Shown piece by piece: positions 1-64,000 of a stretch of 64,000 nucleotides of DNA. The position numbers and the translations under genes were made by a program. The notes under the pieces were generated by a model that had not been told where the DNA came from, did no database searches, and saw only the letters and a list, made by a program, of their open reading frames with translations. The DNA is from Trichodelitschia bisporula (taxonomy: Eukaryota). Location of the stretch: NCBI GenBank assembly GCA_010356995.1, contig ML996703.1:124001-188000 (forward strand). Reading direction: 5' to 3'. Each line of letters opens with the position of its first letter. Within the stretch, counting starts at the first letter, position 1.

Positions 1-367
1 CTGAGATGGATGCGATGTGCGTAAGGATGGATAGGAGACCACACTGTGTTCTCTCTCTCTTCTGCCGCTGACCTGCTGCGAGCGAAAAGGCGCGATTGTC
101 CCAACTGCAACCCCGGCGCGCGTCGTGATGGCGTTTGAGGGGCTTGCTGACCTGAGGAGCACAGGAAGAGAAGAGGAAGGCAAGGGAAGGGAAGGGAGGG
201 GAGGGGGGTGAGGCGGCTGCAAGCGTGGGCGGGTAGGGGGAGAGACGAGAGATTCGATACGGGGTAGGGAGTGGAGTATCGTGGGGCTTGAACGATGGAA
301 AGAAAGTGCCGAGGTGATGGCAATCAGGTGTCAAAACGGCCGTTGACGATGGAGAAACAATGGGGTG

Positions 368-385
368 GAAGAAGAAGAAGAAGAA
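368..385. repeat. (GAA)6 microsatellite
   Basis: Direct reading of the sequence. Confidence 0.85.
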
Positions 386-693
386 GAGTCAACTGGCTTG
401 CCTTTGGGCTTCGAAGAAGAAGTTTGTTTGCTGGCTCGAGGGCGTTTGGGCTGTGAGAGCGCAAGCGGTTTGCATGTACAGAGTCGTTGCGGATACTCCT
501 CCACAAAGGAAGAAGACTAGCCTCGCGCGGAGAAGAAAGAAAAGGGGTGGCACGGTTGCTTGACTTTGGGTTTCTATCTTCGCTCCAATTGCTCTTCGTT
601 CTCTCAGCTCTCGAGTCCCTAACCTTATCTTACACAGCGAGTTCGCCGTCCTCGTCATCGCTCGTCCATCTCTCTGGTCGCCTTCTCTCTCCC

Positions 694-726
<33 letters not shown>
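694..726. repeat. (CAT)11 microsatellite
   Basis: Direct reading; it produces the spurious poly-His and poly-Asp ORFs in the track. Confidence 0.9.
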
Positions 727-728
<2 letters not shown>

Positions 729-1570
729 CTCCCCACGGCCCCATCTCCTTAACCCATCAATTGGCAAATCGCAATAGGAGAGCCCATCTCCATCTCCCCC
801 CGCCCCGACAAAACCAACGAATCAAACGGCCCGCCGTCACGTCAACCCACGGGAGGCGTCCACGGCTGCTTCGTCCCGCAGCTCGGGCGCCCCTCCCCCG
901 TGTCCTTATCCCCCATCCTATCCCATCTCTTCTCTCCATTTCTCTAACCTCAACTTGACACACATGTCTCTAAGCCTCCGAACTCTGTATGAAGGCCATG
1001 TTCAAGAAAGGCTTCATCACGGCTTGCGAGCTACAGTAAAGAACCCTTTCTCCACCTCCACGCTCCACAGTCCCTGATAACCCCCTCAGCCCTATGCAGG
1101 TACAAAAGGGGAGCGCGCGTGCCGCTAATTTAGACGCGAAAAAAAAGGGACCCAGAACTTTGTTTTTCGGTGACGCCAACCTTCACTGGCTGCATATCAT
1201 GCGCGACGACAACTTCACGCGATAACTGTCGTCGCCGCTGTGCCTGTACATCCGTAGTGGATAACTTTAGACGAATACCGGCAACCTCATATCATCATTT
1301 CGCCATCTCTTCAAGAAGAAGCCGGTTACACTAACCCCGAATGCATCCAGTATCCGTGCCACGTTGCCCACAATTCCCCAACCCCGTGCTCAAGAGCGTG
1401 GCACGAAAACGGCCGGCAATCGGTAATGTGTAATGGTTAATCATTCCATGGTTCAAGAGAATACGGTGCATGAGAAGCTGCATTATGCCGTGAGCTACTT
1501 TCAACTACCGCTGATATCCATGCTTGAGACCCGAGATGATCACAGTCCTAGAAATCACAGTCGTCACCCC

Positions 1571-3314
1571 TCACGCCGTCAGCGTGTACTCCACCGAGTT
1601 CCCCGGCTGGCGCGGAAAAAACTCAAAGGTAAACGTCGCCGCCATTTTCTTCGACGTCACCGCGTCCACAGCGCCCTTGGTGAGGATGACGCTCTTGCCG
1701 TCCCAGTTCCAGTGGTTGTTATACGTCTATTCATGATCAGCCTCACGATCCCCACAGTACCAGAGGACTCACCACATATCCCTGCTGCAACGGTCCCAAA
1801 TACTTCGTCCAGTCGTCGGCCAAGTAACTCTGATCCGAAAACCGCGCCTTCACAGCCGCTATCTTCGGCAACCCCTTCCACGTAACCGGAATATGCAAAT
1901 CCGCCCCACTCACGGCCTGCGAACTCTTCGCCCCGAGCACCGGCACATCCCACTGCACCAGCTGCACGCGGACGTCGGCACCGGCGCTGAAGCTCACGGT
2001 CAAGTTCGCGCGCACGCCCGCCGGCCCGGTCGTCGCAAAGTACTTCCCAAGGAATGCCGGCGTGAACGCAACCCCGGACCCACGGACCGCATAATCGCGC
2101 GGCGCAACCAGCGCCCCGTCCGGGCCGGTCACGCTCTTAACGGTATTCCCATTGAGCTCGAATGTGATCGTGCTCTCCTTCACCGGCTGTCCGAGCTTGT
2201 GGAACACGAACGCGGAGCTCGTCTGCGTCGTGGCCTTCGGGTCGGTCGTCCCATCCGGCAGCGCGTTGCGTACCCCACGGGCGGCGTTGAAGTACACCTC
2301 CTTTCCTGTCGGGTCACGTATGGTCCGCGCGGCCCTATCCAGGAAATCGTCCCCGTTGTCCCACAGGATAGTCGCAGTGTCATACTTCTTCGCCGCTTGG
2401 GAAAACGCATCAAAGTACCGCCAGCGCGCGCCAGGCTCGACCGTTGCTCCCGCGGACCACTCCCCAATCACAAGGGGCACGTTGGTGAAATTTCCACGCA
2501 CGGCCGCGATATCCGCCTCCAGCGCCGCCTTGTCCTCCGCAGAGCCCCAGACCGTCTTGCCCCAAGCGCCGAAGATGAAGTCGTACGGTGAGTAGTAGTG
2601 GTACTGCAGAGCCCAAGGATTCTTGATACCGGGCGGTACCTTAAACCACTGGCTCGTCTTCGGGCCATCTTCGCCGAGCCCGACAAGCGTTACCACGCGC
2701 TGTACATTGTGCCCGCCAGCTGCGGCGATGGCTTCAAGGAACACACCGTTCATGCGGTTCAGAATGTCGGCGTGCTCCTTCGTCGTGCCCTTCGGCTCGT
2801 TGATCGGCTCGAAGGCGACTTCCGGCCCGGCGCACGCGAGTTTCTGCCCGATCTGCGTCCACAGCGCGCGGAACTTATCCTCAATCGCCTTAACATCCGC
2901 CCCTCCGGCGGTAAAATCGAACCACTGCCAGCTATCGTGGTGCACATTGAGCACGACGTAGAACCCGCGTGAGGTCGCCATGTCTGTTACTGCTGCTACG
3001 CGGTCCAGCCATTTCGCGTCGACCGTGTAGTCCGGCGCGGGCCCGATCTTGGTTGTCCATGTTATGGGGAGGCGCACGCTTTTGAAGCCTGCCTTCTTGA
3101 TGTCGTCCAAGACGGTGGGAACGACGGGTGGGTTGTTCCATGACCCTTCGTCAGGGACGGCGTCGAGCGTGTTGCCCAGGTTCCAGCCGGGTGTGAGAGC
3201 GTGGATGAAGGCCGAGGCATCGATGGCCTTGAAGGTACCCGGGCACTGAACTGGTGCTTCGGCGGCAGGGAGAGCGAGCGCCGTGGCGGCGAGCGCCAGC
3301 AAGGTGAGCTTCAT
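1571..3314 (-). CDS. Secreted GH5 endoglucanase (GH5_4-like) with C-terminal Ig-like X2/CBM46-like region
   Basis: Signal peptide MKLTLLALAATALA. Motifs GWNLGN, NVHHDSW, EPINEP (acid/base), HYYSP, IGEW (nucleophile), WDNG. Intron 1727-1772 (GTGAGT...TAG) leads to last exon TYNNHWNWD...VEYTLTA*. Confidence 0.93.
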
Positions 3315-3760
3315 AGTGAGTGACGGCTCCAACGCCTACGACTCAACGGAAATGAACGACTGTATGGTTAAACGAATGTCAACAACAACAAAGACGTGCG
3401 TCCAGCACACCGTTATACCAAACTCGCGGACGCACAAGCTCCGGAGAAATTCCCATCGCCCGTGACGGTTATGCTGCCGCTTCTATATTGCTCCTATAAG
3501 CCTTATACGGACCGTCCGGGCCCGGGCCACGCAGGCCATATTCCGGCCCGGCCTTACGGGATAATCAATCTCGGACGGGGCCCGCGCGGCCGGATAGCGT
3601 GCCGAGGGCGGGTTTGGGCACGGCGTAATGGGGCATGGCTCAAGGCACGAGGAAAAGTAAGGAGTGCAGAGTGAAAGCATTGTAACAGACGAAAAACAGA
3701 AGAAATAAGAGTGGTAGGGCCGCTCATGTCTAGATATACTTGTTGTCATGTTTACAGACT

Positions 3761-3984
3761 GATGTTGACACGAGGCAGGAGCATTACTGGGAAGGAAGGA
3801 ATATGGCAATGTGCTCACGATAGAAGGAAGGAACATGGGAGGATATTTGCCGCATGGTGAATTTAGTTTCAAGCGTCTCTTCACTCTCTTCTTCTCTTTC
3901 ACTGCAGACTGTAATCATTGCACGTGTCAAGCCTATGCTCCATTACAGACTCGAGATGGTGTTGCTCTTTTTGTTCGATGCTAG
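3761..3984. repeat. Dispersed degenerate element, copy A
   Basis: Colinear motifs shared with 40482-40743 and 58419-58620: GATGT(T/A)GACA(C/T)GA, GAGCATT, GGAAGGA, GGAGGA, TG(A/T)ATTTA, CT-rich tract, GCACGTG, CCAT. Confidence 0.7.
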
Positions 3985-3985
3985 T

Positions 3986-5400
3986 TCAGTTCCCTTTCCC
4001 CTTCCCGCTCTGCAACGTCACCGCCTCCGCGCTCGACACACACGGCAACCCAACGCCGCCCTTGACATTATCGCAGACAATGACCTCCTTCCCCTTCGCA
4101 TTCGGGCTCGTGATATTGATATTGCGCAGCTCGATGCCCGAGCACGTCGCGCCGGGGGAGCAGAGCAACTCCGCGATCTTGTTCTTCCTCTTCCCGCTGC
4201 TCGTCCCAGTGATATTGATGAACCTGACATCCGAGATATTGACCCGGCTCGGGTACTTCGCGCACTCCGCCGGCTTAACGCTGAAATAGCACTGGTCCAG
4301 CACGAGGGGATAATCCGTGTTCACCACGTGGATGTCCTCGTATGTGACGTTGCGGATATACCCATACCCCACGTCCTTCCCCGCCCACGCCTTGAGCCTA
4401 GCGCCGGTCTGGCCATTCAGCAGCGTCACATTCTTGATATACGCATTTGAGATGTAATCCAGGGTTCCCGGGTATTGGCCGATGGACCCCATGCTCACGC
4501 CGTGCGTGTTGTTGCACCACAAATTCTCAACATGAATATTCGTGGTATTCGGCTTCGGGCTGAAGCAATCATCCCCAACGTCGACCTCGGTGTTCGTAAC
4601 CCTTAGCCCATCCACATTCCAGCTATCAAACCCATCCGTATTCTTCGGCCTATTCTCATTCGAAGAATGCGAATCAAACCGACACCGGTCAAATGCCACG
4701 TTCTTCGTCCGGACCAGGAACGTGCTCCAGCATGGCGAGTTCAGGAACCGGAGCCCGGAGATCTCGATATTCGTCGCGTTGTCCGTCATGAACAGAATGG
4801 GTCGCAGGTACGTATTCTCCTTGTCTAGGATCTCGCGCCCGGCGAACCCGTCGTACCACGCTTGGCCGTTGCCGTTGATCGTCCCGCGGCCGAAGATTTT
4901 GATGTCGGACCCGCCCCAGACCCAGAATGTGATGCTCTTTTGGAAGTCGTAGTAGAAGTGGTTGGCTTGCCAGTAGGGAATGTCATCGGTAAACTGCCTC
5001 CAATTAGCTCACCCTCATGGCTCGAGGCAGCGCAACCTACCTTGATCTCCCCATCCACTCTCACGTACACATCCCTCAAAAACGTCAAATCCAGCTTCTT
5101 CCCAAGAACATACGTCTTCCCCGCCTCCAACACCAACAACCCCCCCCCATTCGCACTCTTCAACCCCGCCAGGAACTCCGCCGAAACATCATCGGTATCG
5201 CTCGCCGATGCCCGGATGGTAGTCCGCTTCCGATCCGCCTCAAGACAATTCCCCCAGTTATCAGTCCCAGTCGCGCATTTTTTGACCGGCGCGGGGTCCA
5301 CGACCGTCAATCCACCTTCTAACTCGCCCACAGGCGCGAGGAACCGCGCGTGCGCGAGCAGCGGCAGCAACTGCAACAAAAAGAGCGTAAGACCGCGCAT
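3986..5400 (-). CDS. pgxB: Secreted GH28 exo-polygalacturonase (PgxB-like)
   Basis: Signal peptide. GH28 motifs NTDGFD, GDDC, HGVSMGS, RLK. Intron 4994-5040 joins GEIK|FTDDIPYWQ. The subfamily call is from recalled similarity. Confidence 0.9.
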
Positions 5401-5426
5401 CCTCAGCGATCAAAACGAAAGATTGA

Positions 5427-5435
5427 TCCTCCAAT
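5427..5435 (+). promoter_or_regulatory. GARE-like motif TCCTCCAAT (GaaR site consensus TCCnCCAAT)
   Basis: Exact consensus match about 27 bp upstream of the GH28 ATG; it may lie in the 5'UTR. Confidence 0.4.
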
Positions 5436-5656
5436 TCTCACTCCGAAGTCATATTTGAATCCCCCGCCGCGCACCGCATACAACCCGCTGCAAAGTGCCC
5501 AGGGCCATATAAACCGACCCAGCGAGCTAAACTTCTCCCCAGCTGCCTGAAATCAGACCTGGGAGCCGTTCCCAAGTGTGCGGGTCCGAGCTTGTCTGGT
5601 GTGTACCAAAGTAATCTGTCTGCGGATGATTGGCGCCATGACGGGAGTCGCTGGCT

Positions 5657-5665
5657 TCCACCAAT
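5657..5665 (+). promoter_or_regulatory. GARE motif TCCACCAAT (galacturonic-acid responsive element)
   Basis: Exact match to TCCnCCAAT about 257 bp upstream of a pectinase gene. Confidence 0.6.
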
Positions 5666-6018
5666 GACCCGCGAGGCGGGAACGTGTCTCTAGGAATTGT
5701 GGACGGCGGATCGATTGGGTTGCTTACGGGTGCTAGGTGGGATATATAGTACTGCTCGGGCCGACGTTGGCATTCCGTGCCTGTGGCGCTGGCGCTGGCG
5801 GTGCAGGGCTGACCTAACACCAACACCTTTCCCGCCCGCGAGGCTGAGATACCAAGATATCAATTTCAACTACCACTCACTATCCCACAAATCCATTGCA
5901 CCAGCTACGCCATCATCCAGATAAGTATGGTACAAACCGATAGTCCCAAACGAAACCGCAGATCCTACTCAATGTACCGCCACACCCACCAGCCTCCCCC
6001 TCAAACTCACAGCTAAGC

Positions 6019-7474
6019 TTAATTGAACCGCTGCCTCTTAATCGCCCCCCCACCCATCTGCCCCGTCTGCCCCATCTGCCCCCCCTGGAACGCCCCGCGC
6101 CCCATCCCGCCCATCCCCATCCCATTCCCCATATTACTCGGCATGCCCGGCATCGGCATCCCACCACCCATGTTGCCGGCCATCGGCCCGCCCATCGGGC
6201 TCCCCATGGCCCCGCCCATCATCCCCCCGCGACCCATCATCCCCATCCCACCGCCCATCATCCCCATCCCCTGCCCCATCATCCCGCCGCCCATCATCCC
6301 AGGCATACCGGGCATAACACCGCCCGCAAAACCGCCCATGCCCGGCGAAGCCGGCATCCCCCCCCTCCCCATCCCCATCTGCCCGCCCATCATCCCCCCT
6401 CTTCCCATATTCATTCCCCCAGCCGGCATGCCAGGCAACGCACCCACCCCCCCGCGGCCACCACGCATCATTCCCCCTCCACGGAAACTATTCTGCGCAT
6501 TATACCCCATGCCATTCTGCTGAAACCCCTGATTGGCCTGCATGCCGCCCGCATACCCAGCACCAGACACCTGAATGCCCATCCCACCACGGTTCTGATA
6601 CCCCATGCCCATGCCCATGCCGCCGCGGTTGTTGCTGTAGCCCCCGTGGTACCCGCCGCCGCGGCGGAGGTTGTTCTGTGGGCCGCTGAAGCCGCTGCTG
6701 CCCTGCATGCCGCCCATGCCGTGCTGGCGCGTCATGGTGCGTGGGTTGTTAGGGAAGGTGTCTTTGGTGCGGTAGTACGGGTTGAAGTTGGCGTAGTGCA
6801 CGATGTAGCCGCTGCGGGCGCCGAGGGGCTTGGGTAGCGAGGTGATATGATGCTTTACGGCTTCGGCGGCTTCGGCAGTCTTGAACTTGACGTAGACGGA
6901 GCTGGCTCGTTAGTCGGAGCTACGAAAGGAGACTAAGCGCCAATGGAACGTACCCCTTGGACTTTCCGTTCGGCTTGAACTCATCAAACTTGAGCTCCAC
7001 CAATTCCTGCTCATGACCAACTTCGTTGGCCCATTGCCGGATAGTTTCTTCGCTAGTGTTGTGCGTAATTTGGTTGATGGTGATAGCGTCTATCGGTCTT
7101 TCGCCAGGAAGAGAGCCAGGAACCACCGAAGCTGGCCGGGGGGTGATGGTAGTGCTACTACCCTCGTCGTCTTCGGCCTTGCGCTTCTTCGTGCTGCTCA
7201 CTGACCCAACAGGCGTTGAAACTTGCGCGGGAGTTGGCTGCGCGGAGTGTTGTGCAGAATCAGCGGGCGGGGCGTCATTGGAGTCCATCCGGTCGTAGCC
7301 GTCATCAGCCGCGTCGCCCTGGTAGCCACCGCTATTGTCACCGCTCGCTGTTTGCTCGGCGCCGGCTTCGTACTGTTGCCCACCGTCGTCTTCGACGGGG
7401 GTCTCACCGTTCTGACCGGTGCCTTGTTCATCCATGTAGCTGAGATCGAGGTAGAGATCATCATGTTCGGCCAT
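6019..7474 (-). CDS. RBP35: RRM protein with RGG and Met/Gly/Asn-rich tail, CFIm68/CPSF6-like (fungal Rbp35)
   Basis: Acidic N-terminus, RRM ELKFDEFKPNGKSKG|SVYVKF (intron 6902-6953), multiple RGG, M/G-rich low-complexity tail ending KRQRFN. Confidence 0.8.
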
Positions 7475-8736
7475 GTCTGCGGTTGCCAAGGCTACCGGGT
7501 CGGGCTGTTTGCTCTATCCGAACGCGCCCCAGAGGCGAGCTGCGAGTCTACTGTCGAGCGGTCACCTGAGTTTGAGAAGTCGTTTGTTAGGTACAGTCTT
7601 TAAATACAAATAATAGGAGAGTGTCAGGGCCCATGCGGGCAGCAATCGAGTCGAGCATTGCGACCCCATCTTACCAATTGAACTTGAGCGCGAAATGCAA
7701 GAGAAAGACAGAGATAGGGTGACAGCCATGTGGTTTACACGTACCCTTCCAGAGATGAACCTTGTACAAGAGCAGTATCGCCGTACAATGATATGAAGAT
7801 GCTTCAAGTCGTAAAATCAATGGCGAACTGCGGGGAGAGAGATGCCGTGGCAGATGCTGAAAATATCAAAGCCGCTTGAGCGGAGCTGCGGCAAACCGAA
7901 AATAGGATGGACAGAACAATGTGCCTCGAAGTATTATCGTGAGTAAAGCCTTCAACAACCAGGGGCCCAAAGCTTCGGGAAAATATTATCTCCGCTATCA
8001 GACCAATACAATCGGGTAAGCCAAGCTTGTCTGCACGAAATGATCCACCGAAACCACCTTGAGGGGGCGCCGGTTACGGGGGAAGTACTAGGTGAGTCGA
8101 GGGAGTACGGTGAGCGTTGATGAGGAGCAAACTGTGGTTGGAATTCGCGACCGAGGGTGCGGCGAAGAATAGCTCCCATACGTTAGCTTTGCTCATTGAA
8201 TGGATAGTGGCGGAAGCAAACCTCACTATGCGGGATGCAGAAAGGATTCGGCGAACGCCCCCAGTGAGGCTCGCGACGTGGTGACGGTAAACCAGGACGA
8301 TGTCGACAAGGCGCTTCGCGGCGATCCGATGAGCGGTCTACACACACCAGCGTCCAGAAGAAATTGGTACCCGTCCGGGGATAAAGCACAGCCGTTGAGT
8401 ATCGCGTAGAGCTTGCCGAAACACGATAAGGCTTCAGGAAGGCGCCGATTTGATGCCAGAGGATGGAGAGGTGTACTCGCAAGTCTGTACGGTAGGGCGA
8501 ACGAAGGTTGGGGCGACGGCTGACTAAGGAAGCACGGAAGGCTCCCGGGTGCTATCCCTTGTCCGGGAAGAGCTTAGCGCTCAAGGGGGTCCGGGGTGCG
8601 GCGCCCGGGCCATCACTCTTGGACTTGGGGATATCTGGCTTTACTGCGCAACGGTCATCTTCATCCTTCGCGACGCACTCACCTCCAAAGTCCTTACTCC
8701 TCCCAGCCCCAAAGTCCTCAATTTCGCATCTTCAAA

Positions 8737-9049
8737 ATGTCTGACCAGATCAAGGTACGAGATTGCCTGCCGGCGCCGCCGCAGTTGCTCACAAGCCGTA
8801 GGAGTTCGCCGAGATCCCGAGGGAGTTCCTGAAAGATGGCACTCAGTTCATCAACCGGTGCACGAAGCGTACGTCCTCATCTGATAATGGGTTGTGCCGT
8901 TGTGGATGCCCTTCTGACTCCTCTCAGCGGACCAGCGCGAATTCATGCAGATCAGCAAGGCCGTCGGCGTGGGTTTCGTCGTCATGGGCGCCATCGGCTT
9001 CGTCGTGAAGCTGATTCACATCCCCGTAAACAACATCCTAGTGTCATAA
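8737..9049 (+). CDS. SSS1: Sec61 translocon gamma subunit
   Basis: Exons 8737-8754, 8802-8868 and 8928-9049 give MSDQIKEFAEIPREFLKDGTQFINRCTKPDQREFMQISKAVGVGFVVMGAIGFVVKLIHIPVNNILVS*. Not recovered in the ORF track. Confidence 0.96.
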
Positions 9050-9386
9050 GGCATACGAGTTCGAACGACAGGGAGATTACGCGGGCGGGTCATCATGAAC
9101 CTCAACATGTCTCGATTGCAGACTTCTTGGGATAATCAGCGGGCGGGAGTCCTCGGAGACAGTGGCAGTACGCTCAACATGTATCATACATTCAGTCATG
9201 GCGGGAGTTGTGTTCACGGCAGGTTAGGGTAAAAGCCTCATAGTTTCGTTGCCTGGGTATATGTCCATTCTGATGTCGTGTCTCTCCGCATAAATACAAC
9301 CGATACCGATATTCTCCCGCGCCACGCCCTTCCTAAGCACCGTTGAAAGAAAGTTCCCGCATCACATATGCAAAATCCCGCCGCAA

Positions 9387-11443
9387 TTAATTATGTCCAG
9401 TCTCGGGGCGAAGCTCTGCGTCAAGCTGGTAACCCATCGGCGGTTCACCCTCATCGTCTTCCAGGCCGTCACTCCAGCTGTGCACAGTGCACGTACCGAG
9501 CGAAGATCCTCGTCCATTCCACGCGGTTGCTAAAGGCGTCAGTCATATACGAGATTTTCAAGCAAAATACTTACCAGCGATGATAGGCGCATTGGGATGC
9601 CAACTGGCGTCTCGCACGCAAACCCTGAAGTTCTGAGGCCCACTAAAGAAGTGACGGGCTTGGAAGCCAGGGCCCTGTCTACGGCTCATATGCTGAGTAG
9701 CCGCCGACACGTCGATCTGCCCAGCAAGCGTCGCATCCATATTCCAGATGTAGACCTTGCCGTCGTAGCTCCCGGAGTAGACGTAACGCGAGTCGGAGCT
9801 ACCCTGCGGAGAGAAATGGCACCGAATCAGGGTCATGAGCACTTCGTGGCCGCGGAACGTGACGAGCGAGCTGTCATGCGGATGCGGCCGCCAGTTCTCG
9901 AAGTTGTAAGAGTTCATACGGTACTCGAATCCGGTGCTGTAGCTGTTAATGGGGATCCTGTCAACCCTCTCGGGAGTCATGGCCTTTCTCAGGTCCCAAA
10001 GTTTTGCGCACTGGTCCTTGCCGTTGCTGAGGATGTATCGGCCGTCACCCTTGCTGTCGACATAGGTCAGGCCCTCGGTATGGCCGAGGAACACACCGGC
10101 GGGACGGCCATCGCCCATACTCCGACGATCCCACACCTTGAGCGTTGTGTCGTCTGAGCCAGAGTAGAGGATATGCGGTGAGGCCGTATCAGCAAAACAT
10201 ACAGCATTGACATCATCGTCATGACCCTGAATGCGTAGAACCGACTGGCCTCTCTCGATGTCGTAGACATACACAGACCGGTCAACCGTTCCGGCTACCA
10301 ACTCGCGCCCGTCGCCTGAGAATCGGATGGACCAGACGCCAAAACGGGAATAGTGGCCGCGTGGCCGCCATCCAGCGTGAGAATCGGCCGCCAGGTTCGC
10401 GAAGTCCAAGTGTCGCGGAGGAGAGTCATCTGCTGAATCCGTGGAAGCGAGGCAGACCATCTTGGTAATAGAGCTGTAGGCCAGGAACCGATTATCCGGG
10501 CTCAGCGAAGCATCCGTGATGGTCCAAGAACCAGAATCGAAGTCGACGGACTGATCGTCAGCTCTGTAGCCAGAAAGAGAAACAGCCTGCCTACCTTGTA
10601 GTACTCCCATTTGTACGGATTCGACGTGTCGTACATCCGTACTTTGAAGTCCTGTCCGCATGTGAAGAAAAAGTTGCCATCGTTGGAAAACTGGCCAGAG
10701 TAACAGCGCGAGCCGTAGTGTATGATAGAGTCCGCCTTGGAGGATGGCAGCAGTCCTTGTCGCAAGGTTGAATTTTCTGCCCGCTGTCTTCCGTACGGTC
10801 CCAATCCCAATTCCCGCCGCAGGAGCCGATAAGCCAGCTTCTTTTGGCGGGTTGGCGTCACGCTGTTTGTACCCCGTTCGGTCGTCCCGAAGGTCCCCGT
10901 GAACATAAGGTCCCGGCCGTTGGCGCTGGGTACCTTTTCAAACTGTATGGGTGGCCAATATTTTTTCCTTCCCTCCCTCGGGCGCTTTTCGGCTGCTTCC
11001 TCGGGAGTGGACGCAAAAAACGCCCCACTGTACGAGCGCATCATCTGGCGAAGCCCGTTTTCGCTGCCGAATAGACGCAATATCTGGTCCGGGGTGACTA
11101 TGGCTGGTTAACTAGGAGGGTTATTGTGTCCGCGAGGAATCGTACCAAGTTGCGGGTGGCCCGCCTGGTCATCCTCGTCGGCTTCATCATCTTCATCATC
11201 ATATTCCATATCCTCCTCATCCTCCTCTTCTTCTTCGTCCATCCCATCATCCTCAAGCTGGTACTCCTCATCTTCCATGCCCTCGTCATCCCATTCTTCT
11301 TCGGGATCATCCTCGTCATAATCTTCAGCCGGGAATGTCGGTGTGAAGTCCATGGCGTCATCAGCTGGGTCTCGCGGTTGCGCTGTCTCCAAGAGTGAAC
11401 CTAATGGCACTGTCTGCCCGTTTCCTGAGGGATATGCACTCAT
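9387..11443 (-). CDS. DCAF11: WD40 protein DCAF11/WDR23/LEC14B-like (CRL4 substrate receptor)
   Basis: Acidic N-terminus. WD repeats GHDDDVNAVCF, SGSDDTTLKVWDRR, GHTEGLTYVDSKGDGRYILSNGKDQ, TLIRCHFSP, VRDASWHP. Introns 11104-11145, 10551-10594, 9530-9574. Confidence 0.92.
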
Positions 11444-12517
11444 GTTTGTTCCGGTGGTCGAAGTGCGTGGTACAAGAATTGGATAGATGTCGGGTATCCA
11501 AGCCGCGCTGACTTGACGGTATCGGGAATCCCGCGGGGGCACGGAGATAGTGCTGGCCGATGTCCGCGCCGCCACCCCGCGTCGATCCCGCACTCGGTTA
11601 GGCCTGGGCTAAGGATGTTCCCCGCAGGGCTCCCATAAACTTCTACGGTTTGTTTCTTCACGATCCACTCTTCGATTCACCCTGCCCTACCTCCGTAAGT
11701 ACAGATACTTACAATGGTAGAAATGAGAGACGTTGTTAGGGTGGTGCGCTTGGTCAACGTGAAATTCAACGTTGCTGGCGTTTACGAGGTGTGTAACTAG
11801 GAAGGGCCTCGAATCTGTCGGGTTGGGATATACCGAAAGTCGTTGCGCCTTCAAAGATTGTAACAAGTTTCAACAGCCTTAACGTTCCACTTTGGGACGA
11901 TATGCGAGGTATCACCATATTCGTACGACGCGAGTTAACAGAAGCTTATTGGAGCCCGGAGCTTTCGCCCGTTACCTCAAGGGTTCCCTATTAGAGCTGA
12001 ACCCAGGGCTTGTCGCTTATTTAAAACACTCCGTGGGCCCTATTCGCCGACAAACTGTCAATGTTGTATATGGGGTCAGGCACCTAGCTGTCCATGGACT
12101 TGGAGTCGCTAAGCGAGCCACGACTTGATTGATTTACGTGCAGGTTTGAGCAAGTTCTACCAAGCAAATACCGTCGACCATCCGTCGCACCTGACGCCTT
12201 TTAAACTCCCAATATGGAAACAACGCATGAGAGCCTCCAAAACAACGCCGTCACGGGACGAAACTCCAGTGATCATGCCCGTGGCGAGGCGTGTATCGTG
12301 GGCCATGCGCTAGTAGCCCGATGCCGGACACATCAACCCCGGGAATGGCATGGTGGAAGTGCATCGTAGGCGCTGGGCGGATGGGTAATGGAGAAACTGT
12401 GCCCATCCCTAGTTGACGAGCAAGACTGCGCTACTCCATGGGCAACGAAACTTGACTCCGGCAACCGAAACGCCAAGTCTTCCCTGCTATGGGGAAGTAT
12501 CGGTCTCTGCTCCAGTT

Positions 12518-13428
12518 CTAGTCCTTCTCTTCTGCGGCTGGGATGACAAGGAACTCAACCTCATCATATTCCTGCAAGAAGGCATACATTCGCTTCTCCC
12601 TACCCGGCAACACGATCGTGCCCTCATCGGGATCCGGAATTTGCCAGAGACTAGACGGATTAGCCGATGCATGAAAGAAAGGAGTGAAAGAACTCACCGG
12701 GCCCAGATCTGCAGGAACCCATCAAAGATGGACAGCCAAATCGCCGTCATCACCAGGCACGCAACAATCAGCAAGCCAACCTGGCCTGGTACCCACGCTT
12801 CACTGGCGGGATACCGCGCCCGGCAGAGGATCTTGTACCGCTGCGGCGTCCCAGGCACGTGTAGTGGTGGTGCAGCCACCACCCCGGTGCTCTTGTTTGC
12901 AGCCTCCAGGCGCTGCTGCTGCGGCGACGGACGACGCAGCGGAGCGGCTTCTGGGGCTCCTGGCAACCCGGCCGATACCCGTGAGTGATGGCATCCATGC
13001 CTTTTGTGGGCTCCGCCGTGCCTCGCGCGGAAGAAGGCGTCCTTCAGCTTCTGGCTAAAATCCTTGGAATCATCTGCTCTTGTCAGACAGGCCAACCGCT
13101 CATATTCGCCATACGAACCTGCTTTCTTGTGCTTACGCCTCTTCTCTGAACGGGGGTGCTTCGTGTGCGCGATGAAACCGGCATCATTGCCTTCGAAAAT
13201 GTCGGCGAGTTCGGGCCGGTGAAAGGAGAGCGCGCGCCAGTGCTCTATTCTTTGGGCAACCTGATTGCATGATTCGAGTGCGGCAGATGTATGGTTGCCG
13301 GAGATCTGGCTCGCTGGAATGGGGTCAATCGGCTGGCAAACACATTCTTCCAGCCCCGGCACGGGCACTGCGATGGCTGACTGCAACAAGAAGCCGAAGA
13401 GAGTGATAGTCGCTACACATCTCGCCAT
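12518..13428 (-). CDS. Hypothetical signal-peptide plus single-TM protein
   Basis: N-terminal MARCVATITLFGFLLQSAIA, several Cys, hydrophobic VGLLIVACLVMTAIWLSIF. Intron 12651-12697 leads to a short C-terminal exon. Confidence 0.65.
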
Positions 13429-14872
13429 GGTGCTAGTGATGCTGAGGAACTGCAGTTGCTTAGCTTTGTATTTCTGCACAATCTCTACAAAGACGCACCT
13501 TGGGATCCGTTTTGTGCGGGGAATCCTCTTCTCAAGCCGGCGCGAAACGTTTCACCGGTGCTTTCAGACGTTTGTTGAATTCTTGTTTGGCAAAACAGAA
13601 AGAATGCGGGGACAAAGAATAAGCAAGGGGAAGAGGCGAAGACATAGAAGTCGAGAGTTCTTCTACACCAGGTTATCCAATAGCAGATATTGAGTTTGCA
13701 TGGAGCGGCGTCGCAAATTAAGCATAAGGAGGGCAGCCCTGAAGGATACGGTCGCCTCTAAATTGCAACCATGGGGTCTGTTCCCTCGCCGTCGATGATG
13801 TATATTGACCTGCAGTAAACCCTCAGAAAACGCACTCCTCCAGCCCGGGGATGTAACGCTTAAGAACCAACACCATGCATGTAGCAAGTTGCAAACCGTG
13901 GTGGCTTGGACATAGGGAGAAGCGCAAGTCGCTTAGGCACAGCTGTTGCACGACGCCAGCGATTCGATGAGGCTTGAAGCCACATGGCGGCGATGAGTCT
14001 AGAACCGGCCGTGGACGCCAGGCATCGACATAAAAAATCGGCCTCTGTTGAAAAGCATGTGGCCAGGGGAGACTACGATGCGGCGCCTCTGACGTCCTTT
14101 TCCGTTCATGGTGTTTGCATGCGGTGTGGACAAAGAGAAGCTTTCATGTCGAAACATCCTAACCCTGGCTGCCCTTGCAGCGCATGGGATCGGGGGGCCG
14201 GATCCTTGGTGGAAGCCCGTGATATCACAGACTATGGATTTCCGCGACCTCAGGGCAAGCTCAGGAGCTTCCGGTTTAGCCGATAGCTTTGGTACAGATC
14301 TCGTATATACCTGGCAGTTAGATGGCATGTCAGCGCGGAGTGAATCCCGTCAAACCTCCGTCAATCCATGATTGCATCGCGGCTTCGGATGTGGGGCATG
14401 GACCTGACTCGCCGACTTTTCATGCTGAGACCGGGTGCGATATTGCATTACCGTGATCATACCTTGCGACGCGCGTAGAGCCAAAGTGACATCCCAAGTT
14501 CTCACGAGATGGACGGAATGACCAGGCGCAGTAGACTTAAGAAAGCCGCCCAGCCACTAGCCACAAGCCAAGGCAATTTAGCATCTCCACATTCCCTTTC
14601 GGGCATCCCCTCTGGGGTACCGGTCTAGACTCCCTGGGACCGGATCCTAATCTCACGTGCGAGCAAATTATCTAGTTTTGGGACGAAGAATGGACAGCCG
14701 AGAAGTACTTTATCGTTATGCTTTGTGTCCAACTTGACAGATACACTTTTCAGAGAACCAAAGGGAATACCCAAAGGCGACTTTTCCATGGAAGAAGGGG
14801 GATCTAAGATGTTGTACAGAGAGAAGAGACCTACTTATACAAGCCGTGACTCCTGTTGGTCTTCGGGTATCA

Positions 14873-16230
14873 TCATGTTAACAAAATATCATAGCCATCC
14901 TTCTGAATGCAGATAACGTCCGCCTCTTGCGCGTACTTTCTCCGCACAATCTCGAAAACGATGAGACCCGCGCTGGTACTGGGGACCTGCTTGAGAGTAT
15001 TGAGCAGGAATCCCTTATACAACCAAGTCCGCCAGCCGCCCACCCGCTTCGCCTGGATATCACACTGCTCAAAGGTCTTCTCGTAGGCGTGGTAGTACAG
15101 CCGGAAAACGTTCCGGCGGTGCTGCGTTAGACTGGAGGCATAGTCCAAGGATTCCAAACGACTGAAGTGGACGTTTTGGATCTCCGTCAAAGGGTGCTGA
15201 ACCACTTGCTGCGCGATTGAAGCCGTCACACCAGCCGCAAGGAGGAATGCGGGCTCGATGAGATAATAGGGACGAATTACAGGTCTGGGCTTATCCGAAG
15301 AATTTTCTGAGTTCAGATCAAAGCCGCGGACCGTGATGTGACCAGATCCATACCAACGGGTGAGAAATCCGTAGTACATCTGCGCTTTCGTGTACTCGAA
15401 CGCAGAGAAGAACAGGGCGCAGCCAAGAGAGTCTTTGATCAGAGCCAAACTCCAGCCGGCAAATATCCCATTCAGACCGATAGAGTGGAGCTTATGAGCC
15501 GAGTAGTGCCACATGCTCTTATACGGACCTTCGAGCATCTCGCTTGTGCGAAAGCGGATCTGTATTGCGTCAAGAGGAGCGGCGATGACCGACTGGATGG
15601 AGCCGGCCATGAAACCTGCCGCGAATGTCTGGCCTAAATATGGCGGAGGATACGTCCGGCGGACCGAATGAGACGAAGGTTCATGAATCCTCCCAAGCAC
15701 TTGCAAGTAGGAAGTGTACAGCACGGCCCCGACGCTCAGTTTGTTAGCGACAACTAAATGTATCTTATGGCTGATTCATACCTCACGTTTGCTATCAGTG
15801 GCGGGAGAACTTGGTTCGGGATGAAAGACCATCCATGCGTCTTCACTGCATGTGCTAAGAGACCGAGTGTGGTTGTCTGCCACGACCAGGCGGCCCCAGA
15901 CTGTACAAGCGGATTGATGGCACGGGCATAGGCCTGTTCGTTTAGTGTTAGCGATTTCGATATCCTCCGTACGGCTTCTATCACGCACCATGTAGCTGAC
16001 GTAGCATTAGCAGAGTCTGCAACATGGCTACGCCCTACTTACTCAACCCGAGTGCGGAAGAAGGCCTTTGCAGGAGCTCGAAAATAGAAGGCTACGACCT
16101 GGGCGCTGACAGCTCGTATACTGGCAGCAGACGCTCCAGTAGCAGCGCTGTTTTTCGACTTCCCAGGGCCATCTTTACCGTCTGAGTGCTCCTCTTTGAC
16201 GGGAGGCGAGACAATACGGGACGTGGTCAT
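14873..16230 (-). CDS. Mitochondrial carrier family protein
   Basis: Px[D/E]xx[K/R]-like motifs (APLDAIQIR, HPLTEIQ), AGFMAGSIQS, LYKGF. Introns 15996-16042, 15934-15988, 15735-15781, with a 7-nt exon at 15989-15995. Confidence 0.88.
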
Positions 16231-16617
16231 CTCAAAAGTGCACAGGCAGCCATATCAGGAGCCCTAGCGACGCTTATCATTTGATGTGATGTACTTACAC
16301 GCTGGTGGTATCCTGTTCCTACAATAGAGGCCCAATCGGGCAAAGATGCTCAAGATGAAAGCGTTGTCTGAAAGTTCTATGGAAAAGCATTCTTCCGGAC
16401 CAGGATCATCTCGGTGGGGCGTGCGAAGAAACTCCGCTCCGCCCCGCACGGGCCACTTCCTAGCGCCTCCCAAGATTCCCGTCGCGCAGGCCACCGCCGC
16501 GTCTTGTCGCGTTCATCACGTCTTTGAGGCTCCCAATCCATCACCCAACCTCATCTCCGTGAAAGTTTACCAGCGCAAAAACCTGGGAGTTCGGTACTTT
16601 TGCGTTAGTTTTCCATC

Positions 16618-19600
16618 ATGGCGGACCAGGTCACCATCGACAAGAAACTCTTCCACGACCGGCTGTCCGCCTTTCTCGCCGCTTGGAAGACAGACAGGCG
16701 GTCCGGCGATGGCATCTTCCAGGGCGTTGGCTCGATCGTGATTTGTGTTGGCAAAGCGAGCGAGGGAGAATATCCAAAGAGCTCGGCCTTCCAGGTATGG
16801 TTCTTGTGCCCATCGCGAGGCTGTCACTGACGTGAACAGCTATGGCTCTTCGGGTACGAGTTCCCAACGAGTTTGTTCATCATCACGCCGGAGACGCTGC
16901 ACGTTGTCATGACGAAGAAGAAGGGTGCGTCACATTCATGATAGATGGGATATTCAGCGGACTAACCCTCCACAGCCACCTACATCCAACCGCTCAAGGA
17001 TGGCAAAGTTCCCATCGAGATTGAGCTTTGCAACAAGGACCCGCTTCAGAATGGGACACAACTGAAAAAATGCCTGGATATCATCAAGGCGGCCGGGGTG
17101 GGTACTAGTTGCCACTCGCATTGGACCTCATGCTGATTGTGGTGCAGAAAAAGGTCGGCGTGCTCTCCAAGGAGAATCCCGCCGGTCCGTTTGCTCAAGA
17201 ATGGTCGAAAGTGTTCGGAGGCATCTCGAAAGAGCTGGACCTGGTCGAGATCTCCAACGTCTTTTCGGCGGCTGCACTTGCGGTCAAGGATGAGCGTGAA
17301 CTCGTGAGTGGTGACAACCTCCGTTTGTCCGTTATCTGACGCCTTTAGCGTGCGATCCGCGATGCCTCTCGCGCGTCGAGCGGCCTTCTCAAGGAATTCT
17401 TCGTAGAGGAGATGTCTGGCATCCTGGACGAGGAGAAGAAGATCACACACGCCCAGCTGGCAGATAAGGTCAACGCAAAGATCGAGGAGCCGCAGTTCTT
17501 CAAGCAGTTGAAGGTCGCTGCGGGCTTCGACCCAACTGCGCTCGACTGGGCGACGATGCCAGTGGTTCAGAGCGGAGGCAGCTACACTCTCAAGTTCGAC
17601 ACCCCATCGGATAACAGCAGCCTCCACGCCGGTGTGATCGTCTGCGCTCTTGGGCTGCGGTACCAGTCATATGCCTCTCTCGTTGCCCGCACGTATATGG
17701 TTGACCCAAATAAGGAGCAAGAGGAGAATTACGCGTTCCTCTTGGAGGTTCAGAAGTTGGTGTTCAAAAATCTCCGGGGAGATGTTTTGGCGAAGGATGT
17801 CTACAATAAGGCCCTCAGCTACGTCGCCTCCAAGAAGCCGCACCTTAAGGACCACTTCTTGAAGTCGATCGGTGCGGGCATCGGTGTTGAGAACCAGGAC
17901 CCGAATCTGGTGTTGAACAGCAAGAATACGCGCCCGCTCAAAGATGGGATGACACTTACCATAGTTGTCGGCTTTCAGGGGCTCGAGAACAAGAAGGCTA
18001 AGAATCAGCGTGGCAAGGTCTACTCCCTCATCCTCGCCGACACTGTCCGGGTGACCGGTGGCGAGCCGGCTGTTTTCACGAAGGACGCCCCCGCTGACTT
18101 GGAGACCATCGCATTCTTCTTCAACGACTCGGAACAAGAAGAGGAAGCGCCTAAACCAAAGGCCAAGAAGGATGCTAAGATTGGTGCGGTCGCCCAGAAG
18201 AACATCACGGCCACACGGCTTCGTAACGAGCGGGCGGCGAACCAAGATGCCGAGAAGGAGGCTGCGCGTCGCGAGCATCAAAAGGAGCTCCATGCGAAGA
18301 AGCAAGAACAAGGCTTGGAGAAGTATGTCAAGGGTACCGGGAATCTCAACGGCACGGAGGAGCGTAAGTTCAAGCGGTTCGAGTCGTACAAGCGCGACAG
18401 CCAGCTTCCGCCTCGGGTCAAGGACAACATTGTCGTTGTGGATTCCAAGAGCTTCACCGTCGTCGTTCCTATCATGGGTCGGGCGGTGCCTTTCCACATC
18501 AACACAATCAAGAACGCCAACCTCACCCCCGAGGGTGAATTCACGTCCCTGCGCATCAACTTCCTGTCCCCGGGCCAGGGTGTTGGTCGCAAGGAAGATC
18601 ATCCTTTTGAGGACCCCAACGCCCACTTCGTACGCAGCTTGACGTTTCGGTCGCAAGACACGGACCGGATGCAGGCCATTGTCCAGCAGATTACCGAACT
18701 CAAGAAGGATGTCGTTCGACGTGAAACTGAGAAGAAGCAGATGGCGGACGTTGTGGAGCAGGACAAGCTTATCATCGACCGTCGGCCCGCGAGGCTGGAG
18801 AGCGTGTTCTTGCGCCCGTCGATTGACAGCAAGCGTGTCAGCGGCGAGGTTCAGATCCACCAGAACGGTCTGACGTACTCCCATGGTATGGGCAACGCGT
18901 CCATCGACATCCTCTTCAACAACATCCGTCATCTCTTCTTCCAACCATGCAAGAGCGAGCTGATTGTTCTCATCCACATCCACCTGATCAACCCGATCAT
19001 GATCGGAAAGCGGAAGACGACGGACATTCAGTTCATGCGCGAAGCGACGGATATGCAGTTCGACGAGACTGGCAACCGCAAGCGCAAGCAGCGCTATGGT
19101 GACGATGAGGAATTCCAGGCCGAGCAGGAGGAGCGTAGGCGCCGCGCGGAGCTCGACAAGCAGTTCCTCAACTTCGCCAAGAAGATCGAGGATGCCGGCC
19201 GCGACACCATTCGCGTTGATATTCCTTTTAGGGATCTTGGCTTCAATGGCGTGCCCGCGCGTTCGAGCGTCTGGATTTCGCCAACGACGGACTGCCTCGT
19301 CCAGTTGACGGAGCCGCCGTTCCTGGTGATTACTCTGTACGACATTGAGATTGTACATCTGGAGCGCGTGCAGGTTAGTTTTCCGATGTCGTATACGCTT
19401 CCACTGAGCTAACGATCGCAGTTTGGTCTCAAAAACTTCGACATGGTCGTCGTATTCAAGGACTTCACCCGCGCCCCGCAGCACATCAACACCATCCCGG
19501 TGGAGTCGTTGGACGCGGTCAAGGATTGGCTCGACAGCGTCGAGATCCCCTTCACCGAGGGTCCGCTCAACCTGCAGTGGCCGACCATCATGAAAACCGT

Positions 19601-19916
19601 CCAGGCCGACCCGCACACCTTCTTCGTAGAGGGCGGCTGGTCCTTCCTTGGTGCGAACTCGGACTCTGAGGACGAAGAACAGAGCTCCGAGGAGTCGGCC
19701 TTTGAGCTGTCGGACGAGGAAGTGGTGAGCGACGAGAGCGAAAGTGAGGCGTCGGACTTTGACGAAGATGCGTCTGCTGAGGAGACTGATCCTGATGCGT
19801 CGGAGGACGATGACACGGAGGGTGAAGACTGGGATGAGCTTGAGAAGAATGCTAAGAAAGCGGATCGTGCCCGTCCGGAGCAGGAGGAGCCTGCCCCTCG
19901 GAAGCGCAAGCGTTAA
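16618..19916 (+). CDS. SPT16: FACT complex subunit Spt16
   Basis: [59 protein letters not shown] and an acidic tail. Introns about 16795-16839, 16925-16975, 17098-17147, 17304-17348, 19374-19421. Confidence 0.97.
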
Positions 19917-20154
19917 GCGCGCTTGGGCTTCTTTCTCGGGTTGGATCTCTTCTGACATAGTGTGTTTGTGTCTCGTGGCGCTGTGATAAAACTACTATCG
20001 TTTCCCCGTTGTATTGTTACGGTGCGTGGCGTTCTCCGAGTGGGTTATCAACGGTCACTAGTTAGATTGCCGCAACACTGTAATGGTCGGTTGAAAAAGT
20101 TCTTTGCCTAGGGATGATATGCTGCTGTGTGAAGTCTCTGGTTCTAATACCCAT

Positions 20155-21755
20155 CTACGCGGGCATCCACTCAAAATGCTTCGCCCCCTTTTCCACCTTC
20201 CCCGGATCCTCCCCCTCAATACCAACCCGGTCATACTTATGCGCCCCAAAAAGATCCAACTGCGCCTCCATAAACTGCGTCGGCAACGCCGTACTCCCCG
20301 CAGCCTTAACATACTCCAAACTCGCCGCCAGGCTCGGGACATAATTATCCCACTCCACCCCCCTTAGCACGACTTCCTTCAACGCGCCTACATTCTCCCG
20401 TAGCGCCGCAGCGACCTCGTCCACGAGCTTCATGTTCATAATCTGCGCCCCGCTGTTGAGGGCCGGGGCGAAGATTTCTGCGATCCCATCCGCCTGGATA
20501 ATGCACCCCGCGCGCCAGATGCGTAAACAGGTCCCCAGGTTTACGTCCCACCCCTCGTCACGGCTTGCTCGGGCAATGAGCTCCAGGCCCTGACAAAACC
20601 CCGCCACGAAACTCGCATACACCGCGCGCCGCAGCGTCTCGACGAACGCATCCCGCTCACTGTCGCTCAAGTCCACCGTCCGCGGTGCCGGCGTCCGAAG
20701 CTTCCCCGCAACCCTTGCGCGCTGTCCCCGCGCCGCACTCTCAATCCGCAAAAAATACGCCGCGGCGATGGTAGGCGCCGCAACATGCCTTTCCGCCGCC
20801 TCGGCCACGCTCCACACACCCGTGCCCTCCGTCCCGTCTGCGTCTTGCACGACCTTGTCTAAGACTTCGGGGAGGACGAGGGAGTCGCGGCGAGGGTCGT
20901 TGGAGCCGACGTCCGCTTCGTGGCGCTTGGTGCAGTTCGTGATGGCGATATCGATGAGGTATGTGCCTTGGAGCTCTGGGGTGCGGAGCCAGGATTTGAA
21001 GATATTTGCGATGGAGGGTTGTGGGAGGGAGAGGGTGTGGCTGAGGAGCGACCAGGCTTCGGAGAGGGTGCTGAGCATGCCCTGCTCTATCCCGTTGTGC
21101 ACCATTTTGACCTGCCCTTGTTAGCACTCCGGAACGGATCCATCCATAGACGGGGTAAGAGACGTACGTAGTGCCCCGCCCCCCCCTTCCCAATCCACGC
21201 CACACAAGGACTCCCATCCCTCGCCTTCGCCGCAAAGCGCTCCAGCACAGGCAACACCCCCTCAACCACCTCCCTACTTCCCCCCGGCGATAAACTCGGC
21301 CCATGCCGCGCGCTCTGATACCCACCACTCACGCCCATCCCAATCCACTCCACGCCCCTAACCGCCAAATCCCTCTGCCGCCTCTGCGTATTCCTATAAT
21401 ACTCATTCCCACCATCCAGGACAATATCCCCGCTCCTCAAATCCCCACCCAGAATCTCAAGAACACTGTCTGCGGGGGGACCGTGCGTGATGCTGAAGAT
21501 GAAGACTTTAGGCGAAGTAGAAGGCATGGAAGCTGTGAATTCGCGGGAGTCTTTGAAGGTTGTGATTCGGGACGCGAAGGCCTTATTGGCGGGATCTGAT
21601 TTGACCTTCTCGGCGTGGTCGATGTTATCCGAGCTGACATCCCAGAGGGAGATCGCGAAGCCTGCTTCTGCGAAGCCGAGCGCGAGCATGGTGCCCATGC
21701 TGCCGGCGCCGACGATGGCGAGGCGCGGGAACTTGTGAGTTGGATCTTCCGGCAT
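20155..21755 (-). CDS. 6-phosphogluconate dehydrogenase-like (divergent paralog)
   Basis: IVGAGSMG Rossmann loop, LDGGNE, GMGVSGG, GAGHY|VKMVHNGIE (intron 21112-21167), GTGVW, IWRAGCII, QLDLFGAH. Confidence 0.92.
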
Positions 21756-22161
21756 TGTTGCTGATCAATTGGAAATGCTGGAGAAAATCAGAGGAGATTA
21801 ACTGCATCTGGAGATCAAAACTGAGGTGTGGATATATCCGCAAGGCAGGTTGGAACGTCATGGTGACATCATGTGACCGAACGTCATTCGAGTGCCACTA
21901 GTTACCAAGTTAGGAAAGAGAAGAGGAAATCGCACTTAAGCCACTGACGAAGCTTTGCTGGAGACGATATTTAATGTCAGCAGTTTATATACCAGCGTGA
22001 TCGCCCTATCGAACCAGACAGCCTCGTTAAAATCCCACATACCAAGTGTACCGGTAGCCCATACGAAACCGCTACTCCGCCTTCCCCCGGCCATTCTAGC
22101 AAACGCCAAATGAGACCTTATAAAACCAGCCCACCAGAATCATCCGCTCACCACGTCACCC

Positions 22162-23757
22162 TTACTTCGTCTTCTTGCTCTCATCCTTCGCGTGCTCCAG
22201 CTGCGCCTGCTTACCCTCGACATACGGATGCTTGATCGTCAAGCACCAGATATCCAGGTAGTCGCAAATCGACGTAATAACATCAATGACAAAGCTCCCA
22301 TACACCCCAACCGCAAGGCCAAGGCACGAGAACATAAACGCGACCTGATAGATATCGTTACCCAGCGCAGACGGCCAGCCGAAGCCAAACTGTTCCAGCA
22401 TCAACGGGCCCGCGCTGTCGATAACGGCGTATACCAAGGGCAGGACGAGGACGTTGTAGAAGGGGAAGCGAGACTTGGTCAGATGCGCAACGATCATCTG
22501 CCCCACGCTGTACGCGTTGATGATGCCGACGAAGAAGACGAACGGCACCAGATGGTGGTACAGGATGATGGGTTGCAGATAGAGATACGCAGGGATCAGG
22601 ATCCAGGCGCCGAAGAACGGGAGCAGGCCCAGAAGGGCCACGCGCGTGCGCTGGCCGCGAGCGCGGCGAGCATGGAGGACATTTTCGGCGCTGAAAAGGT
22701 CAGCGGTGATGAATCACGGTCTTCGGATCAGTACAAACCTCCAGAGCGTGTTCACGACGACCATGGCGCCGCCGTAGACAATGTACCAATCAACCCAAGA
22801 GAGCGCGTAGATCCAGTCAGGGATTACCCCGAAGTCGCTGACACCCAGGGTCGCGAGCATCGGCTGGTGCCAGTAGCTGCCGCCTCCCTTGATCGCGGTG
22901 ATCATGTAGATGACGCACAACGTCAGGATGCCCTCCACTGGCCCCGAGACAATGCCCAACGTCAGGGTGCGCGTATGGTACTCGTCCCAGGTCTGAATAT
23001 AAAAGGTCAGGAGTGCTGCGGAGGTTAGTTATGCCTAGATTTCTAGGTAGAGTACGCACTCGCGAACTGAACCATCACAGTTCTCCAGCCCTGGCCCAGG
23101 TTCATGCATGCTGCGAAGACGATAACTTCGAGAGTCGTGTTCACCGCATCCACACCTGTCGCCATCAGTTATATGCCCACAACCGGGTAACGTCCTTTCT
23201 CCACGCACCATGATCGAACAGTTCGCCTAGCGGTCCACTCTGGTGGGTTCTCCGCCTATCTATAATTAGCGGTATCCCACTTCTCGCTGACAGAACATAC
23301 GCCTGAGAGCCATCCACCGCGTCAAAAGTCTGGTAGAGGAACAATCCAATCGACCAGCTCGCATAAACCCACGGCGGACAGTCTTGATCGAGCGTCGGAT
23401 TGTACCAGAGCACTTGGAGGACGTTGATCACCACGAACATGAACCCGGTGAGAGTAATCTAGGCGCATCGGACTCAGATAAGCCTCGAAACAAGCGGTGA
23501 CTGGAAACTGCGGTACGTGTATACGGTGCAAGGTGCTTGCAAGGGTTTCTTACGAGATTCGGACTGTCGCGCGCCCGTTAGCTGAGATCCAAACACGACT
23601 GGGAAGAGACGACATACGCCATAGACATGGGAAAACACTTGATGACCACATTCGTGTAGAACGGCTTCATGATATAGCGCGATACCAAGCTGTGATCCAC
23701 CCCGGAGTACTTATACTCCTTGAGCTTCGGCAGCTTGTCCTGGCGAATGTAGACCAT
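22162..23757 (-). CDS. EPT1: Choline/ethanolamine phosphotransferase (CDP-alcohol phosphatidyltransferase)
   Basis: MVYIRQDKLPKLKEYKYSGVDHSL; LYQTFDAVDGSQA..RRTHQSGPLGELFDH CDP-alcohol motif; SGPVEG; ICDYLDIWCLTIK. Multi-intron. CPT1 and EPT1 cannot be told apart by eye. Confidence 0.9.
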
Positions 23758-24981
23758 GTTGACGATATCGCGATGAGATGCACAGTTGCCAGGTTTCCGA
23801 CTCGAAGGCGCACACGACACCAGCGAGCGAAGTAAATACCCTGGAAAGCGAGCAGCCGAAACGTTTGCGGAAGACGGCGACAAAGAGAAACAACGTTCGA
23901 AATCAACTGCGAGTGCACAAAGGTGCGAGAGCGGGGTCCTAAGGGACTTTCGAAAAAAAGTGGCTCTTGGTCGCTGTCACAGTCCCCGGGCGGAGCGCGC
24001 TTGATTCTCCGGCAAAGCCTTCACACGCGTTCCAGCCAGATGATGGCGCCCAGTCCTGCAGCCACTGATTTCATCCCGCAAAGCGCACGTGTGGCCAAAA
24101 CTCTCGAACCCTTCATTTTAACGGTGGGAGCTACTTTCTCTTATTAAATTCCTCCACGATCAAGAGAGTGTCTTCGTTCGACTCTCGCATGTGAAAGCCA
24201 AAAGACCCTTATCTCGAGAATCCGCTTCCCCGGAACACGTCGTCGGCAGTCCTCACGAGACATCACGTCGTGAACTTCACACTCCTACGCAGTATGCTGA
24301 GAAGTTGCAGGCTGTACTGGATCCCATTGAAACTCTGCACCAGCTGGGCGGAGCGGTGACCGTTCCCAGTGTGAACTTGGCCGGAGATGGGAAGCAAATC
24401 AAGGAACTTTGAGCTTCTTGGCCTCAACGTCTACTAGTTCTAGCTCCTGTCACATGGCAGACGTCTTTGGCTCATTGTTGACGTTGGGATATCTGCACTG
24501 CACGTCGAGATTGGGTGCGACGGACATTCAAGTCGCAGCCTCCCGCCAGTCAATTGCACTTCAGCTTGCCATTGCATATCACTGGCATGCCATTGGATCG
24601 ATCCCATAGCATTCGTATTCCACAGCTGTGTGGTGGACGTAGCGAGAATGTCACTTTCACGTCTCTGGTCATCAGACAAGACGCGGGCGCAATGCAGTGG
24701 ATTATCTATTCTATGCCGTCCAGCAAGATATGAATGCTACACTTTAATGTAGTGGATCGCATTCATCCTCATTCCCGCCATGGCAAAGACAACAAAGAAG
24801 ACAGTGCGTGGACGATCCAGGCATTCTGATAGTGATGATGCATCTCAATCAGCTCGACCCATTCAGACCATTCTCCGCAACAAACTTCCAGTCAGATATC
24901 CCCCGCACTCACCGCACATAATTCGTATGGTCTTTCGTATCCACAGTCCCGTAGTAGCCTATCTAGGTGATCTGTCGAGAA

Positions 24982-26204
24982 CTAGGCAATCGGACTCCAC
25001 GGCAGCGGAACCAGAACACGGCTCTTCATCGACTGGATGAGCGGGACCGTCTTGTGTACAGTCTCACCCCAGCCTTCGATGCCCCAGCTCTGCTCACGAC
25101 GGATCTTGCGCTCCTCCAGATTGGCGAACTGCCAGAGATGATGGACCGTGTTGAGCTCGCCGATCTGGACGAACCAGGCTCCGACACCCTCCATGACCTC
25201 GCGACGCGCCTTCAGACCACGACGCCAGTGAGTCTCCCACTCCAGAAGATTGCCCGGATGAAGAGTGTAGGAACGCAGCTCGAAGACGCCGCCGAGCGTC
25301 CGAGGAGGCGACGTAGGCCAGAACGAGAATTCCTGCATCAGAGACGTACGCTTGGAGTGGATCAAAGTCTTGAGCTTATCATCGAAAGGATGGAAGTCCG
25401 GATGATGCTGGATCGCGTTGAGCGACTGATGGTAGCCCTGGTAGCGCTGATACTCCCAGATGTGAACTGCGCCATCTTAGCTCCATTCTTCATCAGACCC
25501 GTTCCATATCACTTACTGAATGTGTCGCAATCGCCAACCTCGGTGCGCCAGCTCCCGACAAGGTGAACCTTGTTTTCGGGCATGGAAGCCACACGCGGGT
25601 ACCAGTCCCCGACGAGCTTCACATACTCGTCCACCTTATCCGGTTTGACCTCGTGGAAGACGATCGAGTGCACGTACTTGCCGCGCGCAAGCACCTGCGA
25701 GAAGGAACGCTCCATGTCCTTGTCGAGCTCACGGCCCTCGGCAGTTCCGTAGATCAACGTAGACAACGGACCCTTCTTCTTACCAGACTCTTCACGAGCA
25801 CGCGCTTCCTCTGCAAATTTAGACGAAAGTGAGCCTAGAACAGAAATGATGGGGGATGGCGCGGCGCCCGATCCATTAGGGTAGCTGTCTGTTGAGGATG
25901 CATCGCTAGATGATGCTTGGGAAGGGGAGCCATTGGTACTCGCCGCAGACAGCTTGCCATTCGCACTTGGGTACTGACTCTCAGCTTGCTCTTTCTTCTT
26001 ACGGGTAATGTCTTCGCTTGCGAGCTGCTCGCGAAACTCGCGCTGGTGAGCTTCAAAGGTATCGACGCCGTCGGCTGGCACGTCAGCCAAGGCCGGGGCC
26101 CGAGGCGCGGCCTGCTGCTGCGGGCGCAACAACGAGAACGAGCGAGCGGTATTGATGGTCGTCGACGAACGCCCGACGCGCTGGAAACGAGAGGCCGACA
26201 TCAT
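24982..26204 (-). CDS. NIPSNAP family protein (mitochondrial)
   Basis: Arg/Ser-rich presequence, SFSQVLARGKYVH, LVGSWRTEVG, FELRSYTLHPG, GELNTVHHLW, PLPWSP. Intron 25467-25516. Confidence 0.93.
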
Positions 26205-27503
26205 TGCGATGAGGGGGGATTGATGCAAGAAAGATGTCGTGGGTAGCGTGAAGTCGAAGGTGAGTTGTCGAGAGCCAACTCGTTGCCGTGGACAAACAGC
26301 TGGAGGAGGGGTAGTGGTTGACGGGAGTCGGAGGGCGTATGCAGTCAGGTGTTTGCTACACAGGACCGGGGCGCAAGAACAGAACAGTCGGAAAGTGAGA
26401 GCGTGTTTCCCTGGCGGCAGCTGTGTGAGGAAGGCGTGCGGGGGGGCGTGGTTGCTTGTTGAGTGTGTGTGCGGGTGTGCCGCATGTGTGGGGTGGGATG
26501 TGTTTGTACCTTCTGTGCAGTTGGAAGGTGACGGGTACAAGAGAGAAGATGTGGCATTCCTGCCCTCAACACTTCGGCAGGGCACCTTGGCCCCGCCCCC
26601 CTCCGCAGCTCTGCCTGCCGTCTGTGCTACCGTCCCCGGGCGCTTTCCCCCGCACTTCTTCCTTGGCGGACGTTGCTTGCCGCCGCTAGCCGTGGGTATG
26701 ATGCGCTAGCCCCACTCCAACCATCACGACTTCAACCTCTGGTGTTTCCACCGTGAATCTGACGCTGTACACTGCAGCTTGAGGTGTGCTGTAGCTCGGT
26801 GCACGCTACATTCTACGACTCTCTACAGTACTCGCGATGTCTGACTTCTCCAGGATCAATGGTCCCTTAATTGCCGGAGATGCGTCCTCCATACGGGCAT
26901 CCCCCTCGTGTTGAGCCTCGTCACTGCGACCGCGACCAGGCAGTGATAGCCGACGAGCCATTGAGCCGTCAGTTCCTGATTGCATGCATTACAATCCCTA
27001 CGACTATGCATATTTGCAATCACAGCCCTTGCTGGTGGTCCGGGATCTCACTGTTAAAGCGGCAGACAGTCTCGAGAGCAGACTCCTCATTAGATGCATC
27101 ACAGCTTCATTTGACCGTCTTAGTACGTTGCACAGCTTAGAGACGAACACACAGTCTAAAATTTCTCCTATCCGATTCAGTTGTTCGAATAATTGCACGT
27201 GTTAATGGTTTACTCGCGATGCCAGGTTGCAGCTGGCAGGTGTCTGCAGTACAAGGCCCATTCAATGGTGCCAACCCCAGCTCAATGACATTCTGGGCCT
27301 TGTTCCATCGGAACCTTCAACAAAGGAAACCTTGTCTAGGATCCGAACTTGAAGGACTTTGTTCATGAGTTCTCCGCTCAGCTGCCCAATGTACAAATAC
27401 TTGCCTATCAGGCCAGAAAACGTCCCCGCTTATACGCCAATAGACTGACTACGGTACCTACAGTTCAGACAGGCAGCTCACCACCATCAATCCCACAAAC
27501 AAC

Positions 27504-28526
27504 ATGTATCTCAAACTTACCACCACCCTCATGGCGGCTCTCCTGCCCTCAGTCTGGGCCCACCCCGCCAGGCCCGCCAGCCTCGGTACCTTTGGAGGCC
27601 AGGGTCTCGACGTCACGACGCCCAAGCCAGATGACATGGCGTATCACTTCAGAATTGACCTCAGCGGTATCTGCACCATGGCTACGTTCCCCGAGGGAGC
27701 TCACTACGTGGCCACGCCAGGTTACTACTGCATGGTTTACTCAGGCGCCGACTGCAACAGCGTGATTGCCTACAAAGTCACCGACCAGGAGCCCGCTGAC
27801 CGCAGTCTTCCCGGCACCTGGAGGAGCTACCGATGCTTCAAGGCTGGAAAGCCGAGGATGATACGGCGGGCAGGCAGCTCCCCCACTCCGCCACCAATGG
27901 CTTCCCAAGAATTCGATCTCAACGTCATGGAGCCAAATAAGAAACTCATGCTCGCCAGAACTTTCCGGACCGATCAGTGCGCCAACGTTACCGGTGTGCT
28001 CCTTGAGGGATCTCACTACCAGGCTACGCTAGGCTACTAGTGTATGGTGTACGAATCCAGCAACTGCGGCGGCGTGGTTGCCCACAAGGTCACTGATCAC
28101 GAGCCCGCTGACCGCATTCTTCCCGGCACCTGGCGGAGCACCAAGTGCTTCAAGGCTGAAAAGCCGAGGTTGATACGGCGGGCAGACAGCTCTCTCCCTC
28201 CGCCGGGTTTCGAAGACTTCGGTCTCAACGCCACGAGGCCAAGTAAGTCCTTCATGTACGTCAGAACTGGCTTGACCGATACGTGCTTCACCATTACTGG
28301 TATGATCCCTGAGGGGTCTCACTACCAGGTTACGCCAGGCTACTACTGTATGGTGTACGGAGTCGACAACTGCGGCGGTGTGGTCGCCTACAAGGTCACC
28401 GATCACGAGCCCAGTAACCGCACCCTTCCCGGCACCTGGCAGAGTTCCAAGTGCTACAAGGCTGGAAATGCAACGCTGGCGCGACGAGAAGTTGGGGAGG
28501 AGGTGTCGTTGTTCGGCATCAGGTAA
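27504..28526 (+). pseudogene. Secreted three-module 4-Cys repeat polyprotein with RR junctions, interrupted by in-frame TAG (28038-28040)
   Basis: ORFs 27504-28040 and 28044-28526 are in the same frame. Three ~103-aa homologous modules (EGxHY..T.GYYCMVY....C..V.A.KVTD.EP..R.LPGTW.S..C.KA). The TAG aligns with TAC in modules 1 and 3. Confidence 0.75.
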
Positions 28527-29544
28527 GGCACCATTTTGGAATGGCTGGCATGCTGTGAGAGTAGGATGGCGTTTTAGTTCTGTGTGCGGCTGTGTAAGTG
28601 CCTGCAAAGTGCTGGGATACACCAGTCTCTCTGGGCTTACACACTATGTGAGTCCTCCACCGAATTCAAGCTTGCTAGCTCTTGCCATTTTCTGCTTGAG
28701 AATCTGAGATTGCAGCGTGCTGTTTGATTCTGCTTGAAAACTGACATTTCAACCCGAATGCTCAGGGGAAGGCTTCCCGTTACCGCGAGTCGGCAACCTC
28801 TTCCCACCTTCAATACGAGCTGGACCAGGCTGACTGGGCATGCCGGCGTGGAGGATCCGTCTTGTCTAGAACTCGTCCGCCGTGGCAAAAGGCGGGCCTC
28901 AGCAACTAGGGACGGCTTCGACTGTAGTGGGACGCAGCCATATGCGTACCGGCACAGGAGGAAGAGCAGGCCGTCTGGAAAGCCAAAAGATCAGATGGCG
29001 CCGAGAAGACGAAGAGATCCAGACCGCGCCGAGCGAGCTCCAAGATGCGGACTCCAGCTGGATATCAAGTCTTTCGGTCAGCAGAGCTAGGAGCGGCTTC
29101 TAATGCTAATCCAGACTCCTCACCGCACCTTCAACGAAACCCATTCAGGGTCTCACATGCAAGTTGGCACGCGCCGCACCTCAACATGTACCGTACCGCA
29201 AATCAAGATATGCATGTTCATCGGACTGGCCAGCACATCGCATTCTCCACACCTGCATCCCCCCATCCCAAAAGGCCCACTTTCCAAAACCGGGCAGACG
29301 ATTTGACATCCCACTCGTCAAACCCACCCACTCACAGCCTCACCCGATCCCATTCAGCATACCAACCCTGATCCGCCCGTATATGCGCGCCACATCAGAT
29401 CTCACACCGTCCAGAAACACGGGTCCGGCGCCCGGGCCTCAGCGAGCCGCCGACCACGGCTATTCGGCATGCCGTCCATACCCGAAGCACCCTTTTCCCC
29501 CATATTTCCTGCCGGCGTAAGACACGTCGGCGCTTATCTGAGAT

Positions 29545-29561
29545 CCCCCCCCCCCCCCCCC
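29545..29561. repeat. Poly-C(17) tract
   Basis: Direct reading. Confidence 0.85.
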
Positions 29562-31478
29562 GCCGCGTCTTATTCTCCTATCGGTACGGCAGACCCACTC
29601 GCGGCCGGCGCCGGTCCGCGCCCGCGTCCGAGGTCGGTCGTGCGGTGGATATCTCCGCCGGCAGGCGAGACATGTCTGACATGCACCGCCTGTGCAGGAT
29701 GGAAGCATGCGGGTTCGGTGCACTGTCGCGGCAGCGTGGTCGTCTATCGCGGTGGCAGCTTCGATGGCGGGGCGATTGTCGATCGCAGGTGGGGATATGA
29801 GGGGGTATGCGGTAGTATTGCTATCGTGAGTCCTATTGCGTGGTTTCGAGCCTTCGTGATGAGAAGGAGGGAGGTTAGCCCCCGTTGAACGCAAGAGCCG
29901 CACGCCTGAGAGCCGCACGCCGACGGCACTCCTTCTCTCTCAGCCGTCCATTGCCAATTCGCGGCTGCCCCCAAATTGAAGGCCGAAAACGGTGGCCACC
30001 AGCCAACGCCCCTTCCGTCACCCAGCAACCTCTCCTCCTCCTAAACGGGGATAACTCCGGTCTCAGAGCAACGGTAAAAGCCCACCCAGCAGCTTCGCGT
30101 AATTGCGTTCTCCGTAAGTATCTCCCATCTGCACAGACATCGGCACTTCCCCTCTCACAAACCCCGACATCCGCATCCGGCAGGTGATCGTCCCGCCAAC
30201 CAGACGCGCAGACCAGCGGCGCGCTCGATCGCTGACATACTCCCTCGGCCGAACATCACACCCATTCGTCCCGCCTGCGTGAACCTATCTGCCAGTACAT
30301 CCGTACACTTGATACGTCCGCCGATCAGCAGCACCGAGATACGCACAGATACATGTCATGCCCGCATCTTTGCACATCTTGGTCAGTGTGCGGATAAGGT
30401 ACGAACAAGGCGAGTGCTAGTCATAATTCCAGCGCCGCCACCCCCCCGCCGTGGACGCCGTGGCTGGTGCCTCGCCGAGCGTCCGGCCCCTGAGGCGCAA
30501 AACCGGATACAGGACCAGTACCGTACCGTAAAGGCGCGGAGCATCCCGTTGCGGGCCGCGCGAGTACTCCAATGGACTTGCCCGGTTACACTCCGCAGAC
30601 CCTGTTTCCGTGCCTGTAGACCCTGTTTATGTTCGCGTTCCTGAATCTCGATCGGACACACTGGATACCGTATACGGAGGTAAGTATCCAGCCTCGCAGT
30701 CATAGGCGTGAATATCGCAATTCCCGCAGTCTTGGGAGGGTAGATTGAAGGGAGATGTAAAACTGGTCAGGCTTAAGGAATGCGCGCCACGGCCGCCTTC
30801 AAGCTCCTGCTAGAGGACGTGGGCGGATAAGCGCCCGCCACGCGGCTGGGCGTGGCGGGCGGGTGTGGAGATTTGGGGGATGGGATAAGGTTTGGTGAGG
30901 CGTGCTAGCTGAGATCCTACGGGAAGGGGGAAGGTTTAGGGTTCAACCGTGGGAATTATTGTTCTTCCAACAGCTGTTGTCCCATGGTGATGGTGAAGGC
31001 AGATGGTGGAAGAGATATTGATGCTTCGCGATCACTGGCAAGAGAAGTAGTATCGAAGGATATATTTGCACATCCACCATCAACCTCATTACACCCATCC
31101 ACCGACGGCCCATTTTCCACTATTAACCCGGCCGCCCCTCAAGCCACATCAAGCTTTTGATCCGCCCACCTGCATCAAGGCCGCCCGCACACTGCCCGTC
31201 TAGTCCCTCTCATAGTTACAGGTAAAGGTCCTCAAACTCGCCCAGCCGCTGGCAACACGAGATTCAGACGCGACAAAAAAGACCAACGCTCGCTCGATCT
31301 CTCAAAAATAATAGTTGTGTGCCCATAAAGATCCGAGTCCTCAGAATAACGCCCCATAAATGCGCGCGCGCAATGTTTCGCGGTCCAAATACTAGTATGG
31401 TATCAAAAACATGTGCAGACGTCCTGCACCGCCAATCCTCATCCAACCCCCCTTTCCATCATCAACAGCCAAGAGAAT

Positions 31479-33257
31479 TTACAAGCCAGAATCGCCCTGC
31501 GAGAACCCAGGAATCGAGTTCTCGAACGCAGTCCACGTCTTGCACCCATCATTGAAGCCAGACAGATCCCCAAGCGCGCCAATAACCTCCGTCGGGCGCT
31601 CAATGAACTGCACACCCAGACCGCCCGAGATATGGAACGGGATGTGGCAATGCAGCAGCCAGGCACCGGGGTTATCGCTGTTGAACGCAATGACAATGTA
31701 GCCACCGTTGGCGACAGTGTGCGTATCACGACGGATCGGGTTCTGAAGGTTCAGCGCCACACCAGTGCCAGACCCGGTCCCGTCAGCCACGACGTAGAAA
31801 TCGTGGCCGTGGAGATGGATCGGATGGGGCAGGGGCGAGTCGTTCTGGATCAGCCAGAAAGTCCACGTGTCCACGCCGCCGGCGATCGTGATACCGTTGT
31901 CGGTCTTCGGGAGCGTGTAGGTGCCGTTCTCGATGTATTGCAGGGTAGGCTTGGTCCAGTCGATCAGGATCGACTCGTTGTTGACCTTCCAGGCGACACC
32001 GGCGGAGACGTCGAGGGTGAGGTCGAGCTCGGTGGGGGCGGTGGCGGGCGAACCCGGGTTGAGTGCGACGAAGGGCACGAGGCCGGTCTCGTCGAAGCAG
32101 CCCGTGGACAGGGTATACGGCGTCGAGGTCGGGTTGCCGGAAGGCGCGCCGACGTAGCTGAAGATGGCGCCCTGGGTGTCAGTCTTCTCGTTCGGGCCGT
32201 CGCACTGGCCGCCGCCGGTGCCGATGCGGAACCAGTAGTTGGCGACGGGCTGGTTAGCCTCAATCACAACATCGTAGCGCTGGCCTGTGGATTGTTAGAT
32301 TTTGATCGTTGAGGGGATATGCGAATTACTCACCGACAGCAAGGACAAGCTGCGTCGTCGTGTACGGCTTGATGGGCACGAAGTCGTTGGCAATGACGGT
32401 GAACGGGTGGCCGTCCAGCGAGACGTGCAGGTAGGCGTTGATGCCCGTGTTCACGAGGCGGAGGAGGTGCTTCTTGCCGGGGGTCAGGGTGGTGACGCCG
32501 TACTTCCCCTGGCCGTTGTAGACGGAGGTACCGTTGTACAGGACGCTCTGGGCAGTGGGCGGGGCAGCGGGGCGCGAAGCCAAGATGGTGAACACGGGGG
32601 TGTGGAACCAATCGGTCATGGCGACGACACCGAGGTCAATATCGTAGTTGGCGGTGGCCGGGCCGTTGATCTTGATCGTGCCAACCAGACCATCGGCGTA
32701 CTGAACCGAGTAATGGGAGTGGTACCACGAGGTGCCGTACTGCGTCGCCTTGAAGGTGTAGGTCTTGGACTGGCCGGGTGCGATGGGGCACTCGGTGATA
32801 CCGTTAGTGCCGTCCATTTGGTTGCTGTTCAGCTGGCGCAGACCGTGCCAATGAATCGAGGTGCCGTTGTCGGGCAGGCTGTTGGAGACGGTGATTTGGA
32901 GGGTGTCGCCCCAATCAGCCTCGAGGGTGGGGCCGGGATATTGGCCGTTGAAGACCTGCACCTCGCGGGACACGCCATCGAAGGCCATCGTCTTCTTGGA
33001 CACATCAAGATGGTACTGGAACTTTGTCAGCCTTGCCCCACAGCGACGAGCGTCGCACATACCGTCACCGTCTTGCCGGTGTCCGGGAACTTGGCGTAGG
33101 GGTTCGTGGAGACACTGAAGCCGTCCTTCCAGCATGACCGTGTGCTGGGCCCGTTTGTGCAGGCGGAGTCGCGCTCAGCGAGGTGAGGAATGGCGGTAGC
33201 GAAGGTCGAGGAGGCGAGTGCCAGAAGGCAGGCCCCGACGGCCGGGAGGGAATACAT
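31479..33257 (-). CDS. Secreted laccase / multicopper oxidase (AA1)
   Basis: Signal peptide; Cu motifs HWHG, WYHSH, HPIHLHGH, HCHIPFH; ascomycete C-terminal DSGL. Introns 33016-33062 and 32285-32333. Confidence 0.96.
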
Positions 33258-36200
33258 TATTGCTCTTGGCTAATACGGAATCTTATTAACGGGTGGAGTT
33301 CGAAAAAGCTCAGCGAGTGACACTCCAAATTGGTAGAATATAAACCGAGCGAACGAACGATGGCTTGGAAGCTGGAGAGAAGTCAACATTGGGGGAGCAC
33401 GACGGCATACATATATCTGCCCGGGACATGGTCGAGGTTTGGGAGGACAAGGATGCAGTTTGGGGGGACAAGCCCCGGGGCTGGCACCAGCCGCGCTGGC
33501 TGCATCGTTCGAAGGCTAGCCTGCGCCAGAGTGGATGGTCCTTGGGCGTCGGGGAGACTGTCACGTAGCCTGTCGTCCTGCGACTAATTTTGCCTGGGAG
33601 GGCGCAGTCCATGCTGATGGGCAGGACAATGGTGATCAGGCTTGCAGGGCGCGGCGTACCCGTCGCTGGTGTTGTCTCTCGCTTGAGAGCCGGGGTGATA
33701 CTGTGTGGGGGGTAGGGATGTGGTTAAAATGTGGTTGGGGGTGGGTGGTTATCACCAGGGGGTGCTCTGACCAGGGAGCTTCTTTTTCCAGGTTCCCGCC
33801 GGTGGACAGCAGCAGTACGGAGGGACTCGTAGAGTAAACCAGCAGTAGGTCGAGTCCATACGAGGTAAGTTAACTGCGAAAGGCTAATCCATGCTCTCCC
33901 GCTTGGTGTGTCTGATCTGATCAGATTGCAAAACATGGCCGCGCGGGAGGCCTTGATTGAAGAAAGTGGAGAGGCCAGAGATGAAGATGAGCCGCTAGAG
34001 ATGCTCTGCCACACAAATGTTCTTTTCCTGGAATATTGCGGTTAATGTCTGATTAATTCGGTGTGAGGATGCTTTGAAGACTTCTCTCACACACCACACC
34101 CTCTCTCTCTCTCTATCCCTCATATCATCGTCATGACCACTGCATCGATCCAAGTTCCAGACCGGGGTCAACAGAAACAGCACGAAACAATAGGTTGAGG
34201 GGGCGACGGCAAGAATCGTGTCCGAGTCCAACGCCCCTCGCCACCCCTCCTCTGCCCTTTCTCACTCCAGCAGACCGTCGCTCGCGTCGCCCAGTGAAGC
34301 CGGCAAGTCAGCGGCAAGCCCTGGAGGCCGAAAAAGATGTGCGGCTTGTTCCAGCCGCCCCCGTCTGAGGCTGGGTGGCCCGGACGCCACAAACTCAGCC
34401 GTTCTGCGCTTGGGCGCCACGCGATAGGGCACATACTCGCCAAAGCAATGCCGTATCCGTTAAATGTCCCCAGTCAGCCTGCCTGCATCGGGCGAGCGCG
34501 CTTGGAAAGAGAGGTGAGATGTTGGCTCTGGTGACGGTGGGGGCCGGGCGGTGGGGGGTTGCTCCGAAGAAAGGCGAAAACCTGCAGGATAGCGGGGTTC
34601 GCGTTGACGAAAGGAGCAGAGATGGACTGTGTTAGCTATGTGGAGAGGGTGTTCACCGGACCGCAAGCAGAAAGCAAGCACCGCAGAACGCAAGCAGGAA
34701 GCAAGTAAGCTGCCTGCCTGTCTCTCTCGTTTCGCGAGTTGAAGCTCACGCGATGGTGATGCAACAGGACCTCCCCCAAATGACTTGGGGCGGCAAAAAA
34801 GGCTGAGCAATCGCGGTGGATGCTGGTCAATGGCGTTCGTGTAGCGTGAGTTTGGGTGTCGTGTCGAAGCCTCAAGCTTGAGCTTCGCTGCAAGCCGAGC
34901 GGAAAGAAGGTGAGAGGTTGGCCTGACGACCTGGCAGCCTCAGGCATAGACTGAGAGAAAAGGCCGGTAACTGGGGTGACCCCCTATCGTTATGCCCCTT
35001 GACCCTGTCTCCTGCCTCTGCGCTTTCAACCACCCAAGACCCTCCATCACCCTCCATCACCACTTCCACCACTTCCACCCCCTCTGCCACCTCTACCACA
35101 CTCCCCCCAGTGCCCGGCGGCTCAGCCGTCCCCCGCTTCCAAATTTGGATGCACCACCAGCCCGCGCCCCTCTTGGTGTGGCGCTAGCTAAAGCTTAGCT
35201 GACCCCCCGGTACCCCGCCCCTGCGCAGTGAAGGAGAGGTGAACATTGCTCCACGCCCCTTCTCGCTTCCACTTCAACTCTCCTGTCGCAGCCTCTGCAA
35301 GCCCGCGGCCTGCAATTTTGAACGCCTCTTCGCCATTATCCATGCAATGCGGCTACCTGGGCGCAGATACCGTGCAGCCGTGGAAGGAAGTGAAAAATAA
35401 AAAGTGGGAAACGAGATGGGATTGACCCGATGGCGAAAAGAAAAGAAAAAAAATGGAAGAAACATGGGATGACTTTTTGTGTGTGTGCAACGCTCAACCC
35501 ACGCCCCTGGCTCAACTCTGCTGCTTGCCTGCTGCATGGCCTGGGGTTGAAATGAAGAGGCTTTATGGCTGCTGTTGCTTGCCTCCGGCCCCGCAAAAGC
35601 CGACGACCAGCCTCAACTTCCTCAAGGCTGGGCTACTGAGGTTGGGGAAAATGAAGATGGTCGGTCGCCAACCACTTCCGCTGCCACTGTCATTTCGTGC
35701 ATCGCGATGTTTTGTTTGCAAAGGAGATGAGCCAGTCGTATCAAGCACTGCACATAAGCAGTGACTACGGTACTTCATGAGAGATATTCTCCCCGCCTTT
35801 TCTCTGCGCGTCACTCGTGCCCAGCCCATCTCTGTCCCCACTTCTCACCTCCACGCATGACGACCACCCACGCTTCTTACCCGTCCATTCCAGTACACAA
35901 CGTGCTACGTAAACCCGGAGACATCTGCCATGTGCTCTTGCGCTTCGTGCTTCGTGCTCGTGCTCTCCGCCCTGTGCACAGAGAGAGCTGTCAATGGCGT
36001 TCCGTGCCATCGTGGCCCACGACACCGGAAACCGAGCATCACACAGCTCTCGTCTTGAAAAGCCCCAGCACACGGTTCCCAGTCCGCCCTCCCAGCGCGC
36101 CGAACAAACCGAACCCGTAACCTCACCGTGCCCACAAACTCCTTATCCGAATACCCGGTCGTACACAAACCGCACCGCATGCTTCGAAAGCTACGCAGCC

Positions 36201-39029
36201 TGCAGAACGAAACCGGCCCAACCGGCTGCTGTGTGTTGCTGGCTGTCACCTCTCCAGCCCGCCTCGTTGCACGCCCTCTTGTTCCCGTCGGTCGTATGCC
36301 CGAAGCTTGCCTTGTATCCATACCGCACACAACCGCCCACTCCATCCCTCCCTCCAGCTCTCCACATCGCATCTCTGCATCACCATCCCCACCCAAACTC
36401 CTATCAATCCGGCACCCACATCCCGTTGCCCAGAATCGCCGTCCCGCGGCGGTGGGCGCATCTCACACACCCATCCCAATCCAGCCAGCAGTCCCCAAGC
36501 AAGCCCACCTATTCGCCCTCGCTCCGGGCCTGAAAATGGGGAACTCCGATCCATGCCTCCGCGCCCATTCGACACCGTCCCATCTCCCGCGGCACATTCA
36601 ATAGGCGCTGCATCAACACCGCGGGCCTGTATATTTTCGCCCGCTTTTTGACGATATGCGTGATTATGCCGTTGGTCGCGAACCTGGAATCCCATCCCCA
36701 GTGAAGTTGCCCACGGCCAACCACCCCGCCTCCGCCGCCGGCGCGCACACAGGATGCGCCCGATGCGGACGGGGCGTGCGCAAAAGGAAAGCGCCTGCAG
36801 ATGAATGCAGAGCCGCGCCTTTGCGTCTGCGTCTGTGGAGCTGGGACGACTTCACGCGAACAGGCGAGGCGAGAGACATCTGCGGGTGCAGTGGAGCACA
36901 GATCAGACGTGAGAGACACGCATCGTCTCGACCTGCTCATTGAGCGTGTCGTTCCCTCGGCCTCGTGCACGGAGATTCTTGTCAAACGGCTGTGGTGCGG
37001 TCTCGAGTTTGAGCCGCTCGCTTGCCCTGCTTGCCCAATTCCAGCTCGCCTGATGCCAGCCCGATGGCAACTCGCCGCACTCTCTCGCTCCTCGAAAAAC
37101 TTTTACATTTTTGCGTCTCACCTCCAGCGCTTCATCGCGATCCCAAGATTCCAGACTCCGCCTAGCCATCCCTCGTGCCTTCTTCCCTCCCGCCATCGTC
37201 CCTTCCCCACGCCTAGACCTAGCCCACCCCACCAACGACGGTGTATCGATAGCACGCGCCCACGCACCGCCCACATTGGCCGCAACCAACGTAGCCAAGC
37301 ACCTCCCGCATCGCAACGGGCGTCAGACGGCGGGCCTCGCCCTCGCTCACCTCCACTGTACTACAAAACTTCCCTCTGCAGTACTACTGTGCACAGTCAC
37401 GAGCGGTAGCAACCGGTCGCACTGCGGCTGACGCTGACCGATCATCGTGACCGAACCATTATCGTGCCTCGACTAATCGCGGGTACACCACGCTCAAGCT
37501 GAGGACAAGAATTTCAGCCGCGGGCCGGCGGCTCGGCGCAACTTCAAACTAGTTCTAGTATACGGTGCTAGAACTACACCGCGCGGATGCCCGCTTGCCT
37601 AGGAGGTAAATCTGACCTCATTGCCCCAGCCGCTTGTCCTGCAGTCTGACCCATCATGACCTTCTCCATCCGCATCCGCTACTCGGTCCACCGCTCAACG
37701 ACACCCTCGTAGATACGTCAAACTAGGTAGGTACGTACCGGCCACCACCGCGGCCCGGGCAGGCCAGAAACACGAGTTCAAGCATCGCCATCCCCGGGCT
37801 CGGAATACGAGCCGCCGAATCGTCGACCTCACCGATCAATAACTCTTCCCAGCTACGAACCGGGTTGATCATCCCCATTGACCAAATCACAAAACCGGCT
37901 TACACGCGATCGCGCAACCACCGCGCGATCGGCTCGGGGATGGGAGTAATCGCAGCGGGCATCAAACACCAACCCCGGCGTTCACGAGGGTGAGGATCTG
38001 CAACGAATTGGCCAAGGCTCCCCCGGCTGCGACCTTCCATCTTGATCTGAGGCAGCGAGAGCGGGGTTTCAGTGGAGTAAGAGCGGAGCTAGCGCCGGCT
38101 GAGGGTGTTGACTCTTGACGGTGATGCTGTTGGTGCTGGGCTACTGTGCACTACTGCTCTCGTGAACTGCTCTCGTGAGAGTTGCGATGTCGACCCCACA
38201 TCGCCCCGCCGTCCGCCCTGCGGCCCCACCGGCTTCCCTGTCGGGCCGGCGCCTGCGCTTGTGGGAGCTACGGTAGGGTATGCCCGAGCGCGCGCCGAGC
38301 CCATAGTAGAAATCCCTCTGTAAGCAGTACCTCTGTACGGTAGCCAAGCTCCAGCTCTGCATTCTCCATATCGCGCACTGTAAATGCTGCCTCGGCCCGC
38401 CGAGCCAGGCCCCCAAACCAGACAAGCGCATCTCCTACATCGCCCCGGCCGTAGCCGGGGCGGCGGTGCAGCGGGTGGGACTGTCCGCACCGTCTCCCAT
38501 TGGCGGGATTTAAATAGCCACACGGTGAGGCTGGGGCGTACTTTTTACGGCGCGCAAAATGACTAACCTGACTTCAGATTTCGACAAAGTGCGCGAGGCT
38601 GCGGCGCGCTGATGCGTGCGGGTAGGCAGTGCTGTGGGATATTTGGCGATGAGGGTGTGCTTGGAGGCCTCGAGGTGAGATGAAGGGTTTGACAGGGTGG
38701 CAGTTGCGACCGATGCGATTGCGGGGGATGTGCCCCGCACTGGATACTGGATCCCCCGCTCATCTCCCTCCCCCGCTTGAAGCGGGTTTCACCCGTGGCA
38801 CGCACGTTTGCGCTGAGGACCCGGCTGCATCATCGCCCGCAAGGCTCCGGTCTGGGTGCGAAACCTGCGCTGGCTCATGTCTGGGGACGGGTTCGAGAAT
38901 ATTCCTTGCCGATGTTGGGTGTGGGGAAGTGGGACTTCAGCCTTGCGCTGGGTGTGACATCCGAACCGTTGGTATGGACAGCGATGACAGATTCTGCGGG
39001 CCGGGCGATTTGCTATGCCGATGATTATG

Positions 39030-39870
39030 CTGATGATCGTAATGTGAGATGTGCACATGGGAATTACATTTTGAACCGGCCGGAAGATGCGGTTATGGTC
39101 ATGGTGAGGCGGGAGTGAATTTCATATTCTGCGGGCCCCGAGATGTACCGATCCCGATGATCATGATGCGAGGAATAAAGCAGTAAGCGTCCGACACGCT
39201 GGTATACACATGGCAATTACATTTTCCGCGGGCCGCGCGATGCGCTGCCGGCAATGATCCATGATGCGGGGAGTAAGTTTTGCAGAGCGGGGGATCCCAA
39301 ACCATATATGTCGATCAGCGCTGATGCCTTTCGCAGCGGGACGACGCTGGGTCGAATCGCATACGAGCATCCATATGCCGTGTCTGTCGTGTACGCCGGT
39401 CCGCTTCTACTAATTTTCAACGCCTTCGCATCTACTCCACGATGATCATGATGCGGAAACGTGATGTGGAGGGCAAGCTTTTGCAGAGTGAGGGATCCCA
39501 ACCCCTATATGTCAATCAGGACGGCTAATCTTCCTCACCATGGAATGATGCTAGGCTGAATCGCTGTGTTCCGTGTGCTGGCGTCCATATGTCGTGGCTG
39601 GGGTGCACGACGTCTACCGCTTCTGCTTGCCACAACGCCCTCACATCCTCCCCACAATGATCACGATGCGGGAGATTAAGCTTTGTAGAGTGACGGATCC
39701 CAGGCCTTTTGTGTCGATCAGGGCGACGCCAATCCTCCTCACAGTGTAATGATGCTGGGCTGCATCGCTGTATACCGAGTCCCAGCATCAATGTCATGTA
39801 CACCGTACACGACATCACCGCGTCCGCTTGCCACAATGCCCTCGCGTCTCCCAAACTGCTATCACAGCAT
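39030..39870. repeat. Degenerate tandem repeat, ~200-215 bp unit (3 near-full copies plus partial ones)
   Basis: GGATCCCA at 39292/39493/39695; GTC(G/A)ATCAG at 39310/39511/39713; ATGATC..GATGCG at 39157/39254/39442/39657. Confidence 0.8.
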
Positions 39871-40481
39871 CTCGCCCCGTTCACCCCCCACCACCGTGCA
39901 TCCCAGACTCGCCACACGCCCGCCGAGCAGCCCGAGGCGCCGGTCCGGCTACAGACGCGTGCGACCTGTGCCGTCGGTGCGTACCGCCAGGCCCCGGACT
40001 CGGGAGGACATTACGTTTGAACACCTGAGGGCCGTCTGAAAAAAGCCATGGCCGTCCGGTCCTCCAAAGCACCCAAGCAGGACGGCCACAATTTTTTCAA
40101 GTGACCTTGTCCCTGCTACATCATGTACGCCCGTGTAACGCTCGCCGCTGGAGCGGGACGCATGTACCACAGTACGTCGTTGTACCGCGCCCGCGTGTAA
40201 ACGTGCACAACCCGCCATGCGGGCCCACTGCGGGCGGGATGTTGTGACACTGGAGAATTTACCCGCGGTTGGGACAGGACGCAGTGGGTCGGGATTGCTC
40301 GCATGCTGTACCGGTATATGGACTGGGAGGTGTGTTGAGGACCGCTGGGAGGAGAGTGACAAGCTGTGGAACGTTGGACATGCGCTGTTACCGTTGTGGT
40401 TTTCGTTGAGGTGGCGGGTTGGTGGGGTGATGGGTGGAGGTACTTTGTTTGCGGATGGGAGGGTGGATTGGTTGATGTACG

Positions 40482-40743
40482 GATGTAGACATGAGGCAAG
40501 AGCATTGTGATGTCAGGAAGGAGCCGTAGGAGCATACTTATCTGAGGAAGGGACATGACGTAATGTGCTTATGGCTGAGGGAAGGAGCATCGGAGGAAAT
40601 CGTGTATTTATTTTAGAGAGCCTCTCGACTGTCTTCCTTTCGTCTTTATTACAATCTTCGAATTTCACAGCCGTCTGTCGCACGTGAAGACTCTTGCTCC
40701 CATTGTGGGTGTGGTGTTGAATTTTTGAGATGGTAGATGCTAG
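40482..40743. repeat. Dispersed degenerate element, copy B
   Basis: GATGTAGACATGA..GAGCATTG..ATGTCAGGAAGGAGC..GTGTATTTA..CAATCTTC..TGTCGCACGTGA shared with copy C; TGGTGTTG..TTTTTG..GATGCTAG shared with copy A. Confidence 0.78.
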
Positions 40744-41094
40744 AACTAGCCTTGCGTTCATTTGGTGGTGAGGCTGAGAGTGGAACTTCACTTAAAATGT
40801 CACACAAACCACTCGAAGCACAAGGTTAACGCATAGTTACTGGTAGTGCAGAAGCACAACGCTAGATCCTAGGTACACGTAATTGACTTAGAAACCTGAG
40901 ATCAAGCATCTACCGTTCATGGTCCAGAGCGCCCAATACAGAGCATCCGGGTTTCAACCCAGCGTAAGCCAAGTCAAAAGACTCCCACAAACAGTACCTG
41001 CATAACCAGTTTAGAGACACAGTAGCCCAATCCCTACAAGCCAAAGCTCGTCAAGATCGTCTGCCACTGCTTCGCAAGACTCCGTCGTGATCAC

Positions 41095-44000
41095 CTACTT
41101 CTTCCCTTTGCCTTTGCCACCGTTGACGATGGCATCGTTCGAAGCCGTGGAGTCCTTCGACTCCTTCTTGTCCTTAGCGTTTTTCTTGCCCTTCTTGTTC
41201 TTAGAGTCCTTATAGTCCTCCGAGTCCTTCTCACCCTTCCTACCGAAAAGCCCCTTGATCCACCCCTTGAACCCCTTGTCACCCTTCTCGCGCTCCTGCG
41301 CCTCCCGGATGCGCCGAACGGCATCACCCCCAACCGCAATCGGCTTGTCAGCCGGCCGCACAATGGAAGGCTGCGACAAGCTGCTCCAGTCATGACGAAC
41401 ACCCATAAGCGGATGATAAAAGTGCGGCATCGACTGCGATGGCTGCAGCGTCTGCTGACCACCAGGCAACTGCACCGGAAAGCGCCGACCAGCCGCATCC
41501 GCCTGCCCAGCAAGAATGTGCGCCGGAAGACCCGGAACCGGAGGCATCGACGACTCACGATTCGGCGCGGCAGGGCTGCCGGGACGAGTGGGAAGCGCCT
41601 TCATCAGCGATGCCGGCGACGGGCGGATAGGCGATTCATACTGCTTGCGCAGACCGGTGGGACGCGAAGGCGTGTCCGGCGACGCACCTAGCGACGGCGC
41701 GTTGAAGAGCATGGGCATCGAGTGCGCGGCCACCATGTGATGAGGCGTAGGACCCGGGGCACGAGCCGGAGGCGTACGGTTCGTGCGGTGAATCAGCTCT
41801 TGCATAGCACGCTCGGAGCCCTTGAGAGGAGAATGCTCGATAGGCGGACCCGCGGCGCCGAGAGTATCCGCATCGGCCATCATGTGGCGGCGGTAGTTGC
41901 GCATCATGTACTCACCACGGTCTTCATTTGATGTGGCACCCGGGTTGGGAAACTTGAGCTTCGACAATGCGGCTTGGTCGTAGAGCCACTGGCGGTCGTA
42001 CTTCGAAGCGGAGTATTCCTGGATCGGGATGCGCTCGTGGTACTGGCCGGGTCCGTTGGATGGCATCTGCTCGCGCGGCTGGAACATCTCATGGTCGGGC
42101 TTAGGCGGCATCGCGAAGTGGGGCTTGCGCGAAGGCTTGGGATGCGCCTGACGGTTGCGTTCAAACCACTCTCGATTCTCGCGCTCCTGGTCTGTCTCAC
42201 CCTTGTGCTCATTCGACTCAGGAGAGCGGTACGGGAAGCCCGTAATGAAGTCTGACATCGGCATGGGAGCCGTCTGCTGCAGATTGTAGATCCGGTCGAA
42301 GTCCGGAGGAGCAACGGCCGTCTCCCGCAAGAACGAAGGCACAATCTGGTCGTAGTCGCGAGGAGGGCCTGTACGCTTGACCCGAATGCTACCCGCAACC
42401 GTGGTCTGCTGGCTCGGACCAGCAGTGGCAGTCATACCCCGACTAGGCCCAGCAACCGTAGCCGTCGAGTGGACATTCGCGAAGTCGGGAGGGATACCAG
42501 AGGCATCACGGATCTCCTGCGGAATGGCGTTCCAAAGCTCGGACGCGGTACCGGTAGCATCATGGGGTTGATCCGGTGAATGATTCCAGCGGTTAAGGAA
42601 GTCCTGCACTTTAGCAGAATTGACCGGCTGCGGGTGATAGATCCGCTCGAAGTCAGGAGGATGGACGGCCGAGTTACGAAGGAACGACGGCACAATCTCG
42701 TCGTAATCGCGAGGCCGAAGGTTCTGCGCGGTCTGGCAAGGACTGGCGGCCGAGGTCGACGAGGGGATGTCCTTAAACCCGGGCGGGATGCCATGTGGAC
42801 CACGCGCCGGGTTCAGAGTAACGTTCTCAAACCCAGGCGGAACGGCAGGTGTCTTACGCACCGGATCGTCAAGCACATTTTCAAAGCCGGGCGGAACGGC
42901 ATGTGGATCGGGATACTTCTGGGGCGAGACATATGGCGGCCAACCAGTCATGAAATCTGACATCGTGGGAGGATCCGGCAGCGGCGCATAGCGCCGGCCA
43001 ATGTCTGGAGAAGCGGGAATGGCGTTCTCATTGTAGTAGTAAGGACGAAGGTCGTGCGCGCTCTGGCTGGGACCGGCGACCGTGGCCGTGTAGCTAGGAC
43101 CAACGACAGTAGCCGTCTTGGTAGACTCGGCAGCCGTAGCCGTCTGACCAGGACCCACAGCCGCAGTCGCCTGAGTAGGCTCGGCAGCCATAGCTACGAG
43201 TATCTCGCCAGGCTCGGGAAACGCAATTGTCTTATCAGCCTCAGTAGCAGTATTCTTCTTCGACTTCGAGAAGATGTTCTTAAACAAATGCGGAATGCCC
43301 GACCCATCCCTCGCGGGCTGCGGCACGATATTCTCCAATCCAGGCGGGACGTGAGGAGCCGGGCGGGGCAGCAGAACGCTGGACCGATACTCGCCCCACG
43401 GGTAGATGGGCGTGGGACTAGGGACATTGCGCTCGAAGTCGGGGTAGCCCTCCGGCGAACCCGGGAATGGGATGTCGAAGTCGTCGAAGGACGGCGTTGA
43501 AGACTGGTCGTCGTTGTTGGCTGTCCCCTCGAGGTTGTCGGCGTTTTCTGGAGCTTGAGTATTGTCCTGGGGACCGGGCGCGATCGCGGGGATGGTATGA
43601 TTGGCAGGAGCGCTGTTGATAGGAACCGAAGCGCAATTATCGGACCGAGCAGCTGTGCCTGCGGCACCGAGGATGTAAGCCGACTTGCCGAGATCACTGT
43701 TGGATGCAAGAGAGCTGCCAGCCTGGCCGTCGTGGCTGCCGCCGCGGCCCTGGCGGATCAAGGAACGAAGGTAGTTGCGACGCTGATTCGGAGAGTCGAA
43801 CAAGCGGTCGTTCTCATAGACAGGTGCCTTTCCCTTCTTGTAACGCTGATTCGGAGTTCCGAGCAAGTAGTCGTCGGTTTCGTAGACAGGCGCTTTGCCC
43901 TTCTTGTCGACGCGCTTGTCATGCTTGATGTCCGTCTCGTCAGGAAGGTTCATCGCGGCGTCGTTGTCGGTCAACTCGCCCATCTTCTTGAGCTCAGGCA

Positions 44001-44730
44001 GAACCTGCGCTTCAGTCTTGCCCTCCAGAGCAGCGGCAGCTGCCTGGATAGAAGCGCCAACTTCAGCGTCCATCTCAGCATCTTGCCAGTGAAAGCCATC
44101 AAGCGGCGCGGTGCCTTCGAGATACATGGTGGCGTGACGACGAGCACGCTTGATAGCCTTGGCTTCCTCTTCAGCCTTTCTAGCCGTTTGAGCCTCCAGC
44201 TCCTCTTCGACCTTCTTATTCTGTTCATTTATCTCCTTCATCAGACGAGCATTGTCGGCCTTCACCACACCTCCCAGTTCAACCATTTTTCCAGACTCAT
44301 GCTGACGCGCCTTCTGCACATCCGCCAGGTCCGCAAGCCACTGGGTACGCGGTGATGGAACATATGCCTCGCTCCCGTCCTGAAGGCCTTGCTTCTGCGT
44401 CTCCTTAGACTGACGCAACTCCTTGCTGGCCTTGGCCAAGAGCGCAGGCGCCGGAACAGGAGGAGGGAGATTGTTCCGCGTGCGATAGATATTCATCCGC
44501 GAGTAGTACTCGCGACGAGACATGTGCCCCTCACGCGCCGAGCGGGGAGCAGACAGAGGAGACGAGCCCGGGAACGCCCCCTCCACATCGCGCTGCGAGG
44601 GACGCGGGCGGGGCAGCGGGGAGGGGGAACCAGGCAAGGCCGGCGAGTTCCCGGTTTCGATAACGTTATACTTCTGGACCGTGGACAGGTTGTTGCCTTT
44701 GATGGGCAGCTTGTTACCTTGGATGGGCAA
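41095..44730 (-). CDS. Large low-complexity orphan protein with internal repeats (~1200 aa; 5' end uncertain)
   Basis: 3.6 kb uninterrupted ORF with coding-like codon use, a coiled-coil-like segment, repeated PPG[F/L] and PPDF motifs, and a Lys-rich C-terminus. The track start is TTG; a possible acceptor (TTAAC..TAG) lies at about 44759. Confidence 0.8.
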   Translation of the reverse strand: MPIQGNKLPIKGNNLSTVQKYNVIETGNSPALPGSPSPLPRPRPSQRDVEGAFPGSSPLSAPRSAREGHMSRREYYSRMNIYRTRNNLPPPVPAPALLAKASKELRQSKETQKQGLQDGSEAYVPSPRTQWLADLADVQKARQHESGKMVELGGVVKADNARLMKEINEQNKKVEEELEAQTARKAEEEAKAIKRARRHATMYLEGTAPLDGFHWQDAEMDAEVGASIQAAAAALEGKTEAQVLPELKKMGELTDNDAAMNLPDETDIKHDKRVDKKGKAPVYETDDYLLGTPNQRYKKGKAPVYENDRLFDSPNQRRNYLRSLIRQGRGGSHDGQAGSSLASNSDLGKSAYILGAAGTAARSDNCASVPINSAPANHTIPAIAPGPQDNTQAPENADNLEGTANNDDQSSTPSFDDFDIPFPGSPEGYPDFERNVPSPTPIYPWGEYRSSVLLPRPAPHVPPGLENIVPQPARDGSGIPHLFKNIFSKSKKNTATEADKTIAFPEPGEILVAMAAEPTQATAAVGPGQTATAAESTKTATVVGPSYTATVAGPSQSAHDLRPYYYNENAIPASPDIGRRYAPLPDPPTMSDFMTGWPPYVSPQKYPDPHAVPPGFENVLDDPVRKTPAVPPGFENVTLNPARGPHGIPPGFKDIPSSTSAASPCQTAQNLRPRDYDEIVPSFLRNSAVHPPDFERIYHPQPVNSAKVQDFLNRWNHSPDQPHDATGTASELWNAIPQEIRDASGIPPDFANVHSTATVAGPSRGMTATAGPSQQTTVAGSIRVKRTGPPRDYDQIVPSFLRETAVAPPDFDRIYNLQQTAPMPMSDFITGFPYRSPESNEHKGETDQERENREWFERNRQAHPKPSRKPHFAMPPKPDHEMFQPREQMPSNGPGQYHERIPIQEYSASKYDRQWLYDQAALSKLKFPNPGATSNEDRGEYMMRNYRRHMMADADTLGAAGPPIEHSPLKGSERAMQELIHRTNRTPPARAPGPTPHHMVAAHSMPMLFNAPSLGASPDTPSRPTGLRKQYESPIRPSPASLMKALPTRPGSPAAPNRESSMPPVPGLPAHILAGQADAAGRRFPVQLPGGQQTLQPSQSMPHFYHPLMGVRHDWSSLSQPSIVRPADKPIAVGGDAVRRIREAQEREKGDKGFKGWIKGLFGRKGEKDSEDYKDSKNKKGKKNAKDKKESKDSTASNDAIVNGGKGKGKK

Positions 44731-45322
44731 CCTCTTGATGGCGCTTCCAGCTTTGATCCTAGAAGATGTTAACTTTCGATTCTGAAAACGTGCATTGCCC
44801 TCTCTTGTTAGAGTTGGGGCTGCATAGAAAGTGAAGGCAGAGTGATGGTGGAGAGGTGGGGGCTAGTATCACGGACTCCGGGCATATGGGCAGTGGAAGG
44901 GCAGTGATGTGTCGAGAAGCATCGGCTGGGGTGAACTAGCCGGATCGATCACAGACCAAGATGTACGAAAATAGGTAAACCTCTCAAGTTATATCTACCG
45001 TGTAGACATAGAACCAAGCGAAAGTGCATCCTAAGAAAACCACGCCAAGTATGCTTACTCGTAATCAGGAATTGGGTTCCAGTTGGGAGGAAGCCGATTG
45101 ACCCACTCAGGGACACAGTCAGCATCGACAGGCTCGGACATGATCTCATGGCTCTTAAGAGCATTGCGCGGACTGACGGACGTTAGTATTATGACCAGCA
45201 AGATATTTGTGAATGTCCGGATATCATCAGCGCAAAAGACGGGATGCGCAGCGCAGAGCCCAAAAAGAAAAACCAAAACGAGCTACGCCGAAGCGCGCCC
45301 GAAGCCCAAAAGCCTCTTCAAC

Positions 45323-47584
45323 TCACTCATCCTCATCGAAGATCTGAAGCGCGTTCAGCAGAACAGTCTCCAGAACACGCGGCTGCAAGGACGCCTCCTC
45401 GACGGGACCACCATGCGTGCCCATGACGCTAGGACTGTATATGTCAGCGATGAGCTACCGTGAGACCTGACGAGTTAGACTTACGCAAGGACGACTGCAA
45501 GGTTGGTGGCACTCATGCGATTTTTATCCTCGTGGTCGACCACACGGCGAAGATGAAGCACCAAAGCACGCAGAGTGGCGTAGTGCGAGTCCGGAAGCTC
45601 GTTGATCACGGCATGGACCGAGTCGCGACGAATGATGGGATCCGGCACACCTGATATCATTAGCGACAAATTTGTTTGCTTGGAAAAACTTACGAGCTGC
45701 GTCGATAAGAGCGCGATAAGCCCGATTGGTGAACAGCGGGTCCGGAAGCTGACGAAGGAATTCCTTCAACAGACCAACCGGGTTGTTGACGTCATGGTTG
45801 AAATCCTCCGGATTGCGGAAATCGACTTGAACATTGTCTGTATCAAACTTCTCGCGAAGCGCCTTGATGTGCGACGCGTTCCCGTTGAGGCGATAGATAC
45901 CTTCGGTATCAAGCCCAAACGTGTCAACGGCGAGAAGGCACTGGTGGACGAGCACAGGGACTGGAAGCTTGTCGCGCTCGAAGAGCTCCTCGAGAGACAA
46001 CCCGAAAACGCGGTTTCCCATCGAGTCGGGGCGCCCCGGTGGAGCCATCGTGCCAGCCATCGCGTACTGAGGGTTGGCGTATGGAGCGGGGTTCGTAGAG
46101 TTTGCAGTGTAGTTTGCAGGCTGCAGACTGGGGGGGGGATCGTACGGGGAGCGCTGTGGTTGTAAATCACCAGGAGCGCGGTACGAAGCAGGTGGGTAAG
46201 GTTGCGAATGAGAGGGATGTTGGTAAGTCGGCTGCTGAGGAGGATTGTAGTAAGTCGGCTGCTGAGCAGGGGCTGCCTGTGCCGGGCCGTGCGGTTGCTG
46301 GTACGGGTCCTTGGCAGGGACTAGAGGCTGCGAGGCACCCGATTGGCCGTACCTGGGAGCCGATTGTCCATACCCGGAAGCCGTTTGTTGCGGCAGTTGC
46401 GAGGGTGGCGCCTGCTGCGGAGCGAGTGTCTTGCACAAATGAGTATTGAGCCAAGCACAGAAGTGGAAGGGACGACTCACAGGATGCTGTTCGAAAACGA
46501 CGTTTTCGTGCTTCTTTGGCAGCTTGCCCAATGACTGCTTGATGGAGTCACGCAAGTCGGCGGCATTATCAATGCCAGAAATGAGCTCGCCCAGGCCTGG
46601 CTGAGGCTTGCCCGGACCGTCGTTTAATGGAAGTACGAGAACGCCTTTGCCGAGAACTAACTTCTCCAGAAAAACAGCTACGAAATTAACATCATCCTGT
46701 ACGCGCTGGAGGCGCAACCCACCATATTTCTGCCAGCTCATCGTCAAGCCGGAGTCACACTCCTGGATGAGATTCTGCAGAGAAGAGATGACCTGAGGCC
46801 GCACAGTGTCTTCCAACTCCTTGCGGATCTGCTGAGCTGCCTGGACCTTTGACTTGTAGTCCACTTCGGCAGCCTGGACTTTACCCTGGAGCACCTGTTC
46901 GTGCTGAGCGCCAGACTTGGGACCCTTGAGCCCGAAGTGACGGCCAGCTGTCTTGTCACCAGTTTTGACACGAGCATACTCCTCTGCGAGCGAGTCGTAC
47001 TTGGACTTGGCCTTGCGCAACTGGGCTTCGGCCTCCGCCGACTTCGCTTCGGCTGAGATGCCGAGTGATTTCCAGTGCTTCCGCCCCTTCTCCATATCGG
47101 CCGCAAGGGCGTTCAAGTCATCATGAACCTGGAAGACGTTAAGGGAGAACTGCGTTTCATGGTCGGTCATCCTGTCGTGCAAGACGGCGATTTGCTCGAG
47201 AGCGGTACGGTAGGTCCCCTGCCGCGAGTCGCCGCGATGGACACTGTCAGTCATGGACTTGATGAGCCGCCGACATTCGCGTGCCTCATCATCAGAGATA
47301 TTAGAGCGCTTCTTCATGAACGTCGAAGCGTCCTTGGCCGTCGCAATACTCTGCTTCAGACGGTTGAGCAGGGTAGTGATTCCGATCTGAAATCGTTAGC
47401 GCATTGCAATCGGTCTATGTATACAACCCACGTCTGAGTAGAGAACTTCATCGACTGTCTTTTGCGCAGCATTATCGGTCGGGTCAGTCGTGGTGGGCTG
47501 CGGCGCAGAGGGAACCGGCGCCTCGACAGGCTGTGCAACGGCACCAGAAGGCTGGCCGCCGACCGCCGCACTCGGTTCCTGCAT
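45323..47584 (-). CDS. RGD1: F-BAR plus RhoGAP protein (Rgd1-like)
   Basis: N-terminal helical F-BAR (DEVLYSD..FMKKRS), Pro/Gln linker, RhoGAP VFGLSLEEL, EGIYRLNG, LLKEFLRQLPDPL, NRMSATNLAVV. Ends ALQIFDEDE*. About five introns. Confidence 0.9.
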
Positions 47585-48285
47585 CGTGTTTATATCACGA
47601 TGAGTAGAGGTCAAGGTTGAAGAGTAGGGTGGGGGTGAATGAATTGGTAGAACAGGATTGGGAATGGGAGATGTTTGTGAGAGTGAGTGAGGATGTAGAG
47701 GTTTGGGAGGTTGAGAGTGAGAGGGCGGCGCATAAGTGGTTGACGACAGCGCGTCGGCCTGTGCACCGCCACCGGCGGCATCGCGCACAGTCGCAGACTG
47801 AGCTTGGGGCAAGCCTCTCCCGGCGCGTGCCAAGACCCCGCCTTTTACGTCTCGAAGGAAGGTGAGGCGATGCATCTTCGACTTTGTTCGGGGAAATCGT
47901 TGAGTCTTGTCTTTGAAGGCCATCGGATCTGAACGTTGCGGATCTTGTGTGTCGTGTTCCTCTCTCGTCCAGTGTCCACCTCTCAGTTCGTCTCTCAAAC
48001 CCTCTTCCCTCCCCCCTCCCCTTCCTCCGCTGCTCTTGCCTTGCCACGCTCTGTCGTCTGATAAGCGGAGTCGCGCATTCCTTCTCACGGCAGTAGCATT
48101 GCAGCACCACCGAGTCTCCTGTCTAACGCGCCCGTTTGTTTGTGCTAGGTTTGTGGAGATTGCCTGTCTCCAACTCTCAACACTACCAAACACCAATCTC
48201 CATCCGAAAGACTCTACCATAATATCACCGGCAAAAGCTTTTGGCACTTTGTTTCGTTTCCTCCATACCCCAACCACGCTCTACC

Positions 48286-48992
48286 ATGCCGGGAAGCAAC
48301 GCCACTCAAGCCGTCGCACCGACTCTCCCCTCAGAGGTCGTGACGTGCCTCGAAAATGGGCGCTTCGTCAGTCTATCTACCGACGCGACACCCACTGCTA
48401 ACCTGCGATGAAGCTCCACCTCGCCACCTCGCACAATGATACCCCGCACGTCACCCTCATGAAGTACACGTACCTTCCGAGCTCGCCCTTCTTCAACTCT
48501 CCCACAATCATCATGACCACATCCACATCCTCTCGTAAGGCCTTCAACCTCTTTTCCAACCCGCGCGTGGCCCTGTTGGTGCACGACTGGATCTCACACC
48601 GCCCTCCCACACTTTCTACGTCCCCGCCCGGTAGCAATGCCGCCGAGCCGCAGGGCGTGCGGTCCAGCATGGCAGCGCTCCTCATGGGCATGAACTCGGC
48701 CTCCCTCTCACGCATCTCCGTCTCGATGAACGGCACAGCCAAGATACTCGAGCCTGGCAGCGAAGAGGAGGCATGGTGCAAGGAGCAGCACCGGGAGAAC
48801 AACAAGTTTGGCGACTCGACGAGCTTTGACCCGTTCGGCGGCGTTGTTGGTGAGTGCGGTGACGAGAGCTACATTGAGGGCGAGGAGGTTCAGGTTGTGA
48901 CGGTGGAGATCATGGACGGCCGCATCTCAGATGTCCGCGGCGGCGTCAAGGACTGGGTGGTGGGACCTGCAGTCAATGGCGCTCACGCATGA
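48286..48992 (+). CDS. Pyridoxamine 5'-phosphate oxidase-like FMN-binding protein (YGR017W-like)
   Basis: LPSEVVTCLENGRF|LHLATS (intron about 48367-48413), PHVTLMKYTY, NPRVALLVHDW, GRISDVRGGVKDW. Confidence 0.88.
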
Positions 48993-50251
48993 AGTTGTCA
49001 TGATGGTCTCTGAGGACCACGTGCTTCACGTGACGTGCTCGGACATACTCCACCGCACGACAATGGATTCTGTCCCTTATGGACTGAACCGTTTGAGCTT
49101 GACATTAAGCTTATGCCTCGGTAGATCAAGGGGTGAGTCAGCTTCCGTTAGTTGTGAAAACTGCCACAGCTAGCGGTGTACAACGTATTTCCATTCTGCG
49201 AATGCATTCTACATCCGTAGTTACCACAGTACTCAATGACTTGCCACCCAATTTATGCTGCATATTGGTGACATCAGACAGAAGCCTTGAGGCAATTTCA
49301 GAGGGCGTTGAACCTCGGCAGCCGTGACAGCTGAGCCTCCGGTGGCATGTTGGCTTCCGGAAAGAGACTGTCCTGCTTCCTGTTGAACCAGGCGCTAAAG
49401 GGAATGCTTCCGACAACGATAACCATTGGATGGCAACTCCCCTCAGGGCGCAGTCAAGGGACAATTGGGTTAGGACACCGGCCGCCTTGATTCCACGTTG
49501 CTTGGAGCCTTGTTCAGCACGGAGCACGACAGCCCTCTTTCACGGACCGGAGAGCCAAAGGTTCGCCGCAAGCTATTGTGGAATGACGCCGGAGCGATGA
49601 CGCCTTTGCGGAGAGCAATTTGAACATGGGACAACAGCACAGGGCACGCGGGGTTTCTTGAGGTCTTGGCCAACATCATGCAAATGAAAGTGGCTTGGTC
49701 CGGTTCCCCAGCCCCAGGCGCTGACATCATCGCTATGGAAGTGGGATGTGGCGCAGCAGCGTGACCCCGCAAAAATGGGTGGTCCCTTGCAGATCAGGCC
49801 CAAAGCTTGTCGCAGCCTTCACGATGATCCTTGCTGAATCGGGAATTCTTCAAGAAGATCGAGAGTCGTTTTCCTCCCCAGGGGAAATGTGGCAGTGGCT
49901 ACGGGCAGGGCTGACCAGTCTGGATTGCAGCTATGACGCCCTTCTCCTCACCTCCTTTCGTCCCCACTCCAATTGCTTCACCAATGCCCAAGGCCCTATC
50001 CCTTTACAGCCCAATTCCGAAACCCCGTGTTGTTGCTCCATGGCCCGCCACCCTTGTCACTGCTTGCGCAAACAGTTTCCTTGGTTGTACCACAAACGCC
50101 TGGAGAAGGCGGGGTGATCCGGTGTTCCAGCCTCCTCTCTCTTCACCGTGAGGCTAGAGCACCCGGGTCGGAGTGAAGGCACCTTCTTTGCTTGTGACCC
50201 GTGTGACGTAATTCCTTCCATCCATTGCCCCCTCAGTGAAGCTAAAGAAGG

Positions 50252-50259
50252 TATAAATA
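50252..50259 (+). promoter_or_regulatory. TATA box (TATAAATA) of dehydrin-like gene; STRE-like CCCCT just upstream (~50229)
   Basis: Canonical TATA about 147 bp upstream of ATG 50399, followed by a CT/CA-rich leader. Confidence 0.6.
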
Positions 50260-50398
50260 ACCCGTTGATTCCTCCCTATCTTCTCTTCTTCATCACAGCA
50301 CTTCATCACAACTGCTATCTACACTTGAACCTCACAATTTCCACACCAAGCTTCTCTACACTCCAACTACTCCAACAACCTAAACCAAATCACCCAAC

Positions 50399-51382
50399 AT
50401 GTCTGGAATCAAAGCCAAGGTTGAGCAGGTCGTCGACAAGGTGCTCCACCCGGGTCAGCATTCGGATACCCACACCACTGGCACTCACGGCACCACCACT
50501 CATGCTGCTGGCTCTCACGGCACCGCTCACACTGCTGGCACTCATGGCACTCATGGCACTCATGGCACTCATGGTATGTTGCATACTACAACACCGACTG
50601 AGCATTTCGCTAACTTGACAGGTACCACGGGCACTGGCATAGGTGGGTCTAACAACACTGCTGGCCCCCACCGTTCCGACCTCGCCAACAAGGCCGATCC
50701 CCGTGTCGACTCTGACATGGACGGCTCTCGCAACGCCGGTGCTTCCAGCTACGGCCCTGGCGCTCACAACACCTCGACTGGCACGTCCGCTGGCTATGGC
50801 GCTGGCTCCAACAACGCCGGCCCCCACAGCTCCAGCCTTGCCAACAAGCTTGACCCCCGCGTGGACTCTGATATGGATGGCTCTCGCAACGCCGGTGCTT
50901 CCACGTATGGTCCCGGTGCCCACAACACCTCGACTGGCACGTCCGCTGGCTATGGTGCTAGCTCCAACACCGCTGGTCCCCATGACTCGAATATCGCCAA
51001 CAAGCTCGACCCGCGTGTCGACTCGGACCGCGACGGCTCTCGCAACGCTGGTGCCGCGGCCTATGGCCCCGGCGGCCACCAAACTGCTGGCGGCTACGGC
51101 ACCACCGGCTACACCGGCACCCACACCGGCCCGCACGACTCCAACATTGCCAACCGCATGGACCCGATGGTCGACTCTGACCGCGACGGTTCGCGCAACG
51201 CTGGTGCCTCGGCTTACGGCCCCGGCGGTCACAACACTGCTGGCGGCTACGGCACCACTGGTTACTCTGGTAACCAGAACGCTGGTCCTCACGATTCCAA
51301 GCTGGCCAACAAGCTGGATCCGCGTGTGGACAGCGACCGTGACGGCTCCTCCCGGGTCGGCGGTCCGAACACGACCTACTAG
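50399..51382 (+). CDS. Fungal dehydrin-like (DPR-repeat) stress protein
   Basis: Five repeats of GPH.S..ANK/R.DP(R/M)VDSD.DG, Gly/Thr/His-rich. In-frame intron about 50574-50621 (GTATGT..GCTAAC..CAG). Confidence 0.9.
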   Translation: MSGIKAKVEQVVDKVLHPGQHSDTHTTGTHGTTTHAAGSHGTAHTAGTHGTHGTHGTHGMLHTTTPTEHFANLTGTTGTGIGGSNNTAGPHRSDLANKADPRVDSDMDGSRNAGASSYGPGAHNTSTGTSAGYGAGSNNAGPHSSSLANKLDPRVDSDMDGSRNAGASTYGPGAHNTSTGTSAGYGASSNTAGPHDSNIANKLDPRVDSDRDGSRNAGAAAYGPGGHQTAGGYGTTGYTGTHTGPHDSNIANRMDPMVDSDRDGSRNAGASAYGPGGHNTAGGYGTTGYSGNQNAGPHDSKLANKLDPRVDSDRDGSSRVGGPNTTY

Positions 51383-52314
51383 GTCGTGTCTCTGAACCTG
51401 CCGTACAACACACCGAAGCCCTGAAGCCGTTTGCTGAGCCTTGAATTTTCCCAGATCTTAATCCCTCTGCGCACCTATCTCTTCGCAGCCCCTCGATTCC
51501 ACCGACTTTGCGTACGCACCGTGGCCGTACACCTCGCATGGAAAAATTCGACTTCTTTGACCCCGAAGAAATTCCGGACGCGAAGTGGGACTCTCCTTCT
51601 CAGTTTCGCCATAAGTTGAGGTACACTGAAGGGAAGACCAACAAACATGACCCTGATCCGGCGCTGCGGTGCGTTAGCGCCACGGATGCCAGAACTATGA
51701 CGGAGGACGTGTTCGACAAGGGTGTTAGATGGTACTGATCGAAACAACTTCGCTGGGTTCGGTACTGCGCTTGTGGATCGAGGGTGTCTGGGTCGAGTGT
51801 CCTTACGACGATATGATACCCCTTGCTAGGCTCAGGGCTTCCTGGTAGTGTTGATGAATAACGAATTCCTTGTTCCTTTTTAAACACAGTTTTGATATGA
51901 ATGTGCTGCTTGTGTTTGACTCGTGACAATACTCTCTTGCATTCTCTCGAGCTTCTCTGGAGAGTCGTCTTGCTGTGCTTACGTTCCTCGGCCTTATGGC
52001 TGAAACGATCATTGATGTTAGGTAACTGGCACTTTGCAGCTGATAGGAACACATTTGATGTGGAGATGAAAGGAGCTATCTTCTACTTCAATTCTCAGTC
52101 TACACAGTTGTCGTTGCCTGTGTTATGATCTTTGCTCCCGTCAGCGTTAAGCAGTGGAGAGGGTAATGTATTGTAGCTAATGTGCGCTACACTACGAATT
52201 GGCCTGCCCTCATCCCCAAATCCAGCCATGAGATCATGATAACTCTTCCACTTCCTCTCCATTCCACACTGCCTCCACCTCCTCCCTTCACCCCAACGTC
52301 TCCATTCCTATCCC

Positions 52315-52911
52315 CTACGGACCCGGACTCGGGCAAACCGTCGCCGTACTAACGATAACAGTCTCGGTCGGGACCATCTCCGTACAAGTACTCACCACCG
52401 TACCTGTCACACAACTCTCGATAATACTCTCAACACCCGTGACGATCACGCCTTGCACCTCTACCGCGCTCGTCCAGGGGACTTCGATATTCGTGCTGAT
52501 GCTTGTAGTCAACGTGTCGACCGAGGTGGACCAGGTTGTGGTTGTGATGGTTACAGGGAAAGAGGAAGTGCAGAGCGAGGTGCTGGGGATGAAGCTGGGG
52601 GTTGTGTGGACGCCGGAGGAGAGGGTTGTGGTTGTGGTTGTAGTGGTGGAGGAGAGGGTGGTGGTTAGGGTGGTGGTGGAGGTTGTGGTTAGGGTGGTTA
52701 GGCCGGTGGAGGGGAGGGTTAGGGTGCTGGTGAGGGTGGCTTGGAAAGTGGAGCACACTGGCGACGGGGTGGAGAAGGGGCCGGCGGGGCTGCTGCTCGG
52801 CCCATAGCCCTGGGGGAAAGAGAGGGCACTGGCAAGTTAGCAGGATCGACGGTGAAGAGGAGGGACAGACCCGGTGATGAGGAGGAAGATGGGAAATATG
52901 GGGAAGAACAT
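52315..52911 (-). CDS. Small secreted Thr/Ser-rich protein with a few Cys
   Basis: Spliced (intron 52829-52870) MFFPIFPIFLLITGALSFPQGYG..., Thr runs; TATAAAA on the minus strand at about 53023-53029. Confidence 0.75.
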
Positions 52912-53927
52912 CTTGGCTGCTGGGTTCTGGCTGACGGTTTAGGTTTCTGGATGAATTGCTGGGTAACTGCCGAGGGTATCTCAAAGTGTGGTGACCGTCT
53001 CATCGCTGCGGTGCGGAAGGAGTTTTATACCGGCCGATCCATTGCGGTATCGCGAGATATGGGAACTTCACATGGCTACATCGTCATCGCGAGCCAGAAC
53101 TGCCTCGGCCGTAACTCCTAACTCCTAACTCTTAATAACAAACAAAGAAATGTGATCACTGCTACATTGTGCTGTTACTTCGATGTGATATCTCTCTTAG
53201 GCGGCAGCAATGCTAGCAACGTGGGCTAGACGGTGGGCGACCTTGGGTGATATATCGATCCTGTGTACGGGGCTCCACGTGGTTGACAGCGGGAATATGC
53301 ATGAAGAACGGTTTTATGTTTGGAGAACCGCGATGTTCCAGCTGTATGTTAACGAGATGAATGGAGGAAAAGCGGAGGAAGAGGGGTGGTTGCATATGGC
53401 GTTCTAGAACTAGAACCTAAGCTAATGGGAGAAGAAAACGAATTACAAGCTAAACTACCATGACGTTATTGTATACAGATGGAATAAAAAGCCGTGATGA
53501 TGCTCAATCGAAGCATCGCAGCTCGCTCGAAGTGAGGTTGTTGTCGTCGGGCGGCAGATGCATCTCCGCGCCTCGCCAAGCTCCGGCACCCATCCCGCAT
53601 GGCCCGAGCGCAAGGCCAGGTCGGAAATTTCGAGACGAGCAACGACCGCAACGACCGGGTCACCAACAACCTCCAGACGCTCGTAATTCCTCCCGGTTAC
53701 ACGCCCCGAACGGCCACTCCCTCTTCCGCACCTGCTGGTACCCGATCACACTTCTGCCACGTCGCTCCACAACGCTCCCCCACCGCTCAAGATCTCCACT
53801 TCGGCGACCCCGGTCCCAACGAAGCATCTCGCGACGCCTAGCAAGACTTGTTTGCTCAAGGAGTTCAATTAACTGCGACGTGCGACTGAGGAACCACGAG
53901 AATCAGCTGCCCGGTGCTCTCTCCGCC

Positions 53928-54461
53928 ATGGCCGCCGCTGCACCCTCAATGCCCGACGTCAGCGCCGCCCCCAGCGCCAAACCGGATACACCACCGGACA
54001 CGCCCTTCCAACGGGCAAAGAAGCAAGCCGGCCTCTTCGCCGCAGGCGGCGCCTTTATGCTCATGTCCTCGCTCATCACCCGCCGGGCCATAAACCGACG
54101 CATCCAATGGTCAAAGCCCGCCTTCTTCCACCAGAGCAACATGCCGCCCATCGCAAAAGTCGACGGGCCGCTTGAAGCCATGGAAGCGCTTACACTGGCC
54201 ACAGTCAACACCATGAGCTTCGGGATCATGCTGGTGGGCGGCCTGGCCTTCGCGGCGAATATTTCGTCCCTGGACGAGCTGAAGAAAATCACGAAGGAAC
54301 GAGTGGGGTTTGATGTTGAGGCTGCACCGGCGTTGGGTGATCCGGCGCTGAGTAAGGAGGAGTGGATCAATCAGGTGCTCATGGAGGAGGACGAGCAGAG
54401 AGTCAAGGCGCTGGAGGCGCAAACACGGCCGCCGGGTGGGGACAGCGAGGGCAGGCGGTGA
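53928..54461 (+). CDS. AIM11: Aim11-like mitochondrial membrane protein
   Basis: KQAGLFAAGGAFMLMSSLITRRAI and GPLEAMEALTLATVNTMSFGIMLVGG..ISSLDEL. The upstream in-frame part of the track ORF looks non-coding. Confidence 0.78.
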   Translation: MAAAAPSMPDVSAAPSAKPDTPPDTPFQRAKKQAGLFAAGGAFMLMSSLITRRAINRRIQWSKPAFFHQSNMPPIAKVDGPLEAMEALTLATVNTMSFGIMLVGGLAFAANISSLDELKKITKERVGFDVEAAPALGDPALSKEEWINQVLMEEDEQRVKALEAQTRPPGGDSEGRR

Positions 54462-54879
54462 CGGATGGATGCCAGACACGTGGATCGCGGGTGGATGCCT
54501 GCGCCTACTGCGGCGATGGTCGCTTGCTAACAGTGGAGCCCGGGATACTGGCGCAGCTGCGGTTGCAGCGAAGCTGTGCGAGATGCTGCATCTTGTGCGA
54601 CTCGGGATGGGCCGGTATGCGTGATGCCGTTGGGATGCGGGCACGTGGCTCGAGGCAGAGTCGGCGAGGCCGAAGTCGATATGGCGTGCGTAGGCGCGTC
54701 GTGAACGCCTATTGAGGCGGTTTGATAGGTTAGTAGCACAATCTCAACTCACCGTTGTTACTGTTGTGTTTGGTGTGGGTTTGGTCTGGATGTGCTCTGA
54801 GCTTACGCGCCGCAGTCACCCTCACTGCCACGCGGTCCGTCTGGACGATTGAGCGTCTATTGTCCCATCTAACTGCCGG

Positions 54880-55460
54880 CTATGCGATCCGCACGCCCGC
54901 CTGCCCGTCCCGGTTCGCCCTCCACACTCCACCTTCCTCGCCTTCAAACTCCTCCAGCTTCCAGATCTCCGTCCGCTTCTTGCACTCTTCCAGTGCTTCC
55001 TCGCCGCCGCGCCATGCCGCCTGGCGATGTGGCGCCGATACCGCGATCAGGATACTCTCTTCCCCAACGGGCACTACGCCCAAGCGATGAACTAGGGTGA
55101 TGGCCGTCAGGTCGTGCTTCTTCTTCATTTCATTGGCGATCCTCTTGAGCTGCGCAAGTGCGAGGATGGTGTAGGATGTGTATTCTAGCTGCTTGACGGG
55201 CTTTCCGTCGAAGGTGTCGCGCGTTGTGCCTTCGGTTTGTTAGTTGTCCCTGAGACGGACGGGCTGCGAGATTTTGTACCAGCGAACAGGACTACTGCGC
55301 CTGCTTTGGGGCTTTTGACCCGATTGATTGCGGTCATGGTGTCGAGGTGGTCGTGGGTCAGTTCGACGTAGATGTTTTCGTCTTTGAGGACCATTGGGAC
55401 CAATTCTTCGTCGCTTTCGCCGCCCATTTGGGCATCTTCACTTTCTGTAGAAGGGTCCAT
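54880..55460 (-). CDS. cnxH: Molybdopterin synthase catalytic subunit (MOCS2B/MoaE)
   Basis: GAVVLFAG|TTRDTF..LEYTSY (intron 55230-55279), HRLGVVPVGEESILIAVSAPHR, EIWKLE. Confidence 0.94.
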
Positions 55461-55685
55461 TGCTTAGACAATGAGATAAGGAATCGAACCGAAATTCACT
55501 TGGATCGATAATACTGTAGTCACTCCGTTTGCCCAATCCCTCAAACGTCCAGACCCCGCCGAGCCCCATTTCGCTCCCATCATCCACGTGACACCCAACC
55601 CGCCCGCGCCACCACCGCCGACCTCATCCCTCCATCTTTCAACAACTCTCTCTCCACCACCACGATCACCACATTCATACACAGC

Positions 55686-58165
55686 ATGAATCCCCACCGA
55701 TCCCCACCGCCGCACCGCCGCGCCCCCCCCCTCGCCTACGACGAAAGCGGAGCGCCCGGCCCATCCCCGCGCCCCTCCGCCCGCGCCCGCTCCCGCTCCC
55801 CGCACGCCCACGACGCGCGCCGCGTGTACCCGCACGGTATCAATTGACGAGGCCTCGAGTGTCCCTTTGCTGCCCAACTTTGCTCATTCACTCGTTGCAG
55901 ATGAAGATGAGACGCCCTCGGGCCATGCGCCGCACCGGTCTTCCCGCCGCTACGATTGGGACCCCGGGTATGAGGGAGGGTATGACGATAGAGGGTATGA
56001 GCGCGGTCAAGGCCGGGACTACGACTACGACAACCCTCGGGAGAACCCTCGGGACCATCGGCCCTGGAATGGCCGTGCGACGAGCCCGCCCGCGCAGGCG
56101 TATCCGCGAAGGATGAGGAGCAAGTCTAGGAGTCGGAGTCCGGCGAGACGTGTGCCGACGAAGGAGTTGATTATGGAGGGGTTGCCTACTGATATTTCTG
56201 AGGATAGCGTGAGTGTCTCGTGCGGCGTGGAGCTTCGCGGCTAATGGGTGCAGATCCGGCAACAGATTGATACTTTCTACAAGACGGAGAATCTGGTCGA
56301 CGTGCGGATCATCCGGCACAAGCAGACGCGTATGTGATGCTGGAGGGTATCGGGGTGGTGCTTACGTGTAGCAGAGGTTTCCCGCGGATATGGCTTCTTG
56401 CAGTTTGCGGATGTGGACTCGGCAAGCGCGTTTCTCGAGCGCTACCGAAGGGACTTTGGCTTCTCTGCCCCTAGCACGGACGGCGTGACGACTCGTGTTG
56501 ACATTTCGTATAGTCGTGAGCGCCGTGAGCGACCGGCTGACTGGAACTGCGCTACTGTAAGTACTCCATGCGGTTTGTTTGAAATAAGCTGACCAGCCAG
56601 TGTGGAACGGACAACTTTGCCACACGCGCTAAATGCCGGACCTGCCTGACCTCAAAAGACGGTTCGTTCTCCTTTCTAATGTTCCTGTTGCGTCTTCTCG
56701 TATAGTTTCTGACTGTTTAGCCCAAGTCGAAGCTCCGCGGCAAGTGGCACCCCCGCCTGTCGTCAACAACGGCGACAGCGATGCCGCGCCTGACGACACC
56801 CCGTCGCTCTTCCTTCTCCTGCGCTACCTAGAGCCCAGCACAACAGAGCAAGTCCTCGCCCGCGCACTAGAAAAGCTCTGCAAGCCAGCACCCGATGCCG
56901 ACCCCGCCAAACAAGCCAAACAAGCCGGCGCAAAAATCACATCCACCGCCTTCTCGATCAACAGCGGCGCCCGCACCGGCAGCATCAAGCGCGTCTTCAT
57001 CGTTCGGGACAAAGCCACGGGCGACAGCCGCCGCTACGGCTTCGCCGAGTTCCACACCCTGGACGACGCCCAGGCTGCGATGAAGAAGTACAGCTCGATG
57101 GAGAAGTTTACCATCTCGTCGAGCCCTGTGTATGTTAATTACATCCATACGGGCGTGTTTGTGCCGTTGTTTGAGGATACGAATCCGGAGTATACGTTCG
57201 CTGCTTCGCATAATCCTGCGCTTAAGCTGGCGTATTGGGACGCACAGGCCTATATGAGCGAGTTGGAAGTGTCGACTGAGCCGCCGAACGTGGACGGTGC
57301 GGCAAAGGCGGAGATTAAGGACGCTGCGAAGCCGAAGGCTAAGAAGCGCAAGGTTGAGGCCGCGGCTGATGAGTCGGGGAAAAGGGTACCCTCCCCCCTC
57401 TCCCCCTCTCTCATATCCTAACATAAGCAGTTCCGCTTCGCCCAACTCGAACTCTGGCAAAAAAAACAGGAAGAACTCCACGGTGGCACACCCGCCGGTA
57501 AACCTACCCACTCCACACCACCAATCGACACCGACCCCCCTCCCCCCCCTCCCCCCGCAGAGGCAGGACCGCAATCCTACGCCGACCTCAAGCAACTCAT
57601 CTGCGCCTTATGTAACAGGAAATTCGACTCCGTCCCCGCGGTGCAGAAACACGAGCGCGCGTCGGATTTGCACAAACGGAACCTGCAATCCGCGGACCTG
57701 CGCGCTAAAGCGGTTGCCAAACTCGCGGCTTCACGAAGGACTGCACCCGCACCCGCGTCTGTACCCGAACCCCCCGCGCCGGAGAACGTGTATGTAGACC
57801 GCGCGGCGGCGCGGCGCATCGCCTTCCAGCAACCAAAAAAGGTAGCTACCCGCCCCGCCCCCGCGCCGGCCAAAGCCCTTCACGACCCATCCCCCGAACC
57901 CGAGCCGCAGCCGAAGAAGAGCAAGGGCGCTGCGTTACTGGGTAAGATGGGCTGGAGCGAAGGTTCCGGCCTCGGTGCCCGGGGCGAAGGGATTGTAGCC
58001 CCTATCGAGCCGAAGGTTTATCGGGAGGGGGTTGGGTTGGGGGCTGAGGGGGGGGAGGTGGGTGATGCGCAGGTGGAGGCGGAGCGGAATACGGGAGGGG
58101 GGAGGGGGAAGTGGATTGAGAGGGCTAGGGAGGGGGCGAGGGAACGGTTTAGTCGGATGGAGTAG
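55686..58165 (+). CDS. RBM5/RBM10-like RNA-binding protein (RRM, RanBP2 ZnF, RRM, C2H2, G-patch)
   Basis: RS-rich N-terminus, SRGYGFLQF, DWNCAT|CGTDNFATRAKCRTC, SRRYGFAEF, CALCNRKF..HERASDLH, SKGAALLGKMGWSEGSGLG. About six introns. Confidence 0.9.
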
Positions 58166-58282
58166 GGGGAGTAAGGGTATGGTTAGAGTATGGTTAGGGA
58201 GGACGATGGGGATGGGGTGTGGGCTTGTAGTCTGGCATGGCTAAAGGTAGGGTAGGGTAAATCTGGATGATGGATGAGACGT

Positions 58283-58736
58283 GGGACTAGTCGATTCTTC
58301 TATAAGCACGAATACAGGTAACCAACCGTTCAGCAATAACTTTCCCTCCCGAAGGAGCATGACTTGAATCCCACCCCATCCTGATTCACCGTCGTAAACC
58401 TGGATGTAGGCCCACGGTGATGTAGACATGAAAGGAGCATTGGTATGTCAGGAAGGAGCGTATGATATAATGCGAGCATGATAGAAGGAAGGCGCAAAGG
58501 AGGATACTTGGCATTGTGTATTTAAATCTCTAGAGTCTCTGACTCTTCTTCTCTTTGTCTTCTACTTCAATCTTCAGTTTTACAGTTGCCTTGTCGCACG
58601 TGATGAGCCTCTACACCCATCACACGGGAACTGGGTCCATTATTCTACAAGCACGAATACAGTATCCAACCGCTTATCAATAACTTTCCCTCCCGGGAGT
58701 AACATGAATCCACCCACTCCTTCCTGATTTACCGTC
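58283..58736. repeat. ~110 bp direct repeat pair (58283-58393 and 58626-58736) flanking element copy C
   Basis: Shared TTCTA(T/C)AAGCACGAATACAG..CCAACCG..CAATAACTTTCCCTCCCG..TGAATCC..TCCTGATT(C/T)ACCGTC. Confidence 0.88.
58419..58620. repeat. Dispersed degenerate element, copy C
   Basis: Same colinear motifs as copies A and B. Confidence 0.78.
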
Positions 58737-60716
58737 CAGCCTCCTCAAGCCCGCGTTCCAAACTCCCAAACAAATCCATCTCCCCATCCGGGTACCTCGG
58801 CTTCTTCGTCTCTTCCACCCTCTCCGGCACCGGCGCAGGCGGCACAGCCTCCTCCTTCCCCTCCTCCCCTCCAACCCCCTCCACCACAACCCCAGTCTCA
58901 AGCCCAGGACCCTCCCTCTCCATCACAACACCCTCAGCCACCGGCTCGGGCTCGGGCTGGGTCTCCGGCTGCGGCGCGGGCTCGGCGGCGGGCTCGGTGG
59001 CTTCGAAGGCTTCGGCATTAGGCTCGACCACTGGTGCAGACGTGGGTTCGGGGGCGAGGTCATGCACAGGTTCCGGCGGGGGGATGATCGGGGCGGGAGG
59101 ATCGACGACGGGGATGGGGGTGGGAGCGGGCGCGGGGGGGGAAGGTTGGCGGTTGGGCGGCGGCGCGGGCGCGGGCGCGGGAGGGGAAGCTTGACGAGGA
59201 GGTGGGGGCGTGGGAGGGGAAGCTTGACGAGGCGAGGGTGCGGAAGGGGAAGCTTGACTAGGAGGCGGGGGGGCGGGGAGAGGGGCGATGAAGGGGGCTG
59301 GGGGCGCGTCAGCATCGGCCATCACTGTGTCGTTTTGCTCTTGAGGTGGGAGGAGGGCTTCCGCCTGCGGCAGGGAGCCCGGGGGTGATTCGGGCTTCAC
59401 CTGCACCTCCGGTTGCGGCTGGGCCTGGTCCGGTTTGGTGTCGTTGACCTCGCCCTCCTCGCCCTCCTCGCCCTCCTCGTTCTCCTCGCCGGACTCCTCC
59501 TCGCCTTCCTCCGGGGCGTCGACCATCGGCGTGTCGCGCTCGCGGTCGGCCTCGGCAGGGGTAGGCTGCTCCTTGGGCACATCGTCAGCGACTGGTTTCT
59601 TCTCCTCAGGGGCAGACGGGGCGGCAGGCGTGCCCTCGGGCCCCACGCCCTCGAACAGCACCTTCTTCCGCCCGCGGCCGGGGCCCTTCTTGTGCTTCTT
59701 GCGTGGGGGCGGGGGCTTGCGCTTGTTAGGCGTGGGCTGGAGGAGGTCGTTGGCGATGAGCACGCCGAGGTCGTTCGCCACACCGACGCCTTCGATTATG
59801 GCGCCTGGCGTGACCTTTGCGATTGCCGCTTCGTCGTCTTCCTCCGGGACTTCGTTGTCCAGGACTTGCCCCTCAGGCGCGAGGACCTCGTACACCCGCA
59901 CCGAGCCATCAGGCTCGACCTTGCGCACCCGCGTCTTGCGCGACGCGGCGGGCGGCTGCACAGGCACCGGCGCGCCGCCCCACGTCGTCGGCAGGCCGCG
60001 GCGGCGCTTAGCCAGATACTCCTGCTCCGACTCCTCGAGATGGCGCGGGACGGCCGCCCAGCGCTTGGCCGTAAAACCGCGGGGCGGCTCCGTGTCCTTC
60101 TCGTCCTCGGGTGGGGGGTCGAGGGGATCGTCGTCCCCCGGTGGCGAGGGCGGTTTGTATATCCTGCCCGCGCGGGCGGCGCGGAGGAGCTGCTGGCTGA
60201 CTTCGGGGAGGAGGTGCGAGTCGCGCGGCATGGGGAGTTCGGGCCAGGGGGCTTTGTGGGTGGAGGGGGTGGGGTCAGGGGGGGGGGCGCCGATTGTGGC
60301 TTCGCTTTCGCGCCATTGGCGGATGGGGAGGCCTTTGAGGATTGTGTCGTCGTCGGCTTGGGTGCGGTTTTGGCGGCTGCTACGGAGCTGGCGGGGGGGG
60401 TAAAGGTTAGAACTAGTTGGTAAGAGAGGGGCGTAGGCTGGGTCGGGGTGAGGGTCGGGGGTTGGAGCGTGGAATTCGAGCAGTTTGAAGATGACTTCGG
60501 AGGTTGGTGGGCCCGAGAGATCTATGCTGTGGCGTCTTCCTGGCATGATGGCGATGATATGTTCAAAGAAGAAGGTTTGGAGGGATGGGAGAGCGTGAAG
60601 ACTGAAGTACAAGCAGAGACGAGGTAGGCGAGCGGAAAGAGCATGCCAACCCTTACGCCGTCACTCTGCCCGGTATCGGGCGACTCCAGTGGCAATTGCC
60701 ACGAGAAGCGTACCAT
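58729..60716 (-). CDS. Conserved-looking fungal Pro/Glu-rich nuclear hypothetical protein
   Basis: GLPIRQW, PWPELPMPRDSHLL, EYLAKRRRGL, basic NLS/AT-hook-like KKGPGRGRKK, C-terminal DLFGSLE. Probable ATG-only exon 60714-60716 plus intron 60388-60713. Confidence 0.8.
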
Positions 60717-62627
60717 AGTCCACGCATCACAAAACGCGAAGACGGGACGCTCGATCCCCTCTGCCGCTGCTGGTGACGGGGTTGGCGCAACACCGGTCAC
60801 CGCTGCAGGCAACAGGCGCTGAACCTGCGGCTTGCAGAGAAAGAGGCGCGACGGAGAACGGTAGAGTGAAGTGACGATGAGCCAGAGAAGGAAACGGGAG
60901 GACCTACGGGAGCCATAGTTGCGGATTGTCGCCTGAGGAAGACGCCACGCAATGCCTGTTTAGTGCAGGCTGTACCCTTGGTTTGGTAGGCGAGGATGTA
61001 CTAAGGTGATGGTGTGATAGGGACGATGGGTGATTGATGGTGTGTTGTGGTTGCTGTTGTTGTGGGCTGTTGTCGGCTGGTTCGTGATGGGACAGCTTGC
61101 CCTTGCTCTTGGTGTTTTGGCGTTGAGCGCAGGTACCATGCAGAATGTCACGTGATGTTGATTTGATATACGAATCGGTACTTTCTCGGCCACATCTCCA
61201 CCACTTCACCCCTCGCCTCCACGACTTCATAATTACTGCTCAGATCTGGTAAGGAACTTGATCATTTAGAGTTCACCCTCAACTTCTTAGAAAGCTTGAA
61301 TTGCGTCATCTGGTCAGCCGATTATGCCTTAAGGGGCTGCTTTCCGACTCGGCTGTAAAGCTTCCTATGCTGTGACACACATCACCAGCTTGTCGTCTGC
61401 TCGTTCAGCCTATTCCTGCTTTGTTGCTCTCGTGCAACAAAGCATCCAACTTCAATTCAGCCTGACTGTTCCTGATGCCTACGGGATTGCCGAGTTCTGT
61501 GCCTCCAACACTCTGGTGTGCAACTCTGCTCGTGGCCTCCGATAGGACCGAGGAAGTATTCGTGGCCACGACAGATGCTGAGGGTTATACAGCGGATCTG
61601 GCTCCGTATCTGGCTCTGTATCCTGCCTCATGGCCGGACGTCTGTCAGGCTGGCCAAGTGCCACTGCAGACAGCTCATCCGTCATTGTCGCTTGTCCCGC
61701 TGCTCTACGCCATGAGCCTGACGACTTCACACCGGTCGGGGAGCCTATCAATCCCAGGTCCAGCTGAACAGTGCGGTCCCCAAAGGAAACACGGAAACAT
61801 GTCCTCCGTTTTGACATTACACTGCTGTTTCTTGCTGACATTGCCCTGCTACATTTGCCCTGTTGACATTCCACTGTTGTCTGTCCCTGCTAACCGTGGT
61901 GGTGAGCGCAATCCTTGCATTGCAGTCTACATCCGTATTCCAAACCCACGGCCACCCCCGGCCGTCAATCAATTGGCATCCATCAGCAACGACGCACTGC
62001 TCGCACCTCACCTCCATTAGAAACACAAGCGTACTGCCTTCAATCTCCTTATCGACTTCTCGAAACGGAAATGTAGAGCCTCTGGGTCTGTCCAAGAATA
62101 GAAAGAGTCGCGCGGATGGCCTCGAACGTCGACGCTAGTCGGCCCCCAAAAGACTGGGCGCCAGCTAAAACGCGGAGAGGCGCGCGGAGGAGAGAGCGGA
62201 GGGGGAGGTTGGGGAGGGAGGAAAGAGACGCGCGCGCTCGTGCTGAGAAGCTGAAGTACTTCTCCTCTCCCTTCCCCTTCCCTCACTCCTCTCTTACCTG
62301 CAACTACTCTCTCTTCCCCGCTTTCAATTCTGAGCCTCATGTCTTTGCTAACCTACAGTAACACATCTGGTTGAGTAACGTTAACAAGGCTTCCCTAGCC
62401 CTGCCTCCTCAAACCTCTCAATTGTCAATCCTTCAGCTGTCAAGAACGGGCCAGACCAGGCCCACCCCCGCCAGCTGATCTCACCCATCCCTCACCTCTG
62501 ACCGAACTGCCTCCCGTTTGCAATCTGCAACACATTCAAACCCTCGTCCGCCGACGCCCCCCTCCCTCGAACAACCTTCCCTAGTCCCCAAGGCCAAAAC
62601 TCTCGCTATCCCCCACACAACCACCCC

Positions 62628-64000
62628 ATGTCCCTCCAACCCTCCGACCGCCATGCGGGGCGTTCGCGCTCCCGCTCCCATTCGCGCCGCGACGACCGCG
62701 ACCGATCCCGTTCCCGCGACCCGCGAATCAGCGCCCGCGCCCCCTCCCCCGCCGCCGCCGTACGTCGGGCAAGCCTGCAGCTGCCTTCCCCCCCCCCGCG
62801 CCTGCCTAATCCCCCCCTCTACTTAAAAGTCCCTCCGGCTGATAAACCACAGTATGAGTATTCGACTACCGCCGCATACCCCATCCCAGGTGCGTCTTGC
62901 CAAATGCGCCCCGTTACGAACGGGCCGGTCAAGCGTTGCGTTTTTCACTGACGTTTAAAGGCGCAGCGATGGCCACCCCTTCGCCCCGCGGCCCGGACTC
63001 GGATTCGAACGTCACGATGGGCGATTACGCAGACTACCCCCCCGAGCAACGTCCAGGCTACCAGCCGCCCGCCCCCAGCGCACCGATGCCGGCCACGGGG
63101 GGCGTGCAATATTCGCAGCCGCTCAACCCGACCTTCACCCCCTTCCCGCAATGGGGCTTCAACGCCCCGTCCACCACATCGCCCGGCTCATCCGCCCCCC
63201 CCCTCGCCTACTCCCCGCCAAAGGGGAGCTTCAAGTACGCCGAGCCCCCGAGTAAGATAACCTACACCGCAAAACCCGTCGTCGAGCCCAAGCCCCCGCC
63301 AGTCCAGCACACAACCCACTCCCGCGCCCCGAGCACCTCCACCCCACTCCCCTACCAGCAGGTCCCGCAGAGTCCATACCCGCAGCAGCAGCAGCAGCAG
63401 CAATCCGCCCAACCCTACCCAACCTACACGCAAACCATCCAGCCCCTCCGCGGCCAACCCCCGCCCCCCCAGCCTTATCCGCAACTCCCCGGCCCACCAC
63501 CACCCGGCCCCGGCCCACAAGCCTACGGCCAGTTGCCAGGCCCGCCGATGAACTCCCCGCCCGGCCAAGGCTACGCCGCCCCACCCCCGCCAATGGGCAT
63601 GCCAGGTCTGCCCGGCCCGCCGCCCCCCATGGGCGGAAGTCTAGGCCGCGGTCCCTCCCCCCCGCGCGGGTACAACGGCGCCATCATCAAGGAAGTCGTC
63701 CCCGGGGGCGGAGGCAAACCTCCCTCGCCGCCCTCGGGCCGGCGCAAGGCGAATAGCACCAGCGGCCCCAGGCCCGAGATACGTGGATCGGGCGGGATGC
63801 GCCCGCCGCCGTCGCCGGGCTTGCAGCCGTATATGGAGCGGTTGTCTGTCGGTGGAGGGGGGGGGTTATCTGTGGGCGGAGGGTATGGTGCGCCCAGCGG
63901 CGGTGGTGGGGGGGGTATTGGTGGGGGAAGGCCCCCCGCTAGTCCCCTGCTCGAGGCGTACCGCGGGACGTACCAGTCTATGTCGCCGATGCCGAGTCCG
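62628..64000 (+). CDS. Pro-rich N-terminal part of fungal annexin ANXC4-like protein (runs off the window)
   Basis: MSL..GRSRSRS start; intron about 62890-62960; MERLSV and PPASPLLEAYRGTYQSMSPMPSP, which I recall from ANXC4-type proteins. The annexin domain is not inside the window. Confidence 0.65.

Follow-up and report, generated by a model that had tools for sequence, protein, structure and literature searches.

The locus at positions 27504..28526 of the analysed window, a 64 kb stretch of DNA, carries three tandem copies of a module of about 103 amino acids with four aligned cysteines, and its reading frame is interrupted by a TAG codon inside the second copy. Both the triplicated four-Cys architecture and the stop codon are real features of the sequence as given. 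The reading preferred here, at a probability of about 0.5, is a lineage-specific orphan gene for a secreted repeat protein that was recently inactivated and now persists as a pseudogene or truncated allele. Coordinates of the features of the locus are collected in Table 1.

Table 1. Features of the repeat locus (window coordinates)
Feature	Position	Strand	Remarks
Signal-peptide-like N-terminus with start codon	27504..27560	+	19 aa, ends V-W-A
Module 1	27561..27869	+	103 aa, 4 Cys, ends MIRR
RR site 1	27864..27869	+	CGG CGG, P4 Met
Module 2	27870..28181	+	104 codons, ends LIRR, stop codon inside
In-frame TAG, codon 179	28038-28040	+	read directly from the sequence
RR site 2	28176..28181	+	CGG CGG, P4 Leu
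Module 3	28182..28487	+	102 aa, 4 Cys, ends LARR, three N-x-T sequons
RR site 3	28482..28487	+	CGA CGA, P4 Leu, synonymous change relative to sites 1 and 2
Acidic tail and TAA stop (28524-28526)	28488..28526	+	tail of 12 aa
Upstream ORF	27504..28040	+	178 aa: signal-peptide-like start, module 1, N-half of module 2
Downstream ORF (P0001)	28044..28526	+	160 aa, first residue is the conserved internal Met of CMVY

The ATG at 27504 is the first in a stop-to-stop frame that opens at 27444. By rule-of-thumb reading, the N-terminus resembles a signal peptide, as the preliminary description had proposed: it has Lys4, a modest hydrophobic core (maximum Kyte–Doolittle mean of 1.78 over 11 aa) and V-W-A before His20. 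The modules that follow are homologous and of nearly equal length (103, 104 and 102 codons). Tandem Repeats Finder detected one array at 27688-28468 (period 306, 2.5 copies, 79% matches, score 923), so that at the DNA level only 2.5 copies are detectable; module-versus-module tblastn gave E = 3e-27, 1e-26 and 2.5e-36, and no fourth copy was found by tblastn in the 64 kb window, where the next best matches had E >= 0.34. The protein alignment of the three modules has 106 columns, of which 36 are invariant; the invariant columns comprise four Cys columns and, among others, Trp and Gly/Pro positions. Twelve cysteines fall into the four aligned columns (aa 57/76/84/111, 159/180/188/215 and 261/282/290/317). 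The division of each module into a variable N-half and a conserved C-half was also borne out by the alignment, the N-half of module 1 sharing about 44% identity with the N-halves of modules 2 and 3. An origin of the module by internal duplication was rejected on the result of hhalign (N-half versus C-half, probability 0.3%). The whole frame contains four N-x-S/T sequons, and each internal RR pair, after modules 1 and 2, is followed by a Pro/Ser-rich stretch.

The in-frame TAG takes the place of the second Tyr of the YYCMVY motif of modules 1 and 3, the best conserved motif of the module, module 2 reading GY*CMVY, with the asterisk marking the stop. Because of this codon, the frame consists of two ORFs (178 aa and 160 aa) and not of one gene. 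Of the three modules, module 1 alone is intact and also preceded by the signal-peptide-like start; translation from this start would give, after the putative signal peptide, at most module 1 and a fragment of 56 aa with a single Cys. The downstream ORF has no signal peptide and keeps the last three of the four cysteines of module 2. The preliminary description had taken 27504..28526 for one open gene and had missed the TAG; its further claim that this one gene releases three mini-proteins fails for the sequence as given, because the TAG interrupts module 2.

An intron that would remove the TAG was considered and rejected. Of 36 in-frame GT..AG spans covering the codon, none had a donor agreeing with GTAAGT at more than 3/6 positions, and any such intron would take out the module core. 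Repeat-induced point mutation (RIP) was also rejected as a source of the TAG or of the divergence between modules: relative to the paralogous Tyr codon the TAG is a transversion, and the transition/transversion values between modules (0.5-2.9) and the steady GC content (0.58-0.59) were also counted against it. The TpA/ApT index of 1.06 is inflated because of the Tyr codons.

The coding signature of the frame extends across the stop codon. GC content at codon positions 1/2/3 is 0.535/0.509/0.718, and GC3 per module is 0.69-0.75, including the modules past the TAG (0.69-0.73 downstream), as compared with 0.46-0.60 in the flanks and 0.62-0.77 in four Pfam-confirmed genes of the window. The frame holds two stops, one of them internal, versus 3-24 stops in the other five frames and about 11 expected from base composition; this comparison exaggerates the number of independent observations, since all three units go back to a single ancestral one. 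Indels between modules consist of whole codons only. The periodicity of GC3 and the conservation of the frame show, as far as can be judged from the DNA, that the locus was coding until recently, and the TAG would be recent, the sequence beyond it showing no additional decay.

Nei–Gojobori dN/dS between modules is 1.1-1.5 for the N-halves, 0.41-0.68 for the C-halves and 0.65-0.95 for the whole modules. In Fisher tests, dN was significantly lower than dS for the C-half in one of three comparisons (modules 1-3, p = 0.009), and none of the three N-half comparisons departed from neutrality. Purifying selection is thereby weakly indicated, with long-standing relaxed constraint as an alternative. 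Our own reading is that selection probably kept the gene open, the C-half being constrained and the N-half diverging freely or adaptively.

The RR pairs occupy aa 121-122, 225-226 and 327-328, and their codons begin exactly where the preliminary description had placed them (27864, 28176 and 28482). The frame contains no other RR or KR and one further dibasic pair, KK at aa 146-147. According to the K2PP effector study, Kex2 needs Arg at P1 and prefers Lys or Arg at P2 and Leu or another aliphatic residue at P4 (PMC8528282). The ends MIRR, LIRR and LARR match this aliphatic-x-R-R preference at the sequence level. Near the RR of module 3, four of the five preceding codons changed the encoded residue and the RR changed only synonymously; the last module retains its RR though only 12 residues follow. 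By arithmetic from composition, at 6.2% Arg an RR would arise by chance about once per 340 aa, and the three RR pairs amount to a single observation because all derive from one ancestral RR. The segments between the cut sites measure 101, 102 and 100 aa (aa 20-120, 123-224 and 227-326), and two of the three exceed 100 aa. The anatomy, a signal-peptide-like start followed by three paralogous four-Cys modules, appears to fit a kexin-processed repeat precursor. Counting against cleavage is the fact that Pro/Ser-rich linkers are equally typical of uncleaved multi-domain secreted proteins. That the Golgi kexin (Kex2) cut the intact ancestral protein behind every RR, giving pieces of about 11 kDa, is put, tentatively, at slightly less than even odds.

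Relatives of the modules were searched for exhaustively with a module profile in 1,835,955,588 protein representatives of all lengths at E <= 1e-3. Six matches were obtained, one of which is the 160-aa ORF of the window itself (P0001, E = 1e-81). Of the five weak matches, four are to long repeat proteins whose Ig-like surface domains belong to bacterial and S-layer families of Pfam (YDG; S-l_SbsC_C twice; Bact_surface_Ig-like with HYR), and the fifth is a repeat protein of 263 aa. The weak matches cover profile positions 17-90 only, each repeat scoring between -2.7 and 11.6 bits, and become significant because near-identical repeats are summed. The further family members with one to n modules that the preliminary description had proposed to look for were therefore not found among these 1.84 billion representatives. 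In a protein of 2653 aa with YDG domains (P0002), residues 1837-2334 form ten near-identical repeats of 51 aa with two Cys, each aligning at 5.8-9.3 bits to module positions 36-78, two module Cys columns included; this likeness is probably a convergent beta-hairpin motif.

Word-indexed searches in 5.8 billion clusters (lengths of 88-595 aa) with the 178-aa ORF, the read-through product with X at the stop and P0001 gave zero, zero and one match, respectively, the single match being the window's own ORF as a cluster of one member on one contig. In Pfam, no family scored above its cutoff for any of the three queries at E <= 10; the best was DUF1372 with 14.9 bits against a cutoff of 25, and module 3 matched S-l_SbsC_C with E = 0.064 and 14.2 bits, below the cutoff of 26.6. 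At the sequence level, assignment to the bacterial Ig-like surface repeats (S-l_SbsC_C, YDG or HYR type) would take a Pfam gathering score, and the scores obtained lie below it. Three module motifs, searched as strings, matched no paper in the full-text library used, and Rfam and tRNA scans of the window gave no matches. By these sequence searches, the family has a single member among predicted proteins, and the gene is an orphan.

The fold of the module was approached through structure models and embeddings. AlphaFold2 models of module 3 and module 1 reached pLDDT values of 37.9 and 39.0, the alignment having four rows, all from the window's own modules, and both of these low-confidence models contain beta strands only. 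A Foldseek search of the PDB with the module 3 model listed 188 matches, none of them at E <= 0.001 and the best with E = 2.5. Sequence searches of the PDB with the modules returned nothing below E = 0.25; the best matches, DNA primase large subunit (E = 0.25) and proton pyrophosphatase (E = 0.92), were rejected as chance. The best ESM-Atlas values, 0.88 and 0.84, belong to unnamed Ascomycota clusters, and all values are below the 0.9 at which the tool calls a lead. The recognition values were 2114 and 2236, a level of 2300 being reached by 91 of 100 proteins of known families.

A beta/gamma-crystallin-like or killer-toxin-like fold had been suggested from Cys spacing. Among the low-scoring named ESM-Atlas neighbours of module 1 are clusters of Inhibitor_I36 (0.78, the family being carried by 11% of members) and MiAMP1 (0.77), both under 0.9; Inhibitor_I36 is a family which we take to be of the same fold class as MiAMP1 and the killer toxin WmKT. 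A fold of this class would have two Greek-key motifs, and the signature Y-x4-Y-x-G fits module 1 only. MiAMP1 and WmKT are described as beta/gamma-crystallin folds in 10.1101/127746. The modules gave no Crystall, MiAMP1 or Inhibitor_I36 match in Pfam at E <= 10, and neither a family profile nor a solved structure was matched that would place them in this fold. The two sub-threshold ESM-Atlas leads are the sole hints of it, and a beta/gamma-crystallin-like fold is at most a conjecture.

Several other explanations concern the stop codon and the coding status of the locus. It is improbable that an error of sequencing or assembly, or a polymorphism private to the strain, produced the TAG and that the organism normally makes an intact precursor of 340 aa. 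Such an error would agree with the full retention of frame and coding composition past the TAG and with the single-base difference from the Tyr codon of modules 1 and 3; against it, the 160-aa downstream ORF, on a contig of 785,001 bp, is all that public protein sets contain of this locus, so that the gene callers evidently met the same TAG, and substitution errors are rare in contigs of such length. The same database entry is what speaks for the annotated 160-aa ORF as a real gene of a non-secreted protein, being the sole part of the locus in protein databases. This is nonetheless very hard to credit, since the ORF begins in the middle of a module, at the Met of CMVY, with three of the four module 2 cysteines and no signal peptide, and since homologous, equally coding-like sequence continues in frame upstream of it, as far as the ATG of the signal-peptide-like N-terminus. 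Nor is it at all probable that the locus was never a functional gene and is an ORF that arose by chance on a tandem repeat of DNA. A chance ORF would account for the lack of homologues, the overall dN/dS near 1 and the ESM-Atlas recognition values under the 2300 level; it is opposed by the strong third-position GC periodicity, the one internal stop in place of about 11, the restriction of indels to whole codons, the invariance of the four Cys, Trp and Gly/Pro positions and the signal-peptide-shaped start.

Another alternative concerns the form of the intact product, which could have been an uncleaved multi-domain secreted or cell-surface protein with three beta-sandwich-like domains joined by Pro/Ser-rich linkers, the RR pairs being incidental. 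The linker-type stretches after each internal RR, the beta-only models, the sub-threshold S-l_SbsC_C match of module 3, and the outside resemblances, which involve profile positions 36-78 and repeats in proteins with Ig-like surface domains, are consistent with such a protein. It is nevertheless considered unlikely: the weak matches owe their significance to summed near-identical repeats, the structure models are of low confidence, and an RR with an aliphatic P4 that persists despite synonymous change at all three module ends, the last one included, fits a cleavage site better than a linker. Doubtful, too, is the fully elaborated processing model, in which the intact gene would be a kexin polyprotein on the scale of domains, giving three diverged paralogues of about 11 kDa with two disulfides each, from a fold family with no detectable sequence relatives.

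Under the preferred reading, that of a recently inactivated orphan gene for a secreted repeat protein, a beta-rich four-Cys module of about 103 aa would have been triplicated in a fungal-type genome. The N-half of each module would have diverged fast and the C-half would have been conserved, with a C-terminal aliphatic-x-Arg-Arg followed by the Pro/Ser-rich stretch. The ancestral product was presumably secreted, as the signal-peptide-like start suggests; four Cys per module would allow self-contained disulfides, probably two in each. Kex2 may have cut this intact ancestor after each RR. The frame is now broken by the TAG, a premature stop lying within the conserved core of module 2.

Among known systems, the locus resembles fungal Kex2-processed repeat proteins (KEPs), as characterised in two surveys, in having a signal-peptide-like start and at least three tandem repeats with a dibasic Kex2-type site at the end of each (PMC6339444; PMC7329392). 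Cutting in silico at RR gives four fragments, a number in agreement with the fragment criterion of one pipeline (PMC6339444). The other survey accepted peptide units of 8-100 aa and threw out proteins with any separated sequence >100 aa (PMC7329392). The present locus falls outside that range of unit length and, owing to the TAG, has no uninterrupted precursor ORF. KEP cores are short peptides, whereas the units here are domain-sized, with 100-102 aa and four Cys; the locus also differs from KEPs in that no DUF3328 neighbour and no homologues were found. Similarly, Rep1, Hum3 and Rsp1 of Ustilago maydis are secreted and consist of imperfect tandem repeats parted by Kex2 sites, and processing was shown for Rep1; their repeats are of 18-55 aa and amphipathic or hydrophilic, unlike the Cys modules of about 100 aa found here, with which they share no sequence similarity (PMC4617103).

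The closest precedent for several mini-proteins from one gene would be, by analogy, the KP6 preprotoxin and CfCE72 of Cladosporium fulvum, in which one secreted precursor contains domain-sized disulfide-bonded parts with a kexin site between them; separation by kexin is known for KP6 and proposed for CfCE72 (10.1101/127746). These precursors join two unlike parts (alpha and beta in one, KP6-like and beta/gamma-crystallin-like in the other; 10.1101/127746), and the present locus has three paralogous copies of one module; the likeness to the module is one of layout, with no demonstrated relation in sequence or fold. Nematode polyprotein allergens such as ABA-1 are also comparable, being tandem polyproteins cut post-translationally into multiple similar small proteins (PMC3079579). 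MiAMP1 and WmKT are alike as small secreted disulfide-bonded beta proteins, a likeness without Pfam, PDB-sequence or fold-search support here. K2PP effectors are outlined in PMC8528282 as having a short disordered N-terminal pro-domain ended by KR, RR or LxxR and then a single mature domain; in the present frame the first RR, at aa 121-122, comes after a complete four-Cys module and not after a pro-domain.

A dikaritin- or ustiloxin-type RiPP locus would be expected to have a DUF3328 (UstYa) gene and short Tyr peptides as cores, and the units here are of about 100 aa. No DUF3328 match was found among 115 distinct ORFs of the window (ORFs of >=150 aa window-wide and of >=110 aa within 21.2-36.5 kb, a scan that shorter exons escape); because of this, a dikaritin-type cluster is unsupported, in agreement with the absence of UstYa genes noted earlier.

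The neighbours in the window are ordinary genes, namely, GH5, GH28, WD40, mitochondrial carrier, SPT16, 6PGD, NIPSNAP, multicopper oxidase and RhoGAP. On the minus strand at 1743-5008, a GH5 cellulase with a CBM_X2 module (1743-3335) adjoins an ORF of the GH28 polygalacturonase type (3986-5008); CBM_X2 is more usual in bacterial enzymes. Two further open frames on the minus strand, 41095-44862 (1255 aa) and 58729-60660 (643 aa), matched no Pfam family at E <= 1e-3. The region 28600-31350, about 2.7 kb before the multicopper oxidase (31479-33174, minus strand), contains only Arg/Pro-rich ORFs without a Pfam match, and could be intergenic sequence or contain one more orphan gene. A 774-aa ORF with no Pfam match (17667-19991, minus strand) lies antisense to the SPT16/FACT gene (17349-19916, plus strand), and a 204-aa ORF (28029-28643, minus strand) lies over the repeat gene; both look like shadow ORFs, the former of a GC3-rich gene.

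At the 3' end of the locus, a donor-like GTAAGG at 28523 shares bases with the terminal TAA, and a GT..AG span of 55 nt from this donor to 28577 would join the frame to a plus-strand ORF that runs to 28707 and encodes a short hydrophobic stretch at its end. An intron at 28523-28577 was judged unlikely: no branch-site motif was seen in it by eye, and the database protein P0001 does not extend past the TAA.

The locus, in its present state one orphan copy interrupted by a stop codon, is a lead for re-mining and not a finding on function; as a functional class, a diversified secreted protein with a binding or antimicrobial role would be the likeliest, at low confidence. If the polyprotein model is true, one gene would have carried a 'paralogue cocktail' in which a conserved beta core is combined with rapidly diversifying N-halves, and the TAG in module 2 would show that the upstream modules of such precursors survive truncation. 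If the RR sites are used, kexin-processed repeat precursors would extend from short peptides to whole disulfide-bonded domains. More genes of this kind could be hidden in fungal secretomes, because the mining of KEPs, by the rule given in PMC7329392, drops separated sequences longer than 100 aa.
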